Below are positions 1-64,000 of a stretch of DNA of 64,000 nt, piece by piece; the first letter of the stretch is position 1; each line of letters begins with the position of its first letter. The stretch is from the NCBI GenBank assembly GCA_009782475.1, contig WRIZ01000007.1:2132-66131 (forward strand). The letters are read 5' to 3'. The notes below the pieces were generated by a model, which saw nothing but the letters and a program-made list of their open reading frames with translations, was not told the DNA's origin and searched no databases. The position numbers were made by a program, and so were the translations under genes. This DNA is from Oscillospiraceae bacterium. Its GTDB lineage: Bacteria; Bacillota; Clostridia; Oscillospirales; UBA929.

Positions 1-537
1 ATCGCGCGCTTTTTCGTATATTTTCTGATTCTCCACCCGTTCGGCCAAAAGTTTGCATTTGGCCAAATTGACATGAGAGCAAACGGCGTAAAAGTTCCGC
101 ATGGTAAACGAGCCGTCAAGAAAATCAATTTTAACAATATCGGCGAGTGCCAGCAGCGGGTTGAGCGCGGGCCGATAACGGAGGTCGTCAAGTGCCAGTG
201 TGTAGCCCAGTTTTTTCAGGCGGCGCAGCTCCTCAATGACCTCATCCGACGGGTCTACGTCCTCTAAAACCTCAACAACCATCGTATTCGGAGGGAAATA
301 GGTGGGCACACCGTCGAGGAGGAGTTTTTGCGTAAAATTGACGAACGCCATTTTCCCGCCGGTGATATTCTCGATCCCGCGCACTTGAAACCCTTCGATC
401 ACGGCGGCGGTCGCCCTCTCCCCGTCAATAGGGTTGCCCGAATTATCGGCATGAGGGCCGCCCCGGTACAGCAATTCATAGCCGTAGAGGCGCATATTCT
501 GATCTAATATCGGCTGCCGGGCAAAATATGTCTGCAC
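1..537 (-). CDS. EAL-domain (YuxH/PdeH-like EAL-HDOD) c-di-GMP signalling protein, runs off the window edge
   Basis: Not in the ORF track. Manual translation from GTG 537 (SD GGTGGTGG) gives MQTYFARQPILDQNMRLYGYELLYRGG...AFVNFTQKLL...VVEVLED...GYTLALDD...IVKIDF...LLAERVE, the typical YuxH N-terminal EAL motifs. Confidence 0.85.
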   Translation of the reverse strand, partial: MQTYFARQPILDQNMRLYGYELLYRGGPHADNSGNPIDGERATAAVIEGFQVRGIENITGGKMAFVNFTQKLLLDGVPTYFPPNTMVVEVLEDVDPSDEVIEELRRLKKLGYTLALDDLRYRPALNPLLALADIVKIDFLDGSFTMRNFYAVCSHVNLAKCKLLAERVENQKIYEKARD

Positions 538-578
538 AGCGTTTCCACCACCCAATCATTATCTTAATATTTACAGCG

Positions 579-776
579 TTACGGTTTATCCTTCTTTTTG
601 ATAAACAGCCAATAGAGCATCAGGGTGAACACCGCGAACAGCAGCACCATGCCGAGTACCTGTTTCAGTTCGTAGGCCGCCGTCACCGCTATATACGCCG
701 ATATGGCGGACAGACCGAACAGGATCCCCATCACCGCCAGGCAAAGCCAAAAAAACCGGTTGCGTTTCTTTTTCAC
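579..776 (-). CDS. Small two-TM membrane protein (65 aa)
   Basis: GTG start with SD AAAGGGGG, basic N-terminus, two hydrophobic segments, sigma-A-like promoter upstream. Confidence 0.7.
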   Translation of the reverse strand: MKKKRNRFFWLCLAVMGILFGLSAISAYIAVTAAYELKQVLGMVLLFAVFTLMLYWLFIKKKDKP

Positions 777-799
777 GTAAATCCCCCCTTTACAATTCC

Positions 800-828
800 A
801 TTATATATCAGTCCGCTGGGAAATACAA
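800..828 (-). promoter_or_regulatory. sigma-A promoter TTGTAT-N17-TATAAT
   Basis: Near-consensus boxes with 17-bp spacer upstream of 776. Confidence 0.65.
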
Positions 829-856
829 GGTTTAGCGGGAAAAGGTTTGTTTCAAC

Positions 857-1318
857 ACCGCGGCAAACAGTGAAGAATCGCGCCCATATTGCGGCAAATG
901 CTTTGCCGAACTCCTCAACGCGGGTATCCTGCCGAACAACATACATATCTACGACATGGACGGCACCATGACGTTTGAACAGGCTATGCAATATGACGCG
1001 CTTTACGTTACGGGCGGGAATACGGCTTATCTATTACGACGCATGAAAGAAACCGGGTTTGACGGTATTGTGAAAAAGATGGTCAATGCGAACAAGGTCT
1101 ATGTGGGCGTGAGCGCGGGCAGCCTGATCGCCGCACCAAACATAGGCGATCCTTATGATAAGGATACGGCAGGACTGTGTTTGATTCACGCGTATCTTTC
1201 ATGCCATTGCCCCAAGGGGACAGAAGCACGGAAGGATTTGCCGCTGCCGCATATCCCGCTGTGTGCCGGACAAGCGTTGGCGGTCAGTTGGCAGGGATAT
1301 GAGCTGATCGAAGGGTAA
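857..1318 (+). pseudogene. 5'-truncated peptidase S51 (dipeptidase E-like, class I glutamine amidotransferase fold)
   Basis: Motifs YDALYVTGGNT and YVGVSAGS. Family-like sequence (TAANSEESRPY...FAELLNAGI) continues upstream of ATG 956 to about 857, then meets TAG 833 with no start codon or SD. Confidence 0.6.
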
Positions 1319-1323
1319 TATAA

Positions 1324-1352
1324 TTGACGCGTTGAGGTTTTTGTGGTATCTT
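1324..1352 (+). promoter_or_regulatory. sigma-A promoter TTGACG-N17-TATCTT (extended TG) for putative type I toxin mRNA
   Basis: Consensus-like boxes, 17-bp spacer, TG extension. Confidence 0.7.
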
Positions 1353-1431
1353 GGAGAAGCATGGGCGGTGTGTCGGCGGTCTTTGTCCTCCTACGCCAAG
1401 CGTAAGCTAGGCGTGAAGGAGGTGATGCCAT

Positions 1432-1506
1432 TTGAGGTACATAGTCGAGGTTAGAAAACTCTTGCAAGCCTTGACGTCCTTGATCCGCATTATTAAAACA
1501 AAGTAA
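1432..1506 (+). CDS. Putative type I toxin peptide, 24 aa MRYIVEVRKLLQALTSLIRIIKTK
   Basis: Strong SD AAGGAGGTG (1416-1424), TTG start, stop inside a hairpin, convergent antisense promoter. Too short to appear in the ORF track. Confidence 0.65.
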   Translation: MRYIVEVRKLLQALTSLIRIIKTK

Positions 1507-1586
1507 CCGCCTCCCTAGCCAAGAGCAACGGTTACTTTGTTAACCTATTAACTTGAGGCGAAGACCGTTGAGGTGCCGCCCCTCTG
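1495..1586 (-). ncRNA. Putative antisense antitoxin RNA (about 90 nt, ends approximate)
   Basis: Perfect promoter at 1592-1620 with no ORF downstream; ends at hairpin ACAAAGTAACCG...CGGTTACTTTGT followed by a U-tract on this strand. Confidence 0.65.
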
Positions 1587-1591
1587 CAATG

Positions 1592-1620
1592 ATTATAGCA
1601 GAGCGTTTAAGCATTGTCAA
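1592..1620 (-). promoter_or_regulatory. sigma-A promoter TTGACA-N17-TATAAT (extended TG)
   Basis: Perfect consensus on the minus strand. Confidence 0.85.
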
Positions 1621-1640
1621 GACATATAGGGAGGAGCAAT

Positions 1641-2153
1641 ATGAAAGAATCGGAAATGACCGCCGAAAACGCTGTGGAAATCATCAAGCTGTTAGAGCAA
1701 AACGGGATCGAAGTCTATGTTGACGGCGGTTGGGGCGTTGACGCTCTGCTCGGCGAACAGACACGCAGACACGACGACCTTGACATTGCTCTGCCCCACA
1801 GATTTGTGCCTAAACTGCGCGAGCTTTTTGAAGCCCGAGGGTATACAGATGTGCCCTGTGACGACACGCGGGATTGTAATTTCGTACTGGGCGATGATAA
1901 GGGACGCTTGATTGACGTTCATTCCTATACCTTTGACGAAAGCGGACAAAACATATTCGGCGTTGCTTATGAGCCGCATCATCTAACCGGAACAGGCGTC
2001 ATAAACGGCTATCCGATCAAATGTATCCCGCCGGACGTCATGGTCGAGTTTCATACCGGATACGAAGTGGATGAAAATGATTATCTCGACGTAAAAGCCT
2101 TATGCGAACGTTTTGAGCTTCCTTTGCCGGGTATTTACGAAACATTTGAATAA
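1641..2153 (+). CDS. Lincosamide/aminoglycoside nucleotidyltransferase (Lnu(A)/Lnu(C)/ANT(2'') family)
   Basis: Motifs VDGGWGVDALLGEQTRRHDDLDI, IDVH, FHTGYEVDENDYLDVKALCERF; SD GGAGG before ATG 1641. Confidence 0.8.
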   Translation: MKESEMTAENAVEIIKLLEQNGIEVYVDGGWGVDALLGEQTRRHDDLDIALPHRFVPKLRELFEARGYTDVPCDDTRDCNFVLGDDKGRLIDVHSYTFDESGQNIFGVAYEPHHLTGTGVINGYPIKCIPPDVMVEFHTGYEVDENDYLDVKALCERFELPLPGIYETFE

Positions 2154-2172
2154 ATATATATGGAGGTGCGAT

Positions 2173-2361
2173 ATGAAAAAGTTCGAGTACAAAGTATTAT
2201 CAATCAAAAAGGGTACATTCACTTCAACCGATAAGTATATGGCGCAATTCTCAACCGAGCTGAACGCGCTCGGAGCCGAGGGATGGGAGCTGATTGAAAT
2301 TACGGGAAACGCTTCCATAGATGGGTTTATCATTCAGGTCTTCAAACGGGAGATGGATTAA
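2173..2361 (+). CDS. DUF4177-family small protein
   Basis: MKKFEYKV...LNALGAEGWELI...VFKRE pattern; SD GGAGGTG. Confidence 0.8.
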   Translation: MKKFEYKVLSIKKGTFTSTDKYMAQFSTELNALGAEGWELIEITGNASIDGFIIQVFKREMD

Positions 2362-2409
2362 GCGTGATCCCGGCATGACTTCACTCTCTCCGCTAAGATC
2401 AGTTTACGC

Positions 2410-2438
2410 TTTACAAATACCGACTAATACCGTATAAT
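2410..2438 (+). promoter_or_regulatory. sigma-A promoter TTTACA-N17-TATAAT with AATACCG direct repeat in spacer
   Basis: Seen directly upstream of the DUF4160 gene; the repeat may be an autoregulatory operator. Confidence 0.65.
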
Positions 2439-2459
2439 AATATAGGGAGGGATGAACTC

Positions 2460-2726
2460 ATGCCTATTATTTCATCGTTTTATGGTATTGTCATCAGAAT
2501 GTATTTCAAAGACAACGAACGTCATCATTTACCGCATTTTCACGCAAAATACGGAAGTACGGCGGCTTCTTTTGACTTAGACGGCAATATGCTGGCAGGG
2601 GAGTTCCCGAATAAGCAAATGAAATATGTTGTCGCATGGGCGGATATTCACAAAGACGAACTAACCGCTTTATGGGATATTATGCAGACGGACGAGGAAT
2701 ATTTTAAGATAAAGGGGCTGGAATAA
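2460..2726 (+). CDS. DUF4160 protein (HicA-like, putative toxin)
   Basis: MPIISSFYGIVIRMYF...HHLPHFHAKYG...WADIHKDEL...W signature. Confidence 0.9.
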   Translation: MPIISSFYGIVIRMYFKDNERHHLPHFHAKYGSTAASFDLDGNMLAGEFPNKQMKYVVAWADIHKDELTALWDIMQTDEEYFKIKGLE

Positions 2727-2972
2727 ATGACGAATTATCCTGTCTTATCAGAAGTGGTTCCTCTTGATAATTATAAACTTGCGCTTACATTTGGCAGGGA
2801 TGAACGGCGTATATATGATTTTACCCCGAACTTAAATCATAAATTTTATTGTTCTTTGTCAGATATAAAACTTTTTGAGAACGTTTCGGTGGTGGATGGG
2901 GATTTAATTTGGATTACAGGTCAAGATTTTTGCCCTCACACTTTATATGAAAAGAGCATTCCTATTCCGTAA
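2727..2972 (+). CDS. DUF2442 protein (putative antitoxin partner)
   Basis: VVPLDNYKLALTF...LFENVSV...W..GQDFCPHTLYE signature; abuts DUF4160. Confidence 0.85.
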   Translation: MTNYPVLSEVVPLDNYKLALTFGRDERRIYDFTPNLNHKFYCSLSDIKLFENVSVVDGDLIWITGQDFCPHTLYEKSIPIP

Positions 2973-2983
2973 AAACAAACAAG

Positions 2984-3020
2984 AAACGGGCGGCTGTCGC
3001 ATTACAGCCGCCCGTTTTTT
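2984..3020. terminator. Bidirectional intrinsic terminator
   Basis: 14-bp stem AAACGGGCGGCTGT/ACAGCCGCCCGTTT between convergent DUF2442 and groEL. Confidence 0.85.
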
Positions 3021-3039
3021 AGTGCTTATAGCTCGTGGA

Positions 3040-4674
<1,635 letters not shown>

Positions 4675-4685
4675 CTATGTTCCTC

Positions 4686-4991
<306 letters not shown>

Positions 4992-5018
4992 TTAGCACTC
5001 AGCTCGTGAGAGTGCTAA
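4992..5018. promoter_or_regulatory. CIRCE element (HrcA operator)
   Basis: Perfect TTAGCACTC-N9-GAGTGCTAA upstream of groES. Confidence 0.97.
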
Positions 5019-5029
5019 CATGCCTATTC

Positions 5030-5058
5030 ATCATAATCGCGCCGCCTGCGAGACGCAA
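5030..5058 (-). promoter_or_regulatory. groESL sigma-A promoter TTGCGT-N17-TATGAT
   Basis: 17-bp spacing, immediately upstream of CIRCE. Confidence 0.6.
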
Positions 5059-5152
5059 ACGGCGCAATTCGGGTATATTGGAGGTTCATGGGTTATTTTC
5101 TAATGTTTTCTTCTGTTTTCTCTCAAATGCTCATGGTTACAGTTTTTTACGG

Positions 5153-6397
5153 TCAGACATTCATTACCGTTCCGATAAAGATCGGCAGATTGGTGGCGTT
5201 GTCGATGATGACGTAGACAAACGGCCTGTCGAGCCGAACCGTTTTGGGTTGAGACGGAGCCGCGCCCGCGTCTGACATAGCCACCAACGTCGCCGCTCCG
5301 GCTTTGGTGCCGAGTTCGTCCACCGAAATAAACGTCTTGTGGATGACCCTGTCAATGAAGATATTGCCGCGTGACGAAACCGCCATTTTCTCAAATTCCG
5401 CTTCATCCATGTCAAAGGCGTCGGGCATCCCAAGAGCGATCAATATGTCGTTCATGTTGACGTCATACTCATATTCAAATTTGGGCAGCGCGGCGTACAC
5501 TTCAACGTTCTGCGCGTTTTGAAGGGTTTCCAAGAATCCCGCGCCGTTCAATGACGCGATATACTCCCCGATGGAAATACCCTCGTTGGGCAGCAGGGCG
5601 GCGAAGCTGTATCCGTTTTCATACGGTTTGATAAACCCCGCTGCCAGCCCGTCTTCGAGGTATGTATACTCTGAAGAGTGCATGAAATCAGCTTTTTTCT
5701 TTGTGCCGCTAATGTCGGTAAAGTCACCTTTACGCACGTTTTCCAAATAATATACATTCTTCCATTCGGCGTCGAACACAATGGCGTTGATGAGGTATAA
5801 GACGTCATCATCGAGAATCTCTTCGAGAATTTCTTTGATCATGCCGTCGGTGTTGTCTTTGACCCAGTTGTTGACGTCTTTCAGCGTTTGGGTGTCAAAG
5901 GCCGCTTTATAAGCCGCCGCTTTGTAGTAGTCGGCGTTTGCTTGCAGGAAACCGGGCTGCACCTGCAAACGGTCTTCGTCGTCACGGAACCAAATGGAGT
6001 TGGCGATGCTCAATTTCGACTTCGCCGTACTCGGGAGGCCTTTTGTGTAACTGTACAGGGTTTCATTCAGGCTATCAATCGATAACCCGCCGCCGAGCAG
6101 GGCTTCCATTTGACGCAGAGTCTCCCCGCCCGCCCCGTTGGCCGTCATGGCCAGCGCGAGCTGCACCGAGAGCGGCGAAATCAGCGCGTTTTGATCGGCG
6201 GAAACGCTCTTCTTGAAGAGTTCGACCGCGAAATCGGCCGCGCTTCCGATGAAAGCGTCGTCAACGGGCTTGCCGTTCACTTTGTTTGAAGAGACGCCTT
6301 TCATCAAGTCGTCCGCGGCGGCTTGCACCGACGCGCAGCCCACCGCCCCGGCGAGCAGCAACGCGGCCAGTATAAGGGGAATGATCCGTTGTTTCAT
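5153..6397 (-). CDS. Serpin-family lipoprotein
   Basis: Lipobox-like AVGC; serpin motifs ISPLS, NAIVFDAEW, LPKF, hinge ELGTKAGAAT, LDRPFVYVIID. Confidence 0.93.
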   Translation of the reverse strand: MKQRIIPLILAALLLAGAVGCASVQAAADDLMKGVSSNKVNGKPVDDAFIGSAADFAVELFKKSVSADQNALISPLSVQLALAMTANGAGGETLRQMEALLGGGLSIDSLNETLYSYTKGLPSTAKSKLSIANSIWFRDDEDRLQVQPGFLQANADYYKAAAYKAAFDTQTLKDVNNWVKDNTDGMIKEILEEILDDDVLYLINAIVFDAEWKNVYYLENVRKGDFTDISGTKKKADFMHSSEYTYLEDGLAAGFIKPYENGYSFAALLPNEGISIGEYIASLNGAGFLETLQNAQNVEVYAALPKFEYEYDVNMNDILIALGMPDAFDMDEAEFEKMAVSSRGNIFIDRVIHKTFISVDELGTKAGAATLVAMSDAGAAPSQPKTVRLDRPFVYVIIDNATNLPIFIGTVMNV

Positions 6398-6421
6398 AGT
6401 GACAACCCTCCTATGGAAGGG

Positions 6422-6449
6422 TTAGACGATAAACCCACTGGAAAGTTCC
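6422..6449 (-). promoter_or_regulatory. ECF-sigma-type promoter GGAACTT-N16-TCTAA
   Basis: Reverse complement GGAACTTtccagtgggtttatcGTCTAA directly upstream of the serpin SD. Confidence 0.6.
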
Positions 6450-6452
6450 CGG

Positions 6453-7847
6453 TTACATTTTCTCCGACGACACCAGGATAAAATCGCCGCCGTTGAAGGA
6501 GAAGAGCCTGGTTTTCATCAAACCGCTGTCGGTGCTGGCGATGGCGTCTATATAAACATGGCCGTTGGCAGCAAATACATTTCTCGCGTATCCGCCGTGA
6601 GCGTCGCCGAACTCTTTGATCAATTCCGCGCCGGCATATATATCGGAAGTATTGATTCTGTAAACACTATGCGCCCCATGTTTGCCTGTCCACGGAGCGA
6701 CGTAATACATATAGTCACCGTCTATGGAAGGGACGCCGCCGCCGACGTTGTCGTACACGATCCCGTAGCTGTTTTTGAGCTGCACATTGCTCTCACTGTA
6801 CGCGGCGATTTGCGAAGATTCACCGGAAGGCAATGAGAACCTGTTTGTCACGTAATTGTTGTTGGCCGGATTCTTATACCCGGAGAGATAAAACATCGTG
6901 CCGTTATGGTTCTCTTCTATTTGGATAATGTTTACTCTGCTGCAAGCCCCGTCGTGAATGTTTTCCGCTTCTGTTCTCCTGTTTTTACCGTCCAAATCCA
7001 TGGAGCATAGGATGCTGTCTTTGTACTGATCGTCTTCCAAAACCGCGTATATCCTGCCGTTGTAGATAACCGGGGATTTAAGGGATCGCTGTATCCAATC
7101 AACCTCGTTCCGATTGTTGCGGAAATCGTCTGTTTGATTCAGCCGCGTGACCGTCCGATCGGCCAGCGACACGGCATACAGCGCGTTCCATTTAATTGTA
7201 AGGTTGTCAATGTAATTGGACTCCTCAAACGAAAGAAACAAGGTATCTTCATAGATAACAGCGTGTTTGAACGAAAAACTCTTTGAATATACCGTATCAA
7301 TCAGATTAAACGAGAACAACAAATCCCGGCTGCCGCTTTCGTAATCAAGTGAATACAGTGAAATGACGGTATCGCTGACATTCGCGCCGAGAAGGTTATA
7401 GCCGTTTGCGGCGAGAACGTGATCGGTATACGTGTTCAGCGTCTCGCCCGATTCGTTGATGCGGAGCTTCCGGTCGATGACAAAGGTTCCGTCGGCCAGC
7501 TCGATGATGGCGTTGTTTTTCGCCATCTCGGCGACAGAGCCGCTCAATTCGCCTTTCCCCAGCGCGAAGAAAGCCAAATCATCGGGGTGGGTATACGGCG
7601 GAAGCGGCGGAATCTCCGAGGGCGGGGTTTCCGATGGCGGAGCCTCGGAGGGGGTGATCACCGGGGAAGGCTCGGGCAGCTTAGAAGGTTCGGACGACGG
7701 GGTGCTCAAATCAGGCGTTTCTCTTTTCCACCATCCGTTCGGGCTTTCATTCGGGTCGGAGGAATCGCACGCGGCAGACAAGAGCGCAAGCAAACAAGCC
7801 AGTGATACGGCAAACAGTCTTTTCATCTTCACAACTCTCTTTTTCAA
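6453..7847 (-). CDS. Lipoprotein with Pro/Ser/Glu linker and probable beta-propeller (DUF5050-like) domain
   Basis: Lipobox LSAAC, EPSP/ETPP linker, SMDLDGKNR and DGDYMYY repeats; start may be the second Met (MKRLF). Confidence 0.7.
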   Translation of the reverse strand: MKKRVVKMKRLFAVSLACLLALLSAACDSSDPNESPNGWWKRETPDLSTPSSEPSKLPEPSPVITPSEAPPSETPPSEIPPLPPYTHPDDLAFFALGKGELSGSVAEMAKNNAIIELADGTFVIDRKLRINESGETLNTYTDHVLAANGYNLLGANVSDTVISLYSLDYESGSRDLLFSFNLIDTVYSKSFSFKHAVIYEDTLFLSFEESNYIDNLTIKWNALYAVSLADRTVTRLNQTDDFRNNRNEVDWIQRSLKSPVIYNGRIYAVLEDDQYKDSILCSMDLDGKNRRTEAENIHDGACSRVNIIQIEENHNGTMFYLSGYKNPANNNYVTNRFSLPSGESSQIAAYSESNVQLKNSYGIVYDNVGGGVPSIDGDYMYYVAPWTGKHGAHSVYRINTSDIYAGAELIKEFGDAHGGYARNVFAANGHVYIDAIASTDSGLMKTRLFSFNGGDFILVSSEKM

Positions 7848-8806
7848 TATAACTTCGGCAGTTTGTCCAGCGTCACGGCATACTCATGCCGGTAGGAATC
7901 CCGCAGGACGTCGCGGTCGGTCTGCTCCCGGCAGACGCTTTTGCTCCATGTCATAAACCATGTCCACGGGATGCGTGTTTCGGCCAGCCGCTCCATACTG
8001 GGCAGCGGGCCGGTTTCACCCAGCGCGGCTATTTTATCGGTTGGGGTGACGGCTTTCAGCTCGGCGTAATGCTCTGCGTAATCGCTGTGGACGGGCGGCT
8101 TTAAGTAGACGTCGCGCGAGATGACGTCGCAGAAATCATCCCCCACATACCCCTCTTTTAGCGGTGAGTTCCAAACCCAAATCAGGTTATGCAGGGCGTG
8201 GCGTTGTGTAAACCGCTCAAACATAGCTTGGTACAGCCCGCGCGCCGTTTCCGCCCCTTTGCTGCCCCACCAAAACCAGCTGCCTTCGGCCTCGTGGAAA
8301 GGCCGCCACAGAATGGGGACACCTTTCTCCGCAAACGGTTTTAGCAATTCGGCCATCACGTCGAGGTCGGAAATAAACGCCGCTTGTTCCGGCGTGCCGT
8401 CGGTTAAGGCCAGCCGCGCGTCGAAGGGGGTTTTCTCCTGATAAAAGGCTTTACCCGCGCCGCCGAGCGGCGAAAACCAATGCCATGTAAACGTGATCAA
8501 TCCTTTGCGTTCCGCCCATTCCCACGCTTTTTCAAGGGTGCGCTTATTTGCTTCCACCTCGTCGAGGCATTCCCGGTCGCTGTCTTTCGTATTGATGTTG
8601 GGCGAGTAGGCCAGCAGTTCAAACCCGCACAGGGCGGGCTCCAGCCCCCCGGTCACTTCACGGATGTAAGCAAGCTCTTCCTGCGCCATCGTTTGGGTGT
8701 GCTGACCCATGATGATGCCCTTTCCGCGCAAACCGGAAAGGAATTGCAATATGGCTTTCGATTCATCCGACGCTTGCGGATTGCAGGGGTTGTATGGTAT
8801 ACTCAT
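7844..8806 (-). CDS. Glycoside hydrolase family 26 (beta-mannanase-like), no signal peptide
   Basis: WRPFHEAEGSWFWWG (acid/base), LHNLIWVWN, IAALGETG (nucleophile); SD GGAGG before ATG 8806. Confidence 0.9.
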   Translation of the reverse strand: MSIPYNPCNPQASDESKAILQFLSGLRGKGIIMGQHTQTMAQEELAYIREVTGGLEPALCGFELLAYSPNINTKDSDRECLDEVEANKRTLEKAWEWAERKGLITFTWHWFSPLGGAGKAFYQEKTPFDARLALTDGTPEQAAFISDLDVMAELLKPFAEKGVPILWRPFHEAEGSWFWWGSKGAETARGLYQAMFERFTQRHALHNLIWVWNSPLKEGYVGDDFCDVISRDVYLKPPVHSDYAEHYAELKAVTPTDKIAALGETGPLPSMERLAETRIPWTWFMTWSKSVCREQTDRDVLRDSYRHEYAVTLDKLPKLY

Positions 8807-8868
8807 AAAATCCATCCTCCGTTAAGAGGATACTATATCATGTAAACCACGAAGAGGCAAGGTGTCGC

Positions 8869-9669
8869 ATGGCTTATTCATTCCGGCTGTATTCCATGAT
8901 CGTCTCCAAAGAAGCGCGGCGTTTCTTTACATACCGGGCCAACATCCTCGCGGGATGCCTGACGGCCTTTTTTACGCTGGCCGCGCGCTACGCGCTGTGG
9001 TCGGCTTTGTTCGCCACGGGGAACGCGCAGGGGTCTTCTTTTACGGAGACAATGACCTATTTTGTCCTCTACGATATTTTAATGATTTGGGCGGAATCAC
9101 GGTACAATTCCATGATCGGCGCGGATATACGCTCCGGGGACATCGTGCAAAAGCTGACCAAACCCTGTCCGTATCATTTACAGCTTGTGGCCGCTTTCCA
9201 CGCCACCTCGCTGACGTCAACGCTGACGCGCGCGCTGCCGATGCTGGCCGCCGCGCTGGCGTTTATCGGGCTTCTGCCGCCGGTATCGGTGACCGCCCTG
9301 TTTGCTTTTATCCTTGCCGCGGTACTCGGGATGGTCATCTATTCCTTGGTGGACTTCATCGTCAGTTATACCGCCTTTTGGCTGACCGACTACTGGTATC
9401 TCGGCTGGCTTATGGTCGCCATCTTCCTGCTGTTTGGCGGCATTGCCCTGCCATTGTGGTTTTACCCCGATTGGCTGCGCGTGATTTGCGATTATCTGCC
9501 GTTTCAATACGCGGTTTTCAAGCCGGTGGCGATTTACCTCGGGCGCGTCGCTGCCGGGGAGATCGCTTTTACCATCGCCATGCAGCTGTTTTGGATTGCC
9601 GTGCTGTTTGTGATCGAACGGCTTGTTTGGCGGCTGGCGCAGCGTAAATTGACGGTTCAAGGGGGTTGA
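8869..9669 (+). CDS. ABC-2 family (DUF990-type) transporter permease
   Basis: Multi-TM; IRSGDI...L.KP and PLWFYPDWL...LPF motifs; ends VQGG. Confidence 0.88.
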   Translation: MAYSFRLYSMIVSKEARRFFTYRANILAGCLTAFFTLAARYALWSALFATGNAQGSSFTETMTYFVLYDILMIWAESRYNSMIGADIRSGDIVQKLTKPCPYHLQLVAAFHATSLTSTLTRALPMLAAALAFIGLLPPVSVTALFAFILAAVLGMVIYSLVDFIVSYTAFWLTDYWYLGWLMVAIFLLFGGIALPLWFYPDWLRVICDYLPFQYAVFKPVAIYLGRVAAGEIAFTIAMQLFWIAVLFVIERLVWRLAQRKLTVQGG

Positions 9670-9673
9670 TGCT

Positions 9674-10474
9674 GTGAAGACGGTGAAAATGTTTGCCAAA
9701 ATCGTGCGTTACCGTTTCAGCGCGCTGGTCGAATATCCCGGTTCGTTTTTGGCCGGGGTGGTGGCGCAATGGCTCAACTACGGGATACAAATGCTGATGA
9801 CATTCCTGATGGTTTGGAATTTCGGAACACTGGCCGGCTTTCTGCCCGAAGAGGTCATCTTTGTCTATGCGATATGGCTTCTCTCTTACGCCATCGGCGC
9901 GTCGTTCACATTCAACGTATGCAGGTCTTTCCCGCAAATGGCCATCGACGGCACATTGGACGAAGCGTTTGTGCGCCCGATGCCGCCGTTCGCCTATCTG
10001 CTGGCCACCAACTACAACCTCGCTTATATCTCCCATGTGACCATCACGCTCGCCGCGCTGATCGTCAGCATCAGCCGTTTGGGCATCACATGGACGGCTC
10101 TCCAGTGGGTATGGCTGGTCATCCTCGTCATCGCTGGCGCGGTCATCCAGGGTTGTATGATGCTGATTTGCGACATGCCCGCCCTGCGCACCCGCTCCCA
10201 GTCTCCGACCGGCATGTTTTATTGGGAGATCAACTGGCATTTTATGAGATACCCGATCAATATATATCCCAGGCCGTTTCAGCTGATTTTCACGTCCATT
10301 CTGCCGTTCGGGTTTATCAGCTTCTACCCTGTGCAGGCTCTTTTAGGCAAACAGGAAGGGATCCTGCCCGTCGTCATGGTTTGGATGTCGCCTGTCGCGG
10401 CGGGTTTGCTGATATTGATCACAGCGGTCTGCTGGCATAGGGTAACGAACAGATACGAAAGCGCGGGCACATGA
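9674..10474 (+). CDS. ABC-2 family transporter permease
   Basis: DGTLD..FVRP, YPINIYP, ends RYESAG. Confidence 0.88.
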   Translation: MKTVKMFAKIVRYRFSALVEYPGSFLAGVVAQWLNYGIQMLMTFLMVWNFGTLAGFLPEEVIFVYAIWLLSYAIGASFTFNVCRSFPQMAIDGTLDEAFVRPMPPFAYLLATNYNLAYISHVTITLAALIVSISRLGITWTALQWVWLVILVIAGAVIQGCMMLICDMPALRTRSQSPTGMFYWEINWHFMRYPINIYPRPFQLIFTSILPFGFISFYPVQALLGKQEGILPVVMVWMSPVAAGLLILITAVCWHRVTNRYESAGT

Positions 10475-10489
10475 AGGGGGGAACTAACG

Positions 10490-11464
10490 TTGGCGCAGAT
10501 AGAGCTTACAGAAGTGGTCAAAGAGTATAAAATCCGCAAACGGGATGAAAAACGCTCCAAGTTCATGGAGCTTGTCAGGCCGCGCTATGAGTTCAAGCGC
10601 GCGGTGGATCATATCAGTTTTTCCATAGAGCCGGGGGATATGGTGGGCTATATCGGGCCGAACGGCGCGGGGAAATCCACAACCATCAAGATGCTGACCG
10701 GCATCCTCACACCGACGTCGGGGCAGGTAAGCGTTTTTGGGCGCGACCCCTGCAAAAACCGCCGAAAAAACGCCTTGAAAATAGGTGTTGTATTCGGCCA
10801 GCGTTCGCAGCTGCTGTGGGATTTGCCGGTGCGCGATACCTTTGAACTGTTCAAAACCATGTACCGAATCGGGCAGACAGACTTTCTGCGCCAGCGCGAC
10901 CGGCTGATCGACATGCTGGATATGAATGATTTCCTCAACCAAGCGGTTCGTCAGCTCAGCCTCGGCCAGCGGATGCGCGCCAACCTTGCCCTCTGCTTTC
11001 TGCATCAGCCGGAGGTCGTCTATCTGGACGAACCCACCATCGGGCTGGACGTATTGGTGAAAGACCGAATCAGGAGCTTCTTAAAGCACATCAATCAGGA
11101 GCAGGGAACGACCATCCTGCTGACCACCCACGACACACAGGATATAGAGCAGGTCACGCAGAGGCTGATGCTGATCGACGGCGGGCGGCTCCTATTTGAC
11201 GGAAGCCAAGACGCTTTCCGCAGCCGGTATCAGGGAACGGAGTTTATGATCGAAGCCGAGTTTACCCAGCCCGCGGAGCCAATCGGCCATGAGCATTTCC
11301 GCCCGCATCAGATCGAGCCAACCCGGCATTCCTATTGGGTTCCATACGCGCAAATGGGGCGCGGGGAAGCCATCAGTTATATCGCCGCCCGGTATCCGGT
11401 GGCGGATATAAAGGTGCGCGAGCTGGGGCTGGAGGATATTCTGAAAGGCATTTATGCAGAATAG
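10490..11464 (+). CDS. ABC transporter ATP-binding protein
   Basis: Walker A GPNGAGKST, signature LSLGQ, Walker B YLDEP. Confidence 0.95.
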   Translation: MAQIELTEVVKEYKIRKRDEKRSKFMELVRPRYEFKRAVDHISFSIEPGDMVGYIGPNGAGKSTTIKMLTGILTPTSGQVSVFGRDPCKNRRKNALKIGVVFGQRSQLLWDLPVRDTFELFKTMYRIGQTDFLRQRDRLIDMLDMNDFLNQAVRQLSLGQRMRANLALCFLHQPEVVYLDEPTIGLDVLVKDRIRSFLKHINQEQGTTILLTTHDTQDIEQVTQRLMLIDGGRLLFDGSQDAFRSRYQGTEFMIEAEFTQPAEPIGHEHFRPHQIEPTRHSYWVPYAQMGRGEAISYIAARYPVADIKVRELGLEDILKGIYAE

Positions 11465-11470
11465 ATAAAA

Positions 11471-11707
11471 CTATCTCCGCTCTACCAAGATCAGGTCGTC
11501 CCCGATCCGTTTGATGCAAGCCCAGGGAATCACGATGTCGTCCCCCCGCCCGAATAGTCCGAAGTATTTGCAGGGGCCAGGTACCACGATGGCGACAAGA
11601 TGCCCGTTGTCAACATTGACTTCCACGTCGATCGGAAAACCAAGCCGGATGCCGGTGCAAATGTCAATGACCTCTTTTCCTCGCAAATCGACGATACGGC
11701 AGTGCAT
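11471..11707 (-). CDS. YlmC/YmxH family sporulation PRC-barrel protein
   Basis: DLRGKEVIDICTGIRLG...IVVPG...IPW.CIKRIGDDLILV; SD GGGGA before ATG 11707. Confidence 0.92.
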   Translation of the reverse strand: MHCRIVDLRGKEVIDICTGIRLGFPIDVEVNVDNGHLVAIVVPGPCKYFGLFGRGDDIVIPWACIKRIGDDLILVERR

Positions 11708-11755
11708 AAAACCATCCCCTCTCCCCTTAAAACCTATGCGGTAAGGAAGTGTCTT

Positions 11756-13243
11756 ATGTTTGACATTCAAGGGGCAAGTTGTCCCATTTACGACGTAAAA
11801 AAGGTACGCAAAGCCACCATGGCAGCCCCGATGTGGGTGCATTTCGGCGCGGGCAACATTTTTCGCGGGTATATCGCCGTATTGCAGGATGAATTGCTCA
11901 ACAAAGGGTTGAGCGATAAAGGGATCATCGCCGCCGAATCATTTGACCCGGACATCATCGAAGCGGTTTACCGCCCGTATGACAACCACGCCCTTTTGGT
12001 CACCCTTCGCGCCGACGGTTCTATGCCGATGACCGTCTCAGCGTCGGTCACCGAAGCGTTGGCCGCCGTGCCGGGGACGCCGGATTATGAACGGCTGGCT
12101 GCCGTCATGGAAGCCGCTAGTTTGCAAATGGTCAGCTTCACCATCACCGAAAAGGGCTACCGCGGCCCGGCAATGGAGCTTTTGACCGGATTGCTCTATA
12201 CGCGGTATCAGGCCGGAGCCGCGCCGCTGGCGTTGGTCAGCATGGATAATTGCAGCGCGAACGGCGATTTGCTAAAATCGGCTGTATCGGAAGAGGCTAA
12301 GGGTTTTAACGATGAAGGATTTATCGCCTATTTGTCCGACCCGGGCAAAATCTCCTTCCCGTGGAGCATGATCGACAAGATCACACCCGCCCCTTCGGAA
12401 GCGGTGCGGCAGAAACTGCCGGAAGGGATGGACTGGTCGCCGGTCAAAACGGCCAAAGGGACGATGATCGCGCCCTTTGTCAACGCCGAAGCCCCGCAGG
12501 TTCTCGTGATCGAGGACGCCTTCCCCAACGGGCGTCCGCCGCTGGAGAAAGCGGGGGTTTACTTTACAGACCGCGAAACGGTGCGCAAGGCCGAGCGGAT
12601 GAAAGTGACCGCCTGCCTCAACCCGCTCCACACGGCTCTTGCCGTCTTCGGCAGCCTTCTCCGGGTGGAGACCATCGCCGACTGCATGAAGGACGGTGAC
12701 CTTGCCGCGCTGGTGCGGCGTTTGGGATATGATGAAGGTCTCCCCGCCGTGGAGCATCCCCGTATCTTTGAGCCGAAGGATTTCCTTGACGAAGTGATCA
12801 ACGAACGTCTCGTAAACCCCTTCCTGCCCGATACGCCCAAGCGGATTGCCGCCGACACCAGCCAAAAGCTAAAGTTCCGCTTCGGCGAAACCATCCATGC
12901 GTATGTTGAAAGAGACGACCTATCGCTTGATAACCTGATTGCCATTCCGCTCATTTTGGCGGGTTGGGTAAGGGTTCTGCTCGGGGTGGGCGACGACGGG
13001 GAACCGATGGAGATCAGCCCCGACGTCATGCTGCCGCAGCTCAAAGAAGCGGTCAAAGACATTGCGTTCGGCGACCCGTCCACAGCGGCAAAAGCCCGCG
13101 CCGTATTCTCCGGCGCGGACTGGTTCGGTTGTGATCTATATGCGGTCGGATTAGGCGAACGCTGTGAAAACTATCTCGCCGCCATGCTGAAAGGCTCGGG
13201 AGCCGTGCGGAAAAGCCTGCAAAACGTCATTCGCAACCTGTAG
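11756..13243 (+). CDS. Mannitol dehydrogenase family (fructuronate/tagaturonate reductase-like)
   Basis: WVHFGAGNIFRG, SFTITEKGY, SMDNC..NG, SMIDKITP, LNPLHT, DTSQK. Confidence 0.88.
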   Translation: MFDIQGASCPIYDVKKVRKATMAAPMWVHFGAGNIFRGYIAVLQDELLNKGLSDKGIIAAESFDPDIIEAVYRPYDNHALLVTLRADGSMPMTVSASVTEALAAVPGTPDYERLAAVMEAASLQMVSFTITEKGYRGPAMELLTGLLYTRYQAGAAPLALVSMDNCSANGDLLKSAVSEEAKGFNDEGFIAYLSDPGKISFPWSMIDKITPAPSEAVRQKLPEGMDWSPVKTAKGTMIAPFVNAEAPQVLVIEDAFPNGRPPLEKAGVYFTDRETVRKAERMKVTACLNPLHTALAVFGSLLRVETIADCMKDGDLAALVRRLGYDEGLPAVEHPRIFEPKDFLDEVINERLVNPFLPDTPKRIAADTSQKLKFRFGETIHAYVERDDLSLDNLIAIPLILAGWVRVLLGVGDDGEPMEISPDVMLPQLKEAVKDIAFGDPSTAAKARAVFSGADWFGCDLYAVGLGERCENYLAAMLKGSGAVRKSLQNVIRNL

Positions 13244-13267
13244 TTGACAAATCGCAAGCGGCGGTTG
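13231..13267. promoter_or_regulatory. Tandem TCGCAA-N6-GTTG sites (21-bp period), putative XRE operator
   Basis: Copies at 13231 and 13252 upstream of the XRE gene. Confidence 0.45.
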
Positions 13268-13339
13268 GTGGCATTTGGCGGGTAAAAAAGGGATCATCAT
13301 ATCAGAGCACTGCTCTAATATGATGGGGGGAACCGAAAC

Positions 13340-14122
13340 ATGAATTTTCATGACAAACTGCAAAAACTGCGAAAGGAAAAGGGACTGTCGCAGGAGATGC
13401 TGGCCGAAATGCTGGGCGTCTCGCGCCAAGCCGTCTCCAAATGGGAAAGCGGACAATCCTATCCCGAAACGGAAACACTGATCGAACTCAGCGGGATTCT
13501 CGAAGTCACGCTGGACAGCCTTCTAAAAGACGGAGAGCCGCAGCCGGGCGGAAACAATGCCAATCAATATCCCCCGTATTGGTTACCGGGGAGGCGTGTC
13601 TATGAATACAAAAGCAAAAGAACGCTTTGGGGGCTGCCTCTTGTCCATATCCATTTTGGATTCGGGAGAAGGGTTCGCGCAAAAGGGGTCGTTGCGGTCG
13701 GCAACATTGCCGCAGGATTCATTTCGTTCGGGCTGATCGCCCGCGGGCTGCTGTCTTTCGGGCTGTTAAGCCTCGGATTACTCGCTTTCGGGACGTTTTC
13801 GCTGGGGCTATTGCTGGCGGTCGGTGCCATCGCGGTCGGGACATTTGCCGTAGGGGCTGTCGCGGCCGGGGTATTCGCGCTGGGCGCCGTGGCCATCGGT
13901 ATGTTTGCGAAGGGCGCGGTGGCGGTCGCTTCCCGCGTTGCCGTTGGCGATCACGCATACGGGCATATCGCCGTCGGGCGGGTCGCGGAGGGCGTCAGGG
14001 TCTTTATAACCGATTCCGATTTTGCCGCGATCAGCAAGACGGAGGTCAGGCAAGCCATTCTCGAGGAGTTCCCCGGATTGTGGAACTGGATCGTCCGGCT
14101 GATGACCTCATTTCTAGGATAA
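13340..14122 (+). CDS. XRE-family HTH regulator with Gly/Ala-rich membrane domain
   Basis: LRKEKGLSQE.LAE.LGVSRQAVSKWESG; repeated (A/S)xG hydrophobic C-terminus. Confidence 0.9.
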   Translation: MNFHDKLQKLRKEKGLSQEMLAEMLGVSRQAVSKWESGQSYPETETLIELSGILEVTLDSLLKDGEPQPGGNNANQYPPYWLPGRRVYEYKSKRTLWGLPLVHIHFGFGRRVRAKGVVAVGNIAAGFISFGLIARGLLSFGLLSLGLLAFGTFSLGLLLAVGAIAVGTFAVGAVAAGVFALGAVAIGMFAKGAVAVASRVAVGDHAYGHIAVGRVAEGVRVFITDSDFAAISKTEVRQAILEEFPGLWNWIVRLMTSFLG

Positions 14123-14956
14123 TCAGCTCAGCATCCTGCGGAAGTAAGCCATCACCTGATCGGAAATGTTTTGGGGGTAGTCAATCCCCTTAAACGCGCA
14201 AATGGCTTTTGCGTCCTGTTCAAACAAGTCTATCCCTTTTTCAACGGCGGCTTGCAGGGAAGCAAAATCCGCCGGGGCGAAATAAGCCAAGCAATGACGC
14301 TGCATCTCTTCGGGGACGCAGCGTTTGATTTTGGGTTCCCATCCGCCCCAGTCCAGCGTGTCATACCGGCTTAACAGCAGATCGACATGGGTGCGGAAGA
14401 GAAATTCATAAATGTTCTTGATCAGTTTGAAAATATCTCCGCGCTTGAAATACTTGACCAGCATTTGAACATGAAACCAGTAAGTGTCGATGGCGCGCAT
14501 GGTATCGGGGATGTAGTTTTCCGTCGTATAGCCCATCTTCAAAAAGGCGGCGGTCTCCCCTGCCCGGTCAAAGATGATATTGCTTTCATCACAGCCCTTG
14601 CAATGAATCCTGCACATCCAATCATCAGGACGATCTGCGTTGAGGATAAAGGAATCGAACTGGTGCAGGTTCTCCCCCAGCCGGACGATGGAGCAAAAGG
14701 TTCTGAAGCAATCATTGTTATAATTCTCCGGCCAATGGATGAGCAATTCATCGCTAGAGTCGGTCAAAACCTTTGGTATATCGGCTGTAAAGGCTTCATA
14801 ATCATCGCTGCCCACCAAGAAAACAAGGTCATAGTCAGACCATTCGTCGGTCTCGCCGCGCCCGGCCGAACCGTAATGCCATCCGCCTTTACAGCGAGGA
14901 TCGGTTTTCATCGCGGTGACGACTTTTTCAAACATTGCGATTAAATCGGGGTTCAT
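14123..14956 (-). CDS. Pol-beta-like nucleotidyltransferase (aminoglycoside 6-adenylyltransferase/LinB-like)
   Basis: YGSAGRGETDEWSDYDLVF (GS...DxD), third Asp in QFDSF, helical C-domain; ATGA overlap with argF. Confidence 0.75.
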   Translation of the reverse strand: MNPDLIAMFEKVVTAMKTDPRCKGGWHYGSAGRGETDEWSDYDLVFLVGSDDYEAFTADIPKVLTDSSDELLIHWPENYNNDCFRTFCSIVRLGENLHQFDSFILNADRPDDWMCRIHCKGCDESNIIFDRAGETAAFLKMGYTTENYIPDTMRAIDTYWFHVQMLVKYFKRGDIFKLIKNIYEFLFRTHVDLLLSRYDTLDWGGWEPKIKRCVPEEMQRHCLAYFAPADFASLQAAVEKGIDLFEQDAKAICAFKGIDYPQNISDQVMAYFRRMLS

Positions 14957-15869
14957 AAATCCTCCCCGCCCATCAGCAGAACCATGACCGCTTTTTGCGC
15001 GTGCAGGCGGTTTTCGGCTTCGTCATAAATCTCTTTTGCGTGGGCGGCGAAGGCTTCGGCGGTGATCTCCTCGCCCCGGTGGGCGGGAAGGCAGTGCTGC
15101 ACCATGACATTCTTGGCGCAGAGGGAGAGCAACTCCGTATTGACCTGATACCCCTCAAAATCTTTGAGGCGTTTTGGCATTTCATCCTCCTGACCCATGC
15201 TGGTGAAAACGTCGGTAAAGACAACATGGGCATCTTCCGCCGCTTCGCGCGGGTCGCGCAGCAACGCGAAATCGGGATTCTTTTGCGCCCACCCCAGCAC
15301 TTCCGCGCTTGGCTCATACCCTTTGGGGCAAGCCACACGCATCTTCATGCCGCAGGTCAGCGCGCCGGAGATCAAGCTGGCGCAGACGTTGTTGCCGTCG
15401 CCCAGCCAGCAGACGGTCAGCCCGGCCAGCGTGGCCAAATGTTCGCGGATGGTCATCAGGTCGGCAAGGATTTGGCAGGGGTGCTCGTCGTCGGTCAGGC
15501 CGTTGATGACCGGGACGGAGCCGAATTTGGCGAAATCTTCAACATCCTTTTGGGCGAAGGTGCGGATCATGATCCCATCGACATAGCGGCTGAGCACATT
15601 GGCGGTGTCCTCGATCGGTTCGCCCCGTCCAAACTGCGCGTCGGCGGGGGTGAGATTGACGGCATGGCCGCCCAGCTGGAAGACGCCTGTTTCAAACGAA
15701 ACGCGCGTCCGCGTGGAGGCTTTGCTGAAAATCATACCCAGCGTTTTGCCCTCCAGCAAGCGGTGCGGGATCCCGTTCTGCCGGTTGTATTTCATTTGAT
15801 CGGCTAGAGCCAGTATTTCCAGTATATCGGCTTGATCCAAATCGGACATTTTCAACAGGTGTTTTGCCT

Positions 15870-15873
<4 letters not shown>
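14953..15873 (-). CDS. argF: Ornithine carbamoyltransferase
   Basis: STRTRVSFE, HPCQ, SMGQE, HCLPA, EAENRLHAQKA. Confidence 0.98.
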
Positions 15874-17030
<1,157 letters not shown>

Positions 17031-17052
17031 CGTGATTTCTCCTTTCATATTA

Positions 17053-17081
17053 TTGACAATGTAAATAATTATTGATATATT
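17053..17081 (+). promoter_or_regulatory. sigma-A promoter TTGACA-N17-TATATT of relB/yoeB pair
   Basis: Consensus boxes in an AT-rich, partly palindromic region. Confidence 0.7.
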
Positions 17082-17109
17082 GTATATAGTATTATAGGAG
17101 GTGAAAGTT

Positions 17110-17385
17110 ATGCCGCAGACCAATATCAATATCCGTATGGATGAAGACTTAAAAAATCAGTTCAACGCATTGTGTGTAGACTTAGGGCTGACAATGACCG
17201 CCGCGTTCGGAGTGTTTGCCAAAGCCGCAGTCCGCCAGCGAAAAATCCCCTTTGAGATCAGTGCGGAAAGCGACCACCCGTTTTACAGTGAGAGCAATCA
17301 GGCGTATTTACGCGAAGCCGTTGCCGCCCTCAATGCCGGAAAAGGAATCATCCGTGAAATCATAGAGGTCGAAGATGATGAATAA
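17110..17385 (+). CDS. RelB/DinJ family antitoxin
   Basis: TNINIRMDEDLK...LGLTMTAAF..F....VRQRKIPFEI...PFYSESNQ. Confidence 0.93.
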   Translation: MPQTNINIRMDEDLKNQFNALCVDLGLTMTAAFGVFAKAAVRQRKIPFEISAESDHPFYSESNQAYLREAVAALNAGKGIIREIIEVEDDE

Positions 17386-17638
17386 AGTCTGGTTTGACCG
17401 GGCGTGGAGCGATTACGAAATATGGCAGCAGAGGGATAAGAAAATCATTAATAAGTTAAATAAGCTCCTCAAAGACATCGAGCGGAACGGCTATAAGGGG
17501 ATCGGCAAGCCGGAACCTTTGAAACACAATTTACAAGGATTTTGGAGCCGGGAAATTGACGAAAAACACCGTCTTGTATATCGTGTTGAGCGCGGACAAA
17601 TTGAGATTGCCCAGTGCATGGGGCATTATGATGACTGA
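17375..17638 (+). CDS. yoeB: Txe/YoeB family toxin
   Basis: AWSDY..WQ, GIGKPEPLKHNLQGFWSREIDEKHRLVY, GHY. Confidence 0.95.
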   Translation: MMNKVWFDRAWSDYEIWQQRDKKIINKLNKLLKDIERNGYKGIGKPEPLKHNLQGFWSREIDEKHRLVYRVERGQIEIAQCMGHYDD

Positions 17639-17643
17639 GCGGT

Positions 17644-18498
17644 TCAGCCATTTATGATCTGCGTGCCGCAGCCTTCGTCGGTCAGCATTTCCACCAAAAG
17701 CGAATGCGGGGCGCGGCCGTCGAGGATGACGGCACTCTTAACGCCCCTTCGCAAAGCGTCCACACAGCAGTCCACTTTGGGGATCATGCCTTTGCTGACG
17801 GCTCCGCCGCGTTTTAAGGCGGGAATCTCGCTCAGTTTGACTTCGGGGATGAGCGTCGCCGGATCGTCTTTATCGCGCAGCAGCCCCGGTACGTCGGTCA
17901 GCAGGATCAGCTTTTCCGCGCCCAGCGACGCCGAGAGTTCGGCCGCCGCCGTGTCGGCGTTGATGTTGTACGACGTTTCGGCGTCAATGCCGCGTCCAAC
18001 GGTCGAGATGACCGGGATATAGCCTTTTTCCAGCAGCAGTTCCACCAGTTCGGGGTTGGGCTTTTTAATGTCACCCACCAAACCGTAATCGTTCGCACCT
18101 ATCAATCGTTCGGCAGGAAAAAGGTTGCCGTCTATCCCTGACAAGCCGACTGCCTTGCCGCCCCGTCCGGCGATTTGGGAGACAAGGTTTTTGTTCACAA
18201 GGCCGCACAGTGTCATCTGTACGACGTCCATCGTCTCCTCGTCGGTGACCCGCAACCCATCCGCAAACCGGGACTCGATCCCCAAACGGTCAAGCAGGGC
18301 GTTGATCTCCGGGCCGCCGCCGTGAACCAACACAAGGCGGATGCCCACCAGCGAAAGCAAAACAATATCGCCGATGACGGCTTCGCGCAGCTCGGTTTTG
18401 TCCATCGCCGCGCCGCCATACTTCACAACCACCGTCTTGCCGCTATATCGCTGGATATACGGCAGGGCTTCGGTTAGGACTGTTATTTTGCTTGTCAT
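17644..18498 (-). CDS. argB: Acetylglutamate kinase
   Basis: VVKYGGAAM, VHGGGPEI, NINADTAA, GMIPKV. Confidence 0.98.
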   Translation of the reverse strand: MTSKITVLTEALPYIQRYSGKTVVVKYGGAAMDKTELREAVIGDIVLLSLVGIRLVLVHGGGPEINALLDRLGIESRFADGLRVTDEETMDVVQMTLCGLVNKNLVSQIAGRGGKAVGLSGIDGNLFPAERLIGANDYGLVGDIKKPNPELVELLLEKGYIPVISTVGRGIDAETSYNINADTAAAELSASLGAEKLILLTDVPGLLRDKDDPATLIPEVKLSEIPALKRGGAVSKGMIPKVDCCVDALRRGVKSAVILDGRAPHSLLVEMLTDEGCGTQIING

Positions 18499-18507
18499 AT
18501 GTCCTCC

Positions 18508-18587
18508 TGTCGCGCTCCATGCGCGCTTCGCGGGCAGTGCCGGAAGTGAATTCCTTCACTTACGAAGCGATGGAGCAGCTCTTTTCT
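18508..18587 (-). repeat. Structured repeat element, copy A (argJ-argB spacer)
   Basis: Arms match 54032-54149 (31/38 left, 20/27 right); stems GCUCCAU/AUGGAGC and CGCUUCGU/GCGAAGCG; GGAA-capped inner hairpin. Confidence 0.8.
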
Positions 18588-18588
18588 A

Positions 18589-19803
18589 TCATGTCCTGTA
18601 AGCCCCGTTGATTTCCACGTATCGTTCGGTCAGGTCGCAGCCGAACGCTTCGGCTTCAAAGCCTCCGTCGTGCAGGTCGATCAAAATCTGCACCTCGTCG
18701 CGGCTGAGGATGCTCTTGGCCAATTCCTCATTGAACGGCAGCCCCAAGCCGTCTTTGCAGACGTCGATGGTTTCGCCGGAGGAGCGGAAGGATATGTCCA
18801 CATTTTCGGGCTTAAACGGAGCCTTGCTGTACCCCATCGCACAAAGGATACGGCCGAAATTGGCGTCGGCTCCGTACATCGTCGCTTTGACGAGGTTGGA
18901 GGAGATGACGCTCATGGCCAGTTTTTCGGCGCAGGCTTCCGAGCTCGCGCTTTTGACAAGGCAGCTGATCAGCCTGCTCGCGCCTTCGCCGTCCCGGGCG
19001 ATCATCCGCGCCAATTTGCCGTTGACAAAGTTGACAGCCTCTAAAAACGTCCGATATTCGGGGCCTTTCCACTCGATCTGCGGATTGCCCGACAGACCGC
19101 TGGCCAGCACCGCCACCATATCGTTGGTGGATGTATCACCGTCCACACTGATGCGGTTGTAGGTGATGCGATTGCTGTCACTCAGCGCGGCGTGCAGCAT
19201 CTCCGAGGTGATGGCGGCGTCGGTGGTGATGAACGCCAGCATGGTGGCCATATTGGGGTGGATCATGCCGCTCCCTTTGGCGATGCCGCCGACGGTGACG
19301 GTTTTCCCCGCGATTTGGACTTGGACGGCCGCTTGTTTATCGCAGGTATCGGTCGTCATAATGGCCGCCGCCGCGTCGTCCGAACCGTAACGGGACAGCT
19401 CTTTGACCAGCGCGGGGATGGCATTAACGATGGCTTCGGCTTTCAGCGGTACGCCGATGACGCCGGTGGAGTTGACGATGATCTCATCGGGGCGTATGGA
19501 GAGCTCTTTGGCCAACGCTTCGCAGGTCGCCCACGCGTTTGCCTCCCCGTCCGGGGCGCAGGCGTTGGCGTTGCCGCTGTTGGCGATGATGGCGCGCGCC
19601 GTGCCGCGCATGAGATTGCGCTTGGTCACCTGAAGGGGGGCGGCCTGCACTTTGTTGGTGGTGTAGAGGGCGGCGACGGTACAGTCGCAGTCGGCGTAAA
19701 TCAGCGCGAGGTCTTTCTTCGCGGCGTTTTTGCGAATCCCGGCATGGACGCCGGAGGCGGAAAACCCTTTTGCGGCGCAGCAGCCGCCTTGTATTTCATT
19801 CAT
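18589..19803 (-). CDS. argJ: Ornithine acetyltransferase/N-acetylglutamate synthase
   Basis: NSGNANAC, STGVIG, IMTTDT, KGSGMIHPNMATML, VDGDTSTND, DGEGA. Confidence 0.98.
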   Translation of the reverse strand: MNEIQGGCCAAKGFSASGVHAGIRKNAAKKDLALIYADCDCTVAALYTTNKVQAAPLQVTKRNLMRGTARAIIANSGNANACAPDGEANAWATCEALAKELSIRPDEIIVNSTGVIGVPLKAEAIVNAIPALVKELSRYGSDDAAAAIMTTDTCDKQAAVQVQIAGKTVTVGGIAKGSGMIHPNMATMLAFITTDAAITSEMLHAALSDSNRITYNRISVDGDTSTNDMVAVLASGLSGNPQIEWKGPEYRTFLEAVNFVNGKLARMIARDGEGASRLISCLVKSASSEACAEKLAMSVISSNLVKATMYGADANFGRILCAMGYSKAPFKPENVDISFRSSGETIDVCKDGLGLPFNEELAKSILSRDEVQILIDLHDGGFEAEAFGCDLTERYVEINGAYRT

Positions 19804-19816
19804 GATCGACGTCTCC

Positions 19817-20707
19817 TTATAAACCAAACTTCAATTTGAAACATTGAACGGCTCCGCCGGACGCGCCTTTGCCGAGATTATCAAACCTTGCGGCGGCAAC
19901 CGTTTGGAGTTTCTGCCCGAAGACGAAAATCTCTAGGTCGTCCGTCCCGTTACAGGCTTCCATATCCAGCCGCCCGTTTTCCAGAGATTCTTCCCCGCCG
20001 AACGGCATGACCTTGACGTGTTCGGCTCCGTGATACCATTCCTCCAGCGTTGCGTGGACGCCGGGCGCGTACAACGGGAGGGGGATGGAAACCAGCATCC
20101 CCTGTTTCACCGGTGCGAGAACGGGCATAAAGATGGGCGGCGTATCCATTCCCGATACCGCCTGCATCTCCGGCAGGTGTTTATGCTGAAGGCTTAACGC
20201 GTATGGGCGGGCTCCGCGCGGCGGGTTTTCGCCTTCGTACTCGGCGATCATGGCTTTGCCGCCTCCGCTGTAGCCGGTCAGGGAGAAACAGGACAGCACT
20301 TTATAAGGAGCCACCCATTTCTGACGGACAAGGGGATAAATGACGGCGCAAAACCCGGTTGCGTGGCAGCCGGGGACGGCGATGCGGTTGGAGGATTTGA
20401 CCATATCCCGGTGCTCCCTTGACAGTTCGGGGAAGCCGTACGCCCAGCCGGGATGGGTGCGGTGGGCTGTCGAGGCGTCAAAAATGACCGTTTTGGGGTT
20501 GGTGACAAGGGAGACGGCTTCACGGGCAGCTTCATCCGGCAGGCAGAGGAAGGCCGCGTCGGCCGCGTTGAGCCGCTCAGCCCGGGCGGCGGGGTTTTTA
20601 CGCTCCCCTTCCCCGATTTCCAGCAGTTCCACTTCCGATATGGCGCGCAGTTTCTCCTCGATCTGCAATCCTGTTGCCCCTTCACGCCCGTCGATGAATA
20701 CTTTCAC
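19817..20707 (-). CDS. argC: N-acetyl-gamma-glutamyl-phosphate reductase (type 2 form)
   Basis: KVFIDG..G.TGLQI, DASTAHR, YGFPEL, PGCHATG, GYSGGG, DNLGKGASG; GTG overlaps argH stop. Confidence 0.95.
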   Translation of the reverse strand: MKVFIDGREGATGLQIEEKLRAISEVELLEIGEGERKNPAARAERLNAADAAFLCLPDEAAREAVSLVTNPKTVIFDASTAHRTHPGWAYGFPELSREHRDMVKSSNRIAVPGCHATGFCAVIYPLVRQKWVAPYKVLSCFSLTGYSGGGKAMIAEYEGENPPRGARPYALSLQHKHLPEMQAVSGMDTPPIFMPVLAPVKQGMLVSIPLPLYAPGVHATLEEWYHGAEHVKVMPFGGEESLENGRLDMEACNGTDDLEIFVFGQKLQTVAAARFDNLGKGASGGAVQCFKLKFGL

Positions 20708-22010
20708 GATAATCCTCTCCTTTTTACGCAATGTTCGAGTTTCAACACATCGTATATATCTTCGTCGAATAATACAGACCGTTGTCGGTATTTGTCTATT
20801 GGTAAGGTTTCTAATGTTTCGCCGTTTTCGGCGCAATCCCTGACCAACGCCCCGGCGACGCCGTAGGCTTGGCGGAACGGCATCCCCTTGCCAACCAAGT
20901 AATCGGCGCAGTCGGTGGCGTTGAGGAACCCTTCGGCTGCCGCCGCCCGCATTCGGGATTTGTTAAACGCAATGGCTTCCATCATCGGGGTGAAGGCTTC
21001 CAAACAGGCTTCAACAGTGTCCAGCGCGCCGAACAGGGCTTCCTTATCCTCCTGCATATCCTTGTTATACGCCAGCGGCAGCCCCTTCATCACCGTTAAT
21101 AGCCCCATCAAATGCCCGAAGACGCGCCCCGATTTGCCGCGGATCAACTCGCATATATCAGGGTTTTTCTTCTGCGGCATTATCGACGAGCCGGTGGAGA
21201 AAGCGTCGGGCAGGGTTGCGAACCCGAACTCTGAGGAACACCACAGGATGACCTCCTCGGCCATACGGGAGAGATGCACCATCAGGATGGAGAGGGCGGA
21301 CAATGCTTCTAGCACGAAATCCCGGTCGCTCACCGCGTCCATCGGATTGGCACAGGGGCGTGTAAAGCCTAACGCCTTTGCTGGGATAGAACGGTCGATA
21401 GAGTAGGTCGTTCCAGCCAGCGCGCCCGCGCCCAGCGGGCATTCGTCCATACGAACGATAGCATCTGTCAATCGGGCGTTATCGCGCGATAGCATTTCGA
21501 CCCACGCGCCGAGATGGAGTGTCAGCGTCACCGGCTGCGCCCGCTGGAGGTGGGTATATCCGGGCATGACGGTTGCTTGATGCTCGTTGATCCGCGAATC
21601 CAGTGTTTCCAACAGTTTGCCGATCTGCTCCTGTAACTTTGCTAACGCCGATTTAGTGTAAAGGCGCAAGTCTGCCGCCACCTGATCGTTGCGGCTCCGC
21701 CCGGTGTGCAGGCGTTTTCCGGCGTCGCCGACGCGTTTGGTCAGTTCGGCTTCGACGAAGGTGTGGATGTCCTCGGCGGCCGGGTCGATGTCCAGCCCGC
21801 CGCTTTCAAGGTCGGCCGCAATGCCCTTTAGTCCGGCGTCAATGGCGGCGGCGTCTTCCTTGCTGATGACGCCGCATTCACCCAGCATGGCGGCGTGGGC
21901 GATTGAGCCTTGAATATCCTCCCGCCACATCCGCGCGTCAAACCCGACCGAGCGGTTGAATGCCTCGAGCGCGGGGTTGACGTCACCACTTGTCCTCCCT
22001 GACCACAGTT

Positions 22011-22014
<4 letters not shown>
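20704..22014 (-). CDS. argH: Argininosuccinate lyase
   Basis: [42 protein letters not shown]. Confidence 0.98.
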
Positions 22015-23216
<1,202 letters not shown>

Positions 23217-23239
23217 CAGAATAGCTCCTCCCTTTGCTT

Positions 23240-23278
23240 GTGTTTATATTTATAACACATGATGAATAATAATGCAAT
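23240..23278 (-). promoter_or_regulatory. arg operon promoter (TTGCAT-N17-TATAAA) overlapped by tandem ARG boxes
   Basis: GATGAATAATAATGCAAT (23261-23278) matches TGAAT-N4-ATTCA; a weaker box lies 3 bp away. Confidence 0.7.
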
Positions 23279-23297
23279 ACCCTCTTTGAACTTTTCC

Positions 23298-23326
23298 TTG
23301 AAATTTTTGAACGCTTGGGTTATAAT
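23298..23326 (+). promoter_or_regulatory. sigma-A promoter TTGAAA-N17-TATAAT for cheRBD
   Basis: Consensus boxes upstream of cheR. Confidence 0.7.
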
Positions 23327-23354
23327 GTTTCCAATGCTCTGCAAAGGGGGAACG

Positions 23355-24176
23355 ATGCAGTTGGACGGGGCGCATATAACCCATAAGGAATTCATCACCT
23401 TGGTCAGGTATATCAAGGAAAATTACGGCGTCAACCTCGAACAGAAGCTCACCCTTGTCGAAGGCCGCCTTTGGAATGTAATCAAGCAAAAAGGTTTTTC
23501 ATCGCTGGAGGAGTTTTTCAATTACGCCATTACCGACAAGTCGGGCACCGAGATCAAAACGCTGCTCACCCGCCTGACGACCAATTATACATATTTCATG
23601 CGGGAAGACGTGCATTACACCTTCCTGACAGGAACCTTCCTGCCCGAATTGGTTTCCAAACTGAAAACCAAAGACCTGCGCATATGGAGTGCCGGAAGTT
23701 CTTCCGGCGAGGAGGCTTACACCGCCGCCATGGTGCTCGACGACTATTTCGGCGCGGCGAAAAGCCAATGGGACGCCAAAATACTGGCGACAGACATCTC
23801 GCCGCAGGTGCTGCAAATGGCCGAAGAAGCCGTTTATCCCGAAGACCGCTTGAAAAATCTGCCCGCCGCTTGGAAAACAAAATACTTCACCAAAGAACCG
23901 GGCGATCAATTCCGTGTGAAACCCGAAATCAAGAAGGAAGTTATCTTCCGCCCGTTTAACCTGATGGAGCCTTTCCCCTTCAAAAAACCATTTCATGTCA
24001 TCTTTTGCCGCAATGTTATGATCTATTTCGATAAACCCACCCGGGACGGCCTGATCGAACGGTATTACGACGCGCTGGAACCGGGGGGGTACCTTTTTAT
24101 CGGTCTCTCGGAGACGGTGGATAAAACGGTGACGCGATTCGAGTTTGTCAAACCTTCCATATATCGGAAAGCATAA
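23355..24176 (+). CDS. cheR: Chemotaxis methyltransferase
   Basis: TTNYTYFMRE, RIWSAG.SSGEEAY, ILATDIS, IFCRNVMIYFD, GLSE. Confidence 0.97.
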   Translation: MQLDGAHITHKEFITLVRYIKENYGVNLEQKLTLVEGRLWNVIKQKGFSSLEEFFNYAITDKSGTEIKTLLTRLTTNYTYFMREDVHYTFLTGTFLPELVSKLKTKDLRIWSAGSSSGEEAYTAAMVLDDYFGAAKSQWDAKILATDISPQVLQMAEEAVYPEDRLKNLPAAWKTKYFTKEPGDQFRVKPEIKKEVIFRPFNLMEPFPFKKPFHVIFCRNVMIYFDKPTRDGLIERYYDALEPGGYLFIGLSETVDKTVTRFEFVKPSIYRKA

Positions 24177-24199
24177 CCATACGGAGAGGGGCGGAGCCT

Positions 24200-25216
24200 A
24201 TGCCGCGCGGTAAAATCAGGGTTCTGGTAGTAGATGATTCTCTCTTTTTCCGCAGTATGCTGGTGAAGGGCTTATCGGCGGCGGACGGCATCGAAGTCGT
24301 GGGCGAGGCCTTTGACCCGTATGACGCCCGTGACCGTCTGCTCGGTTTAGAGCCGGACATCATGACGCTGGACATCGAAATGCCAAACATGAACGGCGTT
24401 GAGTTTCTCAAAATCCTGCTTCCGCAATGGAATATTCCGGTGGTGGTCATTTCGAGCCGGGGTGACCTTGCCGACGCCGCGAAACGCGCCGGCGCGGCCG
24501 ATTTCTTTCAAAAACCGGACGCCAACAGCAAATCCGCTGTCGCCAACTTTCTCAAGGATTTGCCGGATCGAGTCCGCGCGGCCGCCCGCAAGAGCAAAAC
24601 GGCTTCCGCCCTTCCGGCGGAAACAGCCGGTTCGGCAAGCTGCGTGGTCGCGCTGGGCGCGTCGACCGGCGGGACACAGGCCACAGCCCGGATCGTACAG
24701 GCTCTTCCGGCGGATTTTCCGGGAATGGTGGTCGTGCAGCACATGCCGCCCGACTTCACCAAAATGTACGCGACAAACCTCGACCGCGACTGCCGGATGC
24801 GGGTGGCCGAAGCGCGGGACGGCGACAAGATCGAGCACGGCAAAGTCCTGATCGCGCCCGGCGGCGATTCACACCTGGAAGTACAGCGGCGCGCCGACGG
24901 GAATTTCGTGCGGCTGGCCAGAGGCGAAAAGGTCAACGGTCACTGCCCCTCGGTCGACACCCTCTTTTACTCGGCGGCTAAGTACCTGCCGGGGAAAAAC
25001 ACCGTTGGTGTTATCCTGACCGGTATGGGGGCGGACGGCGCGCGCGGTCTGATGGCCATGCGGAACGCCGGATCGTATACCGTCGGGCAGGACGAGAAAA
25101 GCTCGGTTGTATACGGGATGCCGCGCGAAGCCTTCGAGATGGGTGCCGTGACCCGGCAGGCTCCGCTGGAAGCCATCGCGGAGCTATTGATCAGGTATGT
25201 AAAGAATCTAAAATAA
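24200..25216 (+). CDS. cheB: Chemotaxis methylesterase response regulator
   Basis: Receiver VVDDS/TLDIEMP; GASTGG, QHMP, PSVD, LTGMGADGA. Confidence 0.98.
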   Translation: MPRGKIRVLVVDDSLFFRSMLVKGLSAADGIEVVGEAFDPYDARDRLLGLEPDIMTLDIEMPNMNGVEFLKILLPQWNIPVVVISSRGDLADAAKRAGAADFFQKPDANSKSAVANFLKDLPDRVRAAARKSKTASALPAETAGSASCVVALGASTGGTQATARIVQALPADFPGMVVVQHMPPDFTKMYATNLDRDCRMRVAEARDGDKIEHGKVLIAPGGDSHLEVQRRADGNFVRLARGEKVNGHCPSVDTLFYSAAKYLPGKNTVGVILTGMGADGARGLMAMRNAGSYTVGQDEKSSVVYGMPREAFEMGAVTRQAPLEAIAELLIRYVKNLK

Positions 25217-25232
25217 CAACATAGGTGGAAAT

Positions 25233-25832
25233 ATGGAACATGTGGTTGGTATCGGGGGATACGCCGTTTCAGGAAGCCCCGATGACGTCATAAAGACCTT
25301 CGCGCTGTCCACCTGCGTCGGGCTGGTGTACTACAGTATGCGCAAGCGCGCCATGGCGATGGCGCACATCCAGCTCCCGGTCTGCCGTTCGATGAGCGCG
25401 GGCGACAAACCCAGCCGCTTTGCCGACCTCGCGGCGGAGTTTTTACTCAAAGAGATGCAGCAGAAACACGGCATCACGCCGCGCGAAGTGCTGATCAGCC
25501 TCTACGGCGGCATTGACGGACGGGGGGCGGGCGACTGCTTCCGCATCGGGGAAAAAAACCTCCAAACGGTCAAGGACGCCCTGCGAAAGCTCGGGCTGCC
25601 GTATAACGAAGTCGATACCGGCGGGCAAGAAAGCCGGACATTGGTGGCGTACACCTCCACAGGCATTGTGGAAGTCATCAAACGCCCGATGGCATTCAGC
25701 GGCCTCGGAGCCGCCCCAAGACCGGGGCCGCAGGGGCCGGCGGGAGCCGCCGCGAGGACGGGGCCTTTGGGGCCGGCCGCGAGAACCGGGCCGCAAGGGC
25801 CGGCGGGACGGGGGCTGGGTTTCCTCAGATAA
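25233..25832 (+). CDS. cheD: Chemoreceptor glutamine deamidase with GP-rich tail
   Basis: TFALSTCVG (catalytic Cys), MAHIQLP, RFAD, LYGG, IGEKN, DTGG..SRT. Confidence 0.88.
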   Translation: MEHVVGIGGYAVSGSPDDVIKTFALSTCVGLVYYSMRKRAMAMAHIQLPVCRSMSAGDKPSRFADLAAEFLLKEMQQKHGITPREVLISLYGGIDGRGAGDCFRIGEKNLQTVKDALRKLGLPYNEVDTGGQESRTLVAYTSTGIVEVIKRPMAFSGLGAAPRPGPQGPAGAAARTGPLGPAARTGPQGPAGRGLGFLR

Positions 25833-25907
25833 GCCTTGACTGACGCATAATTTTGTGATAAACTGCAAAATATGCACTATTGGTAGTGGTGAAGGGGGTG
25901 TACGCGC

Positions 25908-26612
25908 ATGAACGGGATCGGCAGCCTTGCGGATACCAAGGTCAGAGAGGTCATGCAGGGCGTACAGCTCCGTTTAGCCGAAATCGAAAACCGCACGGGA
26001 TTGACCTTCGGAGCTTACTTAACGCGCGCCCAGGTTTGGGAAGAGGCGGGGGTAGACAGTGTCGCCTTTGCCCAAAGCCTTGCCGAAACACAAAAGGATA
26101 CGGCCGGACAGATTGATTTGAACAAATACAGCCCCGCCGTGAAAACCGGCGCCTTTTCCCGTTTGGCCGAGAGCGAATACGACGGACTGTTCGCCGAAGC
26201 CGCCGACCGCTACGGCATAAACGCCGCTTTGATCAAGGCGGTCGCATTCGCCGAAAGCAATTTCCGCCCCGGTGCCGTTTCCAAATCGGGCGCGATGGGG
26301 CTGATGCAGCTCATGCCGTTCACCGCCGAAGCCTTGGGGGTGGACGACCCGTTTGACCCGGCGCAGAACGTAGACGGCGGGGCGCGGCTCATTTCACAGC
26401 ACCTCGACCGCTTCAACGGCGACGCGCTGCTGGCTTTAGCCGCCTACAACGCCGGCCCCAACGGCGTGACCTCGCGTGGGATCACCGACCTGACCGACCC
26501 GGAACAGCGAAACTGGCTTCCTTCGGAGACAAAAGGCTATTTGGAGCGGATCGAACGGTATCTCGACGCGGCGCAGGCACTCTATGTGCTGGACGCTCCT
26601 TACGCGGTTTGA
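25908..26612 (+). CDS. Lytic transglycosylase (SLT domain)
   Basis: AESNF...AVSKSGAMGLMQLMP, QNVDGG, LAAYNAG, ETKGY. Confidence 0.93.
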   Translation: MNGIGSLADTKVREVMQGVQLRLAEIENRTGLTFGAYLTRAQVWEEAGVDSVAFAQSLAETQKDTAGQIDLNKYSPAVKTGAFSRLAESEYDGLFAEAADRYGINAALIKAVAFAESNFRPGAVSKSGAMGLMQLMPFTAEALGVDDPFDPAQNVDGGARLISQHLDRFNGDALLALAAYNAGPNGVTSRGITDLTDPEQRNWLPSETKGYLERIERYLDAAQALYVLDAPYAV

Positions 26613-26711
26613 GGAAAATTGCCGGAAATTGCCGATTGTGGCTTAGTATGCAAACTACCATAACGATAAACAATACATACAGGCATTTCCAAAAGGGATG
26701 TGAATTGATTT

Positions 26712-27125
26712 ATGTTCAATAAAATGTTCCGCCAAATCGACCTGATGCAGCGGGGCATGGACGCCGCTTGGATGAGGCAGGAAGTCATCTCCCATAACAT
26801 CGCCAATGTCGATACGCCGGGGTATAAAGCCCAGCACGTCGAATTTGAGGTCGTCCTCAGAGCGGCTTTGGCCGGTGAAGGAACATTGGAAGCCGCCGTG
26901 ACCCACCCCAAACACATCCGCATGGGCGGCGTACCCGACCCGACCCGGGCGCAGCCGGTCACCGTAACGGACAACCACTATGTCATCCGCATGGACGGCA
27001 ACAACGTGGACATCGATCACGAGATGAACGCGATGGCCTCCAACTATATCCGCTACAGCACCATGCAGCAGCAGCTCAACGGAGAGTTCGGCAGATTGAA
27101 AATGGTGATCAGGGAGGGTAAATAA
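26712..27125 (+). CDS. flgB: Flagellar basal-body rod protein FlgB
   Basis: NIANVDTPGYK, RMDGNNVDID.EM. Confidence 0.97.
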   Translation: MFNKMFRQIDLMQRGMDAAWMRQEVISHNIANVDTPGYKAQHVEFEVVLRAALAGEGTLEAAVTHPKHIRMGGVPDPTRAQPVTVTDNHYVIRMDGNNVDIDHEMNAMASNYIRYSTMQQQLNGEFGRLKMVIREGK

Positions 27126-27568
27126 TGTCCATCTTCCGCAGCATGGAGATCAGTTCTTCCGGCATGAGTGCCCAGCGTTTCCGCATGGACGTCATTGCCC
27201 AAAACATCTCCAACGAAGACAACACCCGTACCGCCGACGGCAGCCCGTACCGCCGCAGGATGGTTGTTTTTCAGGAGAAAAACAACCCCTATCTCTTTTC
27301 CAATTATCTTCAGGCCGTGCAGCAGCGCACAGTCGGAATGGGCGTTAAAGCCACACATGTGGCGGAAGACCGAAAGACCGATTTCAAGATCATCTACGAC
27401 CCGGCTCACCCGGACGCCGACGAAGAGGGCTATGTGCGCTACCCCAATGTGGATCGGGAGCAGGAACTGGTGGATATGCTCTCGGCGTTGCGTTCGTATG
27501 AAGCAAACGTCACCGCGCTGAACAATTTCAAGAACATGGCGATGAAGGCTTTGGAAATCGGCAGATAA
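27125..27568 (+). CDS. flgC: Flagellar basal-body rod protein FlgC
   Basis: SGMSAQRFRMDVIAQNI, PYRRR, HPDADEEGYV.YPNV, RSYEAN. Confidence 0.97.
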   Translation: MSIFRSMEISSSGMSAQRFRMDVIAQNISNEDNTRTADGSPYRRRMVVFQEKNNPYLFSNYLQAVQQRTVGMGVKATHVAEDRKTDFKIIYDPAHPDADEEGYVRYPNVDREQELVDMLSALRSYEANVTALNNFKNMAMKALEIGR

Positions 27569-27592
27569 TTTCTATTTTAGGAGTGTGGTTCC

Positions 27593-27925
27593 GTGGCTAT
27601 CGAGTCGATCAACTTCAACAACAATCAAGTTTTGCTTCCTTCCCTGATGACCGCCGGGCGTGTGCAGGACGCCCAGCCGCCCATTTTGCCGGGCGCGGCT
27701 CCGATGGTGTCCTTCTCCGACTTTCTCAACGAATCGATGAACAACACCGTGGCGGCCGACGCCGGAAGCAAAGCCGCCGGGATCGATATGCTTTTGGGCG
27801 GCGAACAGGATCTGCACAGCATCCTGATCGCCGGGCAGAAAGCCGACGTTTTGCTCAACCTCACCGTCCAAATCCGCAACAAGATGGTTGAGTCTTATCA
27901 AGAAATCATGAGAATGCAGGTGTAA
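27593..27925 (+). CDS. fliE: Flagellar hook-basal body protein FliE
   Basis: SFSDFL...DLH.I.IA..KA...VQIRNKMVESYQEIMRMQV. Confidence 0.96.
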   Translation: MAIESINFNNNQVLLPSLMTAGRVQDAQPPILPGAAPMVSFSDFLNESMNNTVAADAGSKAAGIDMLLGGEQDLHSILIAGQKADVLLNLTVQIRNKMVESYQEIMRMQV

Positions 27926-27928
27926 GCA

Positions 27929-29521
27929 TTGGAATTCCTGCGTGGTATCTTCGGTCGCATACGCGGCTGGTTCTCGGGAATATGGGAAAAGACGGAAAAG
28001 CGCGACCGCACGCGCTTTCTTGTCATTTCATCCATCGCGCTTGTGCTGATCATCGCGGCCTGGATGATGCTCAACAACAGCAGATACACCGAACTGACCA
28101 CCATCAGCGATCCCGCGTCGTTTCGCGCCGCAACCGGCGTTCTCACGGATAACAAGATCAGTTATAAGACCTCGGGGAACACTATACTGGTAAACAAAAA
28201 GTATGAAATTGACGCCGCAATGTTTTTGGCGCAGTCGGATGATGTGTTTGACGGGGTAGACATCTCCATTTATGAAGCCGCAATGGGTTTAACATCAACC
28301 GACGCTGATCGGAGAATGCTTAGTAAGGTTCAAGTGGAATCCAATATAAACAAAATGCTTATGAAAACAGCATTTATCGCCCATGCTGATATTCAGCTCA
28401 ATTACCCGGATAATAAAAATGTATATCACGGTGACGAAGAGCCCCGGACAGCGGCGGCTATGCTTGTTACGACACAAGATATAACCAGAGACCAGGTTAA
28501 TACGGTCGAGAGCGTGATCAGCAGAGCCGCAGGCGTACTGCCGGAGAACATAGAGATCATGGATCAATATATGCGCAACCTCAATAAAAAAGATGAGGAC
28601 AGCTTCTTTGTCAACATGGGAAAGGGTTATGAATATAAACTGAGGTATGAGCAGGATTTGGAAAAAGGGTTTGCGCAGATGCTCACACCGCTGTATGGCT
28701 CTAATAATTTCAGGGTCAGTGTCGCAGCCAAATTCAATCATGATTCGGTTACCGAGCATAAGGTCGTTTTTGAACCCGTTGTTGACGAAGACGGCATCCC
28801 CCGTTCCACTATGGAAATTTTGGAGCACGCTAGGGGGCTCGGTCTTCCGGGCGGGTTCCCGGGAACCGACCCAAACGGGTTGGGGATGGACGCCGACGAG
28901 TATGTGGAGATGTTGGATCAAACGATGAGCGAATACGACAAACAGCACAGAAGCACCAACTATGAGATCAATGAGACCAATACGACCACCATACGAGACC
29001 CCGTTGTTTTAGAAAGAATAAACGCTTCGGTGGTCATCAACTCCAACGGTCTTGAAGCGAATGAAATGAACGCGGCCGCCATACAATCGCTGCTTGGCGC
29101 GATTTTACTGCTGCCGCCCAGTGAATACAGGAACATTTCGGTAGAGTTCATGCCGATGAAGGGTCTCGAAGCACGCGAAGCGGAGCTCGAAAAATTGGAA
29201 GAGGAGCAGAAACGCCAGGAAACCTATACCCTCATCCAGACGTTGGTTCTCTACGGCATCATCGGTATCTGCATCATCCTCATCATCCTGAGAACCTTCG
29301 CTTTCCTCAAACCGCCTGTGGTGGAAGTTCCGATGGATCTGTACGCCGGCGACGCCGGCGAATACACCGACCTTTTGGAAGCCGCTCAAATGACAAGCGA
29401 GCTCGAAGTCACCAAAACACCGTCGCGCGAGCGCATTGAGGAGTTTATCAACAGCAACCCCGAAGCCGTGGCCACCATGCTTCGCGCATGGCTTCAGGAT
29501 GAAGAAGACCGCAGCTGGTAA
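27929..29521 (+). CDS. fliF: Flagellar M-ring protein FliF (divergent)
   Basis: Two TM segments, position between fliE and fliG, NYEINET motif, C-terminal NPEAVATMLRAWL. Confidence 0.9.
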   Translation: MEFLRGIFGRIRGWFSGIWEKTEKRDRTRFLVISSIALVLIIAAWMMLNNSRYTELTTISDPASFRAATGVLTDNKISYKTSGNTILVNKKYEIDAAMFLAQSDDVFDGVDISIYEAAMGLTSTDADRRMLSKVQVESNINKMLMKTAFIAHADIQLNYPDNKNVYHGDEEPRTAAAMLVTTQDITRDQVNTVESVISRAAGVLPENIEIMDQYMRNLNKKDEDSFFVNMGKGYEYKLRYEQDLEKGFAQMLTPLYGSNNFRVSVAAKFNHDSVTEHKVVFEPVVDEDGIPRSTMEILEHARGLGLPGGFPGTDPNGLGMDADEYVEMLDQTMSEYDKQHRSTNYEINETNTTTIRDPVVLERINASVVINSNGLEANEMNAAAIQSLLGAILLLPPSEYRNISVEFMPMKGLEAREAELEKLEEEQKRQETYTLIQTLVLYGIIGICIILIILRTFAFLKPPVVEVPMDLYAGDAGEYTDLLEAAQMTSELEVTKTPSRERIEEFINSNPEAVATMLRAWLQDEEDRSW

Positions 29522-29543
29522 ATATGAAAGGTGGTGAACCGTC

Positions 29544-30557
29544 TTGGCGGTAAAAACGGAAAAACTAAGCGGACGCGAAAAGGCGGCCATCCTTCTGATC
29601 GCGCTCGGAAAAGATTACTCTTCAAAAATATTCCAGCATCTCAAAGATGAGGAGATCGAGCAGCTTACGCTCGACATCACCAATGTGCGCCGGATCGACG
29701 CCGAAACGAAAGACGAAATCATCAATGAGTTTTATGAGGAATGCCTGACGCAGAACTATATTTCCGAAGGCGGCATCGACTACGCCCGCGAGCTCTTAGA
29801 GCAATCGATCGGGTCGACGCGCGCCCTTGAGTTGATTTCCCGCCTGACCTCTTCCCTTCAGGTGCGCCCCTTTGATTTTGCGCGGAAGACCGACCCCAAT
29901 CAAATTCTGAACTTCATCTCAAATGAGCATCCGCAGACCATCGCCTTGATTTTATCCTATCTCGAACCGTCCACGGCGGCGGCGATATTGAGCAAACTGC
30001 CCAACGAAAAGCAGACCCAAGTCGTTGTGCGCATCTCCACGATGGATCGCACCAGCCCCGAGTATGTGCGCGAAGTGGAGCGTATCCTAGACCGTAAATT
30101 GAGCAGCATGGGCGTCGACGACTTCACCGTTGTAGGCGGCATCCAGTCCATTGTCGACATCCTCAACGCCGCCGACCGCGGCACAGAGCGCAGGGTTTTG
30201 GAAGAGTTGGAAGTCGACAACTCCGATCTTGTCGACGAGATCAGACGCAAGATGTTCGTGTTCGAAGACATCATCCGCCTCGACAAACGCGCCATCCAGC
30301 GCGTTCTCAAAGACGTCGAGAATGCCGATCTTACGGTTGCCCTCAAAAACGCCACCGAGGAACTGCGCAGCCTCATCTTTGAGAATATGTCCAAGCGTTT
30401 GTCTGAGATGATCCGGGAAGACATGGAATATATGGGGCCTGTGCGTGTGCGGGACGTTGAAGACGCGCAGCAAAAGATCGTAAACGTCATACGGAAACTC
30501 CAGGATGCGGGCGAGATCGTCATCTCGCGCGGCTCGGAGGATGAGCTCATTGTCTAG
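29544..30557 (+). CDS. fliG: Flagellar motor switch protein FliG
   Basis: KAAILLI.LG, EHPQTIALILSYL, MFVFEDI, GPVRVRDVE. Confidence 0.98.
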   Translation: MAVKTEKLSGREKAAILLIALGKDYSSKIFQHLKDEEIEQLTLDITNVRRIDAETKDEIINEFYEECLTQNYISEGGIDYARELLEQSIGSTRALELISRLTSSLQVRPFDFARKTDPNQILNFISNEHPQTIALILSYLEPSTAAAILSKLPNEKQTQVVVRISTMDRTSPEYVREVERILDRKLSSMGVDDFTVVGGIQSIVDILNAADRGTERRVLEELEVDNSDLVDEIRRKMFVFEDIIRLDKRAIQRVLKDVENADLTVALKNATEELRSLIFENMSKRLSEMIREDMEYMGPVRVRDVEDAQQKIVNVIRKLQDAGEIVISRGSEDELIV

Positions 30558-31353
30558 TCATACCGTTATAAACAATACCATTATCAAGAAAGACCGAACC
30601 CGTCTCCTGCCGCCGGAGAAAAGGCGGCCGGTGAATGTTGAAGAAGAAACCGAAGAGACCGCCATCGCGCGGGAAAGTGACTGGGAATCCGAACGCGACG
30701 CTTCTTATCAAGCCGCCTATGACGAAGTGATTGAAGCGGCACAGCAGGAAGTTTCTCTGATCTTGAAAGACGCACGGCATCAAGCCCGCGAACTTGTGGA
30801 ACAAGCCGAGGCCGGAGCCGACAAAGTGCGGGAAACGGCGTATACCGAAGGGTACAATAAGGGGTTTGAAACAGGGGTTTCCGAAGGCGCCGGCAGGGCG
30901 GAAAACGCGCTGGAAGGCCTTTTACGGGAAGGTCAGGATGAAGTTGACCGTGTTTTGGCCGCCGCGTTTGCCGAGCGGGACAAACTTCTCGATGATATGG
31001 AACCCAAAATCCTCCGCCTATCGCTTGATATAGCGCAGAAAATCATCCAACTGGAGCTGGATCAAAACGATCAAGCCTTCCTCTCCCTCGTCGCGGCAGC
31101 CCTTGACGTCATCAAATGCGAATCACGGGTGACATTACGGATCAACGCCGAACAGCATACAGGAACATTCCGTTCCAGAGCCGCGGCGCAGATCAAAACG
31201 GCGCAGGGGAGCATAGAAGCCGATATTGTCACCGATTTGGGCATTGAGCCGAACGGATGCCTGATTGAGAACGGGAACGGAACGGTGGATGCGTCTGTCG
31301 GCGCGCAGTTGGAGCAGATTGGAAGAAATTTAGGGTTAGAGCAATATGATTGA
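30550..31353 (+). CDS. fliH: Flagellar assembly protein FliH
   Basis: AxxxGxxxG repeats (AYTEGYNKGFETGVSEG), GCLIE.G.VDAS; TTG start at 30550. Confidence 0.9.
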   Translation: MSSHTVINNTIIKKDRTRLLPPEKRRPVNVEEETEETAIARESDWESERDASYQAAYDEVIEAAQQEVSLILKDARHQARELVEQAEAGADKVRETAYTEGYNKGFETGVSEGAGRAENALEGLLREGQDEVDRVLAAAFAERDKLLDDMEPKILRLSLDIAQKIIQLELDQNDQAFLSLVAAALDVIKCESRVTLRINAEQHTGTFRSRAAAQIKTAQGSIEADIVTDLGIEPNGCLIENGNGTVDASVGAQLEQIGRNLGLEQYD

Positions 31354-32647
31354 TTTTGAAAAGGTGACCAATGCCGTCAATCAAGGCAACTCGTTGAAAT
31401 ACTCCGGCAGCGTACAGGTGATTTCAGGTCTGACGGTGGAAGCCGGGGGTCCGGCCGTACAGATCGGCGAAATGTGCCGTATATATACGCTTGCGGGTGA
31501 CCGCTTTATGCCGGCCGAGGTGGTCGGCTTTCGTGACGGACGAGTCCTTTTAATGCCATACGGTGACCTCAACGGCGTCGGGCCGGGGAGCCGGGTGGTC
31601 TCCACCAACCGCACCTTGACCGTCCCGGTCAGCGAATCCTTAAAAGGCCGGGTTTTGAACGGGCTGGGGCATCCGCTGGACGGCGGGACGGCCATTGTGC
31701 CGGAGACGCATGTCCCGGTGGAAAACTCACCGCCCAACCCTCTCAGCCGCCCGATGATCGAAGAAGCCATGCCGATGGGGGTACGCGCCATCGACGGGAT
31801 GCTGACCTGCGGGCGCGGTCAGCGCATCGGTATCTTTGCCGGTTCGGGTGTTGGAAAAAGCACCTTGCTGGGTATGATCGCCCGCAACGCGAAAAGCGAC
31901 ATCAACGTCATCACCCTAATTGGGGAGCGCGGCCGCGAGGTCAACGGTTTTTTGAAAAACGACTTGGGTGAGGAAGGATTGAAACGCTCCATCGTCGTGG
32001 TGGCGTCAAGCGACCAGCCCGCCCTCATCCGCGCCAAATCGGCCATGGTCGGCACCTGCATCGCCGAATATTTCCGCGACAAGGGTTTGAATGTCTTGCT
32101 GATGATGGACAGCCTGACCCGTTACGCGATGGCACAGCGCGAGGTCGGGATGGCGGCGGGTGAACCGCCTGTCTCCCGCGGCTACACGCCTTCTGTTTAC
32201 ACCGTTATGCCCAAACTGCTGGAGCGGGCGGGCAACGCCCCGGCCGGTTCGATCACGGCTCTCTATACCGTTTTGGTGGAAGGCGACGACCTCAACGAAC
32301 CGATCACCGATACGGCGCGCGGCATCCTCGACGGGCATATCGTCCTGTCGCGCCGTATGGCCAACCGCAACCACTACCCGCCTATCGACGTGCTGGCGTC
32401 CATCTCCCGGCTGATGCCCGACGTGGCGTCAAAGGAGCATTATAAACAGGCCGGACGGCTCAAAAGCATGATGGCTGTTTACGACGACGTGCAGGACTTG
32501 ATCAATATCGGAGCCTATAAAACGGGGAGCAATCCCGACATCGACGCGGCCATTAAGCTGGTCAAGCCCATCAATGAATTTTTACAGCAGGAAGTGGCCG
32601 ACCCCAGCCCGTTTGAATTGACGCTTGAAAAGCTGATGGCGATATGA
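31346..32647 (+). CDS. fliI: Flagellar export ATPase FliI
   Basis: GQRIGIFAGSGVGKSTLLGM, MDSLTR, GEPP..RGY.PS, DGHIVLSR. Confidence 0.98.
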   Translation: MIDFEKVTNAVNQGNSLKYSGSVQVISGLTVEAGGPAVQIGEMCRIYTLAGDRFMPAEVVGFRDGRVLLMPYGDLNGVGPGSRVVSTNRTLTVPVSESLKGRVLNGLGHPLDGGTAIVPETHVPVENSPPNPLSRPMIEEAMPMGVRAIDGMLTCGRGQRIGIFAGSGVGKSTLLGMIARNAKSDINVITLIGERGREVNGFLKNDLGEEGLKRSIVVVASSDQPALIRAKSAMVGTCIAEYFRDKGLNVLLMMDSLTRYAMAQREVGMAAGEPPVSRGYTPSVYTVMPKLLERAGNAPAGSITALYTVLVEGDDLNEPITDTARGILDGHIVLSRRMANRNHYPPIDVLASISRLMPDVASKEHYKQAGRLKSMMAVYDDVQDLINIGAYKTGSNPDIDAAIKLVKPINEFLQQEVADPSPFELTLEKLMAI

Positions 32648-33093
32648 AACGGTTTCGGTTCACCCTGCAATCGGTGCTGAACGTCAAGCGGGCTCTTGAA
32701 AAACAGCAGATGGGCGAATTGAGCGTTGTCAACGCCCGTATCCGAACCATCGAGCAGAAACGGCAGGAATTGATCGGAATCGAGATGAGCCAGCATGAGG
32801 GATTCCGGCGGCAAATGACCGAAGGGATGACGTCGGCCGACTTGAAACTGTGGGGTGGAGCCAACCGCGCCGCCCGAGAGCGGGTCGAGTATCAGGACAA
32901 GGTGCTGGAACAGGCGGAAGGCGAACGGATGCGCATCGAGAAAAAGCTGATTGCCGCCATGCAGGAGAGAAAGATTTTGGAAAAACTGCGCGAAAAGCAA
33001 TGGGAACAGTACCGCGCCGAACAGCAGCGCGAAGCGGCCGCCGAGATGGCGGAGTTTATCGGCCACGAGGTTTTTGAAAATCAGGAGGGATAG
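32644..33093 (+). CDS. fliJ: Flagellar export chaperone FliJ
   Basis: FRFTLQSVL, ERKILEKLREK; follows fliI. Confidence 0.93.
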   Translation: MKRFRFTLQSVLNVKRALEKQQMGELSVVNARIRTIEQKRQELIGIEMSQHEGFRRQMTEGMTSADLKLWGGANRAARERVEYQDKVLEQAEGERMRIEKKLIAAMQERKILEKLREKQWEQYRAEQQREAAAEMAEFIGHEVFENQEG

Positions 33094-33097
33094 GGAT

Positions 33098-33841
33098 ATG
33101 GCAGCAGCGGTTAAAGGGACGGACGCGCAAAAGGTGCCGTCGATCGAAGAGCTGGAAAAGGAACTGCTGGGACCTAAAGGTCCTCAGGAGGAAAAACAGA
33201 AAAAGGTCAAAGAAAAAAAGGAAGGCAAAGACGCCGGGAAATTCGGCGTGGCTTTTTTAGCGTCGCTCTTTTGGGTGACCCTCTTCGGTGCTTTCATCCT
33301 CCTCGTTTTGTTCGACCCGACCGAAGGCAATGCCATACGCGGCAAAGTGCTGTTGCTGCTCAACCCGGACGCGGAAACAAGGGAAGAATATTATGCCGCC
33401 GATTTATATGACATTCAGGAGGCGTGGAAGGATATTCATCAGGAAGAGGACAGATTGCTGCACGAATGGGACGATTTATATTTATTTGAAGAAGAACTGG
33501 ATGATTTGGAAAGCGAGTTGGAGAATAAACAGACCGAGCTTGACGATAAATTGGAAAGATTGGATGAGATTTTAGCGAAAAACGGCGGGAGCATGACGAT
33601 CACAGCAGACTTAACCAAGACGGCGAAAGACCTCGAAAACACAACTCCGGCCGCGGCCGCGCGGGCACTGGAGATGATGGAGATGGAGAACGTTGTGCGG
33701 TTATGCTCGATCATCGGTTCAAAGAAAATGGGGCTTATTTTATCCCAAATGGAACCGGAGTTTTTCGCCGATCTTCTTACAGAGCTAACTGCCTTGGATG
33801 ATGACGAGTGGGACGACTGGGACGACGACGAGGATTGGTGA
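33098..33841 (+). CDS. MotE/YlxF-like flagellar protein (TM, coiled coil, MgtE_N-like C-terminus)
   Basis: Position after fliJ; P.AAA..LE.M...ILSQMEPE pattern. Confidence 0.7.
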   Translation: MAAAVKGTDAQKVPSIEELEKELLGPKGPQEEKQKKVKEKKEGKDAGKFGVAFLASLFWVTLFGAFILLVLFDPTEGNAIRGKVLLLLNPDAETREEYYAADLYDIQEAWKDIHQEEDRLLHEWDDLYLFEEELDDLESELENKQTELDDKLERLDEILAKNGGSMTITADLTKTAKDLENTTPAAAARALEMMEMENVVRLCSIIGSKKMGLILSQMEPEFFADLLTELTALDDDEWDDWDDDEDW

Positions 33842-33842
33842 T

Positions 33843-35648
33843 ATGCACAAAGATTTTCTTAGGGCGGCGGCTGTAACGCCGCCTGTCACCCCGGCAAACC
33901 CGCGAAAAAACGCTGAGGAAGCTCTGCGCCTGATTGCACGGACAGACGGCGCGGGGCTGATCGTTTTGCCCGAGCTATCCGTCACAGGCTACACCTGCGG
34001 CGACTTGTTCCTCCACGCCGCGCTGCTGGACGCCGCCGAAGAAGCTCTAAGCTGGCTAATACAGAAAACAAAAGCCTCCGGCGCGTTGATCGCGGCCGGG
34101 CTGCCCGTCCGCCGGGGCGGGGTGCTTTATAATTGCGCCGCTGTTTTTCAAAACGGGCGGCTGTTGGGCGTTGTGCCGGGAAATCGGGTCGATCTCCGCA
34201 CTTTCCGTCCAGGCGCGGGATTATCCGGGTCGGTTTCTCTCTGCGGGGAGGACATCCCGTTCGGGGCAGACCTGCTTTTTGACGGGGGCGGGGACTTTTC
34301 CGTTTCCTTTGAAATCGGAAATGACGTATCGGGAGGCTCGGGCGCGGCTGTCATCGGGAACTTGGCGGCTTTGGAGGAAGACGCGGGGCAGCGCGGGGCT
34401 TGGAGCGATTTGCTGAGAGTCCAGTCGGCGCGTCTAGCCGCGGGCATTGTGTCGGCTTCGGCCGGTAACGGCGAATCGACGGGAGACGCCGTTTACTCGG
34501 GTGTGAGGATGATTGCCGAAAACGGAACCATCCTTGCTCAAAGCGGCATTGAGGAGAACGAGGGCGTCACGGCGATTGAGATCGACCTCGGTCTGCTCGC
34601 CTATGAGCGGCGTAAAACAGGATATTGCACATTTACCGAAACGCGTGGTATACCGATCAAATGCGGCGGAACAGCTGATAAACTAACGCGGGTTTATTCA
34701 CCTGAGCCCTTTATCCCTGAGGAAAACGACGCCCTCGCCGCTCGCTGTCATGACGTCATGTCGGTTCAAATACGCGGATTGCGCACGAGACTTTCCCGCT
34801 TGCCGGAAACCGGATTGGTGGTGGCTGTTTCCGGTGGTTTGGATTCCACCCTCGCTTTATTGGCGGCGCGTCAGGCGGCGAAGCAAGAGCAACGAACCCT
34901 GCTCGCCGTGACCATGCCCGGCCCCGGCACAACGGAGCGTACCCGCTCGAACGCCGAGGCTCTTTGCAACGCCTTGAACGTCCCCTTACAGACGGTTCCC
35001 ATCGGGGAGGCGATCACCACACATTTAACCGACATCGGGCATGACGGGCAGCCGGACGTGGTTTTTGAAAACGCGCAGTCACGGGAGCGCACACAGATCA
35101 TCATGGACATTGCCAATGCCCATAACAGCATTGTCGCCGGGTCGGGCGACCTCTCCGAAATAGCTTTGGGGTTCTGCACCTACGGCGGCGACCAAATGAG
35201 CATGTACAACGTCAACGCGGGCGTTCCCAAAACGCTGATGCGCCGCATCATCCGCTTTGTCGCCGGAAAATCCCCCAAGATTTTGCGCGCGGTGCTTTAT
35301 GACATTGTTGACACTCCTGTAAGCCCCGAATTGCTCCCGGTCGGCTCGGACGGAACACAGGATCAGCGGAGCGAAGACATTTTGGGTGATTATCTTGTCC
35401 ATGATTTTTATCTTTATTGGTTCATCCGTCACGGCTACCCGCGTGATAAACTGCTGATGGCGGCCAACAGAGCGTTTGAGGGGCGGTATACGCCCGAATC
35501 CCTTGCGTCGGTATTGGATGTTTTCGTGACCCGGTTTGCCCGCTCGCAATTCAAACGCAACGCCATGCCCGACGGCGCGCGCATCGGCAGCGTCTCACTC
35601 TCCCGCGGCGACTGGCGGATGCCGGCCGACTTGGAAGGGTTGCTGTAG
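33843..35648 (+). CDS. nadE: NAD+ synthetase, two-domain type, glutaminase domain apparently degenerate
   Basis: PELSVTGYTCGDLF; synthetase motifs SGGLDSTLALL, FENAQ.RERT, DLSE.ALG.CTY.GD, SPELLP, QFKR. Confidence 0.9.
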   Translation: MHKDFLRAAAVTPPVTPANPRKNAEEALRLIARTDGAGLIVLPELSVTGYTCGDLFLHAALLDAAEEALSWLIQKTKASGALIAAGLPVRRGGVLYNCAAVFQNGRLLGVVPGNRVDLRTFRPGAGLSGSVSLCGEDIPFGADLLFDGGGDFSVSFEIGNDVSGGSGAAVIGNLAALEEDAGQRGAWSDLLRVQSARLAAGIVSASAGNGESTGDAVYSGVRMIAENGTILAQSGIEENEGVTAIEIDLGLLAYERRKTGYCTFTETRGIPIKCGGTADKLTRVYSPEPFIPEENDALAARCHDVMSVQIRGLRTRLSRLPETGLVVAVSGGLDSTLALLAARQAAKQEQRTLLAVTMPGPGTTERTRSNAEALCNALNVPLQTVPIGEAITTHLTDIGHDGQPDVVFENAQSRERTQIIMDIANAHNSIVAGSGDLSEIALGFCTYGGDQMSMYNVNAGVPKTLMRRIIRFVAGKSPKILRAVLYDIVDTPVSPELLPVGSDGTQDQRSEDILGDYLVHDFYLYWFIRHGYPRDKLLMAANRAFEGRYTPESLASVLDVFVTRFARSQFKRNAMPDGARIGSVSLSRGDWRMPADLEGLL

Positions 35649-35667
35649 AAGTTACTTTATTTTCTTG

Positions 35668-35706
35668 TTGATTAACTTCTGTATATACTGTATAATAGTA
35701 TATACA
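35668..35706 (+). promoter_or_regulatory. mazEF promoter TTGATT-N17-TATAAT with operator palindrome
   Basis: TGTATATACT (35680-35689) and AGTATATACA (35697-35706) form a 10-bp inverted repeat around the -10 box. Confidence 0.75.
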
Positions 35707-35717
35707 GAAGGGAGGCG

Positions 35718-35969
35718 TTGGCTTTGACAGCAACGATCAAACGATGGGGTAATTCGGCCGCGGTTAGAATCCCGCGCCATGTTCTCACCCAAGCCAATCT
35801 TGAAGAAGGAACCGACGTCGAGATTGTGATAACCAAAGACGGCGAGATCATGCTGCGTGCGATCCGCAAACGAAAAAGCATACAAGAACTCTTTGAAGGT
35901 TATGACGAAGGCTTTTACAAAACAGAGGAAATGGACTGGGGCAAACCGCAGGGGCATGAAGTATGGTAA
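35718..35969 (+). CDS. mazE: AbrB/MazE family antitoxin
   Basis: IKRWGNSAAVRIP...EMDWGKPQGHEVW. Confidence 0.93.
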   Translation: MALTATIKRWGNSAAVRIPRHVLTQANLEEGTDVEIVITKDGEIMLRAIRKRKSIQELFEGYDEGFYKTEEMDWGKPQGHEVW

Positions 35970-36289
35970 AACAGGGAGATATTATAAAGCTCAATCTTTC
36001 GCCGACACTTGGTCATGAACAGAGCGGTTATCGGCCTGCCGTTGTCGTCTCCAGCAATTTTGCTATCTCAAAAACAAATGTGGTTTATGCCGCACCCATC
36101 ACAAACACGGTGCGGCATTTCCCTCTTCATGTCGCATTGGATGAACGGACGAAAACAACAGGCGAGATTCTCTGCGAACAAGTGAAGGCTGTTGATTTGA
36201 CCGCTCGGCAGCATACACTGATCGAACATCTGCCGGACGACATCCTCCAAAGGGTTTTGACTTGCATTATTGGTTGTTTCGACGCATAA
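35963..36289 (+). CDS. mazF: PemK/MazF endoribonuclease toxin
   Basis: QGDII.L.L.PT.GHEQSG.RPAVVVS, PIT, ILCEQVKAVD..AR. Confidence 0.95.
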   Translation: MVKQGDIIKLNLSPTLGHEQSGYRPAVVVSSNFAISKTNVVYAAPITNTVRHFPLHVALDERTKTTGEILCEQVKAVDLTARQHTLIEHLPDDILQRVLTCIIGCFDA

Positions 36290-36317
36290 CAGAGCTCATA
36301 GAAGGAGAATTAACCAT

Positions 36318-37172
36318 ATGAAAGCAACAGATTTATATCAAACATTGGCGAAAGATTTCGAGAAACCGGGGATCGTTGAAACATGGTATAACGAGGATTG
36401 GGAGAATAAAGAGCTTATTTGCGGTAATTTCAAAGAGCGCAGCATGGGGTTGCTGTGTGATTTCGCCGAAAATATACAGAGAGTATATACCGCTGTTTTC
36501 CCTTCCGATAAAGTCTTGGCAAAAGTAGTAGAAGACGGCGCAACCGACGCCATGCTCTTCCTGCATCATCCGCTGGCGTGGGATTCAAGCAGGGAGCCCG
36601 GCGTATTGAATGTTCAGATCAACTCCGGGCTGCTGGAGAAACTGAAAGCCAACCGCGTCTCGCTGTTCAATTACCATTTGCCGCTCGATCATATCGGCGA
36701 ATATTCGGTGAACAGAATGCTGGCCAACGAGCTTGGCATAACGATAGAAAAGCCATTCGGCGAGTTCGGCGGCGCGGTTTGCGGCATCCTCGGGACGATC
36801 GACTGCGACAACGTCCATGAATTGCAGCGCAGGTTTTCAAAGGTCATCGGGCATGAAGCCAAACTGTATCTTTACGGCGACGAAAAGATCAAAGACAACA
36901 GGGTGGGCATGTGCGGAGGATGCGGGAACGACCGGGGCATTGTGAACCAGTTTTTGGAAACCGGGATCAATACCTACATAACCGGGGTGTCCATCAACGG
37001 CCTGTATTGGGGCGACGTTCATGAACTGCAAAAGGCAAAGGGCGTAAACGTGCTGGGCGGGACGCATTATTCCACCGAGAAATTCGCCTGTATGGCCATG
37101 TGCGAGTATTTTCAAAAGCTGGGGCTGCCGTCCGATTATGTGGCGGATGTCCCGTGTTTGGGGGATTTGTAG
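36318..37172 (+). CDS. NIF3-like dinuclear metal-centre protein
   Basis: FLHHP, YHLPLD, TYITG, GTHYSTEK metal-ligand motifs. Confidence 0.82.
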   Translation: MKATDLYQTLAKDFEKPGIVETWYNEDWENKELICGNFKERSMGLLCDFAENIQRVYTAVFPSDKVLAKVVEDGATDAMLFLHHPLAWDSSREPGVLNVQINSGLLEKLKANRVSLFNYHLPLDHIGEYSVNRMLANELGITIEKPFGEFGGAVCGILGTIDCDNVHELQRRFSKVIGHEAKLYLYGDEKIKDNRVGMCGGCGNDRGIVNQFLETGINTYITGVSINGLYWGDVHELQKAKGVNVLGGTHYSTEKFACMAMCEYFQKLGLPSDYVADVPCLGDL

Positions 37173-37190
37173 AAAGGGGGTAATTCTTCT

Positions 37191-37667
37191 ATGAGGGTTC
37201 AGAAAATTTATCTCGAAACAACTGTTTTCAATTTCTGCTTTGCAGACGATGCACCCGACAAGAAGTTAGATACCCTGCGCCTGTTTGAAGAAATCGCTCA
37301 AGGAAAGTATGAACCGTATACATCCGCTGTTGTCATACGTGAAATTGAACAGGACGCCACATCCAAACGAGATAAAATGCTCGACCTAGTGGAGCATTTT
37401 AATATAGCCGTTTTACCGGCTGATGAAGAAACCCGGCGGCTTGCCGCCATTTATGTTGCGGAAAAAATCATTCCAGAGAAATACGCGGCCGACGCGCTCC
37501 ATATTGCGTCCACCACGATTAACGATTTGGACTTTATTGTCAGCTATAACTTCCAGCATATCGTAAAGATGAAAACGATAACAATGACTGAAAGCGTAAA
37601 CCTGCGGGAACGCTATCGCAGAATTGGTATTTACTCACCAACGGAGGTGATCGAGCATGACGAATGA
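37191..37667 (+). CDS. PIN-domain ribonuclease (putative toxin)
   Basis: IYLETTV, S.VV..EI, DALHIA, IVSYNFQHIV, IYSP.EV. Confidence 0.88.
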   Translation: MRVQKIYLETTVFNFCFADDAPDKKLDTLRLFEEIAQGKYEPYTSAVVIREIEQDATSKRDKMLDLVEHFNIAVLPADEETRRLAAIYVAEKIIPEKYAADALHIASTTINDLDFIVSYNFQHIVKMKTITMTESVNLRERYRRIGIYSPTEVIEHDE

Positions 37668-37842
37668 ACCAAAAGCAGTCAGAGAAGTGCATGAGATACG
37701 TCTAAAACTCCAAGAACAAACAAAAAACATGACAATTTTGGAAGAAATCGCATTCTATAACAATGCCGTAACAGAAAGCGAAAAACGACGGGGCAGGATG
37801 TTCAAACGCCCTGATAGCAAGCAAATACGCAAGGTAATATGA
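37657..37842 (+). CDS. Small protein overlapping the PIN gene (putative antitoxin)
   Basis: SD GGAGGTG inside the PIN 3' end; helical EPKAVREVHEIR motif; followed by a hairpin. Confidence 0.65.
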   Translation: MTNEPKAVREVHEIRLKLQEQTKNMTILEEIAFYNNAVTESEKRRGRMFKRPDSKQIRKVI

Positions 37843-37848
37843 ATAACT

Positions 37849-37886
37849 ACTGCCCGTTAGAATTGGATCATTTACTAACGGGCAGT
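37849..37886 (+). terminator. Hairpin, probable terminator
   Basis: 12-bp inverted repeat ACTGCCCGTTAG/CTAACGGGCAGT. Confidence 0.6.
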
Positions 37887-37927
37887 CTATATTTTTATCA
37901 TGTAAAATGGCACAAGGAGGATGGAAA

Positions 37928-38755
37928 ATGGACTGGACAAACCGGATCAACGCGGTGGTGGATTATGTCGAGGCGAATCTGCGCGGGGAGATCGACCCCG
38001 GGGAGATCAGCCGTATCATGGCTTGCCCGTACAACGTGTTTCAGCGTTCGTTCGTACAGATCACAGGCATCACGCTGGGCGAATATGTGCGGCGCAGAAA
38101 GCTCACTTGCGCCGCTGTCGATGTCAAGAACACCGAAGACAAGCTCATAGACATCGCCATGAAATACGGCTATGAGTCGTCGGACGCGTTCACGGTTGCC
38201 TTTAAGCGGCTGCACGACGCCGCCCCGGCGGCGGTCAGGAAAGGCACGGCCGAGCTGAAATTCCATGCCCGTCTTCACTTTACGTTAACGGTCAAAGGAG
38301 TGTCGGAAATGAACTACCATGTGGTGGAAAGAGAACCCTTCACGGTCATCGGGCGGCGGAGAACGACGCCGGACGGCGGCGGTACATGGGGCGTTGCCCG
38401 CGAAGACGGCAGCATTGAGCAAATGACGAAGATGGAAACAGGCAATCCCTTCCTAGGCCTTTGTTTCGGGTTCGGTGAGGACGGCAGCAACGACTATATG
38501 GTCGGCATTGAGTACGGCGGGGATGCGGTTGAAGGGCTGGAAAGCTACACCTATCCCGCGTCGAAATGGCTGGTCTTTGCCGATGAGGGGGCATTGGATC
38601 AAAATGTACTCGGCAGGACATGGGACAGAATTTACGGGGAATTTCTGCCGCAAAGCGAATACAAGCAGGCCGACCTGCCGACCATCGAAAGTTATCTTGT
38701 TTGGGATAACGAAAAGAAGTTCTGTAAAATAGAAGTCAGGATCCCGGTGGAATAA
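37928..38755 (+). CDS. AraC-family regulator with GyrI-like effector domain
   Basis: EYVRRRKLT.AA, DIA.KYGYESSDAF..AFKRLH; RIYGEFLPQSEY. Confidence 0.93.
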   Translation: MDWTNRINAVVDYVEANLRGEIDPGEISRIMACPYNVFQRSFVQITGITLGEYVRRRKLTCAAVDVKNTEDKLIDIAMKYGYESSDAFTVAFKRLHDAAPAAVRKGTAELKFHARLHFTLTVKGVSEMNYHVVEREPFTVIGRRRTTPDGGGTWGVAREDGSIEQMTKMETGNPFLGLCFGFGEDGSNDYMVGIEYGGDAVEGLESYTYPASKWLVFADEGALDQNVLGRTWDRIYGEFLPQSEYKQADLPTIESYLVWDNEKKFCKIEVRIPVE

Positions 38756-39325
38756 TCACGTAAACAACTCCGGGAACTGTTGACGCAGCCCGGCGGAGAA
38801 AAAGTCGGCCATCATCATGGCTTCCTGCTCCACCATATCGAATGCCTTTATATCAGCCGGATAGTCGCCCGCAAGCCGCAGGGCGGCTTCCTGTTTTGTC
38901 AGGTCAAGATGTTTATACAGCATGGCGCGCAAGGCTTCATAATCGTAATGCGGATTGATGCCGCTGAACGCTTTGGCCATCTCGTCGGCGTTTTTGTACC
39001 ACTCGGTGTTTTTCGCCTCAGCTTGCGCCGTTTGCCCGTCCCGCAGGGCTGTCACCAGCTCGGCGGCGATTTGGAGATGCTCGGTCAGCAATTTGACGAT
39101 GACCGCGACGGTTTCCGGCGGGTAGTAATCGGCGAAAACCTTCCCGATGTCGGCGGGGTTTTGCATCAGCCGCGCTTGCGTGGCGGCCAGATCGCTCCGC
39201 TTTTCGATCAAACTGAGCAAAAACATCCGCGTCCAGTAGACATGCTGGCTCCACGCGAGGCGCATCTTGTCGTTGAGAATGACCTGCTTTTCAATGAAAT
39301 ACGGCTGTGCCTGAGGATAAAACAT
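38756..39325 (-). CDS. Conserved helical protein of spore-formers (W.QH..WTR family)
   Basis: MRLAWSQHVYWTR, LLTEHL, WYKNAD, HLDLT; CATA-type promoter upstream. Confidence 0.7.
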   Translation of the reverse strand: MFYPQAQPYFIEKQVILNDKMRLAWSQHVYWTRMFLLSLIEKRSDLAATQARLMQNPADIGKVFADYYPPETVAVIVKLLTEHLQIAAELVTALRDGQTAQAEAKNTEWYKNADEMAKAFSGINPHYDYEALRAMLYKHLDLTKQEAALRLAGDYPADIKAFDMVEQEAMMMADFFSAGLRQQFPELFT

Positions 39326-39372
39326 GAGGAACCGCTCCTTTATCGTTTTGCCCTCAGCCTATGCCGCCGCTT

Positions 39373-40785
39373 TCAGGATGGTTCAATTTCTCTAAGGCGT
39401 TCCAGCGGCTTCTGCGCGGGGCCGCTGATCACGCTGCCTTCGGCGTCGAACCGTGAGCCGTGGCAGGAACAATCCCATGTCTCTTCCTCCCCGTTCCATT
39501 CAACGGCGCAGCCCATGTGTGTGCAGACCGGTTTGACCGGCGGGAGCATATGGGATAAAAACCCCCCGGCGATGCCGGCCGCGTTCTTGAAAAAACTCCC
39601 GGCTTGGAGGCCAATGTCGCCGCGGCCGAGGGAAAAGGCGTCTTCCGCCGCACTGCGCCCTGTTGTGATCAAATCGGCGATGATCTCCGCCGCCGCCATG
39701 CTGGCTGTCATGCCCCATTTGTTGAAACCTGTTGCGATATAGATGTTCTCCCCCGCGCTGTTATAACGGCCGATATACGGAATCCGGTCGTGGGTCATGC
39801 AGTCCTGCGCCGACCACATATATTGCACATTTGCCGTTGGATAAAGGCGGCGCGCCTCTTTCTCCAAGCCTTGATAATGATCTTCCTTCCTGTCCTGCCC
39901 TGTTTTATGGTCATAGCCGCCAAACAGAATCATTCCGTCCCATCCGCGGAAGGTCAATCCCCCGTCTTCGCAATCGACATACATATCCTTGAGCGTCCCC
40001 GCGCCTTGAAGCAGGGACAGATAGGAACGGCTTTGATAGATTTGGGTGAATAGAAGAGAATGTTTGTCGATAAACGGGTAATGCGAGGCGGATATGATGT
40101 GTTTGCAGCGGATGTTCCCCTTTTCGGTGTACACAATCCCCGCTTTTGCCGCCGTTGCTTTGGTATGTGTGTAAATTTTACAACCCGCGCCGGTCAGAAT
40201 CTCACTGATATGCAGCGCAAATTTAAGGGGATGGAAAGAGGCTTGATGCGGAAAGCGCACCGCCCCCAAAATGTCAAACGGCAGCTCGGTCTTTCGGTCA
40301 AATGCCGCGTCCATACCGAGTTTTTGAACGGCAGATACTTCCTCCTCCATAGAGGGCAGGTTTTGCTCATCCGTCGTGTATACCCATGAATTGCAAGGGG
40401 TAAAGCCGCAATCGATCCGCTCGCGCCGGATGATCTCCCCGAAATGCTGAATGGCGTTTTGGTTCGCGGCCAAAACCTTTTGCGCGCCCTCCAACCCCAA
40501 TCCTTTGAGCAGCTTGTGGTACAGGAGGCCGTGCTGTGACGTGATCTTCGCGGTCGTTCCGGCGGTCACGCCGCCGCACAACTCCCCGGCGTCGATCAGG
40601 ATGATGTTCTCAACGCCTTTGCGGTAGAGAAAGTACGCGCACAAAAGACCGCACATCCCCCCGCCGACGATGACCGCGTCGGCTTGCGTGTCGCCCCGCA
40701 AGGGGTTATGACGGGGCATCTCTTCCTGCTGCCAAACCGACTGACGAATTTTTTCCAAAACCAAAGGAAAGCCCTCCCTGTTCAT
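39373..40785 (-). CDS. YhfW-like FAD-dependent oxidoreductase with Rieske domain
   Basis: IVGGG..G, TTAKITSQHG, WSAQD, TGFNKWGMT; Rieske CTHMGC...WDCSCHGSRF. Confidence 0.92.
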   Translation of the reverse strand: MNREGFPLVLEKIRQSVWQQEEMPRHNPLRGDTQADAVIVGGGMCGLLCAYFLYRKGVENIILIDAGELCGGVTAGTTAKITSQHGLLYHKLLKGLGLEGAQKVLAANQNAIQHFGEIIRRERIDCGFTPCNSWVYTTDEQNLPSMEEEVSAVQKLGMDAAFDRKTELPFDILGAVRFPHQASFHPLKFALHISEILTGAGCKIYTHTKATAAKAGIVYTEKGNIRCKHIISASHYPFIDKHSLLFTQIYQSRSYLSLLQGAGTLKDMYVDCEDGGLTFRGWDGMILFGGYDHKTGQDRKEDHYQGLEKEARRLYPTANVQYMWSAQDCMTHDRIPYIGRYNSAGENIYIATGFNKWGMTASMAAAEIIADLITTGRSAAEDAFSLGRGDIGLQAGSFFKNAAGIAGGFLSHMLPPVKPVCTHMGCAVEWNGEEETWDCSCHGSRFDAEGSVISGPAQKPLERLREIEPS

Positions 40786-40860
40786 CCATTTCTTCTATAT
40801 CCTTTGCCGATGAACGCATTGTTATACCGCCGCATACACTGCCTAGGAGGGGATGAGGCT

Positions 40861-41403
40861 ATGGCGGGGGTACTGGAAGGCTTGGTTTTGGCGTTCGTTT
40901 GCTCGATCGACGCATTTGCGGCCGCTTTTGCTTACGGCGGCAAACGGATACGGATACCGCTGCTTTCCGCCGCGCTCATTACGGCGATCTGCACCGCCTT
41001 TTTAAGCGGAGCCCTCTTATTGGGCGTGTGGGCACGGCCGTTGTTGCCCGATTGGCTGATCATTTCCATCGGTTCCGGCATCTTATTCATTCTAGGCATA
41101 TGGAAACTCCTTGACAAGGGGCATATCAAAGACGGCGACAAAAACGGGGATATGATCATATCCCCGTTTGAAGCGGTTGCGTTATCATTGGCGGTGGGCA
41201 TAGACGGTCTTGCCGCCGGGGTGAGCGCTGGCGTCGGCAACGTGGATTTCACCGCCGCAACCGCCGGATCGGCTGTTTTGGGACTGGCGGCGATATTGGG
41301 AGGCAGCCGCCTGGGCAGGAAGGTATCCGGCGCGCTGCCGTTCAACCCGTCTTGGCTCGGCGGCGTGATTTTAATTGGTTTAGCGGTGTATAGAATCTTC
41401 TAG
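40861..41403 (+). CDS. ytaF: YtaF/MntP-family sporulation membrane protein
   Basis: SIDAFAA.FAYG..RIRIP, D.NGD..IS..EA..L.LA..IDG. Confidence 0.8.
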   Translation: MAGVLEGLVLAFVCSIDAFAAAFAYGGKRIRIPLLSAALITAICTAFLSGALLLGVWARPLLPDWLIISIGSGILFILGIWKLLDKGHIKDGDKNGDMIISPFEAVALSLAVGIDGLAAGVSAGVGNVDFTAATAGSAVLGLAAILGGSRLGRKVSGALPFNPSWLGGVILIGLAVYRIF

Positions 41404-41404
41404 G

Positions 41405-43291
41405 CTATTTTCTTTTGTTGTAATAAAGCACAAGAGCCACCCCTGCCGCCATAACCGCGGCGGAGACAATGATCACAAGCATATAGCTGTCTTTATCGTC
41501 CGCGTCCTCGTCATCCCCGCCGGTCGGCGGGGGTGTTTCCGTTTGCCCGCCGGACGATTTATCGGGTGCGGAGATGGGTGTCATAGAGGCTTGGCCGCCG
41601 CTTTTCACATCGTCATACGCCCCGGCGAGATAGCCTTCGGGGTCCATGACGGCGTAGTAGGCGAGTTTGGGGCTGGTGCTTTCGTCAAACAGAAGGGGGC
41701 TTCCCCCGCTGCGCCAGCTGGTGGGGTCGTCGATCCCCCAAATGGAGACGCGAACGATATGGTCGGAATATTTTTTGAAGATTTGAAAGAGTTCGGCATA
41801 GAGTTTAGCTTGCTTTTGCTCCTCCTCCTCGGTCAGTTCCTTATATCCCGTCCAGCTTCCCATCGGGATGTCCAGTTCGGCAATGCTGAGCTCACATCCT
41901 GTTTGAATCCACCGTATGATGGTTTCTTCCACATTGGCCGGGTTGAGATGGTTTGTCCAGTAATGCGCCTGCAACCCCAACCCTTCGATCAGGAGCCTAT
42001 TGGGTTCGGTGTTGCGCGGGTCGGTTCTCCATTGTTCGTTGAGTTCTTCCGTCATTAGGGCAATGACTTCGCGCTTGTGGGCGTATTCTTCGTTATAATC
42101 AAGATAATAGAGGATGGCATTAGGGTCGGCCTGACGGGCAAAAACAAAGGCGTCGTAGATATAATCAGCTCCGCTTTCCCCGGTACTTGTGTCGGCACCG
42201 TTTTCATACGCTCCATACCATGGAGAATCTTCGTTGGTAGTGCCGTTCTTGCGCAGCTCGTCGTGCCAATAACCGTCGCCGGTGCTGGGAGTGAACGCTT
42301 CGTTCACAACGTCCCAGGAGATGACGCGTCCGGCGTAATGCCCCGCCACGGTGGTGATGTAGTCCTCCAAGTTGGCGCGCGCCTCCGCGCGGGTCAGCAC
42401 CGACCCGTTGGGGTGTTGATTCAGCCAATCGGCCGACTGGGCGTGCCATACCAAAGTGTGCCCATGTACGGGGAAACCTGCGCCGGAGAGGATTTGCAGC
42501 ATGGCGTCGGCGGCGTCAAAGATATATTCACCCTTGCTTGCTCCGCCCAGGGCGTCGGGTTTCATGGCATTGCCCAACGTCATCACATTGAAATGGCGTT
42601 TGACCAGCTCAAACCGCTGCCCGTTGAGGTCGGAGCGGACAACCGCGCTGCCCAGCAGAAAATGTTCGGCGTAGATTTCCTTCAATGACGGCAGGTTCAA
42701 ACTTGGGGTGATCCCCCCGCCCTGCGGCGGATAAAACAGCATATCATCTATGTAGAACTCCGCGTCGGGCACATCACATTCGATGTAGATGGTCACAAAC
42801 TCCGCGTTGGGATAGGAAGCCGTTCCAGTCAGTTCTGTCCAGCCCCCGGCGCGGGAAACCGTTTTCTCGTCAAGGCTGTAGTATTGCGCGCCGTCGCCCT
42901 GCCCGATTTGGGTACACAACCTGAATGTCACGCTCTCCGGCGTCTTGGGCAAGACCCAAATTGAGACGTCGTAGTGCAGACCCGGTTCGATATGCGCCGA
43001 TACGTTCCTTGAAGGACCGTGCCATGCTGCGCTTCGGTTGGTGACCAACAGGGATTTCGTCCCGCCGCGAGCCTCTTCATCGGTCACGGTGAGAACCTCA
43101 CTTCCGGCGTGGCCGCTAAAGCCCTGCCTGTTGTTGCTCTCAAAATCGATAAACGGCATCTCCACAGCCGCTTCAGCAAAAAAGGCGGACGGCGCGGAAA
43201 GGAGCAGTAACGTGACCGCCAGCAAACAAGCAAAACAGCGGCGGGCTCGGTTTTTTCCAAACATATCGTTTTCCCTTTCTATCTTCTTCAC
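41405..43291 (-). CDS. Secreted, membrane-anchored GH10 endo-xylanase with CBM22/CBM4_9 module
   Basis: Signal peptide; CBM motif FYIDD; GH10 NAMKP, HGHTLVWH.Q, WDVVNE, IAELD; C-terminal TM plus basic tail. Start may be ATG 43264. Confidence 0.92.
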   Translation of the reverse strand: MKKIERENDMFGKNRARRCFACLLAVTLLLLSAPSAFFAEAAVEMPFIDFESNNRQGFSGHAGSEVLTVTDEEARGGTKSLLVTNRSAAWHGPSRNVSAHIEPGLHYDVSIWVLPKTPESVTFRLCTQIGQGDGAQYYSLDEKTVSRAGGWTELTGTASYPNAEFVTIYIECDVPDAEFYIDDMLFYPPQGGGITPSLNLPSLKEIYAEHFLLGSAVVRSDLNGQRFELVKRHFNVMTLGNAMKPDALGGASKGEYIFDAADAMLQILSGAGFPVHGHTLVWHAQSADWLNQHPNGSVLTRAEARANLEDYITTVAGHYAGRVISWDVVNEAFTPSTGDGYWHDELRKNGTTNEDSPWYGAYENGADTSTGESGADYIYDAFVFARQADPNAILYYLDYNEEYAHKREVIALMTEELNEQWRTDPRNTEPNRLLIEGLGLQAHYWTNHLNPANVEETIIRWIQTGCELSIAELDIPMGSWTGYKELTEEEEQKQAKLYAELFQIFKKYSDHIVRVSIWGIDDPTSWRSGGSPLLFDESTSPKLAYYAVMDPEGYLAGAYDDVKSGGQASMTPISAPDKSSGGQTETPPPTGGDDEDADDKDSYMLVIIVSAAVMAAGVALVLYYNKRK

Positions 43292-43710
43292 GAATGAACG
43301 GTCAACTCGGTTAAAGCCAAACGGACATAAATATTCCCAATCGCTTCATAGGTTTCCAAAACGCCGGTTATGTCAATGGTTTGCTCCTCTTCCGGGTAGC
43401 CGCCCTTCCAAATAAACTCCAATCCTTGCTGGCAGCAGCTGGCTTCATCCCCGACCATCACAAAATGGTGGATAAGCCCTGTTTGCTCAAAATACGTGGA
43501 ATAATACTGCCCTTTGATCTTAATGGTTTTTCCCAAATAGTCATCAGAGTTTTGCAATATTGTAACAAGCTGAGAATACGCCACCACACTGCCGAGGATG
43601 CTTAAATCCAAATCAACACCGCCGGCAGGCTTTTTGCCTTGACCCGAACAGCCCGAAAGCAATGATCCCGCAAGGCAGATGGCAACCAAAACGGACAAAA
43701 TTCTCTTCAA
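43288..43710 (-). CDS. Lipoprotein associated with metal ABC transporter (CC..GLEF motif)
   Basis: Lipobox LSGC; YLGKTIKIKG, SCCQQGLEF. Confidence 0.7.
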   Translation of the reverse strand: MKRILSVLVAICLAGSLLSGCSGQGKKPAGGVDLDLSILGSVVAYSQLVTILQNSDDYLGKTIKIKGQYYSTYFEQTGLIHHFVMVGDEASCCQQGLEFIWKGGYPEEEQTIDITGVLETYEAIGNIYVRLALTELTVHS

Positions 43711-44561
43711 CCCGCAACCCTCCTTGTGAATAAACCGGCCGCGCTGAACAGGAAAAACCCGGCAATGTCAACGGCAACAATGGTGGCACCCACAGGCGTA
43801 TCGGCAACGATGGAGATAAGGATGCCAAAAGCGGCGCAAACAACCGATATGATAACGGAGGATATGGTGACCGCCTTAAAGTTTTTGAAAACGCGCATGG
43901 CCGACAGAGCCGGAAACACCACCAACGCGGAGACCAGGAGCGAACCGACCAAATTCATCGCCAGCACAATGATGACGGCGATCACAACGGCCAAAATCAG
44001 ATTGTACAGTTTGGCTCTTGTTCCGGTCGCCGTGGCGAAATCCTCGTCGAAGGTAACGGCGAATATCTTATGGTAAAACAACAGGAAGACCGCAACCACC
44101 AAAACCGATAACCCAATGCACAGCCAAACATCGGTGGTGGATAACGTCAGAATGGACACCGAACCGAACAATGTGGCGCAGACGTCCCCGGCCAGGTTGG
44201 AGGCTTTGGAGAAGATGTTCATCACAAGATAGCCGATGGCAAGGGCTCCCACCGAGATCATGGCGATGGCCGCGTCGCCTTTGATTTTGGCGTTCTGCCC
44301 TGTGCGCAATAACAGGATGGCGCACAGGATGGTGATCGGGAGGACAAGAAAAACATTGTTTGACAGCTTCACCGCCGTAGCAATGGCCGTTGCGCCGAAA
44401 GCGACATGCGCCAGGCCGTCCCCGATAAACGAGAACCGCTTTAACACCAGCGTCACACCCAGCAGCGATGAACAGAGGGCTGTCAGAACGCCGACAGCCA
44501 TGGCATATCGAACGATCGGAAACTGAAAGGATGCCGCCAGCTTATCCAGCATCTCGGTCAT
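43707..44561 (-). CDS. znuB: Zn/Mn ABC transporter permease
   Basis: LVLKRFSFIGDGLAHVAF, TFDEDFA.A.G, VGSLL.SAL. Confidence 0.88.
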   Translation of the reverse strand: MTEMLDKLAASFQFPIVRYAMAVGVLTALCSSLLGVTLVLKRFSFIGDGLAHVAFGATAIATAVKLSNNVFLVLPITILCAILLLRTGQNAKIKGDAAIAMISVGALAIGYLVMNIFSKASNLAGDVCATLFGSVSILTLSTTDVWLCIGLSVLVVAVFLLFYHKIFAVTFDEDFATATGTRAKLYNLILAVVIAVIIVLAMNLVGSLLVSALVVFPALSAMRVFKNFKAVTISSVIISVVCAAFGILISIVADTPVGATIVAVDIAGFFLFSAAGLFTRRVAG

Positions 44562-45271
44562 GTTTGCTCACCTTCCGATCTGATGTATCTTCGACCCGCC
44601 TCACTCTCTGTATAGCCCCCGGCTGTGCCGAAATACAGAGGGTTTTGCTCCCCTATGTGCAGGATGTGGGAGGCATGTTTCATAGAAGCGGTAATGTCGT
44701 GCGAAATCATGATGACGGTTGTGCCGCCGTCATTCAAATCCTTGATCAGCGCGTATAAATCGGCCGAAGCGTTGGGGTCAAGCCCCGCCACCGGCTCGTC
44801 CAGCAACAGGAGCTTCCGGGTGGCGCACAACGCCCGCGCCAACAGCACCCGCTGCTGCTGCCCGCCGGACAGCTCCCGGTAACACCGTTTTGCGAGGTTG
44901 GAGATACCCAGCCTCTCCATGTTTTCATCCGCCGCCCGCTTTTCGGCCTTGTTGAAATACGGGCGGATGCCGCAGCGGTTTAAGCAGCCCGAACGCACAA
45001 CCTCCCGGACAGACGCCGGAAAATCTTTTTGAACCACCGTCTGCTGGGGCAGATAGCCGATTTCTTCGGGCAGCAGCCCGTCCCCCATTTGAATTTCGCC
45101 CGACATCGGCGTTTTCAGATGAAGCAGGGTTTTCATCAGCGTGCTTTTGCCCGAACCGTTATCCCCGACGATGCACAGATAATCCCCCGCATTTACGGTG
45201 AAGGAGAGATTGGAAACAACCGTCTTCCCGTCGTACCCGAGGATCAGGTTTTGGCATGACAACAGCGGCAT
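44558..45271 (-). CDS. znuC: Zn/Mn ABC transporter ATPase
   Basis: GDNGSGKST, GYLPQ, LSGGQQQRV, LLDEP. Confidence 0.9.
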   Translation of the reverse strand: MPLLSCQNLILGYDGKTVVSNLSFTVNAGDYLCIVGDNGSGKSTLMKTLLHLKTPMSGEIQMGDGLLPEEIGYLPQQTVVQKDFPASVREVVRSGCLNRCGIRPYFNKAEKRAADENMERLGISNLAKRCYRELSGGQQQRVLLARALCATRKLLLLDEPVAGLDPNASADLYALIKDLNDGGTTVIMISHDITASMKHASHILHIGEQNPLYFGTAGGYTESEAGRRYIRSEGEQT

Positions 45272-45286
45272 ATGTCTTCTCCTTTG

Positions 45287-46267
45287 TTACTGTAAAGCCT
45301 CTTTCAATACATTCAAATTGCTCCCCATGATGGCAAGATAGGCCGCCCCGCTTGCCGCGCCGCCCGATGTGACCGACTGCATCGAATCCAGCACGAGGAT
45401 TCCCCGGTTTGGATCGTTGGAATTGCTGATGATGGTTTTGGCGATGGATTGGTTTGACCCTTCGGTCACCATCACATGGTTCAAATTCAGCTCGTCCAGT
45501 TTTTCCACCAAAAAAGTCATGGTTTGAAAGCTGGCTTCGGTTTCCGCCGAGCAGCCGGGGAAGGCCGCATACGCCTTTAACCCGTAGTCGTCCATCAGGT
45601 AACGGAAGGGGTAACGGTCACCGAACAATAATGTATCAACAGGAGCGGCATCCACCGCCTCCTTGTAGGCCGCGTCCAAGAACGATAACGCCGCCCGGTA
45701 GTCCGTCAGGTTGGCGTTGTATTGTTCAGCGTAGTCCGCATCCAGCGACGAGAGGATTTCGGCGATGGCGGCGCAGAAAATCTCCGCGTTTCGCAAAGAG
45801 AGCCACACATGCTCGTCAAACTCATCCTCATCGTCGTGATCGTCCTCATCGTGATCATCATCGTCCTGCATACCCTCGAAGAGTTCTTCTATCTTTGCCG
45901 CATCCCCGAGCGTTTCCAGCAAGTTTAAGACAATCATGTCCGGGTTTACCGCCTGCCGGAGCGCGGCGTCCGCCCAATGGTCGGATTCGCCTCCCACATA
46001 GATGAACAAATCGCAGGCGGATATGGTGATCATATCGTCGACGGAAGGCTGATAGTTGTGCAGGTCGGCCAAACTCCTCTGAAGCAGGGTCAGCTCTATA
46101 TCTCCTACCCTGTCCCCTAGGATTTGACGCACCCAGTCGTATTGCGGGAAGACGGTGCAAACGATCTTTAAGGAATCCCCCGCATCCGATTTGGTGCTTT
46201 CGTTTGGGGCTGAACAGCCGGCAAACACCAAGGCTGTTATGACAACAAATACAATGAATTTTTTCAA
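45287..46267 (-). CDS. znuA: Zn/Mn ABC transporter substrate-binding lipoprotein
   Basis: Lipobox FAGC; DLHNYQPS, Asp/His loop, DEHVWLS, GCSAETEAS. Confidence 0.9.
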   Translation of the reverse strand: MKKFIVFVVITALVFAGCSAPNESTKSDAGDSLKIVCTVFPQYDWVRQILGDRVGDIELTLLQRSLADLHNYQPSVDDMITISACDLFIYVGGESDHWADAALRQAVNPDMIVLNLLETLGDAAKIEELFEGMQDDDDHDEDDHDDEDEFDEHVWLSLRNAEIFCAAIAEILSSLDADYAEQYNANLTDYRAALSFLDAAYKEAVDAAPVDTLLFGDRYPFRYLMDDYGLKAYAAFPGCSAETEASFQTMTFLVEKLDELNLNHVMVTEGSNQSIAKTIISNSNDPNRGILVLDSMQSVTSGGAASGAAYLAIMGSNLNVLKEALQ

Positions 46268-46403
46268 TGGAATTGACTCCTCCTATGTACTGTATTTATA
46301 AACAGTGGCTGCATTTCCCATACAAATCGGTTTTCGCGGGGGCTAACAGGTTAAAAAACAGCCTTATTTAGCTGTTACAGTTTAGCATTCCCGCTTATAG
46401 AAG

Positions 46404-47084
46404 TCAATGAAAATATATCCTCTTGATCAGCCCCGCGTAATATCGGTGCGGGTAATGATCCAACGCCCGGGCGATCAGCGGCAGGCGGGGCGAGCCGACA
46501 TGCAGTTTGGCTCCCACATGGCGGAACCCCCACAGCGCGGGCGGGACTTTTGTGATGACGTCGTTGCTGTTTTCGATCCGCACCGTTTTGCTGACCCGTT
46601 TGTTGTATGACTTCATAAACGCCTTATTGCCTACGCGGGGACATCCGAAAACGATGGCTTCTATATCGCGGTCGGGGTAATTATATTCAATATCAACAGC
46701 GCAGAGAACGGCCAAAGCCGCGCCAAGCGAATGCCCGGTGATTTTCACCGCGCGGATTTCGGGTGTGATTTTGCTCAGGATACGGTCGCGTACGCCGGAC
46801 AGTTTATAAAGGTTGATGAATCCTGTATGCACGCGGATTTTCGATGATGTGTTGTTATACGGGACGGTTTTTTTCCAAAAGGTGAGGTCGGCTTTCCAGT
46901 CGTTCCATGAATCCGTCCCCCGGAAGGTGATCCAAAGGGTATCGCCTTCCCTGCATAAAAAATAATGCACGTCTGCCCGCCCGTATACATTGACGGCCTG
47001 ACAGCCATGAGACGTATAGGGCTGCACATCGCGGTAGGCCGCCGCCGAATATTCCATCGCCTTGATCATATCTGAACTGTTCAT
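46404..47084 (-). CDS. Lipase class 3
   Basis: FRGT, VHTGF, TGHSLGAALA, FGCPRVGN, D.IT.VP, final H. Confidence 0.92.
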   Translation of the reverse strand: MNSSDMIKAMEYSAAAYRDVQPYTSHGCQAVNVYGRADVHYFLCREGDTLWITFRGTDSWNDWKADLTFWKKTVPYNNTSSKIRVHTGFINLYKLSGVRDRILSKITPEIRAVKITGHSLGAALAVLCAVDIEYNYPDRDIEAIVFGCPRVGNKAFMKSYNKRVSKTVRIENSNDVITKVPPALWGFRHVGAKLHVGSPRLPLIARALDHYPHRYYAGLIKRIYFH

Positions 47085-47133
47085 CGTACCACCTCCAGCC
47101 ATCCTATGCCGGAGATGATGAACTGTTCGACAT

Positions 47134-47790
47134 TTATCGCTCCGCGCACCACCGAAGGGCGTTTTCCAGCAGACGTTGAACCTGTTGGTTCTGCCAGACA
47201 GCCGGATGATGCCCCGGCGTGAGGACGCAAACCCGTCCTTTGCCCTGCGTCCGCACCAAACCTGCCGGGCATATCCACGCGGGAGAATTGTGATACGGAT
47301 TTTCCCGGTATAAGTGTTCCTCGCCCTGCGGCGGGGAATAGGAGGCCATCAGAATGTCGCTATCATTTGATAGAATTTCCAATCGGTAGTGTTCGTCTAC
47401 CTCGCAAAACGCTTCTACACCCTCTGTCACCGGATGCGGTTTGAGCGGTTGCACCATAACCGGGCAATCACAGGGATGATAGGAAAAACGGCAGCCCAGC
47501 AACCGCCCCAGTGCAAGATTGGCGTCGGTTGTGACCGTTCCGTTATGTACGGCCAAAAGGCCTCCGCCGTTTTCTGCATATCGGATAAACGCGTTCTCCG
47601 TTTCCTCTGTCATCCACCCCTCGCCTTTGCAAAGAACGACGACGGGATAGTTGCTTAGGCATTCGGGAGAAAAAGTACCGGCATCGGTGACAACGTCAAA
47701 ACTGAACCCTTTTGCTTCGAGCGGTTTGACGCCGTCGGACGGCACAACTCCCGGGTGCCAATGATCGTCACAAATCAGCAAGCACTTCAT
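47134..47790 (-). CDS. ThuA-like (class I glutamine amidotransferase fold) protein
   Basis: DDHWHP, GGGLLAVH, HPVT.G, DEHY, GKGRV....PGH. Confidence 0.85.
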   Translation of the reverse strand: MKCLLICDDHWHPGVVPSDGVKPLEAKGFSFDVVTDAGTFSPECLSNYPVVVLCKGEGWMTEETENAFIRYAENGGGLLAVHNGTVTTDANLALGRLLGCRFSYHPCDCPVMVQPLKPHPVTEGVEAFCEVDEHYRLEILSNDSDILMASYSPPQGEEHLYRENPYHNSPAWICPAGLVRTQGKGRVCVLTPGHHPAVWQNQQVQRLLENALRWCAER

Positions 47791-48980
47791 ATATGGAACT
47801 CCATTTGACCGCCGCTGTATTCGGCGACATAGCCGCCGCGGAAACCGCTGACTTCGGCGTACCCGTTTTCATCGGTGAAGCATTTGGTTTCCGGGGTGCG
47901 CCATTCCTTCTGTATCAACTGATATAGAGCATCATACGCCGGTTTGACGCGGGCGTCGCGGGTCATCAGCCCGGCCGGGGCGTTGAGCCATCCGCCGTCG
48001 CTGAAGCTCCAGTAGGTGACGGCTTCCACCAGCGGGCAGTTGAACAGCAGCTTGTAGAACGCGGAAAGTTCCTCAGCCTGCCGCGCTTCGCCTTCTTCCG
48101 TTGTAGGCCATTCCTCAGGAGCGAAATCGTTTAAGTCGATGATTTCCGGCGGCATCAGCTCGCCCGAGACCAAGTTGACTTCGGTGAAGTGCAGAGGAAG
48201 CCCGAACTTTTCAAAACGCGCCAAGACGGTCTCGGTTTTTTCAAGATTCCAGCAGCCTTGGTGCATATGCGATTGCAAGCCGATGGCGTTGAACTGGACG
48301 CCTGCGTCCAGCAATTCCCCGATCAGGTTGCTGTACTCCTCGCTCATGTTAAAGTCGTTGATGAGCAGGGTCGCGCTCGGGTTGGCCTGCTTCGCCTCGT
48401 CGAAGACCTTTTTCACAAGGCCGGTACGCCCCTCCTGCTTGCAGATGCGGGTGACGCCGTTGTCGTAACGGTCGAAAACAGGCATGATGACCACTTCGTT
48501 GATGACGTCCCACATGTCGATCGCGCCCTCAAACTCCGAGACGTCGCGTTTGATGCGTTCCAGCTGCGCCGACAAAATCTCGGCGTTGGACAGATCGAGC
48601 AGCCACGGAGCGGTGACGGTGTGCCAGCATAGAGGATGCCCCTTGACGGCAATACCCTTTTGGCGCAGCCATTGGGCGGTGTTCAGCAGGCGCGCCGTAT
48701 CCGGTTTGCCGCGTTCCGGCTCAAAACGCCCCCAGTAAAAGGGCAAGGTGATGAAATTGAAGAGTTCCAGCATCTTCCCCACCCGCGCCTCAGCCCGGGC
48801 TTTCTCCTCGCCCTCCAGCTCGCCGTTGACGACCTGCACCGACTCAAACCCGGCGCAGCCGAATTGTTCCCTGCTTGTCAGCTGCCGCACGGTGATCTCG
48901 CTGTTGGCCAGCGGCATCCCGTCCGTTCCGATGACCTGAATGGCTTCCGATCCCATTCTGTGCGCAACCATACTGCTCAT
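47787..48980 (-). CDS. GH10 glycoside hydrolase, no signal peptide
   Basis: KGHPLCWH, WDVINE, LINDF, GLQSHMH, LHFTE; ATGA overlap with comF. Confidence 0.9.
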   Translation of the reverse strand: MSSMVAHRMGSEAIQVIGTDGMPLANSEITVRQLTSREQFGCAGFESVQVVNGELEGEEKARAEARVGKMLELFNFITLPFYWGRFEPERGKPDTARLLNTAQWLRQKGIAVKGHPLCWHTVTAPWLLDLSNAEILSAQLERIKRDVSEFEGAIDMWDVINEVVIMPVFDRYDNGVTRICKQEGRTGLVKKVFDEAKQANPSATLLINDFNMSEEYSNLIGELLDAGVQFNAIGLQSHMHQGCWNLEKTETVLARFEKFGLPLHFTEVNLVSGELMPPEIIDLNDFAPEEWPTTEEGEARQAEELSAFYKLLFNCPLVEAVTYWSFSDGGWLNAPAGLMTRDARVKPAYDALYQLIQKEWRTPETKCFTDENGYAEVSGFRGGYVAEYSGGQMEFHI

Positions 48981-49597
48981 GGGGTACCCTCCTTTTTCAT
49001 TTGGCGCGCGGCTGCCGCGCAAATCATAACATCCTCCGCTCCGGCGGAGAGGAGTAAGCTCCGGCATTCCCCCGCTGTCGCGCCCGATGTATAAATGTCG
49101 TCGATCAGTAAAACGTGCTTCCCTTCCGGGTTTCGCAGCACTTGAAACACATCCCGCACATTCTCCCGCCGTGCCTTATCGTCAGCCATTTTTGTTTGAG
49201 ATTTGACTCGGCGTTTTTTCCTGAGCAGCCGTTCAACCGGAAGGGAGAGCCGCTTGCCCACGACGCGCGCCAGCCGTTCGCTCTGGTCGTATCCCCGCGT
49301 CCACCGCCGGAAAAAGTTGCACGGAACCCATGTGACAATGTCGATTTCCCGGCTGCCGACAGCCTCCGCCATCAGCAAACCGAAAACCTCCGCGCATCCC
49401 GAAAACCCCTTGAACTTATATCTATGCAACGCCAGCCGCACCGTATCACGGTAAATCAACGGCGCGATCACGCCATCTGAATCCGGCGGTTCCCGCCACG
49501 GTAATGTGTCTTGGCAATCCCCGCACAGCCCGTCTTTACAGGATTTACGGCAGAAAACGCAGCGTTTGGGGAAGAGGAAGGATAAAAAGTCAAACAC
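48977..49597 (-). CDS. comF: ComF family phosphoribosyltransferase-like protein
   Basis: LFPKRCVFC...CGDC, RGYDQS, LLIDDIYTSGAT; GTG start 49597. Confidence 0.92.
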   Translation of the reverse strand: MFDFLSFLFPKRCVFCRKSCKDGLCGDCQDTLPWREPPDSDGVIAPLIYRDTVRLALHRYKFKGFSGCAEVFGLLMAEAVGSREIDIVTWVPCNFFRRWTRGYDQSERLARVVGKRLSLPVERLLRKKRRVKSQTKMADDKARRENVRDVFQVLRNPEGKHVLLIDDIYTSGATAGECRSLLLSAGAEDVMICAAAARQMKKEGTP

Positions 49598-49886
49598 CCG
49601 CCGTATCAACAGCGTTGCCGCAACATTTCTCCACGCAAATGCCGCACCCGGTGCATATATCGTAGTCAATCACAATTCTGCCGTAGGGGTTTGGCTCGCA
49701 CTTGCCGATATTGACGCCGCAATCACAGCCGCAGCCGCACCCTGATGACACAACGCACTCAACCCGCTTATCCATAATGGGTTCATCAACCTCAATGTAA
49801 CTGATTGCATCCACGGGGCAGATGTTGATGATGGTACACGCTTTTTCATTTGCGCCGCATTTTTGATCGTTGATGATAGGTTTCAT
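49590..49886 (-). CDS. 4Fe-4S ferredoxin-like protein with Cys-rich insert
   Basis: CPVDAI and CTGCGICVEKC motifs; SD GAGGTG before ATG 49886. Confidence 0.8.
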   Translation of the reverse strand: MKPIINDQKCGANEKACTIINICPVDAISYIEVDEPIMDKRVECVVSSGCGCGCDCGVNIGKCEPNPYGRIVIDYDICTGCGICVEKCCGNAVDTAGV

Positions 49887-49905
49887 CGCCGCACCTCTAT
49901 TCATA

Positions 49906-52092
49906 TTATTCTGCCGCCAGCAGCCCTTTTAACCCGCTGTAGCGTTTCAACCGCTTATCGTTCTGCGTCATGGCGGCGACCGTATCCTCCTGTCCGACCA
50001 TGATGAGCCACTCCCGCGCCCTCGTGACGGCGGTGTACAGCACACGCCGGGTCATCAGTTTCCGCGGCCCCGGCATAACGGCCAGCACAACGGCTTTATA
50101 TTCGCTCCCCTGCGCTTTGTGAACCGTCAGCGCGTAGGCCGGTTCCAGCTCGCCTAGGTTGTCGAACGCGTAGTCGGCCAAACGGTCGTCGTATCGGACA
50201 GTCAATGACGACGCTTTGAGGTCGATTTGTACAATAACGCCGATCTCGCCGTTGAATATCCCTGTGCCAGCCTGCGGGCTGTCTTCCTGTTTCCACAGTA
50301 TATCATAATTGTTGCGGATTTGCATGACGCGGTCGCCCTCGCGGTATAAAAACTCACCGAACCGCTTTTCCAGCTTGTGTTCGGCCGCCGGGTTCAACGC
50401 CTCCTGCAAGACCTTGTTGAGGCTGACGGTGCCGCACGGCCCCCGCCGTGTGGCTGTGAGGACTTGGATATTCTCCGGCTCGATGCCAAGCTTGTCCGGC
50501 AGGCGGGCGGCGCAGAGTTCTGTGATGGTCTCCACAGCCGACAGCATGTCGCGGCGGCGCAGGAAAAAGAGGTTTTTATCGTTGCGGAACTCCGGCAGTT
50601 CCCCCCGGTTGACGCTGTGCGCCCCGGTGACGATCAGGCTCTCGGCGGCCTGGCGGAAAATCTCGGTCAGGCGGACAGAGGGGGTTTCCCCGCCATTCAG
50701 GATGTCTTCCAACACCGTTCCCGGCCCCACCGCCGGGAGCTGGTCGGGGTCGCCCACCAGCACCAGCCTTGTTTCCTCCGGCATCGAACGGGCGACGCAA
50801 TCCATCAAAAGAACGTCCAGCATCGACACTTCGTCCAACACCACAACGTCGGCGTTCAGCGGGTTTTCCTCGTCCCGCAGGAAGCGCATGACGCCCCGTT
50901 CCGGGTCATAGCCGAATTCCAGCAGGCGATGGACGGTCGATGCCTCCCGCCCGCACAGTTCGCTCAGCCGTTTGGCGGCGCGCCCGGTCGGGGCGGCCAG
51001 CAGCACCTTCAGCCCCATCCAGTCAAACAGCCGCAGGAGTCCGCGCACCGTCGTTGTCTTGCCCGTCCCCGGCCCCCCGGTCAACACCGTCAGGCTGCAC
51101 CCGGCCGCCGTCATCAACGCTTCCCGCTGCAAATCGGCGTATTGGATCGATAACTCCTGCTCGATCCGCCCGATGACGCCGCTTATATCGCGGGGGAGAG
51201 AGAAGGCTTGCGCCGATCGTTGACGGATGAAACGGGCGACGTTCCGCTCAGCGTCGTATAAGTGCTTGAGGTACACCGAGCCGTCGTCACAGGCGACGAT
51301 CGTGCCTTCGCAATACAGCTCCTGAAGAGCGTCCTCCAGCGGGTCTTCTTCGGCGGCCAGCAGCTCGGCCGTGGCCGGAATGAGTTTTTCACGCGGGAGA
51401 TAGACGTGTCCTTGGTCGAGGTTGTAATACAATTCGTATAATAACCCGGCTTTCAGCCTGACGGGTTCCGCTTCCCCAATGCCCAGCGAACCAGCCAGCT
51501 TGTCCACATGGTCGAAAGACGCCTCAAACGGCGGATACAGCAATACATACGGGTCTTCAGCAAGACGGTCGGAAGCCTCGGTTCCGTACCGTTTGGTCAG
51601 CTCTGCCGCGTAGGATGGGGAGAGATCGTTTTTGACCATTTGCTCCATCAGGCGGCGGAGAGCTGTTTGCTTTCCGAACAGTTCCCCGATGGATTGGGCG
51701 CGTTTAGGGGTGATGCCCCGCACCTCGCTCAAACGGTTTGGCTGGTGTTCCATCACATCGAGTGTTTCGGAGCCGAACCGCTCGACCAAAAGCCGCGCCG
51801 TCGCCTGCCCGACCCCCTGAATGATCCCCGAAGCGAGGTATTCCTGAATGGCCGAGGTCTCCGACGGGAGACACCGTTCGGCCGACTGCACGGTAAACTG
51901 CGGCCCGTGCGCCGGATGCTGCGTCCATCGTCCCCGCGCGGATATGTCCTCCCCCGGAGCGGGAGAGGGAATATGCCCCACGGCGGTTTGCAATGAACCA
52001 TCCGGGCAGGCTACGCGCAGCACCGCCCAGCCCGTCTCCTCATTCGCGTAGACGACCGCCTGTATGACGCCCTCTAATATCTCGTCCGTCGT
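49906..52092 (-). CDS. recD2: RecD2 ATP-dependent helicase (start inferred at ACG 52092)
   Basis: HhH repeats, TGGPGTGKTT, APTGRAAKR, DEVSM, GDPDQLP, FNGEIG, TVHKAQGSEY, LYTAVTRA. Confidence 0.95.
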   Translation of the reverse strand, partial: TTDEILEGVIQAVVYANEETGWAVLRVACPDGSLQTAVGHIPSPAPGEDISARGRWTQHPAHGPQFTVQSAERCLPSETSAIQEYLASGIIQGVGQATARLLVERFGSETLDVMEHQPNRLSEVRGITPKRAQSIGELFGKQTALRRLMEQMVKNDLSPSYAAELTKRYGTEASDRLAEDPYVLLYPPFEASFDHVDKLAGSLGIGEAEPVRLKAGLLYELYYNLDQGHVYLPREKLIPATAELLAAEEDPLEDALQELYCEGTIVACDDGSVYLKHLYDAERNVARFIRQRSAQAFSLPRDISGVIGRIEQELSIQYADLQREALMTAAGCSLTVLTGGPGTGKTTTVRGLLRLFDWMGLKVLLAAPTGRAAKRLSELCGREASTVHRLLEFGYDPERGVMRFLRDEENPLNADVVVLDEVSMLDVLLMDCVARSMPEETRLVLVGDPDQLPAVGPGTVLEDILNGGETPSVRLTEIFRQAAESLIVTGAHSVNRGELPEFRNDKNLFFLRRRDMLSAVETITELCAARLPDKLGIEPENIQVLTATRRGPCGTVSLNKVLQEALNPAAEHKLEKRFGEFLYREGDRVMQIRNNYDILWKQEDSPQAGTGIFNGEIGVIVQIDLKASSLTVRYDDRLADYAFDNLGELEPAYALTVHKAQGSEYKAVVLAVMPGPRKLMTRRVLYTAVTRAREWLIMVGQEDTVAAMTQNDKRLKRYSGLKGLLAAE

Positions 52093-52243
52093 CCGACACC
52101 CCTTTGTAAACCTGTCCCAGCCAATCGGGTTTTGCGGCGGTCAGCGGGAATCCCAGCCATCTGCCGAAGACAGCCCACCCGGCCATGACCGCGCCGTATG
52201 CGCACAATACCGCCAAGAACCATGTCAGCAACATCGTCTCCAC
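52040..52243 (-). CDS. Small putative membrane protein
   Basis: GTG start, SD AAGGG, N-terminal TM segment, CATAGGAT promoter upstream; C-terminus overlaps the recD2 start. Confidence 0.45.
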   Translation of the reverse strand: METMLLTWFLAVLCAYGAVMAGWAVFGRWLGFPLTAAKPDWLGQVYKGVSDDGRDIRGRHTGGRLRE

Positions 52244-52281
52244 CCCTTACGGGGTATCCTATGCCGTCCGCCCGCCAAGCG

Positions 52282-53163
52282 TCACAAAAACCGCTTCCTT
52301 CCCAAGACGAACGAAAGCAGCCCGCCCAAAAGAAAGGTCACAATGCCCGCGGTGACGAGAGAGACCGAAAAGTCGCTCTGATATACGCCCGGCTCATTGA
52401 AAAGGGCGTAAACAGAACCTAAGAGCAATCCCAGTAAGACCAGATTAACCTGCCTATAATAACTTTTTAAGAGTATCCCAATCATTTTGGACATGGTGAT
52501 ACAGCCGATGATGATACCCGCGCCGAGAGGCAATAGAACCTTGCCAATATCCGGCAGCAGCCCGATGTTTGTGAAAACGGCCGATACATCTTTGACCGAA
52601 TCCATCACCGGCTGATAAACCCCCAGCAGGAGTAAAAAGAAGGAGCCGCTTACGCCCGGTAAAACCATAGCCGCCGCCGCCAAAATCCCGGCGAAGAAGA
52701 GAAACACCATAAACGGCACGCTTATATCCGCCGCCGCGTCAACCGGATTTACGGCATAAACACGCTTCAAATGGGACATGACCGGTAAGGCCAAAGCGGG
52801 GATCAGGATCAAAACGGTTTCAAAAGGCCTGTATCCGCGTCCGCGCTCTTTGCCGTTCCGGTACATATAAGGGATGATCCCAACAACCAATCCGATAAAG
52901 AACAGTATCATGGGGAAGGAGTAATGATCCAGCAGATAACTCATGACCCTGCTGAAAGCCAGTAAGCCGCAAGCCGCGCCAATGAAAAAGAGAAGTAAAA
53001 ACCGCAGGTGCTTCCGAATGTTTTTTTGAAAGCTGCCTATCGCTTCGATCAAATCGTCATAAAACCCCAAAATAACGGCAATGGTTCCCCCGCTCACACC
53101 GGGAACGGTTTCCGTGATCCCGAATGCCAGCCCGTTTATAACCGTCCGTATTGCTTTGAGCAT
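52282..53163 (-). CDS. DUF368 family membrane protein (undecaprenyl-phosphate translocase family)
   Basis: Twice-repeated PGVSG motif (VPGVSGGTIA, LPGVSGS). Confidence 0.9.
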   Translation of the reverse strand: MLKAIRTVINGLAFGITETVPGVSGGTIAVILGFYDDLIEAIGSFQKNIRKHLRFLLLFFIGAACGLLAFSRVMSYLLDHYSFPMILFFIGLVVGIIPYMYRNGKERGRGYRPFETVLILIPALALPVMSHLKRVYAVNPVDAAADISVPFMVFLFFAGILAAAAMVLPGVSGSFFLLLLGVYQPVMDSVKDVSAVFTNIGLLPDIGKVLLPLGAGIIIGCITMSKMIGILLKSYYRQVNLVLLGLLLGSVYALFNEPGVYQSDFSVSLVTAGIVTFLLGGLLSFVLGRKRFL

Positions 53164-53215
53164 CTTACCACCCGCAATTTTGGATTTATTATGTCAACCG
53201 ATATTATATCACGCC

Positions 53216-53257
53216 AAGCAAAAAGACGCAAGCGAAATGCGTCTTTTTTGCTTTTTT
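53216..53257. terminator. Intrinsic terminator after ribU
   Basis: AAAAAGACGCA/TGCGTCTTTTT stem with flanking A/T tracts. Confidence 0.8.
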
Positions 53258-53266
53258 GATATACAC

Positions 53267-53872
53267 TTAACTCTTTGCCGCCCTTCCGTGGATGAGCCAA
53301 GACAACCTTTTATAGGTCAGGAAGGTGATCAGGCCGATTGACACGCCTTTCAGCAGGTTGAACGGTGTGATGGACAAGAGCACTACCTTCCACAGGCTGT
53401 CAACAGCGGGGATGATGGCGGCGCAAATGCCTATTAAAACTTCCTCGGGAACCATCACCCTTGTGAAAAACGGAACGGTGATATAGTAATTCGCGAATAT
53501 CCCCACAAACGCCATGGTAAACACGCCGATTCCCATCCCCAGCAACGCGCCGCCGCGTGTTTTCCGAAATCGGTAAACCATCCCGGCCGGCAGCACCAAC
53601 GCGGCACCCACGATGAAGTTGGCCAGTTCGCCAACCCCGCCGGTGGTGGTCACCGTAAGATGTATCGCGTTTTTCAGCAGTACGATGGTGACCCCGGCGA
53701 CCGGGCCGAAAGAGAACGCCCCAATCAATGCCGGAAGCTCGGAAAAATCCATTTTCAAGAACTCCGGGAAAATCGGCAGCGGGAATTCCAGTATCATCAG
53801 AACGGAGGCCACCCCGGCCAGCATGGCTGTGACCGTCATCACGCGGAGGCTGCTTTTCATCGTTTTCACCAT
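53267..53872 (-). CDS. ribU: ECF transporter S component, riboflavin
   Basis: PEFLKMDFSELPALIG.F..GP..G, GVGELAN, PFNLLKG; FMN riboswitch upstream. Confidence 0.93.
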   Translation of the reverse strand: MVKTMKSSLRVMTVTAMLAGVASVLMILEFPLPIFPEFLKMDFSELPALIGAFSFGPVAGVTIVLLKNAIHLTVTTTGGVGELANFIVGAALVLPAGMVYRFRKTRGGALLGMGIGVFTMAFVGIFANYYITVPFFTRVMVPEEVLIGICAAIIPAVDSLWKVVLLSITPFNLLKGVSIGLITFLTYKRLSWLIHGRAAKS

Positions 53873-53897
53873 TATCATCTCCTAAATCACAAGATAA

Positions 53898-53926
53898 ACG
53901 CCCTTAAACGGTTCGTTTAAGGGCGT
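53898..53926 (-). terminator. Riboswitch expression-platform hairpin
   Basis: 13-bp stem ACGCCCTTAAACG/CGTTTAAGGGCGT followed on the minus strand by a U-rich tract. Confidence 0.7.
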
Positions 53927-53951
53927 GACAACGCATAAAACTATGCGGCTC

Positions 53952-54186
53952 ACCTTCTTCCATCCAGACTGTAACTGTCGGCACCGGAATCACACCGGTT
54001 CAGCGGAAATATTCCGCTCGCGGGCTTTGAATGTCGCGCTCTGTGCGCGGTTCACGGGCGGTTGCGGAAACCTCTCCGGTTACGTTCGCAGGCTCACTAG
54101 ACCTGCGAGGTGTTCCGCTCCCTGTGACCCGACAGAGCAGCTCTCTTCTTACCGCCGGTGGGGACTTTCACCCCGCCCTGAAGATG
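53952..54186 (-). ncRNA. FMN riboswitch with about 120-nt insertion
   Basis: AUCUUCAGGGCGGGGUGAAAGUCCCCACCGGCGGUA...AGCCCGCGAGC...CCGGUGUGAUUCCGGUGCCGACAGUUACAGUCUGGAUG consensus blocks. Confidence 0.95.
54032..54149 (-). repeat. Structured repeat element, copy B (inside FMN aptamer)
   Basis: Same flanks and stems as 18508-18587 with compensatory substitutions and a longer internal domain. Confidence 0.8.
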
Positions 54187-54204
54187 TATTTACTTTTGGA
54201 CTGC

Positions 54205-55155
54205 TTACGCGATCTGCGGGATGTCGATCACAACGCCGCTGCCGATTTGGTTGAAGGTATAGTTCATGATCATTTCCATGTCGACCGTTTCACCCATAAC
54301 CGACATATCCATCTTCATGGCCATCCGCATGGATTTCAGGTTGCCGCTGTTGTCGGCAACGGCTTCGATGATGACGTCGCCAATGTTCATGTCAACCGAC
54401 GACATGCCGCCCAGTTCATCCATAGCGTCGCCCATCGAATCAAGCACAAAATCGGAAAGCATGGAACCGTCCACAATGATGGTGATCTTTTCGCCGCCGC
54501 TCACCGTTGTTGTTTCCACCGATTTGATGGCTTCTTCCTCAAAATCAGGCAAATTGACGGTGCTGTCCATCTGCGTGTTGAGCTGATCCATCAGTTCATT
54601 CATATCAAACCCCATATCGGCCGCGCTTTCGCCTCTCACCGGGATTTCCTCGCCGTTCATGGCAAAATACTCTATGAGGCCGTTGGTGTTGAGAATCATT
54701 TCAATCTCTTCACCCTGCATTTCCATGATGTAATACAGCTTTGCCCCGTCAAAGATCATCTCCATATAGATGTCTTCCCCGTACATATCCATGTTCATCA
54801 CCATGGCGAGTTTTTCTACGCCGTCTTCGATGACCATCTTCATATTGCCGTCCATACGCATGGATACATTTTCAAACCCGGCTTTCATACGGATGTCCAT
54901 ATCGAAATCCACGTCAAATTGCGTGTCGTCTCCATCGCTGTTAAGCCCTTCCATCCAGTTTGTGTATGTGGTATGGGCTTTGCTCTTTGTCATACCCGAC
55001 AGCAAAGCGTCTTCCTTTTTGCCGTCTTTCTCTTCCGGGCTGTTTTTGCCGCCGAAACCGCCTCCCGAAGAGCCGCCTCCCGACGTATCGTTTGCGCATG
55101 CTGCCATCAACAACGACAAAACAATGACGAGCGCGAGAATGGTTTTTCTTCTCAT
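54205..55155 (-). CDS. Met-rich acidic lipoprotein
   Basis: Lipobox MAAC, Gly/Ser linker, 38 Met in 316 aa in alternating MxMxM runs. Confidence 0.75.
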   Translation of the reverse strand: MRRKTILALVIVLSLLMAACANDTSGGGSSGGGFGGKNSPEEKDGKKEDALLSGMTKSKAHTTYTNWMEGLNSDGDDTQFDVDFDMDIRMKAGFENVSMRMDGNMKMVIEDGVEKLAMVMNMDMYGEDIYMEMIFDGAKLYYIMEMQGEEIEMILNTNGLIEYFAMNGEEIPVRGESAADMGFDMNELMDQLNTQMDSTVNLPDFEEEAIKSVETTTVSGGEKITIIVDGSMLSDFVLDSMGDAMDELGGMSSVDMNIGDVIIEAVADNSGNLKSMRMAMKMDMSVMGETVDMEMIMNYTFNQIGSGVVIDIPQIA

Positions 55156-55199
55156 AGCGATCCCTCTTTCCTCATATTTGAGTTTTCCCCTTAGGGATC

Positions 55200-55228
55200 A
55201 TTATAACGGCATCATTTCGTTTTGTCAA
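55200..55228 (-). promoter_or_regulatory. sigma-A promoter TTGACA-N17-TATAAT overlapping the uvrA stop
   Basis: Perfect consensus. Confidence 0.85.
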
Positions 55229-58052
55229 GGAGGGCTTCTTTCAAAAACTGCCCCGTATACGACACCTCACAGGCCGCCACCTCTTCCGGCGTGCCTTGCG
55301 CGACGATTTCGCCGCCTCCCCCGCCGCCTTCGGGACCGAGGTCGATGACATGGTCGGCCGTTTTGATGACCTCAAGGTTGTGCTCAATGACCAAAACGGT
55401 ATTGCCGCCTTCCACCAGCCTCCCCAGCACCTCGATCAGGCGGTGGGTGTCGGCGATGTGCAGCCCGGTGGTCGGCTCATCAAGGATGTAGATGGTGCTT
55501 CCGGTGCCGCGTTTGGAAAGCTCGGTCGCCAGTTTCACCCGCTGCGCCTCGCCGCCCGACAGCGTCGTCGAGGGCTGACCCAGCTTGATATACCCCAGCC
55601 CCACCTCGCAGAGGGTTTGGATTTTGCGGTGTATCCGGGGGATGGGCGCGAAAAACTCCAACGCTTCGGCGCAGGTCATGTCGAGGACTTCGTGGATATT
55701 CTTGGTTTTATAACGCACTTCCAGCGTCTCGCGGTTGTAGCGTTTGCCTTTGCATACATCACAGGGGATGTAGATGTCGGGCAGGAAGTGCATCTCAATT
55801 TTAATCAGCCCGTCGCCCGCGCAGGCTTCGCACCGCCCGCCGCGTGTGTTGAACGAAAACCGCCCTGGGCCGTAGCCGCGTATCTTTGCGTCCGGGGTGG
55901 CGGCGAACAGGTCGCGGATGTCGGAGAACAGCCCGGTATAGGTCGCCGGGTTGCTTCGGGGCGTCCGCCCGATGGGGGATTGGTCGATGTCGATGACTTT
56001 GTCGAGGTGTTCCAGCCCTTCGATGCGGTCGTGCGCGCCGGGGCGGGTACGGGCACGGTTAAGTGATCCGGCGAGGGCTTTATACAGAATGTGGTTGACC
56101 AGTGAGCTCTTGCCCGAGCCGGAAACGCCTGTGATACAGGTTTGGCAGCCGAGCGGAATGGAAACGTCAATGTTTTTCAGGTTGTTCTCCCGCGCGCCGC
56201 GGACGGTCAGCGTTTTGCCGTTCCCTTTGTGCCGGACGGCAGGGACGGGGACGGACTGTTTGCCCGAGAGGTATTGCCCGGTGACCGAGCCGGGGCAGTC
56301 CATAATCTCCTGAAGTGTCCCGGCGGCGACGACTTCGCCGCCCTGAACGCCCGCGCCGGGGCCGACGTCAACGATGTAATCGGCTTCCAGCATGGTTTCC
56401 TCGTCATGCTCGACAACGAGGAGGGTGTTGCCGAGGTCGCGCAGGCGTTTGAGGGTGGCCAGCAGCTTTTTGTTGTCCCGCTGGTGAAGACCAATCGACG
56501 GCTCGTCGAGGATATACAAAACCCCCATCAGCGACGAACCGATTTGAGTCGCCAGCCTGATCCGCTGGCTCTCGCCGCCCGACAAACTGCCCGACTGGCG
56601 CGAGAGGGTAAGGTATTCCAGCCCGACCGAACGCAGGAATCCCAGCCGTTCGCGGATTTCTTTCAGGATACGGTCGGCAATCAGGCTCTCTTGGGTGGTA
56701 AACTCCACCGTATCCCAAAAGGCCAGCGCGTCGGTGACCGGCTTTAAGGCGTATTCGGAAATGTCCAGCCCCCCCACAGTGACGGCAAGGCTCTCTTTTT
56801 TCAGCCGTTTGCCTTTACACTCGGGGCAGGGAACGGGCGACATCATCTCCTCGATGTGCTGGCGTGAGCCGTCGGACTGGGTGTCGCGGTAGCGGCGTTC
56901 GAGGTTGTTGACCAGCCCCTCGAAAGCGTGGCGGTGGATGCCGGTCGAGCCGTTGGCCTTGATGTAAGGCAGGTCGAGCTTGACGCCTTTGGTGCCGTAC
57001 ATCAGCGCGTCGAAGGCTTCCTCCGGGATGTCGCACACCGGGGTGTCGAGCGAGAAATCATACCGTTTGGACAGGCCGCCGAAATACATGCGGGCGATAG
57101 AGTTGTCGTCGGCTCCGTTCCACCCGCCCGCGACGACGGCACCGCCGCTCAAGGACAGCGACATATCGGGGATGACCCGGTCGGGGTCGACCTTCAAATG
57201 CGCGCCCAGCCCCATACACTTGGGACAGGAGCCATAAGGGTTGTTGAACGAGAACATGCGCGGCGTCAGCTCTTCCATCGAGACGCCGCAGTCTTCGCAG
57301 GCGTAATTCTGCGAAAAGAGCAGCTCTTTCTCGCCCGGGCCGATGTCGATGATGATCAGCCCGCCCGACAGCCCGGCCGCGATCTCGGTTGAGTCGGTCA
57401 ACCGCTGCTGGATGTCGGACTTGATGACAAGGCGGTCGATGACGATCTCAATGTTATGCTTCTTGTTTTTATCCAGCGTGATCGTCTCGGTCAGGTCGTA
57501 CATGCTCCCGTCGACGCGGACGCGGGTAAACCCGCTCTTTCTCGCGTCGGTGAACACCTTGGTATACTCGCCCTTGCGGGCGCGAACCACCGGCGCGAGG
57601 ATTTGGATGCGCGACGATTCAGGCAACGCCATTACCTGATCGATGATCTGATCGATGGTCTGCTGATGGATGACCTTCCCGCAGCGCGGGCAATGGGGGA
57701 TGCCCACCCTTGCCCAAAGCAGGCGCAGGTAGTCGTATATCTCGGTGACCGTCCCCACCGTGGAGCGCGGGTTTTTGCTGGTGGTCTTTTGGTCGATGGA
57801 GATGGCCGGGCTGAGGCCGTCGATGTAGTCGACGTCGGGCTTCTCCATCTGCCCCAAAAACTGCCGGGCATACGCCGACAGGCTCTCCACATACCGCCGC
57901 TGCCCTTCGGCGTAGATGGTATCGAACGCCAGCGAACTCTTCCCCGACCCGGACAGCCCGGTTAGAACGACCAGCTTGTCCCGCGGGATCTCGACGTCGA
58001 TGTTTTTCAGGTTATGCTCGCGCGCGCCTTTGACAAAGATTGAATTTCGCAT
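55212..58052 (-). CDS. uvrA: Excinuclease ABC subunit A
   Basis: GAREHNLKN, two Walker A motifs ([18 protein letters not shown]), zinc fingers, LSGGE signatures. Confidence 0.99.
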
Positions 58053-58082
58053 GTTTGACCCCTTGACTATCATTTGAATTTT

Positions 58083-58964
58083 TTAGTGATGATAAACTCC
58101 CTCAATACGGGTGGCAGCCTTGCCGCCGAAACGTATGCAATCATTCATATATACCAGCTTCACGGTGTTGTAAATCCGATCGGCACCGCCTTGCTCGATC
58201 GTTATCGGGCTGCCGTCCCATACCTTGTTTTTGAGCATGTAATAGCCAAACGCGCTGTTCCCCGAACCGGTGGCAGGGTCTTCCAAATAACCAAATTTCG
58301 GTGCGAATACGCGTGTACGCGCTTTGTTTTGCGGATTTTCTGTTTCAAGCGAGAAAATCAATGTTATATCAATTTGTTGATTTAAGCAAAAGGTTTTCAA
58401 GATTTGCTCATCCGGGAAAATGCTTATCTCATCTTTCAACGCGGTCATCGGAACGATCAGTGTTTTCAATCCCGCATCGATGACGTCAACAGGATACGAA
58501 TTGGAGATTTGATTCTTTTGAAGCGATAAAGCCTCCGACACCTCATCTATACTTAACTCCGTTCCGATATGCCGAGGCTTGGGGGCGGATATATAAACCG
58601 CATCTTGTGTTTCAATCTCATTATACACCGTAAGGACGCCTTTTTTACCCGCGTAAATTGTGATTTCTTTCTTTTCCAGCAGAGCGGGATTCCCTTTGAT
58701 GAGGTCATACATACACGCAACGGTGCCGTGCCCGCAAAAATCGACTTCACATTCGGAAGAATAGTATGTAAGCTCAAAAGAACGATCCGGTTTCGTCCGG
58801 CAATAAACAACCTCAGAAATAAAACCTTTATGCCGCTTTGCGATATGCAGCATGTCGGCTTCGCTCAAAGACTGCCCTTCTTTCAAATAGATACAAGCCG
58901 CCGGATTGCCCAATGATTCCCCGGAGGTAAAAGCATCTATTTTTTTATACCCGTATGGTTTCAT
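58083..58964 (-). CDS. PhzF family epimerase/isomerase
   Basis: IDAF...GNPAA, EVDFCGHGT, EDPATGSGN, IEQG. Confidence 0.92.
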   Translation of the reverse strand: MKPYGYKKIDAFTSGESLGNPAACIYLKEGQSLSEADMLHIAKRHKGFISEVVYCRTKPDRSFELTYYSSECEVDFCGHGTVACMYDLIKGNPALLEKKEITIYAGKKGVLTVYNEIETQDAVYISAPKPRHIGTELSIDEVSEALSLQKNQISNSYPVDVIDAGLKTLIVPMTALKDEISIFPDEQILKTFCLNQQIDITLIFSLETENPQNKARTRVFAPKFGYLEDPATGSGNSAFGYYMLKNKVWDGSPITIEQGGADRIYNTVKLVYMNDCIRFGGKAATRIEGVYHH

Positions 58965-58967
58965 CCT

Positions 58968-59420
58968 TTATTCACCGTCGTAATACTCCACGCCGCTGTC
59001 CAGTCGGTAGTTGTCATATATCCCGTCGGCTCTTACGCCCAGCTTTTTAGAATGGGGATAATATACGATTTCCGGTCTGATATGAGTATCCACATCTAGA
59101 TAGATTAGATCCTCCGTCTCCGAAGTGTTTGTGATTTTGTGCGCGCCCTCCTTCACAGCCGGGCAGACGATGACGTCTCCCGCCGCAATAGGGCGGCGTT
59201 CCTCAAAGGTTTCCAAAACCCCGCTCCCGGAAATCACATAAAAAACCTCTTCGTTGGCGGTGTGGTAATGAAAAGGATAGTTCGATTTGCCGGGTGACAG
59301 CGTATAAAACGCCGTTTTCATTTGACTGTACGACACTTCATGCATGGTATATTCATACTGGTTGTGTTCGTGGTGTTTGGGCGTGATTGTCTCTCTGTTA
59401 GTGATGATGATCTCGTTCAT
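58968..59420 (-). CDS. Cupin-domain protein
   Basis: PFHYHTANEEVFYVISG.G, GDVI..P...AH.I.N, YPHSKK. Confidence 0.9.
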   Translation of the reverse strand: MNEIIITNRETITPKHHEHNQYEYTMHEVSYSQMKTAFYTLSPGKSNYPFHYHTANEEVFYVISGSGVLETFEERRPIAAGDVIVCPAVKEGAHKITNTSETEDLIYLDVDTHIRPEIVYYPHSKKLGVRADGIYDNYRLDSGVEYYDGE

Positions 59421-59438
59421 TGTTTCATTTCCTTTCTA

Positions 59439-59924
59439 TTATATATCATTATTTTTATGGATAATTAGCCCTTTCATATGTTCCAGCGTCGCCGCGTCAG
59501 GATCGCGGAGCCGGATGACGAAATGCCCGCAAGTATGATGATACTTTTCTCCGCAAATCACGACGCTGTGACCGTCGCCGTTGTTGCACATATGAACGCA
59601 TTTGGTGCAGGGATGAATCCCCGCGATGACCTTTTCTTTGATGTTTTCGTCATTGATAAACTCATTAAGGTACTCGTCGCGCTGCCCGGAAGGCCAGATA
59701 TACCAAGACCCGTTATATAATTTCAGATAGCAGACCCGGACTTTACGATAGGTCGCCGACCATGAGTTGGCCGAGCCCCATTGAGGGTTCATTTTATTTG
59801 CCCTTAACCATGAGACGAAATCAAGGGCGTTTTTTAGATTTTCGCCTTTGAGATACCCATTTAGTACATCTTCTATTTTGGGACGCACTTTCTTTTGCTC
59901 GCGGTACAAGGATTCACTATCCAT
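59439..59924 (-). CDS. Hypothetical protein with Cys cluster (CTKC-x3-C...C...C)
   Basis: SD GGGGG and ATG, in operon orientation; no family recognised. Confidence 0.7.
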   Translation of the reverse strand: MDSESLYREQKKVRPKIEDVLNGYLKGENLKNALDFVSWLRANKMNPQWGSANSWSATYRKVRVCYLKLYNGSWYIWPSGQRDEYLNEFINDENIKEKVIAGIHPCTKCVHMCNNGDGHSVVICGEKYHHTCGHFVIRLRDPDAATLEHMKGLIIHKNNDI

Positions 59925-59939
59925 CTTACCTGTCCCCCT

Positions 59940-60761
59940 TCAGCTTGATGATTGTAGCTCCACTCTCCAAATCCAATCCATGATCAGCGCGGCGAAAAGC
60001 GGTTCGTTGTCTATCTGTAAGTTATGCCCCGCGCAGTCCACCGCCGCGTACGTTGCCCTCGGAAACATTTCAACGAGCTTGAACGCGTCCGAGTACCCGA
60101 CGGCTTGATCCTGCCGTCCCGTGATGATACAGGACGGTTTATGGAACGGGGCTGCCTTCAAGGAATGATACAAAGGAGGGTCGCAATCCCCGTTGAAGTA
60201 GTTGGACAGAAATTCTGTATCAGAAATCTGTATCCCCGACAGAATATCAGATTTATATCTGCGGTATGTCTCCGGGGCCGCGATCACGGCATACTCCAAA
60301 AACGCGGCTAAATCCGGGTCGTCTTCCGGCGAGCCCAGTTCCGGCGACTTCCAAATGATCTGTTTCTCAGGAAGGTTTTGCCGGTCTTGCGTCACACCGG
60401 GACAAAGCAGCGCGATGCCGTTGATCCGATCCGGCATTTGGGCGGTCAGCCCCAATGTCAGATACCCGCCGAATGATTCGCCGATCACTAGGAATTGCCC
60501 TTCGGGGAGTACGGCTTGTATAAATCCTGTGAGTATTTCCAATGTATGACGCGCGTTTTGAATCCACCGGGCCGACGGGGTCTTCCCCATTCCCGGCAAG
60601 TCCACATAAATCCTGCGGTAGCTCTGTGTTTGGCTGAATATCGGCTCCAAACATCCCGACATCAGGCGGTGATCGACCCAATAGCCGTGAATGCACAATA
60701 CAGGCGTCCCTTCCCCGTATTCTTCGTAGTAAACGGGAAGTTCACGAACGGTACAGTTCAT
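59940..60761 (-). CDS. Alpha/beta hydrolase
   Basis: CIHG, VDLPGMG, GESFGG nucleophile, GRQD, AGHNLQ. Confidence 0.92.
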   Translation of the reverse strand: MNCTVRELPVYYEEYGEGTPVLCIHGYWVDHRLMSGCLEPIFSQTQSYRRIYVDLPGMGKTPSARWIQNARHTLEILTGFIQAVLPEGQFLVIGESFGGYLTLGLTAQMPDRINGIALLCPGVTQDRQNLPEKQIIWKSPELGSPEDDPDLAAFLEYAVIAAPETYRRYKSDILSGIQISDTEFLSNYFNGDCDPPLYHSLKAAPFHKPSCIITGRQDQAVGYSDAFKLVEMFPRATYAAVDCAGHNLQIDNEPLFAALIMDWIWRVELQSSS

Positions 60762-60762
60762 A

Positions 60763-62727
60763 TTACCCGTCCCCCTTCAGTTTAATGATTTGGTCACGCA
60801 ACAGCGCGGCGTACTCGAACTCCAGCATCTGCGAGGCTTTCTTCATCTCGGCCTCGAGTTTCCGCAACAGCTCCAACCGTTCTTTTTCGGTCATTTGCGT
60901 TCCGTCCGCCTTCTTTTGTGCGTCCGGCTTCTTTGACATCTCGGGCAGGTCGCCCACCTTTTTGATGATGGTTTTCGGAACGATGCCGTGTTCCGCGTTA
61001 TGCGCCATTTGTATACCCCGGCGGCGGTCGGTTTCGCCGATGGCGCGGCGCATCGAGGGGGTGATGCTGTCGGCGTAGAGGATGACCCGGCCTTCGCTGT
61101 TGCGCGCCGCCCGCCCGATGATTTGGATCAAAGACGTTTCGCTTCGTAAAAAGCCCTCTTTGTCGGCGTCGAGGATGGCGACGAGCGACACCTCGGGCAA
61201 GTCAATGCCTTCGCGCAGCAAATTGATGCCGATCAGCACGTCGAAGACGCCCAGCCGCAGGTCGCGGATCAGCTCGACCCGCTCCAAGGTGTCGATGCTG
61301 TGGTGCAGATACCGCACCTTGACGCCCAGCCGCTGGAAGTGCGCCGTCAGGTCTTCGGCCATCTTTTTGGTTAGGGTGGTGACCAGCGTCCGCTCTTTGC
61401 GTTCGGCGCGCTCGTTGATTTCATGCAGCAGATCGTCGATCTGCCCTTTAACGGGGCGGATGACCACTTCGGGGTCGATCAGCCCGGTCGGGCGGATGAC
61501 TTGCTCCACGATTTGCCCGCTCCGCTCGCGCTCGTACGGCCCGGGCGTTGCCGAAACGTAGATGATTTGATTGAGTTTATCGTTAAACTCCTCAAAATCG
61601 AGCGGGCGGTTGTCAAATGCCGACGGCAAGCGGAACCCGTAGTCGATCAGCACCGCCTTGCGGGAACGGTCGCCCTTGAACATGCCGCGTACTTGCGGCA
61701 CGGTGACGTGCGATTCGTCGATCACCAGCAGAAAGTCTTCGGGGAAATAATCGAGCAGGGTAAACGGCGTAGAGCCGCGCGGCCGCCGGGAGAGGGGGCC
61801 GGAATAGTTTTCGATGCCGGAGCAGAACCCCAGCTCGCGGATTGATTCTATGTCATACAATGTGCGCTGTTTGATCCGCTGCGCTTCCAGCAGTTTGCCT
61901 GTTTCCTCAAATTCCTTGACCACCGCCCACAGCTCTTCTTCAATGTCGCGCAAGGCTTCTTCGATGGTTTCCGGCGCGGCGATATAGTGGGTGGCGGGAT
62001 AGATGGCGGCATGGTTTAGGACGGTGCGCGGCGTCCCGGTGACGATGTCCACCTCGCTGATGCGGTCGATCTCGTCGCCGAAGAATTCGACCCGGATGGC
62101 CGTATCGTGGTTGTAAGCCGGAAAAATCTCAACCGTATCCCCCCGGACGCGGAACATATTGCGCTCAAACGCCACGTCGTTGCGGCTGTAGCGGATGGAC
62201 ACCAGCTTTTTCAGCATGGCGTTGCGCTTCATCGTCATTCCGGGGCGGAGGGAGAGGATTTGCTTTTTATAGTCGATCGGGTTGCCGAGGCCGTAAATGC
62301 ACGACACCGACGCCACAACGACAACGTCGCGGCGTTCGGCCAGCGAGGAGGTCGCACTATGGCGCAGGCGTTCGATCTCTTCATTGATTTTGCTGTCTTT
62401 CTCAATATAGGTGTCGGTGTGCGGGATATAGGCCTCGGGCTGATAGTAATCGAAGTAGGAGACGAAATACTCCACGGCGTTGTTGGGGAAATATTCTTTC
62501 AACTCGGCGCAGAGCTGTGCCGCCAGCGTTTTGTTATGCGCCAGCACCAACGTCGGGCGGCGCACCCGCTCGATGACCTTGGCCATGGTATAGGTCTTGC
62601 CCGACCCGGTGACGCCCATCAACGCCTGCTCGGTCAGGCCATTCTCCACCCCTTCGGCCAGCTGCCCGATGGCTTTGGGCTGGTCGCCCGCCGGCTGATA
62701 CGGGCTAACGACTTCAAAGTCCGGCAA
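60763..62727 (-). CDS. uvrB: Excinuclease ABC subunit B
   Basis: [35 protein letters not shown]-terminal UVR motif; TTG start 62727. Confidence 0.99.
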
Positions 62728-62756
62728 AGGACAATCCCCCCTGTCACATACCAACC

Positions 62757-62785
62757 ATTCTAACAGAACGCTTGTACTTTGACAA
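62757..62785 (-). promoter_or_regulatory. uvrB promoter TTGTCA-N17-TAGAAT with LexA box in the spacer
   Basis: GAAC-gctt-GTAC (62766-62777), one mismatch from the Firmicute GAAC-N4-GTTC box. Confidence 0.75.
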
Positions 62786-62821
62786 GGGGGTTTGCGGAAA
62801 TATTTTATCATCCCGGCGGTT

Positions 62822-63142
62822 TCACTTCCCAATTCTCTTCGCCGCGATCGAATACACCTCGTCGTCGGCACGGGCGGCTATGACGATGATTTTCATTACA
62901 TTCTCAATGCGAATGGCCTTATAAACAACGCGCAGTCCCGTGTTTTTAAGTTTAATTTTGCAAAGACCCGTCAGGTTATATCCGTGTTTATGGCCTAAAG
63001 GGTCGCCGTAACCACCTTCGTTTCGCGGGAGAGGGTTTTTAGCAACTTTATTTAGTGATTTTTCCACTTTCATTGCCAGTGAGCGATTTAAGGCTTTCAT
63101 ATCGGCTTTCGCTTCATCTGTATGCTCAATCCTCCAACTCAT
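62822..63142 (-). CDS. RelE/ParE family toxin
   Basis: EAKADMKAL...NPLP..EGGYG.PLG......LTG..KIKL...GLRVVY...[10 protein letters not shown]. Confidence 0.9.
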
Positions 63143-63470
63143 ATTCAAGCTCCACATCATCCATAGCGTCAATTTCGTCTTGCGTGATCCCCAATTCCGC
63201 CATTACCTGCTCGTTTGTATACGTAATTCCCGTATCATTTGCCAACCGCTCCGCCACCAACGAGTATAAGTGCATTTCGTCGATGTGCTCAACCATCGCT
63301 TTATAATATTCCGGTGCTAAGACCACTCCGGCAGGTACATTATTTTTCACAACGATCTTAAACCCGGATTTCCGCACCTCGTCGAAAATCTTACCGGCTT
63401 CACCCTTGTTGAATCGTGAGAGCGGTACAAGCGCATCCATTGCACTGCTTAGAACCATAGGATTAATCAT
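63126..63470 (-). CDS. Phd/YefM family antitoxin
   Basis: VPLSRFNKGEAGKIFDEV....KIVVKNN.P..V; overlaps the toxin gene. Confidence 0.9.
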   Translation of the reverse strand: MINPMVLSSAMDALVPLSRFNKGEAGKIFDEVRKSGFKIVVKNNVPAGVVLAPEYYKAMVEHIDEMHLYSLVAERLANDTGITYTNEQVMAELGITQDEIDAMDDVELEYELED

Positions 63471-63501
63471 GGTATTAACCTCCATATATATCATCAACAT
63501 T

Positions 63502-63530
63502 ATTATAGTATATATCTATAACAATGTCAA
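63502..63530 (-). promoter_or_regulatory. sigma-A promoter TTGACA-N17-TATAAT of phd/relE pair
   Basis: Perfect consensus. Confidence 0.85.
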
Positions 63531-63542
63531 TAGGTAAACAGC

Positions 63543-63575
63543 AAAAACCGCCGGGGAGCATCCCGGCGGTTTTTT
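63543..63575. terminator. Intrinsic terminator after cysteine synthase
   Basis: AAAAACCGCCGGG/CCCGGCGGTTTTT stem. Confidence 0.88.
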
Positions 63576-63587
63576 ACAAGCAATCCC

Positions 63588-64000
63588 TCATACCCGAAAC
63601 AAGTCGGTACTCAAATACTTCTCGCCCCGGTCGGCTAGAATGACCACCATCACGCCGCTGTCCAGTTTTTGGATCTTGCGCGTGGCGGCAAGCATGGCCG
63701 CGCCGCTGGACATGCCGACGAAGATGCCCTCTTCCAGCACGATCCGCCTGGCCGTTTCATACGCCTCTTCGGTATCGATCAGGATGCTCTCGTCGATCTC
63801 GTCAATGTTGTAAATCTCCGGCACGATGGCTTCGGCGAGATTTTTTAAGCCCTGTATGTAATGGCCTTTGACCGGCTGCGCCTCGATGATTTTGACGTCG
63901 GGGTTCCGCTCTTTGAGCATCATGCCCACGCCCATCAGCGTCCCCGATGTGCCGAGAGCCGAAACGAAATGGGTCACACGGCCTTCGGTCTGCTCCCATA
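63588..64000 (-). CDS. Cysteine synthase (CysK/CysM family), 3' part only
   Basis: IWEQT.G...HFV..LGTSGTLMG, IQGL, EEGIFVGMSSGA, DRGEKYLST. Confidence 0.93.
   Translation of the reverse strand, partial: WEQTEGRVTHFVSALGTSGTLMGVGMMLKERNPDVKIIEAQPVKGHYIQGLKNLAEAIVPEIYNIDEIDESILIDTEEAYETARRIVLEEGIFVGMSSGAAMLAATRKIQKLDSGVMVVILADRGEKYLSTDLFRV

Follow-up and report, generated by a model that had tools for sequence, protein, structure and literature searches.

The window, that is, the whole stretch of 64,000 nucleotides analysed here, belongs to the 2.1-Mb genome of an Oscillospiraceae bacterium (G000). On its minus strand are located two copies of a hairpin-forming unit, one (copy A) between argJ and argB and the other (copy B) within an FMN riboswitch aptamer (Table 1). 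The TGA stop codon of argJ (18589-18591) lies 4 nt ahead of the start of the model match to copy A. The sequence-only reading of this DNA had copy A abutting the Shine-Dalgarno (SD) sequence of argB, and this is the arrangement found: GGAGG at 18503-18507 comes immediately after the GACA tail of the unit (18508-18511), and the ATG of argB occupies 18496-18498.

Table 1. Features of the window, with positions counted from its first letter
Feature	Positions	Strand	Basis
argB (acetylglutamate kinase)	17644..18498	-	Pfam AA_kinase, 175.5 bits
ATGTCCT heptamers flanking copy A	18499-18505 and 18591-18597		direct sequence comparison
Copy A: short-form repeat unit, type I arms, 79 nt, argJ-argB spacer	18506..18584	-	covariance-model match (G000:C7:20637-20715, 76.4 bits)
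argJ	18589..19827	-	Pfam ArgJ, 472.9 bits; ORF list
ECF-transporter S component, gene under the riboswitch	53267..53878	-	Pfam ECF_trnsprt, 106.2 bits
Terminator-like hairpin, T-rich tail	53898..53926	-	consensus scan
FMN riboswitch aptamer	53948..54189	-	RF00050, 103.2 bits (cut-off 66.2), full length, model positions 1-138
Copy B: long-form unit, type I arms, large apical domain, 117 nt, FMN aptamer P3 tip	54030..54146	-	covariance-model match (G000:C7:56161-56277, 67.4 bits)

The likeness of the two copies stands as first described. In an ungapped comparison of the arms, 18508-18545 and 54032-54069 are identical at 31 of 38 positions, and 18561-18587 and 54123-54149 at 20 of 27, above the 22/38 and 17/27 of the runner-up matches in the whole window on both strands. 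Both copies fold on the minus strand in the same order of stem 1, stem 2, variable apex, CGC bulge and GACA tail, and the folds confirm that the differences between their stems are compensatory changes. The RNA fold of copy A amounts to -33.1 kcal/mol, which for this copy by itself is no better than that of shuffled sequences (z = -1.57). A GGAA tetraloop had been assigned to copy A, but according to family-wide covariation the loop contains a conserved UUCAY and sits on a variable stem of 5-7 bp, and the minimum-energy fold of copy A agrees with the latter.

The placement of copy B inside an FMN aptamer is borne out by the match to RF00050, the only Rfam family reaching its gathering score in the window. 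In the Rfam alignment copy B is an insert of 120 nt within the variable loop of P3, for which the consensus has 10 nt; it stands in place of the tip of the P3 helix, and the rest of the riboswitch is intact. The full-length aptamer is followed by the terminator-like hairpin, which is probably its expression platform, and then by the gene for the ECF S component, which likely serves riboflavin uptake. The aptamer measures 242 nt in G000 versus 132-138 nt in five congeners, and a short P3 hairpin is present at the site of copy B in five of the seven relatives. A natural riboswitch aptamer with a foreign hairpin of ~110 nt at its P3 tip and all conserved positions kept can be set beside the uninterrupted aptamers that the congeners supply. 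Rickettsia palindromic elements and cyanobacterial MITEs sit inside functional genes or RNAs, and the likeness to them is that of a self-folding repeat tolerated inside a functional molecule, here the P3 helix of an aptamer that scores 103 bits. Among the matches listed, a literature search gave no riboswitch aptamer with a repeat inside it, and an earlier description is possible. In the congener G007 a 45-nt insert in P3 resembles truncated arms by eye, with no model match at E<=1; it is possibly a remnant of a unit.

Anatomy and covariation of the repeat family

Each unit of the family is an imperfect hairpin of 73-136 nt. Both of its basal stems covary, its internal loops are conserved, and its apical domain is interchangeable. 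From the 5′ end, a purine-rich tail (..AGAG or ..GAAGAG) leads into stem 1 and stem 2, between which there is a 3-nt bulge on the 3′ side; then come a conserved asymmetric internal loop, with CAGGRAG opposite GACCGNCCG, and beyond it the apical domain, and the unit ends in the single-stranded GACA tail. The apical domain sets the total length at about 79, 93, 117 or 135 nt, and apical domains of differing length are combined with different arm types. Neither of the outer tails, AGAG.. and ..GACA, is an inverted copy of the other. Type II units have TTGACA at the 3′ end, which equals the -35 consensus; an outward promoter is nevertheless unlikely for most copies, because the next start codon is mostly only 5-27 nt away. 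A K-turn in the 3-nt bulge or in the type II internal loop was rejected by eye, the non-bulged strand being without GA beside the C-stem.

The covariation that had been proposed from two copies is strong in an alignment of 21 sequences with 439 cells. Paired cells account for 92.5% of the 439, versus 75.5% in shuffles (none of 500 shuffles was as high), and double changes occur at 18 of the 21 pairs. Slid controls reach 36-48%. The sense fold is better than the antisense fold by a mean of -2.4 kcal/mol (28 copies versus 15), and the G-U pair counts, used as a strand test, show no difference (78 versus 79). The sense strand thus folds only slightly better, which singles out neither strand and neither molecule as the active one.

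The earlier statement that no known family fits the units agrees with searches of Rfam 15, which gave nothing recurrent at E<=10 around copy A or at E<=1 around copy B, and at 20 loci with 22 units (E<=5) gave only isolated hairpin-like miRNA matches well below their cut-offs. A literature search found no description of the repeat family among the matches listed, which is not proof of absence in print.

Distribution, placement and empty sites

The element had been called a two-copy one, which is true for the window only. The covariance model finds 45 matches at E<=1 in G000, of which 43 reach E<=1.2e-4, and the search for further copies proposed at the outset was thereby answered. At E<=0.001 there are 43 matches in G000 and 32, 23, 11, 8, 2, 0 and 0 in seven congeners, all genomes compared being draft MAGs (G000 is 92% complete); the richest are G000, G005 and G002 with 45, 32 and 23 copies, and G004 has none. 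The family has spread through this one Oscillospiraceae genus. In other genera of the host's taxonomic family, 3 of 17 genomes have matches (1, 3 and 3), and none were found in 16 further genomes, each representing a different other family of the order. The exact pattern of the 3′ arm, sought over ~185,000 species, was met at six loci, five of them in three Oscillospiraceae MAGs and the sixth, in Solibacteraceae, a chance match in coding sequence; viral contigs gave 0 matches for two arm patterns. One family, which is without an Rfam model and for which a model (R1) now exists, accounts for some 45 spacers per genome in this termite-gut genus of Oscillospiraceae.

Typically a unit fills the gap from a stop codon to the next SD, mostly in the sense orientation. 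With gene positions of G000 taken from our own gene caller, 34 of its 44 copies are followed by a protein gene on the same strand; the unit ends -1 to 27 nt before the next gene start at 25 of 45 copies, and at 17 of 45 its beginning is -6 to +11 nt from a stop codon of the same strand. In G005, 25 of 28 units are same-strand. Antisense copies between genes number nine in G000, and in the Val-Asp-Phe-Gly tRNA cluster three spacers are exactly filled by units, one sense and two antisense. The flanking genes are functionally unrelated (ribosomal, flagellar, mreC, ctsR, ABC transport, YicC and others). The sequence past the hairpin is T-rich in the antisense direction, with 4.6 T per 10 nt versus 1.24 in sense, and at least 5 T in the tail are found for 22 of 45 copies in antisense versus 0 of 45 in sense. 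The GC skew of the contigs is too weak for a leading-strand test; 29 of 45 units are on the G-rich strand, and several follow the gene strand against the local GC skew.

Occupancy differs between species at nine compared sites. At the argJ/argB junction, where G000 has copy A, G007 and G002 have model matches (25.9 and 19 bits), an ATGA overlap is present in four of the seven congeners (G005, G006, G001 and G004), and G003 has a 17-nt spacer; this supports the idea that removal of copy A would restore an ATGA overlap and answers the search for empty sites in relatives. In three species ..CAGGAG.. precedes argB. With the unit in place, translation across a coupled ATGA junction would have become uncoupled, argB having an SD of its own. 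A coupled gene pair split by a hairpin and an SD, with the empty, ancestral-type state kept in relatives, allows a direct test of what translational uncoupling costs or gains.

At L6-L18 the unit is present only in G000 and six of six relatives are empty. At S17-L14 it is present in G000, the two aligned junctions (G003 and G002) are unrelated spacers of 33 and 45 nt, and G005 has units in other spacers of this operon according to coordinate gaps. At infA-rpmJ the unit measures 81 nt in G000, 117 nt in G007 and 136 + 117 nt in tandem in G006, a stub of arm and stem 1 is visible by eye in G001, G003 and G005, and G004 has none; units decay by internal deletion down to stubs of stem 1 only. Tandem units are in direct orientation on the same strand. 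The same sites, namely argJ/argB and, by eye, the FMN P3 helix, are repeatedly occupied in both clades of the genus. In some metagenome contigs (at least 85% likeness) each of three ribosomal-operon units is replaced by 7-26 other letters; since these contigs may derive from other species, they add little beyond the genome comparisons and give no evidence of polymorphism within a species. The sequencing runs listed for this DNA were four termite-gut metagenomes, all of DNA and none of RNA. No sign of current mobility was seen, the empty sites all coming from other species or from such contigs.

Nature of the units and alternative readings

Copies A and B probably belong to a family of small interspersed repeats that form hairpins, are non-autonomous and are restricted to one lineage, of the kind of REP/BIME, ERIC and Correia. 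Of the small mobile structured unit suggested earlier, MITE- or REP-like, the REP-like form is supported by the copies, the covariation, the empty sites and the lack of an Rfam match. Like the REP/BIME of Enterobacteria and Pseudomonas, the units are imperfect palindromes in tens of dispersed, extragenic copies, confined to transcribed intergenic spacers and often close behind a stop codon, without target-site duplication, with occupancy varying between relatives and with clusters at one site. They differ from REPs in size (73-136 nt versus ~20-40 nt), in the absence of a GTAG-type head, in direct tandems where REPs form inverted doublets, in the modular apical domain and in the Clostridia lineage of the host. 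ERIC/IRU of Enterobacteria and Correia (CREE/NEMIS) of Neisseria are imperfect palindromes of ~100-150 nt in transcribed spacers, with size variants by internal insertions or deletions; their effects on mRNA depend on orientation, and they encode no transposase. The units would resemble them in such properties, a likeness of sequence not being expected; Correia elements differ in having terminal inverted repeats and a TA duplication, whereas for the units no duplication was detected and the ends are not inverted copies. The REP/ERIC-like family appears to be new, and any role at the RNA level is putative.

The ends and the candidate enzymes set further bounds. The AGGACAT pair noticed around copy A is real, ATGTCCT being present on both sides, yet it is compatible with chance, and its reading as a target-site duplication fails: the longest direct repeat in the flanks averages 4.29 nt over 45 copies and 4.29 nt over mismatched flank pairs. 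None of the other copies has a repeat as long as the 7-mer around copy A, and repeats of at least 7 nt occur in ~3% of control pairs. A duplication, which at a fixed length would also mark a MITE of a DDE transposon, was accordingly rejected. REPINs are mobilised by RAYT Y1 transposases, whose genes usually have the repeats on either side. The linked HUH/RAYT transposase looked for here did not appear in the three richest draft genomes: PF01797 (Y1_Tnp) has 0 matches in G000, G005 and G002, which is a further difference from REP/RAYT, and weak matches only in G004, which has no copies, G006 and G007. IS110 gave only sub-threshold matches, and TnpB is present only in G004. Of these three families, the extent of the search, none tracks the copies across the draft genomes examined, and in G000 neither a longer element with the same ends nor an arm pair around a transposase-bearing segment was found. 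Insertion sequences are often unassembled in draft MAGs, and as all genomes are draft, the absence of a transposase is not proven. A REP-like family without a RAYT gene would point to a new mobilising activity or to spread by recombination.

We propose that the units move or recombine as DNA, perhaps as a folded single strand, via an enzyme missing from these assemblies, and that insertions would survive only where nothing breaks. Such tolerated places would be the few bases separating a stop codon from the SD, the spacers of tRNA genes, 5′ leaders, and the P3 tip of the riboswitch, which is variable and at which a hairpin complete in itself would merely lengthen the helix. The sense bias may arise because an antisense unit puts the T-rich tract after the hairpin, a terminator-like arrangement that would be polar inside an operon. 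In mRNA the unit would fold into a stable hairpin (about -30 to -60 kcal/mol) directly after the stop codon and directly before the SD, and by analogy with REPs it may stall terminating ribosomes or shield the flanking cistrons from RNases. The available part of PMC12306157 describes effects of REPs on upstream translation and mRNA stability and states, citing its ref. 17, that REPs <16 nt away from a stop codon lower translation.

The conserved unpaired bases, the sense bias and the repeated occupancy of sites fit host selection on RNA as well as selfish DNA. It is a serious though clearly weaker possibility that the hairpin is above all a cis-acting RNA module kept by host selection, an intercistronic processing or stabilising signal or a translation decoupler between stop codon and SD, with spread as DNA secondary. 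With about the same modest chance, such a module would set operon stoichiometry as in selective RNA processing and stabilisation; control of operon stoichiometry by intergenic stem-loops is described for cellulolytic Clostridia in the available parts of PMC4423207 and PMC10311766, and this precedent speaks for it. So do the orientation counts of 34/44 and 25/28, the tight fit between stop codon and SD, the conserved single-stranded motifs and UUCAY loop, the more stable sense fold (28 versus 15 copies), and the compensatory change that keeps the structure at sites common to distant congeners, for instance argJ/argB in G000 and G007. However, two congeners have no model match and another only two, units have decayed to stubs in relatives, antisense units exist (the nine between genes and the two in the tRNA operon), the flanking genes form no regulon, and one unit is in a riboswitch helix, a place in which a processing site would do harm.

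It is rather improbable that the family is a targeted modular cassette and not plain selfish DNA, homing by a duplication-free mechanism to stop-codon/SD junctions, hairpin tips and tRNA spacers, perhaps bringing its own SD, as at argJ/argB, and carrying apical domains as recognition modules for a protein or guide. If it were, operons would have been rewired from coupled to uncoupled translation, and the occupancy of the same junction in both clades would reflect site-specific homing and not shared descent.

Recombination sites of the integron attC type are very unlikely; a recombinase would recognise them as folded single-stranded DNA, its gene being located elsewhere, possibly on a mobile element that these assemblies lack. 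The resemblance is of structure: attC sites are likewise hairpins defined by structure more than sequence, with variable terminal structure and strand-specific use, between same-strand genes, and the mixing of variable-length apical domains with different arm types, the undetected target-site duplication and the direct tandems would fit. The units differ in being in core operons (ribosomal, arg, tRNA) and not in cassette arrays or any integron context, and no attC-type core sites were seen at their ends.

Slightly less probable still is a catalytic or RNA-mobile element, either a new self-cleaving ribozyme or a unit spread through an RNA copy. In its favour, an association with repeats is seen for many small ribozymes, every occupied place is transcribed, and the covarying helices are flanked by conserved unpaired nucleotides. 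Against this, the Rfam searches above matched no ribozyme or other family (E<=10 for copy A, E<=1 for copy B, E<=5 for the 20 loci), leaving no sign of the ribozyme named among the early options; the fold is a single rod in which no junctions or pseudoknots were detected, self-cleavage within P3 would destroy the riboswitch, and antisense copies exist. Finally, chance or plain GC-rich palindromy, for which the z-score of copy A alone would speak, has a negligible probability and is refuted by the 45 genome copies, by covariation above all controls and by arm identities well above the next best in the window.

A lineage-restricted family of structured repeats

The units in the argJ-argB spacer (copy A) and in helix P3 of an FMN aptamer (copy B) belong to a repeat family that is structured, present in many copies, restricted to one lineage and variable in occupancy; its units are found only where a self-contained hairpin does no damage. 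The likeness of their arms claimed in the sequence-only reading was confirmed, with identities of 31/38 (18508-18545 versus 54032-54069) and 20/27 (18561-18587 versus 54123-54149); the second-best ungapped arm matches on both strands of the whole window are 22/38 and 17/27. The shared minus-strand fold also stands, both copies forming a rod of stem 1, stem 2, apical domain, CGC bulge and GACA tail. The description as a two-copy element, however, is true of the window only. A two-arm motif search of the 2.1-Mb assembly (G000, the window's own genome) gave 17 arm pairs, of which about 14 are true units, and an nhmmer profile extended the set. A covariance model (R1) built from 21 units gave 45 matches at E ≤ 1; 43 reach E ≤ 1.2e-4, and only two fall inside the window.

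The units are 73–136 nt long and have in common a 5′ purine-rich tail, two basal stems between which the 3′ side carries a 3-nt bulge, an asymmetric internal loop of near-invariant sequence (CAGGRAG opposite GACCGNCCG) and a 3′ GACA tail. The apex varies blockwise. Its usual form is a stem of 5–7 bp with a UUCAY loop, giving a whole unit of ~79 nt, and this loop takes the place of the GGAA tetraloop earlier proposed for copy A; bigger apical domains yield units of ~93, 117 or 135 nt. There are two arm types (..GAGCUGCUCCAU.. and ..GAAGAGCCGARC..), each seen with differing apices. Direct tandems occur at infA-rpmJ of G006 (L055, G006:C122; 136+117 nt) and between a DnaJ-domain gene and yicC of G002 (L070, G002:C63; 135 nt plus a 47-nt apex-less unit), and model matches place neighbouring pairs of ~116-nt units in G007 and G023.

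The hairpin structure of the family is real. In a MAFFT alignment with no structure fitted beforehand, standard pairs fill 92.5% of 439 cells versus 75.5% after shuffling, with 0 of 500 shuffles reaching 92.5%; two-sided changes are found in 18 of 21 pairs, and sliding the partners by 1–3 columns leaves 36–48% paired. These statistics fit RNA and single-stranded DNA alike. The sense strand (5′ purine tail, 3′ GACA tail) folds better than the antisense strand by a mean of 2.4 kcal/mol (28 versus 15 copies, Wilcoxon p = 0.002), and G-U pairs are equal in the two strand readings (78 versus 79).

No Rfam 15 family matched the repeat, either in the window or in 20 loci around units. At E ≤ 0.001 the model matches 32, 23, 11, 8, 2, 0 and 0 times in draft genomes of the seven other species of the genus; among other genera of the family, 3 of 17 draft genomes carry one to three matches each, of long forms, and 16 further families of the order, sampled by 16 draft genomes, gave none. 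The exact 3′-arm pattern, searched in one genome each of ~185,000 species, hit six loci, five in three Oscillospiraceae MAGs and the sixth a coding-sequence coincidence. Neither of two arm patterns matched viral contigs.

Occupancy of orthologous sites

The states of orthologous sites in congener species G001–G007 are compared in the table; four more sites likewise show a mix of empty, occupied and stub states.

Location of the two window copies and occupancy of orthologous sites
Site	Location or state	Strand	Basis
Copy A	18506..18584, between argJ TGA stop (18589-18591) and argB GGAGG-ACAT-ATG	minus	sequence, ORFs, Pfam
Copy B	54030..54146 (117-nt unit), forming 120-nt insert in variable tip of helix P3 (consensus 10 nt)	minus	RF00050 alignment
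argJ/argB, occupied	unit in G000; match in G007; apex-less derivative in G002		G007 25.9 bits, E 5.8e-4; G002 19 bits
argJ/argB, without unit	ATGA stop/start overlap in G005, G006, G001, G004; 17-nt spacer in G003
FMN P3	aptamer 242 nt in G000 versus 132–138 nt, with short P3 hairpin, in G001, G002, G003, G004, G006
FMN P3, G007	45-nt insert at same spot, resembling truncated arms		by eye only
L6-L18	unit in G000 only; TAG stop runs directly into SD in six relatives
S17-L14	unit in G000; unrelated 33- and 45-nt spacers in G003 and G002		aligned junctions
S17-L14, G001, G006, G007, G005	apparently empty		coordinate gaps only
Other ribosomal-operon spacers	apparently units at three in G005		model matches, coordinate gaps
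infA-rpmJ, occupied	81 nt in G000; 117 nt in G007; 136+117 nt direct tandem in G006
infA-rpmJ, remnants	solo arm or stem-1 stub in G001, G003, G005; only G004 has neither unit nor remnant		by eye

A maximum-likelihood tree from 3.9 kb of the ribosomal operon, with a midpoint root only, groups G000, G005, G003 and G002 on one side and G007, G006 and G001 on the other. By these groups each clade has members with and members without a unit at argJ/argB, a pattern that requires repeated insertion there or scarless loss. The four overlapping junctions (L024, L026, L027, L028) read ..ACATGA.., and the spacer of G003 has its own GGGGAGGGG, so the junction is variable even without the repeat. In G000 the unit would have exchanged translational coupling for an independent SD.

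The FMN aptamer hosting copy B is full-length (RF00050, 103.2 bits), retains all model positions and is followed by a terminator-like platform and an ECF S-component gene; copy B would merely lengthen P3. The 165-nt aptamer of G005 (L037, G005:C29:59171-59335) has almost no P3 tip and carries a ~32-nt hairpin unlike the repeat in its last-helix loop (model positions ~110–122). Within this genus the riboswitch thus accommodates another insertion, distinct from the first.

Mobility and relation to known repeats

The heptamer noted on both sides of copy A (ATGTCCT) is present, but as a target-site duplication it carries little weight, since a 7-mer is the extreme among 45 units and about one is expected by chance. 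For these 45 units, the longest direct repeat shared by the two flanks has a mean length of 4.29 nt, and for mismatched flanks it is also 4.29 nt. The two ends of a unit do not form an inverted repeat, no Y1/RAYT gene was found in the three unit-richest draft genomes, and no longer element sharing the unit ends was found in the G000 draft. By these results the family does not qualify as a REP/RAYT repeat or, for want of a target-site duplication, as a DDE-type MITE; it shares the lifestyle of both. A search for IS110 gave sub-threshold matches only, and TnpB is present in G004 alone, which has no units.

The units are interspersed repeats of a known kind and form a new family, the nearest systems being REP/BIME, ERIC and Correia elements. 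Rickettsia palindromic elements are a precedent for repeats tolerated within functional molecules. Unusual in the present family are its modular apex, its strict siting between stop codon and SD, and its occurrence at what was once an ATGA overlap and inside the helix of a riboswitch. The result is well founded, of practical use and a source of neat natural experiments; it would overturn expectations only if the site preference were active homing, which we consider improbable.

Siting, orientation and predicted effects

Genes of G000 were called with a custom caller based on codon statistics (2,036 genes, 90.6% coding; rpmJ is below the size reach of the caller). Two genes of the unit's own strand flank 27 of 45 units, and the downstream protein gene lies on that strand in 34 of 44. 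The 3′ end falls −1 to 27 nt upstream of the start codon of that gene in 25/45 (26 counting infA-rpmJ), the unit starts at −6 to +11 nt from a same-strand stop codon in 17/45, and 9/45 lie antisense between two genes. In G005, 25 of the 28 units whose downstream gene was called run in sense, and their first letters frequently overlap the stop codon. Three units (sense, antisense, antisense) exactly fill all spacers of a tRNA-Val/Asp/Phe/Gly cluster (G000:C2:136566-137196; L002 122-752), the third adjoined by an inverted solo 5′ arm. The genes beside units are functionally unrelated (among them S17-L14, L6-L18, IF1-L36/S13, flgK-flgL, mreC, ctsR, a c-di-AMP receptor, ABC transporter parts and YicC), a point against a regulon.

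After the hairpin, T per 10 nt is 4.6 in antisense versus 1.24 in sense (45 units, G000), and tails with at least five T number 22/45 versus 0/45. An antisense unit within an operon would mimic an intrinsic terminator and for that reason would be selected against, which may account for the orientation bias. In mRNA, a stable hairpin would sit directly 3′ of the stop codon and directly 5′ of the SD. REPs <16 nt from a stop codon are reported to lower upstream output (PMC12306157), and by analogy the unit may reduce output of its upstream gene. By analogy with operon stem-loops reported from Clostridium (PMC4423207, PMC10311766), it may also buffer mRNA decay.

Several individual loci deserve mention. 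The flagellar operon of G000 (fliW-csrA, flgK-flgL) has an antisense solo 3′ arm just 3′ of csrA (G000:C44:391-412) and a full unit between flgK and flgL. At G000:C12:23740-23820 the upstream frame ends ..CPCGSGKKYKKCCGF, which we take to resemble a SecA-type zinc tail, and its TGA stop is partly made from the unit's first letters; in the G005 counterpart (L118, G005:C51) the frame appears to enter the unit, and a C-terminal extension would result. Type II units (e.g. G000:C14:1970-2047, C5:3451-3530) terminate in TTGACA, the sigma-70 −35 consensus, and in many of them ATG follows (..GACATG..). The unit at G000:C9:227-306 lies directly 3′ of a promoter-like TTGACA-17-TATAAT, so that the leader would begin with it.
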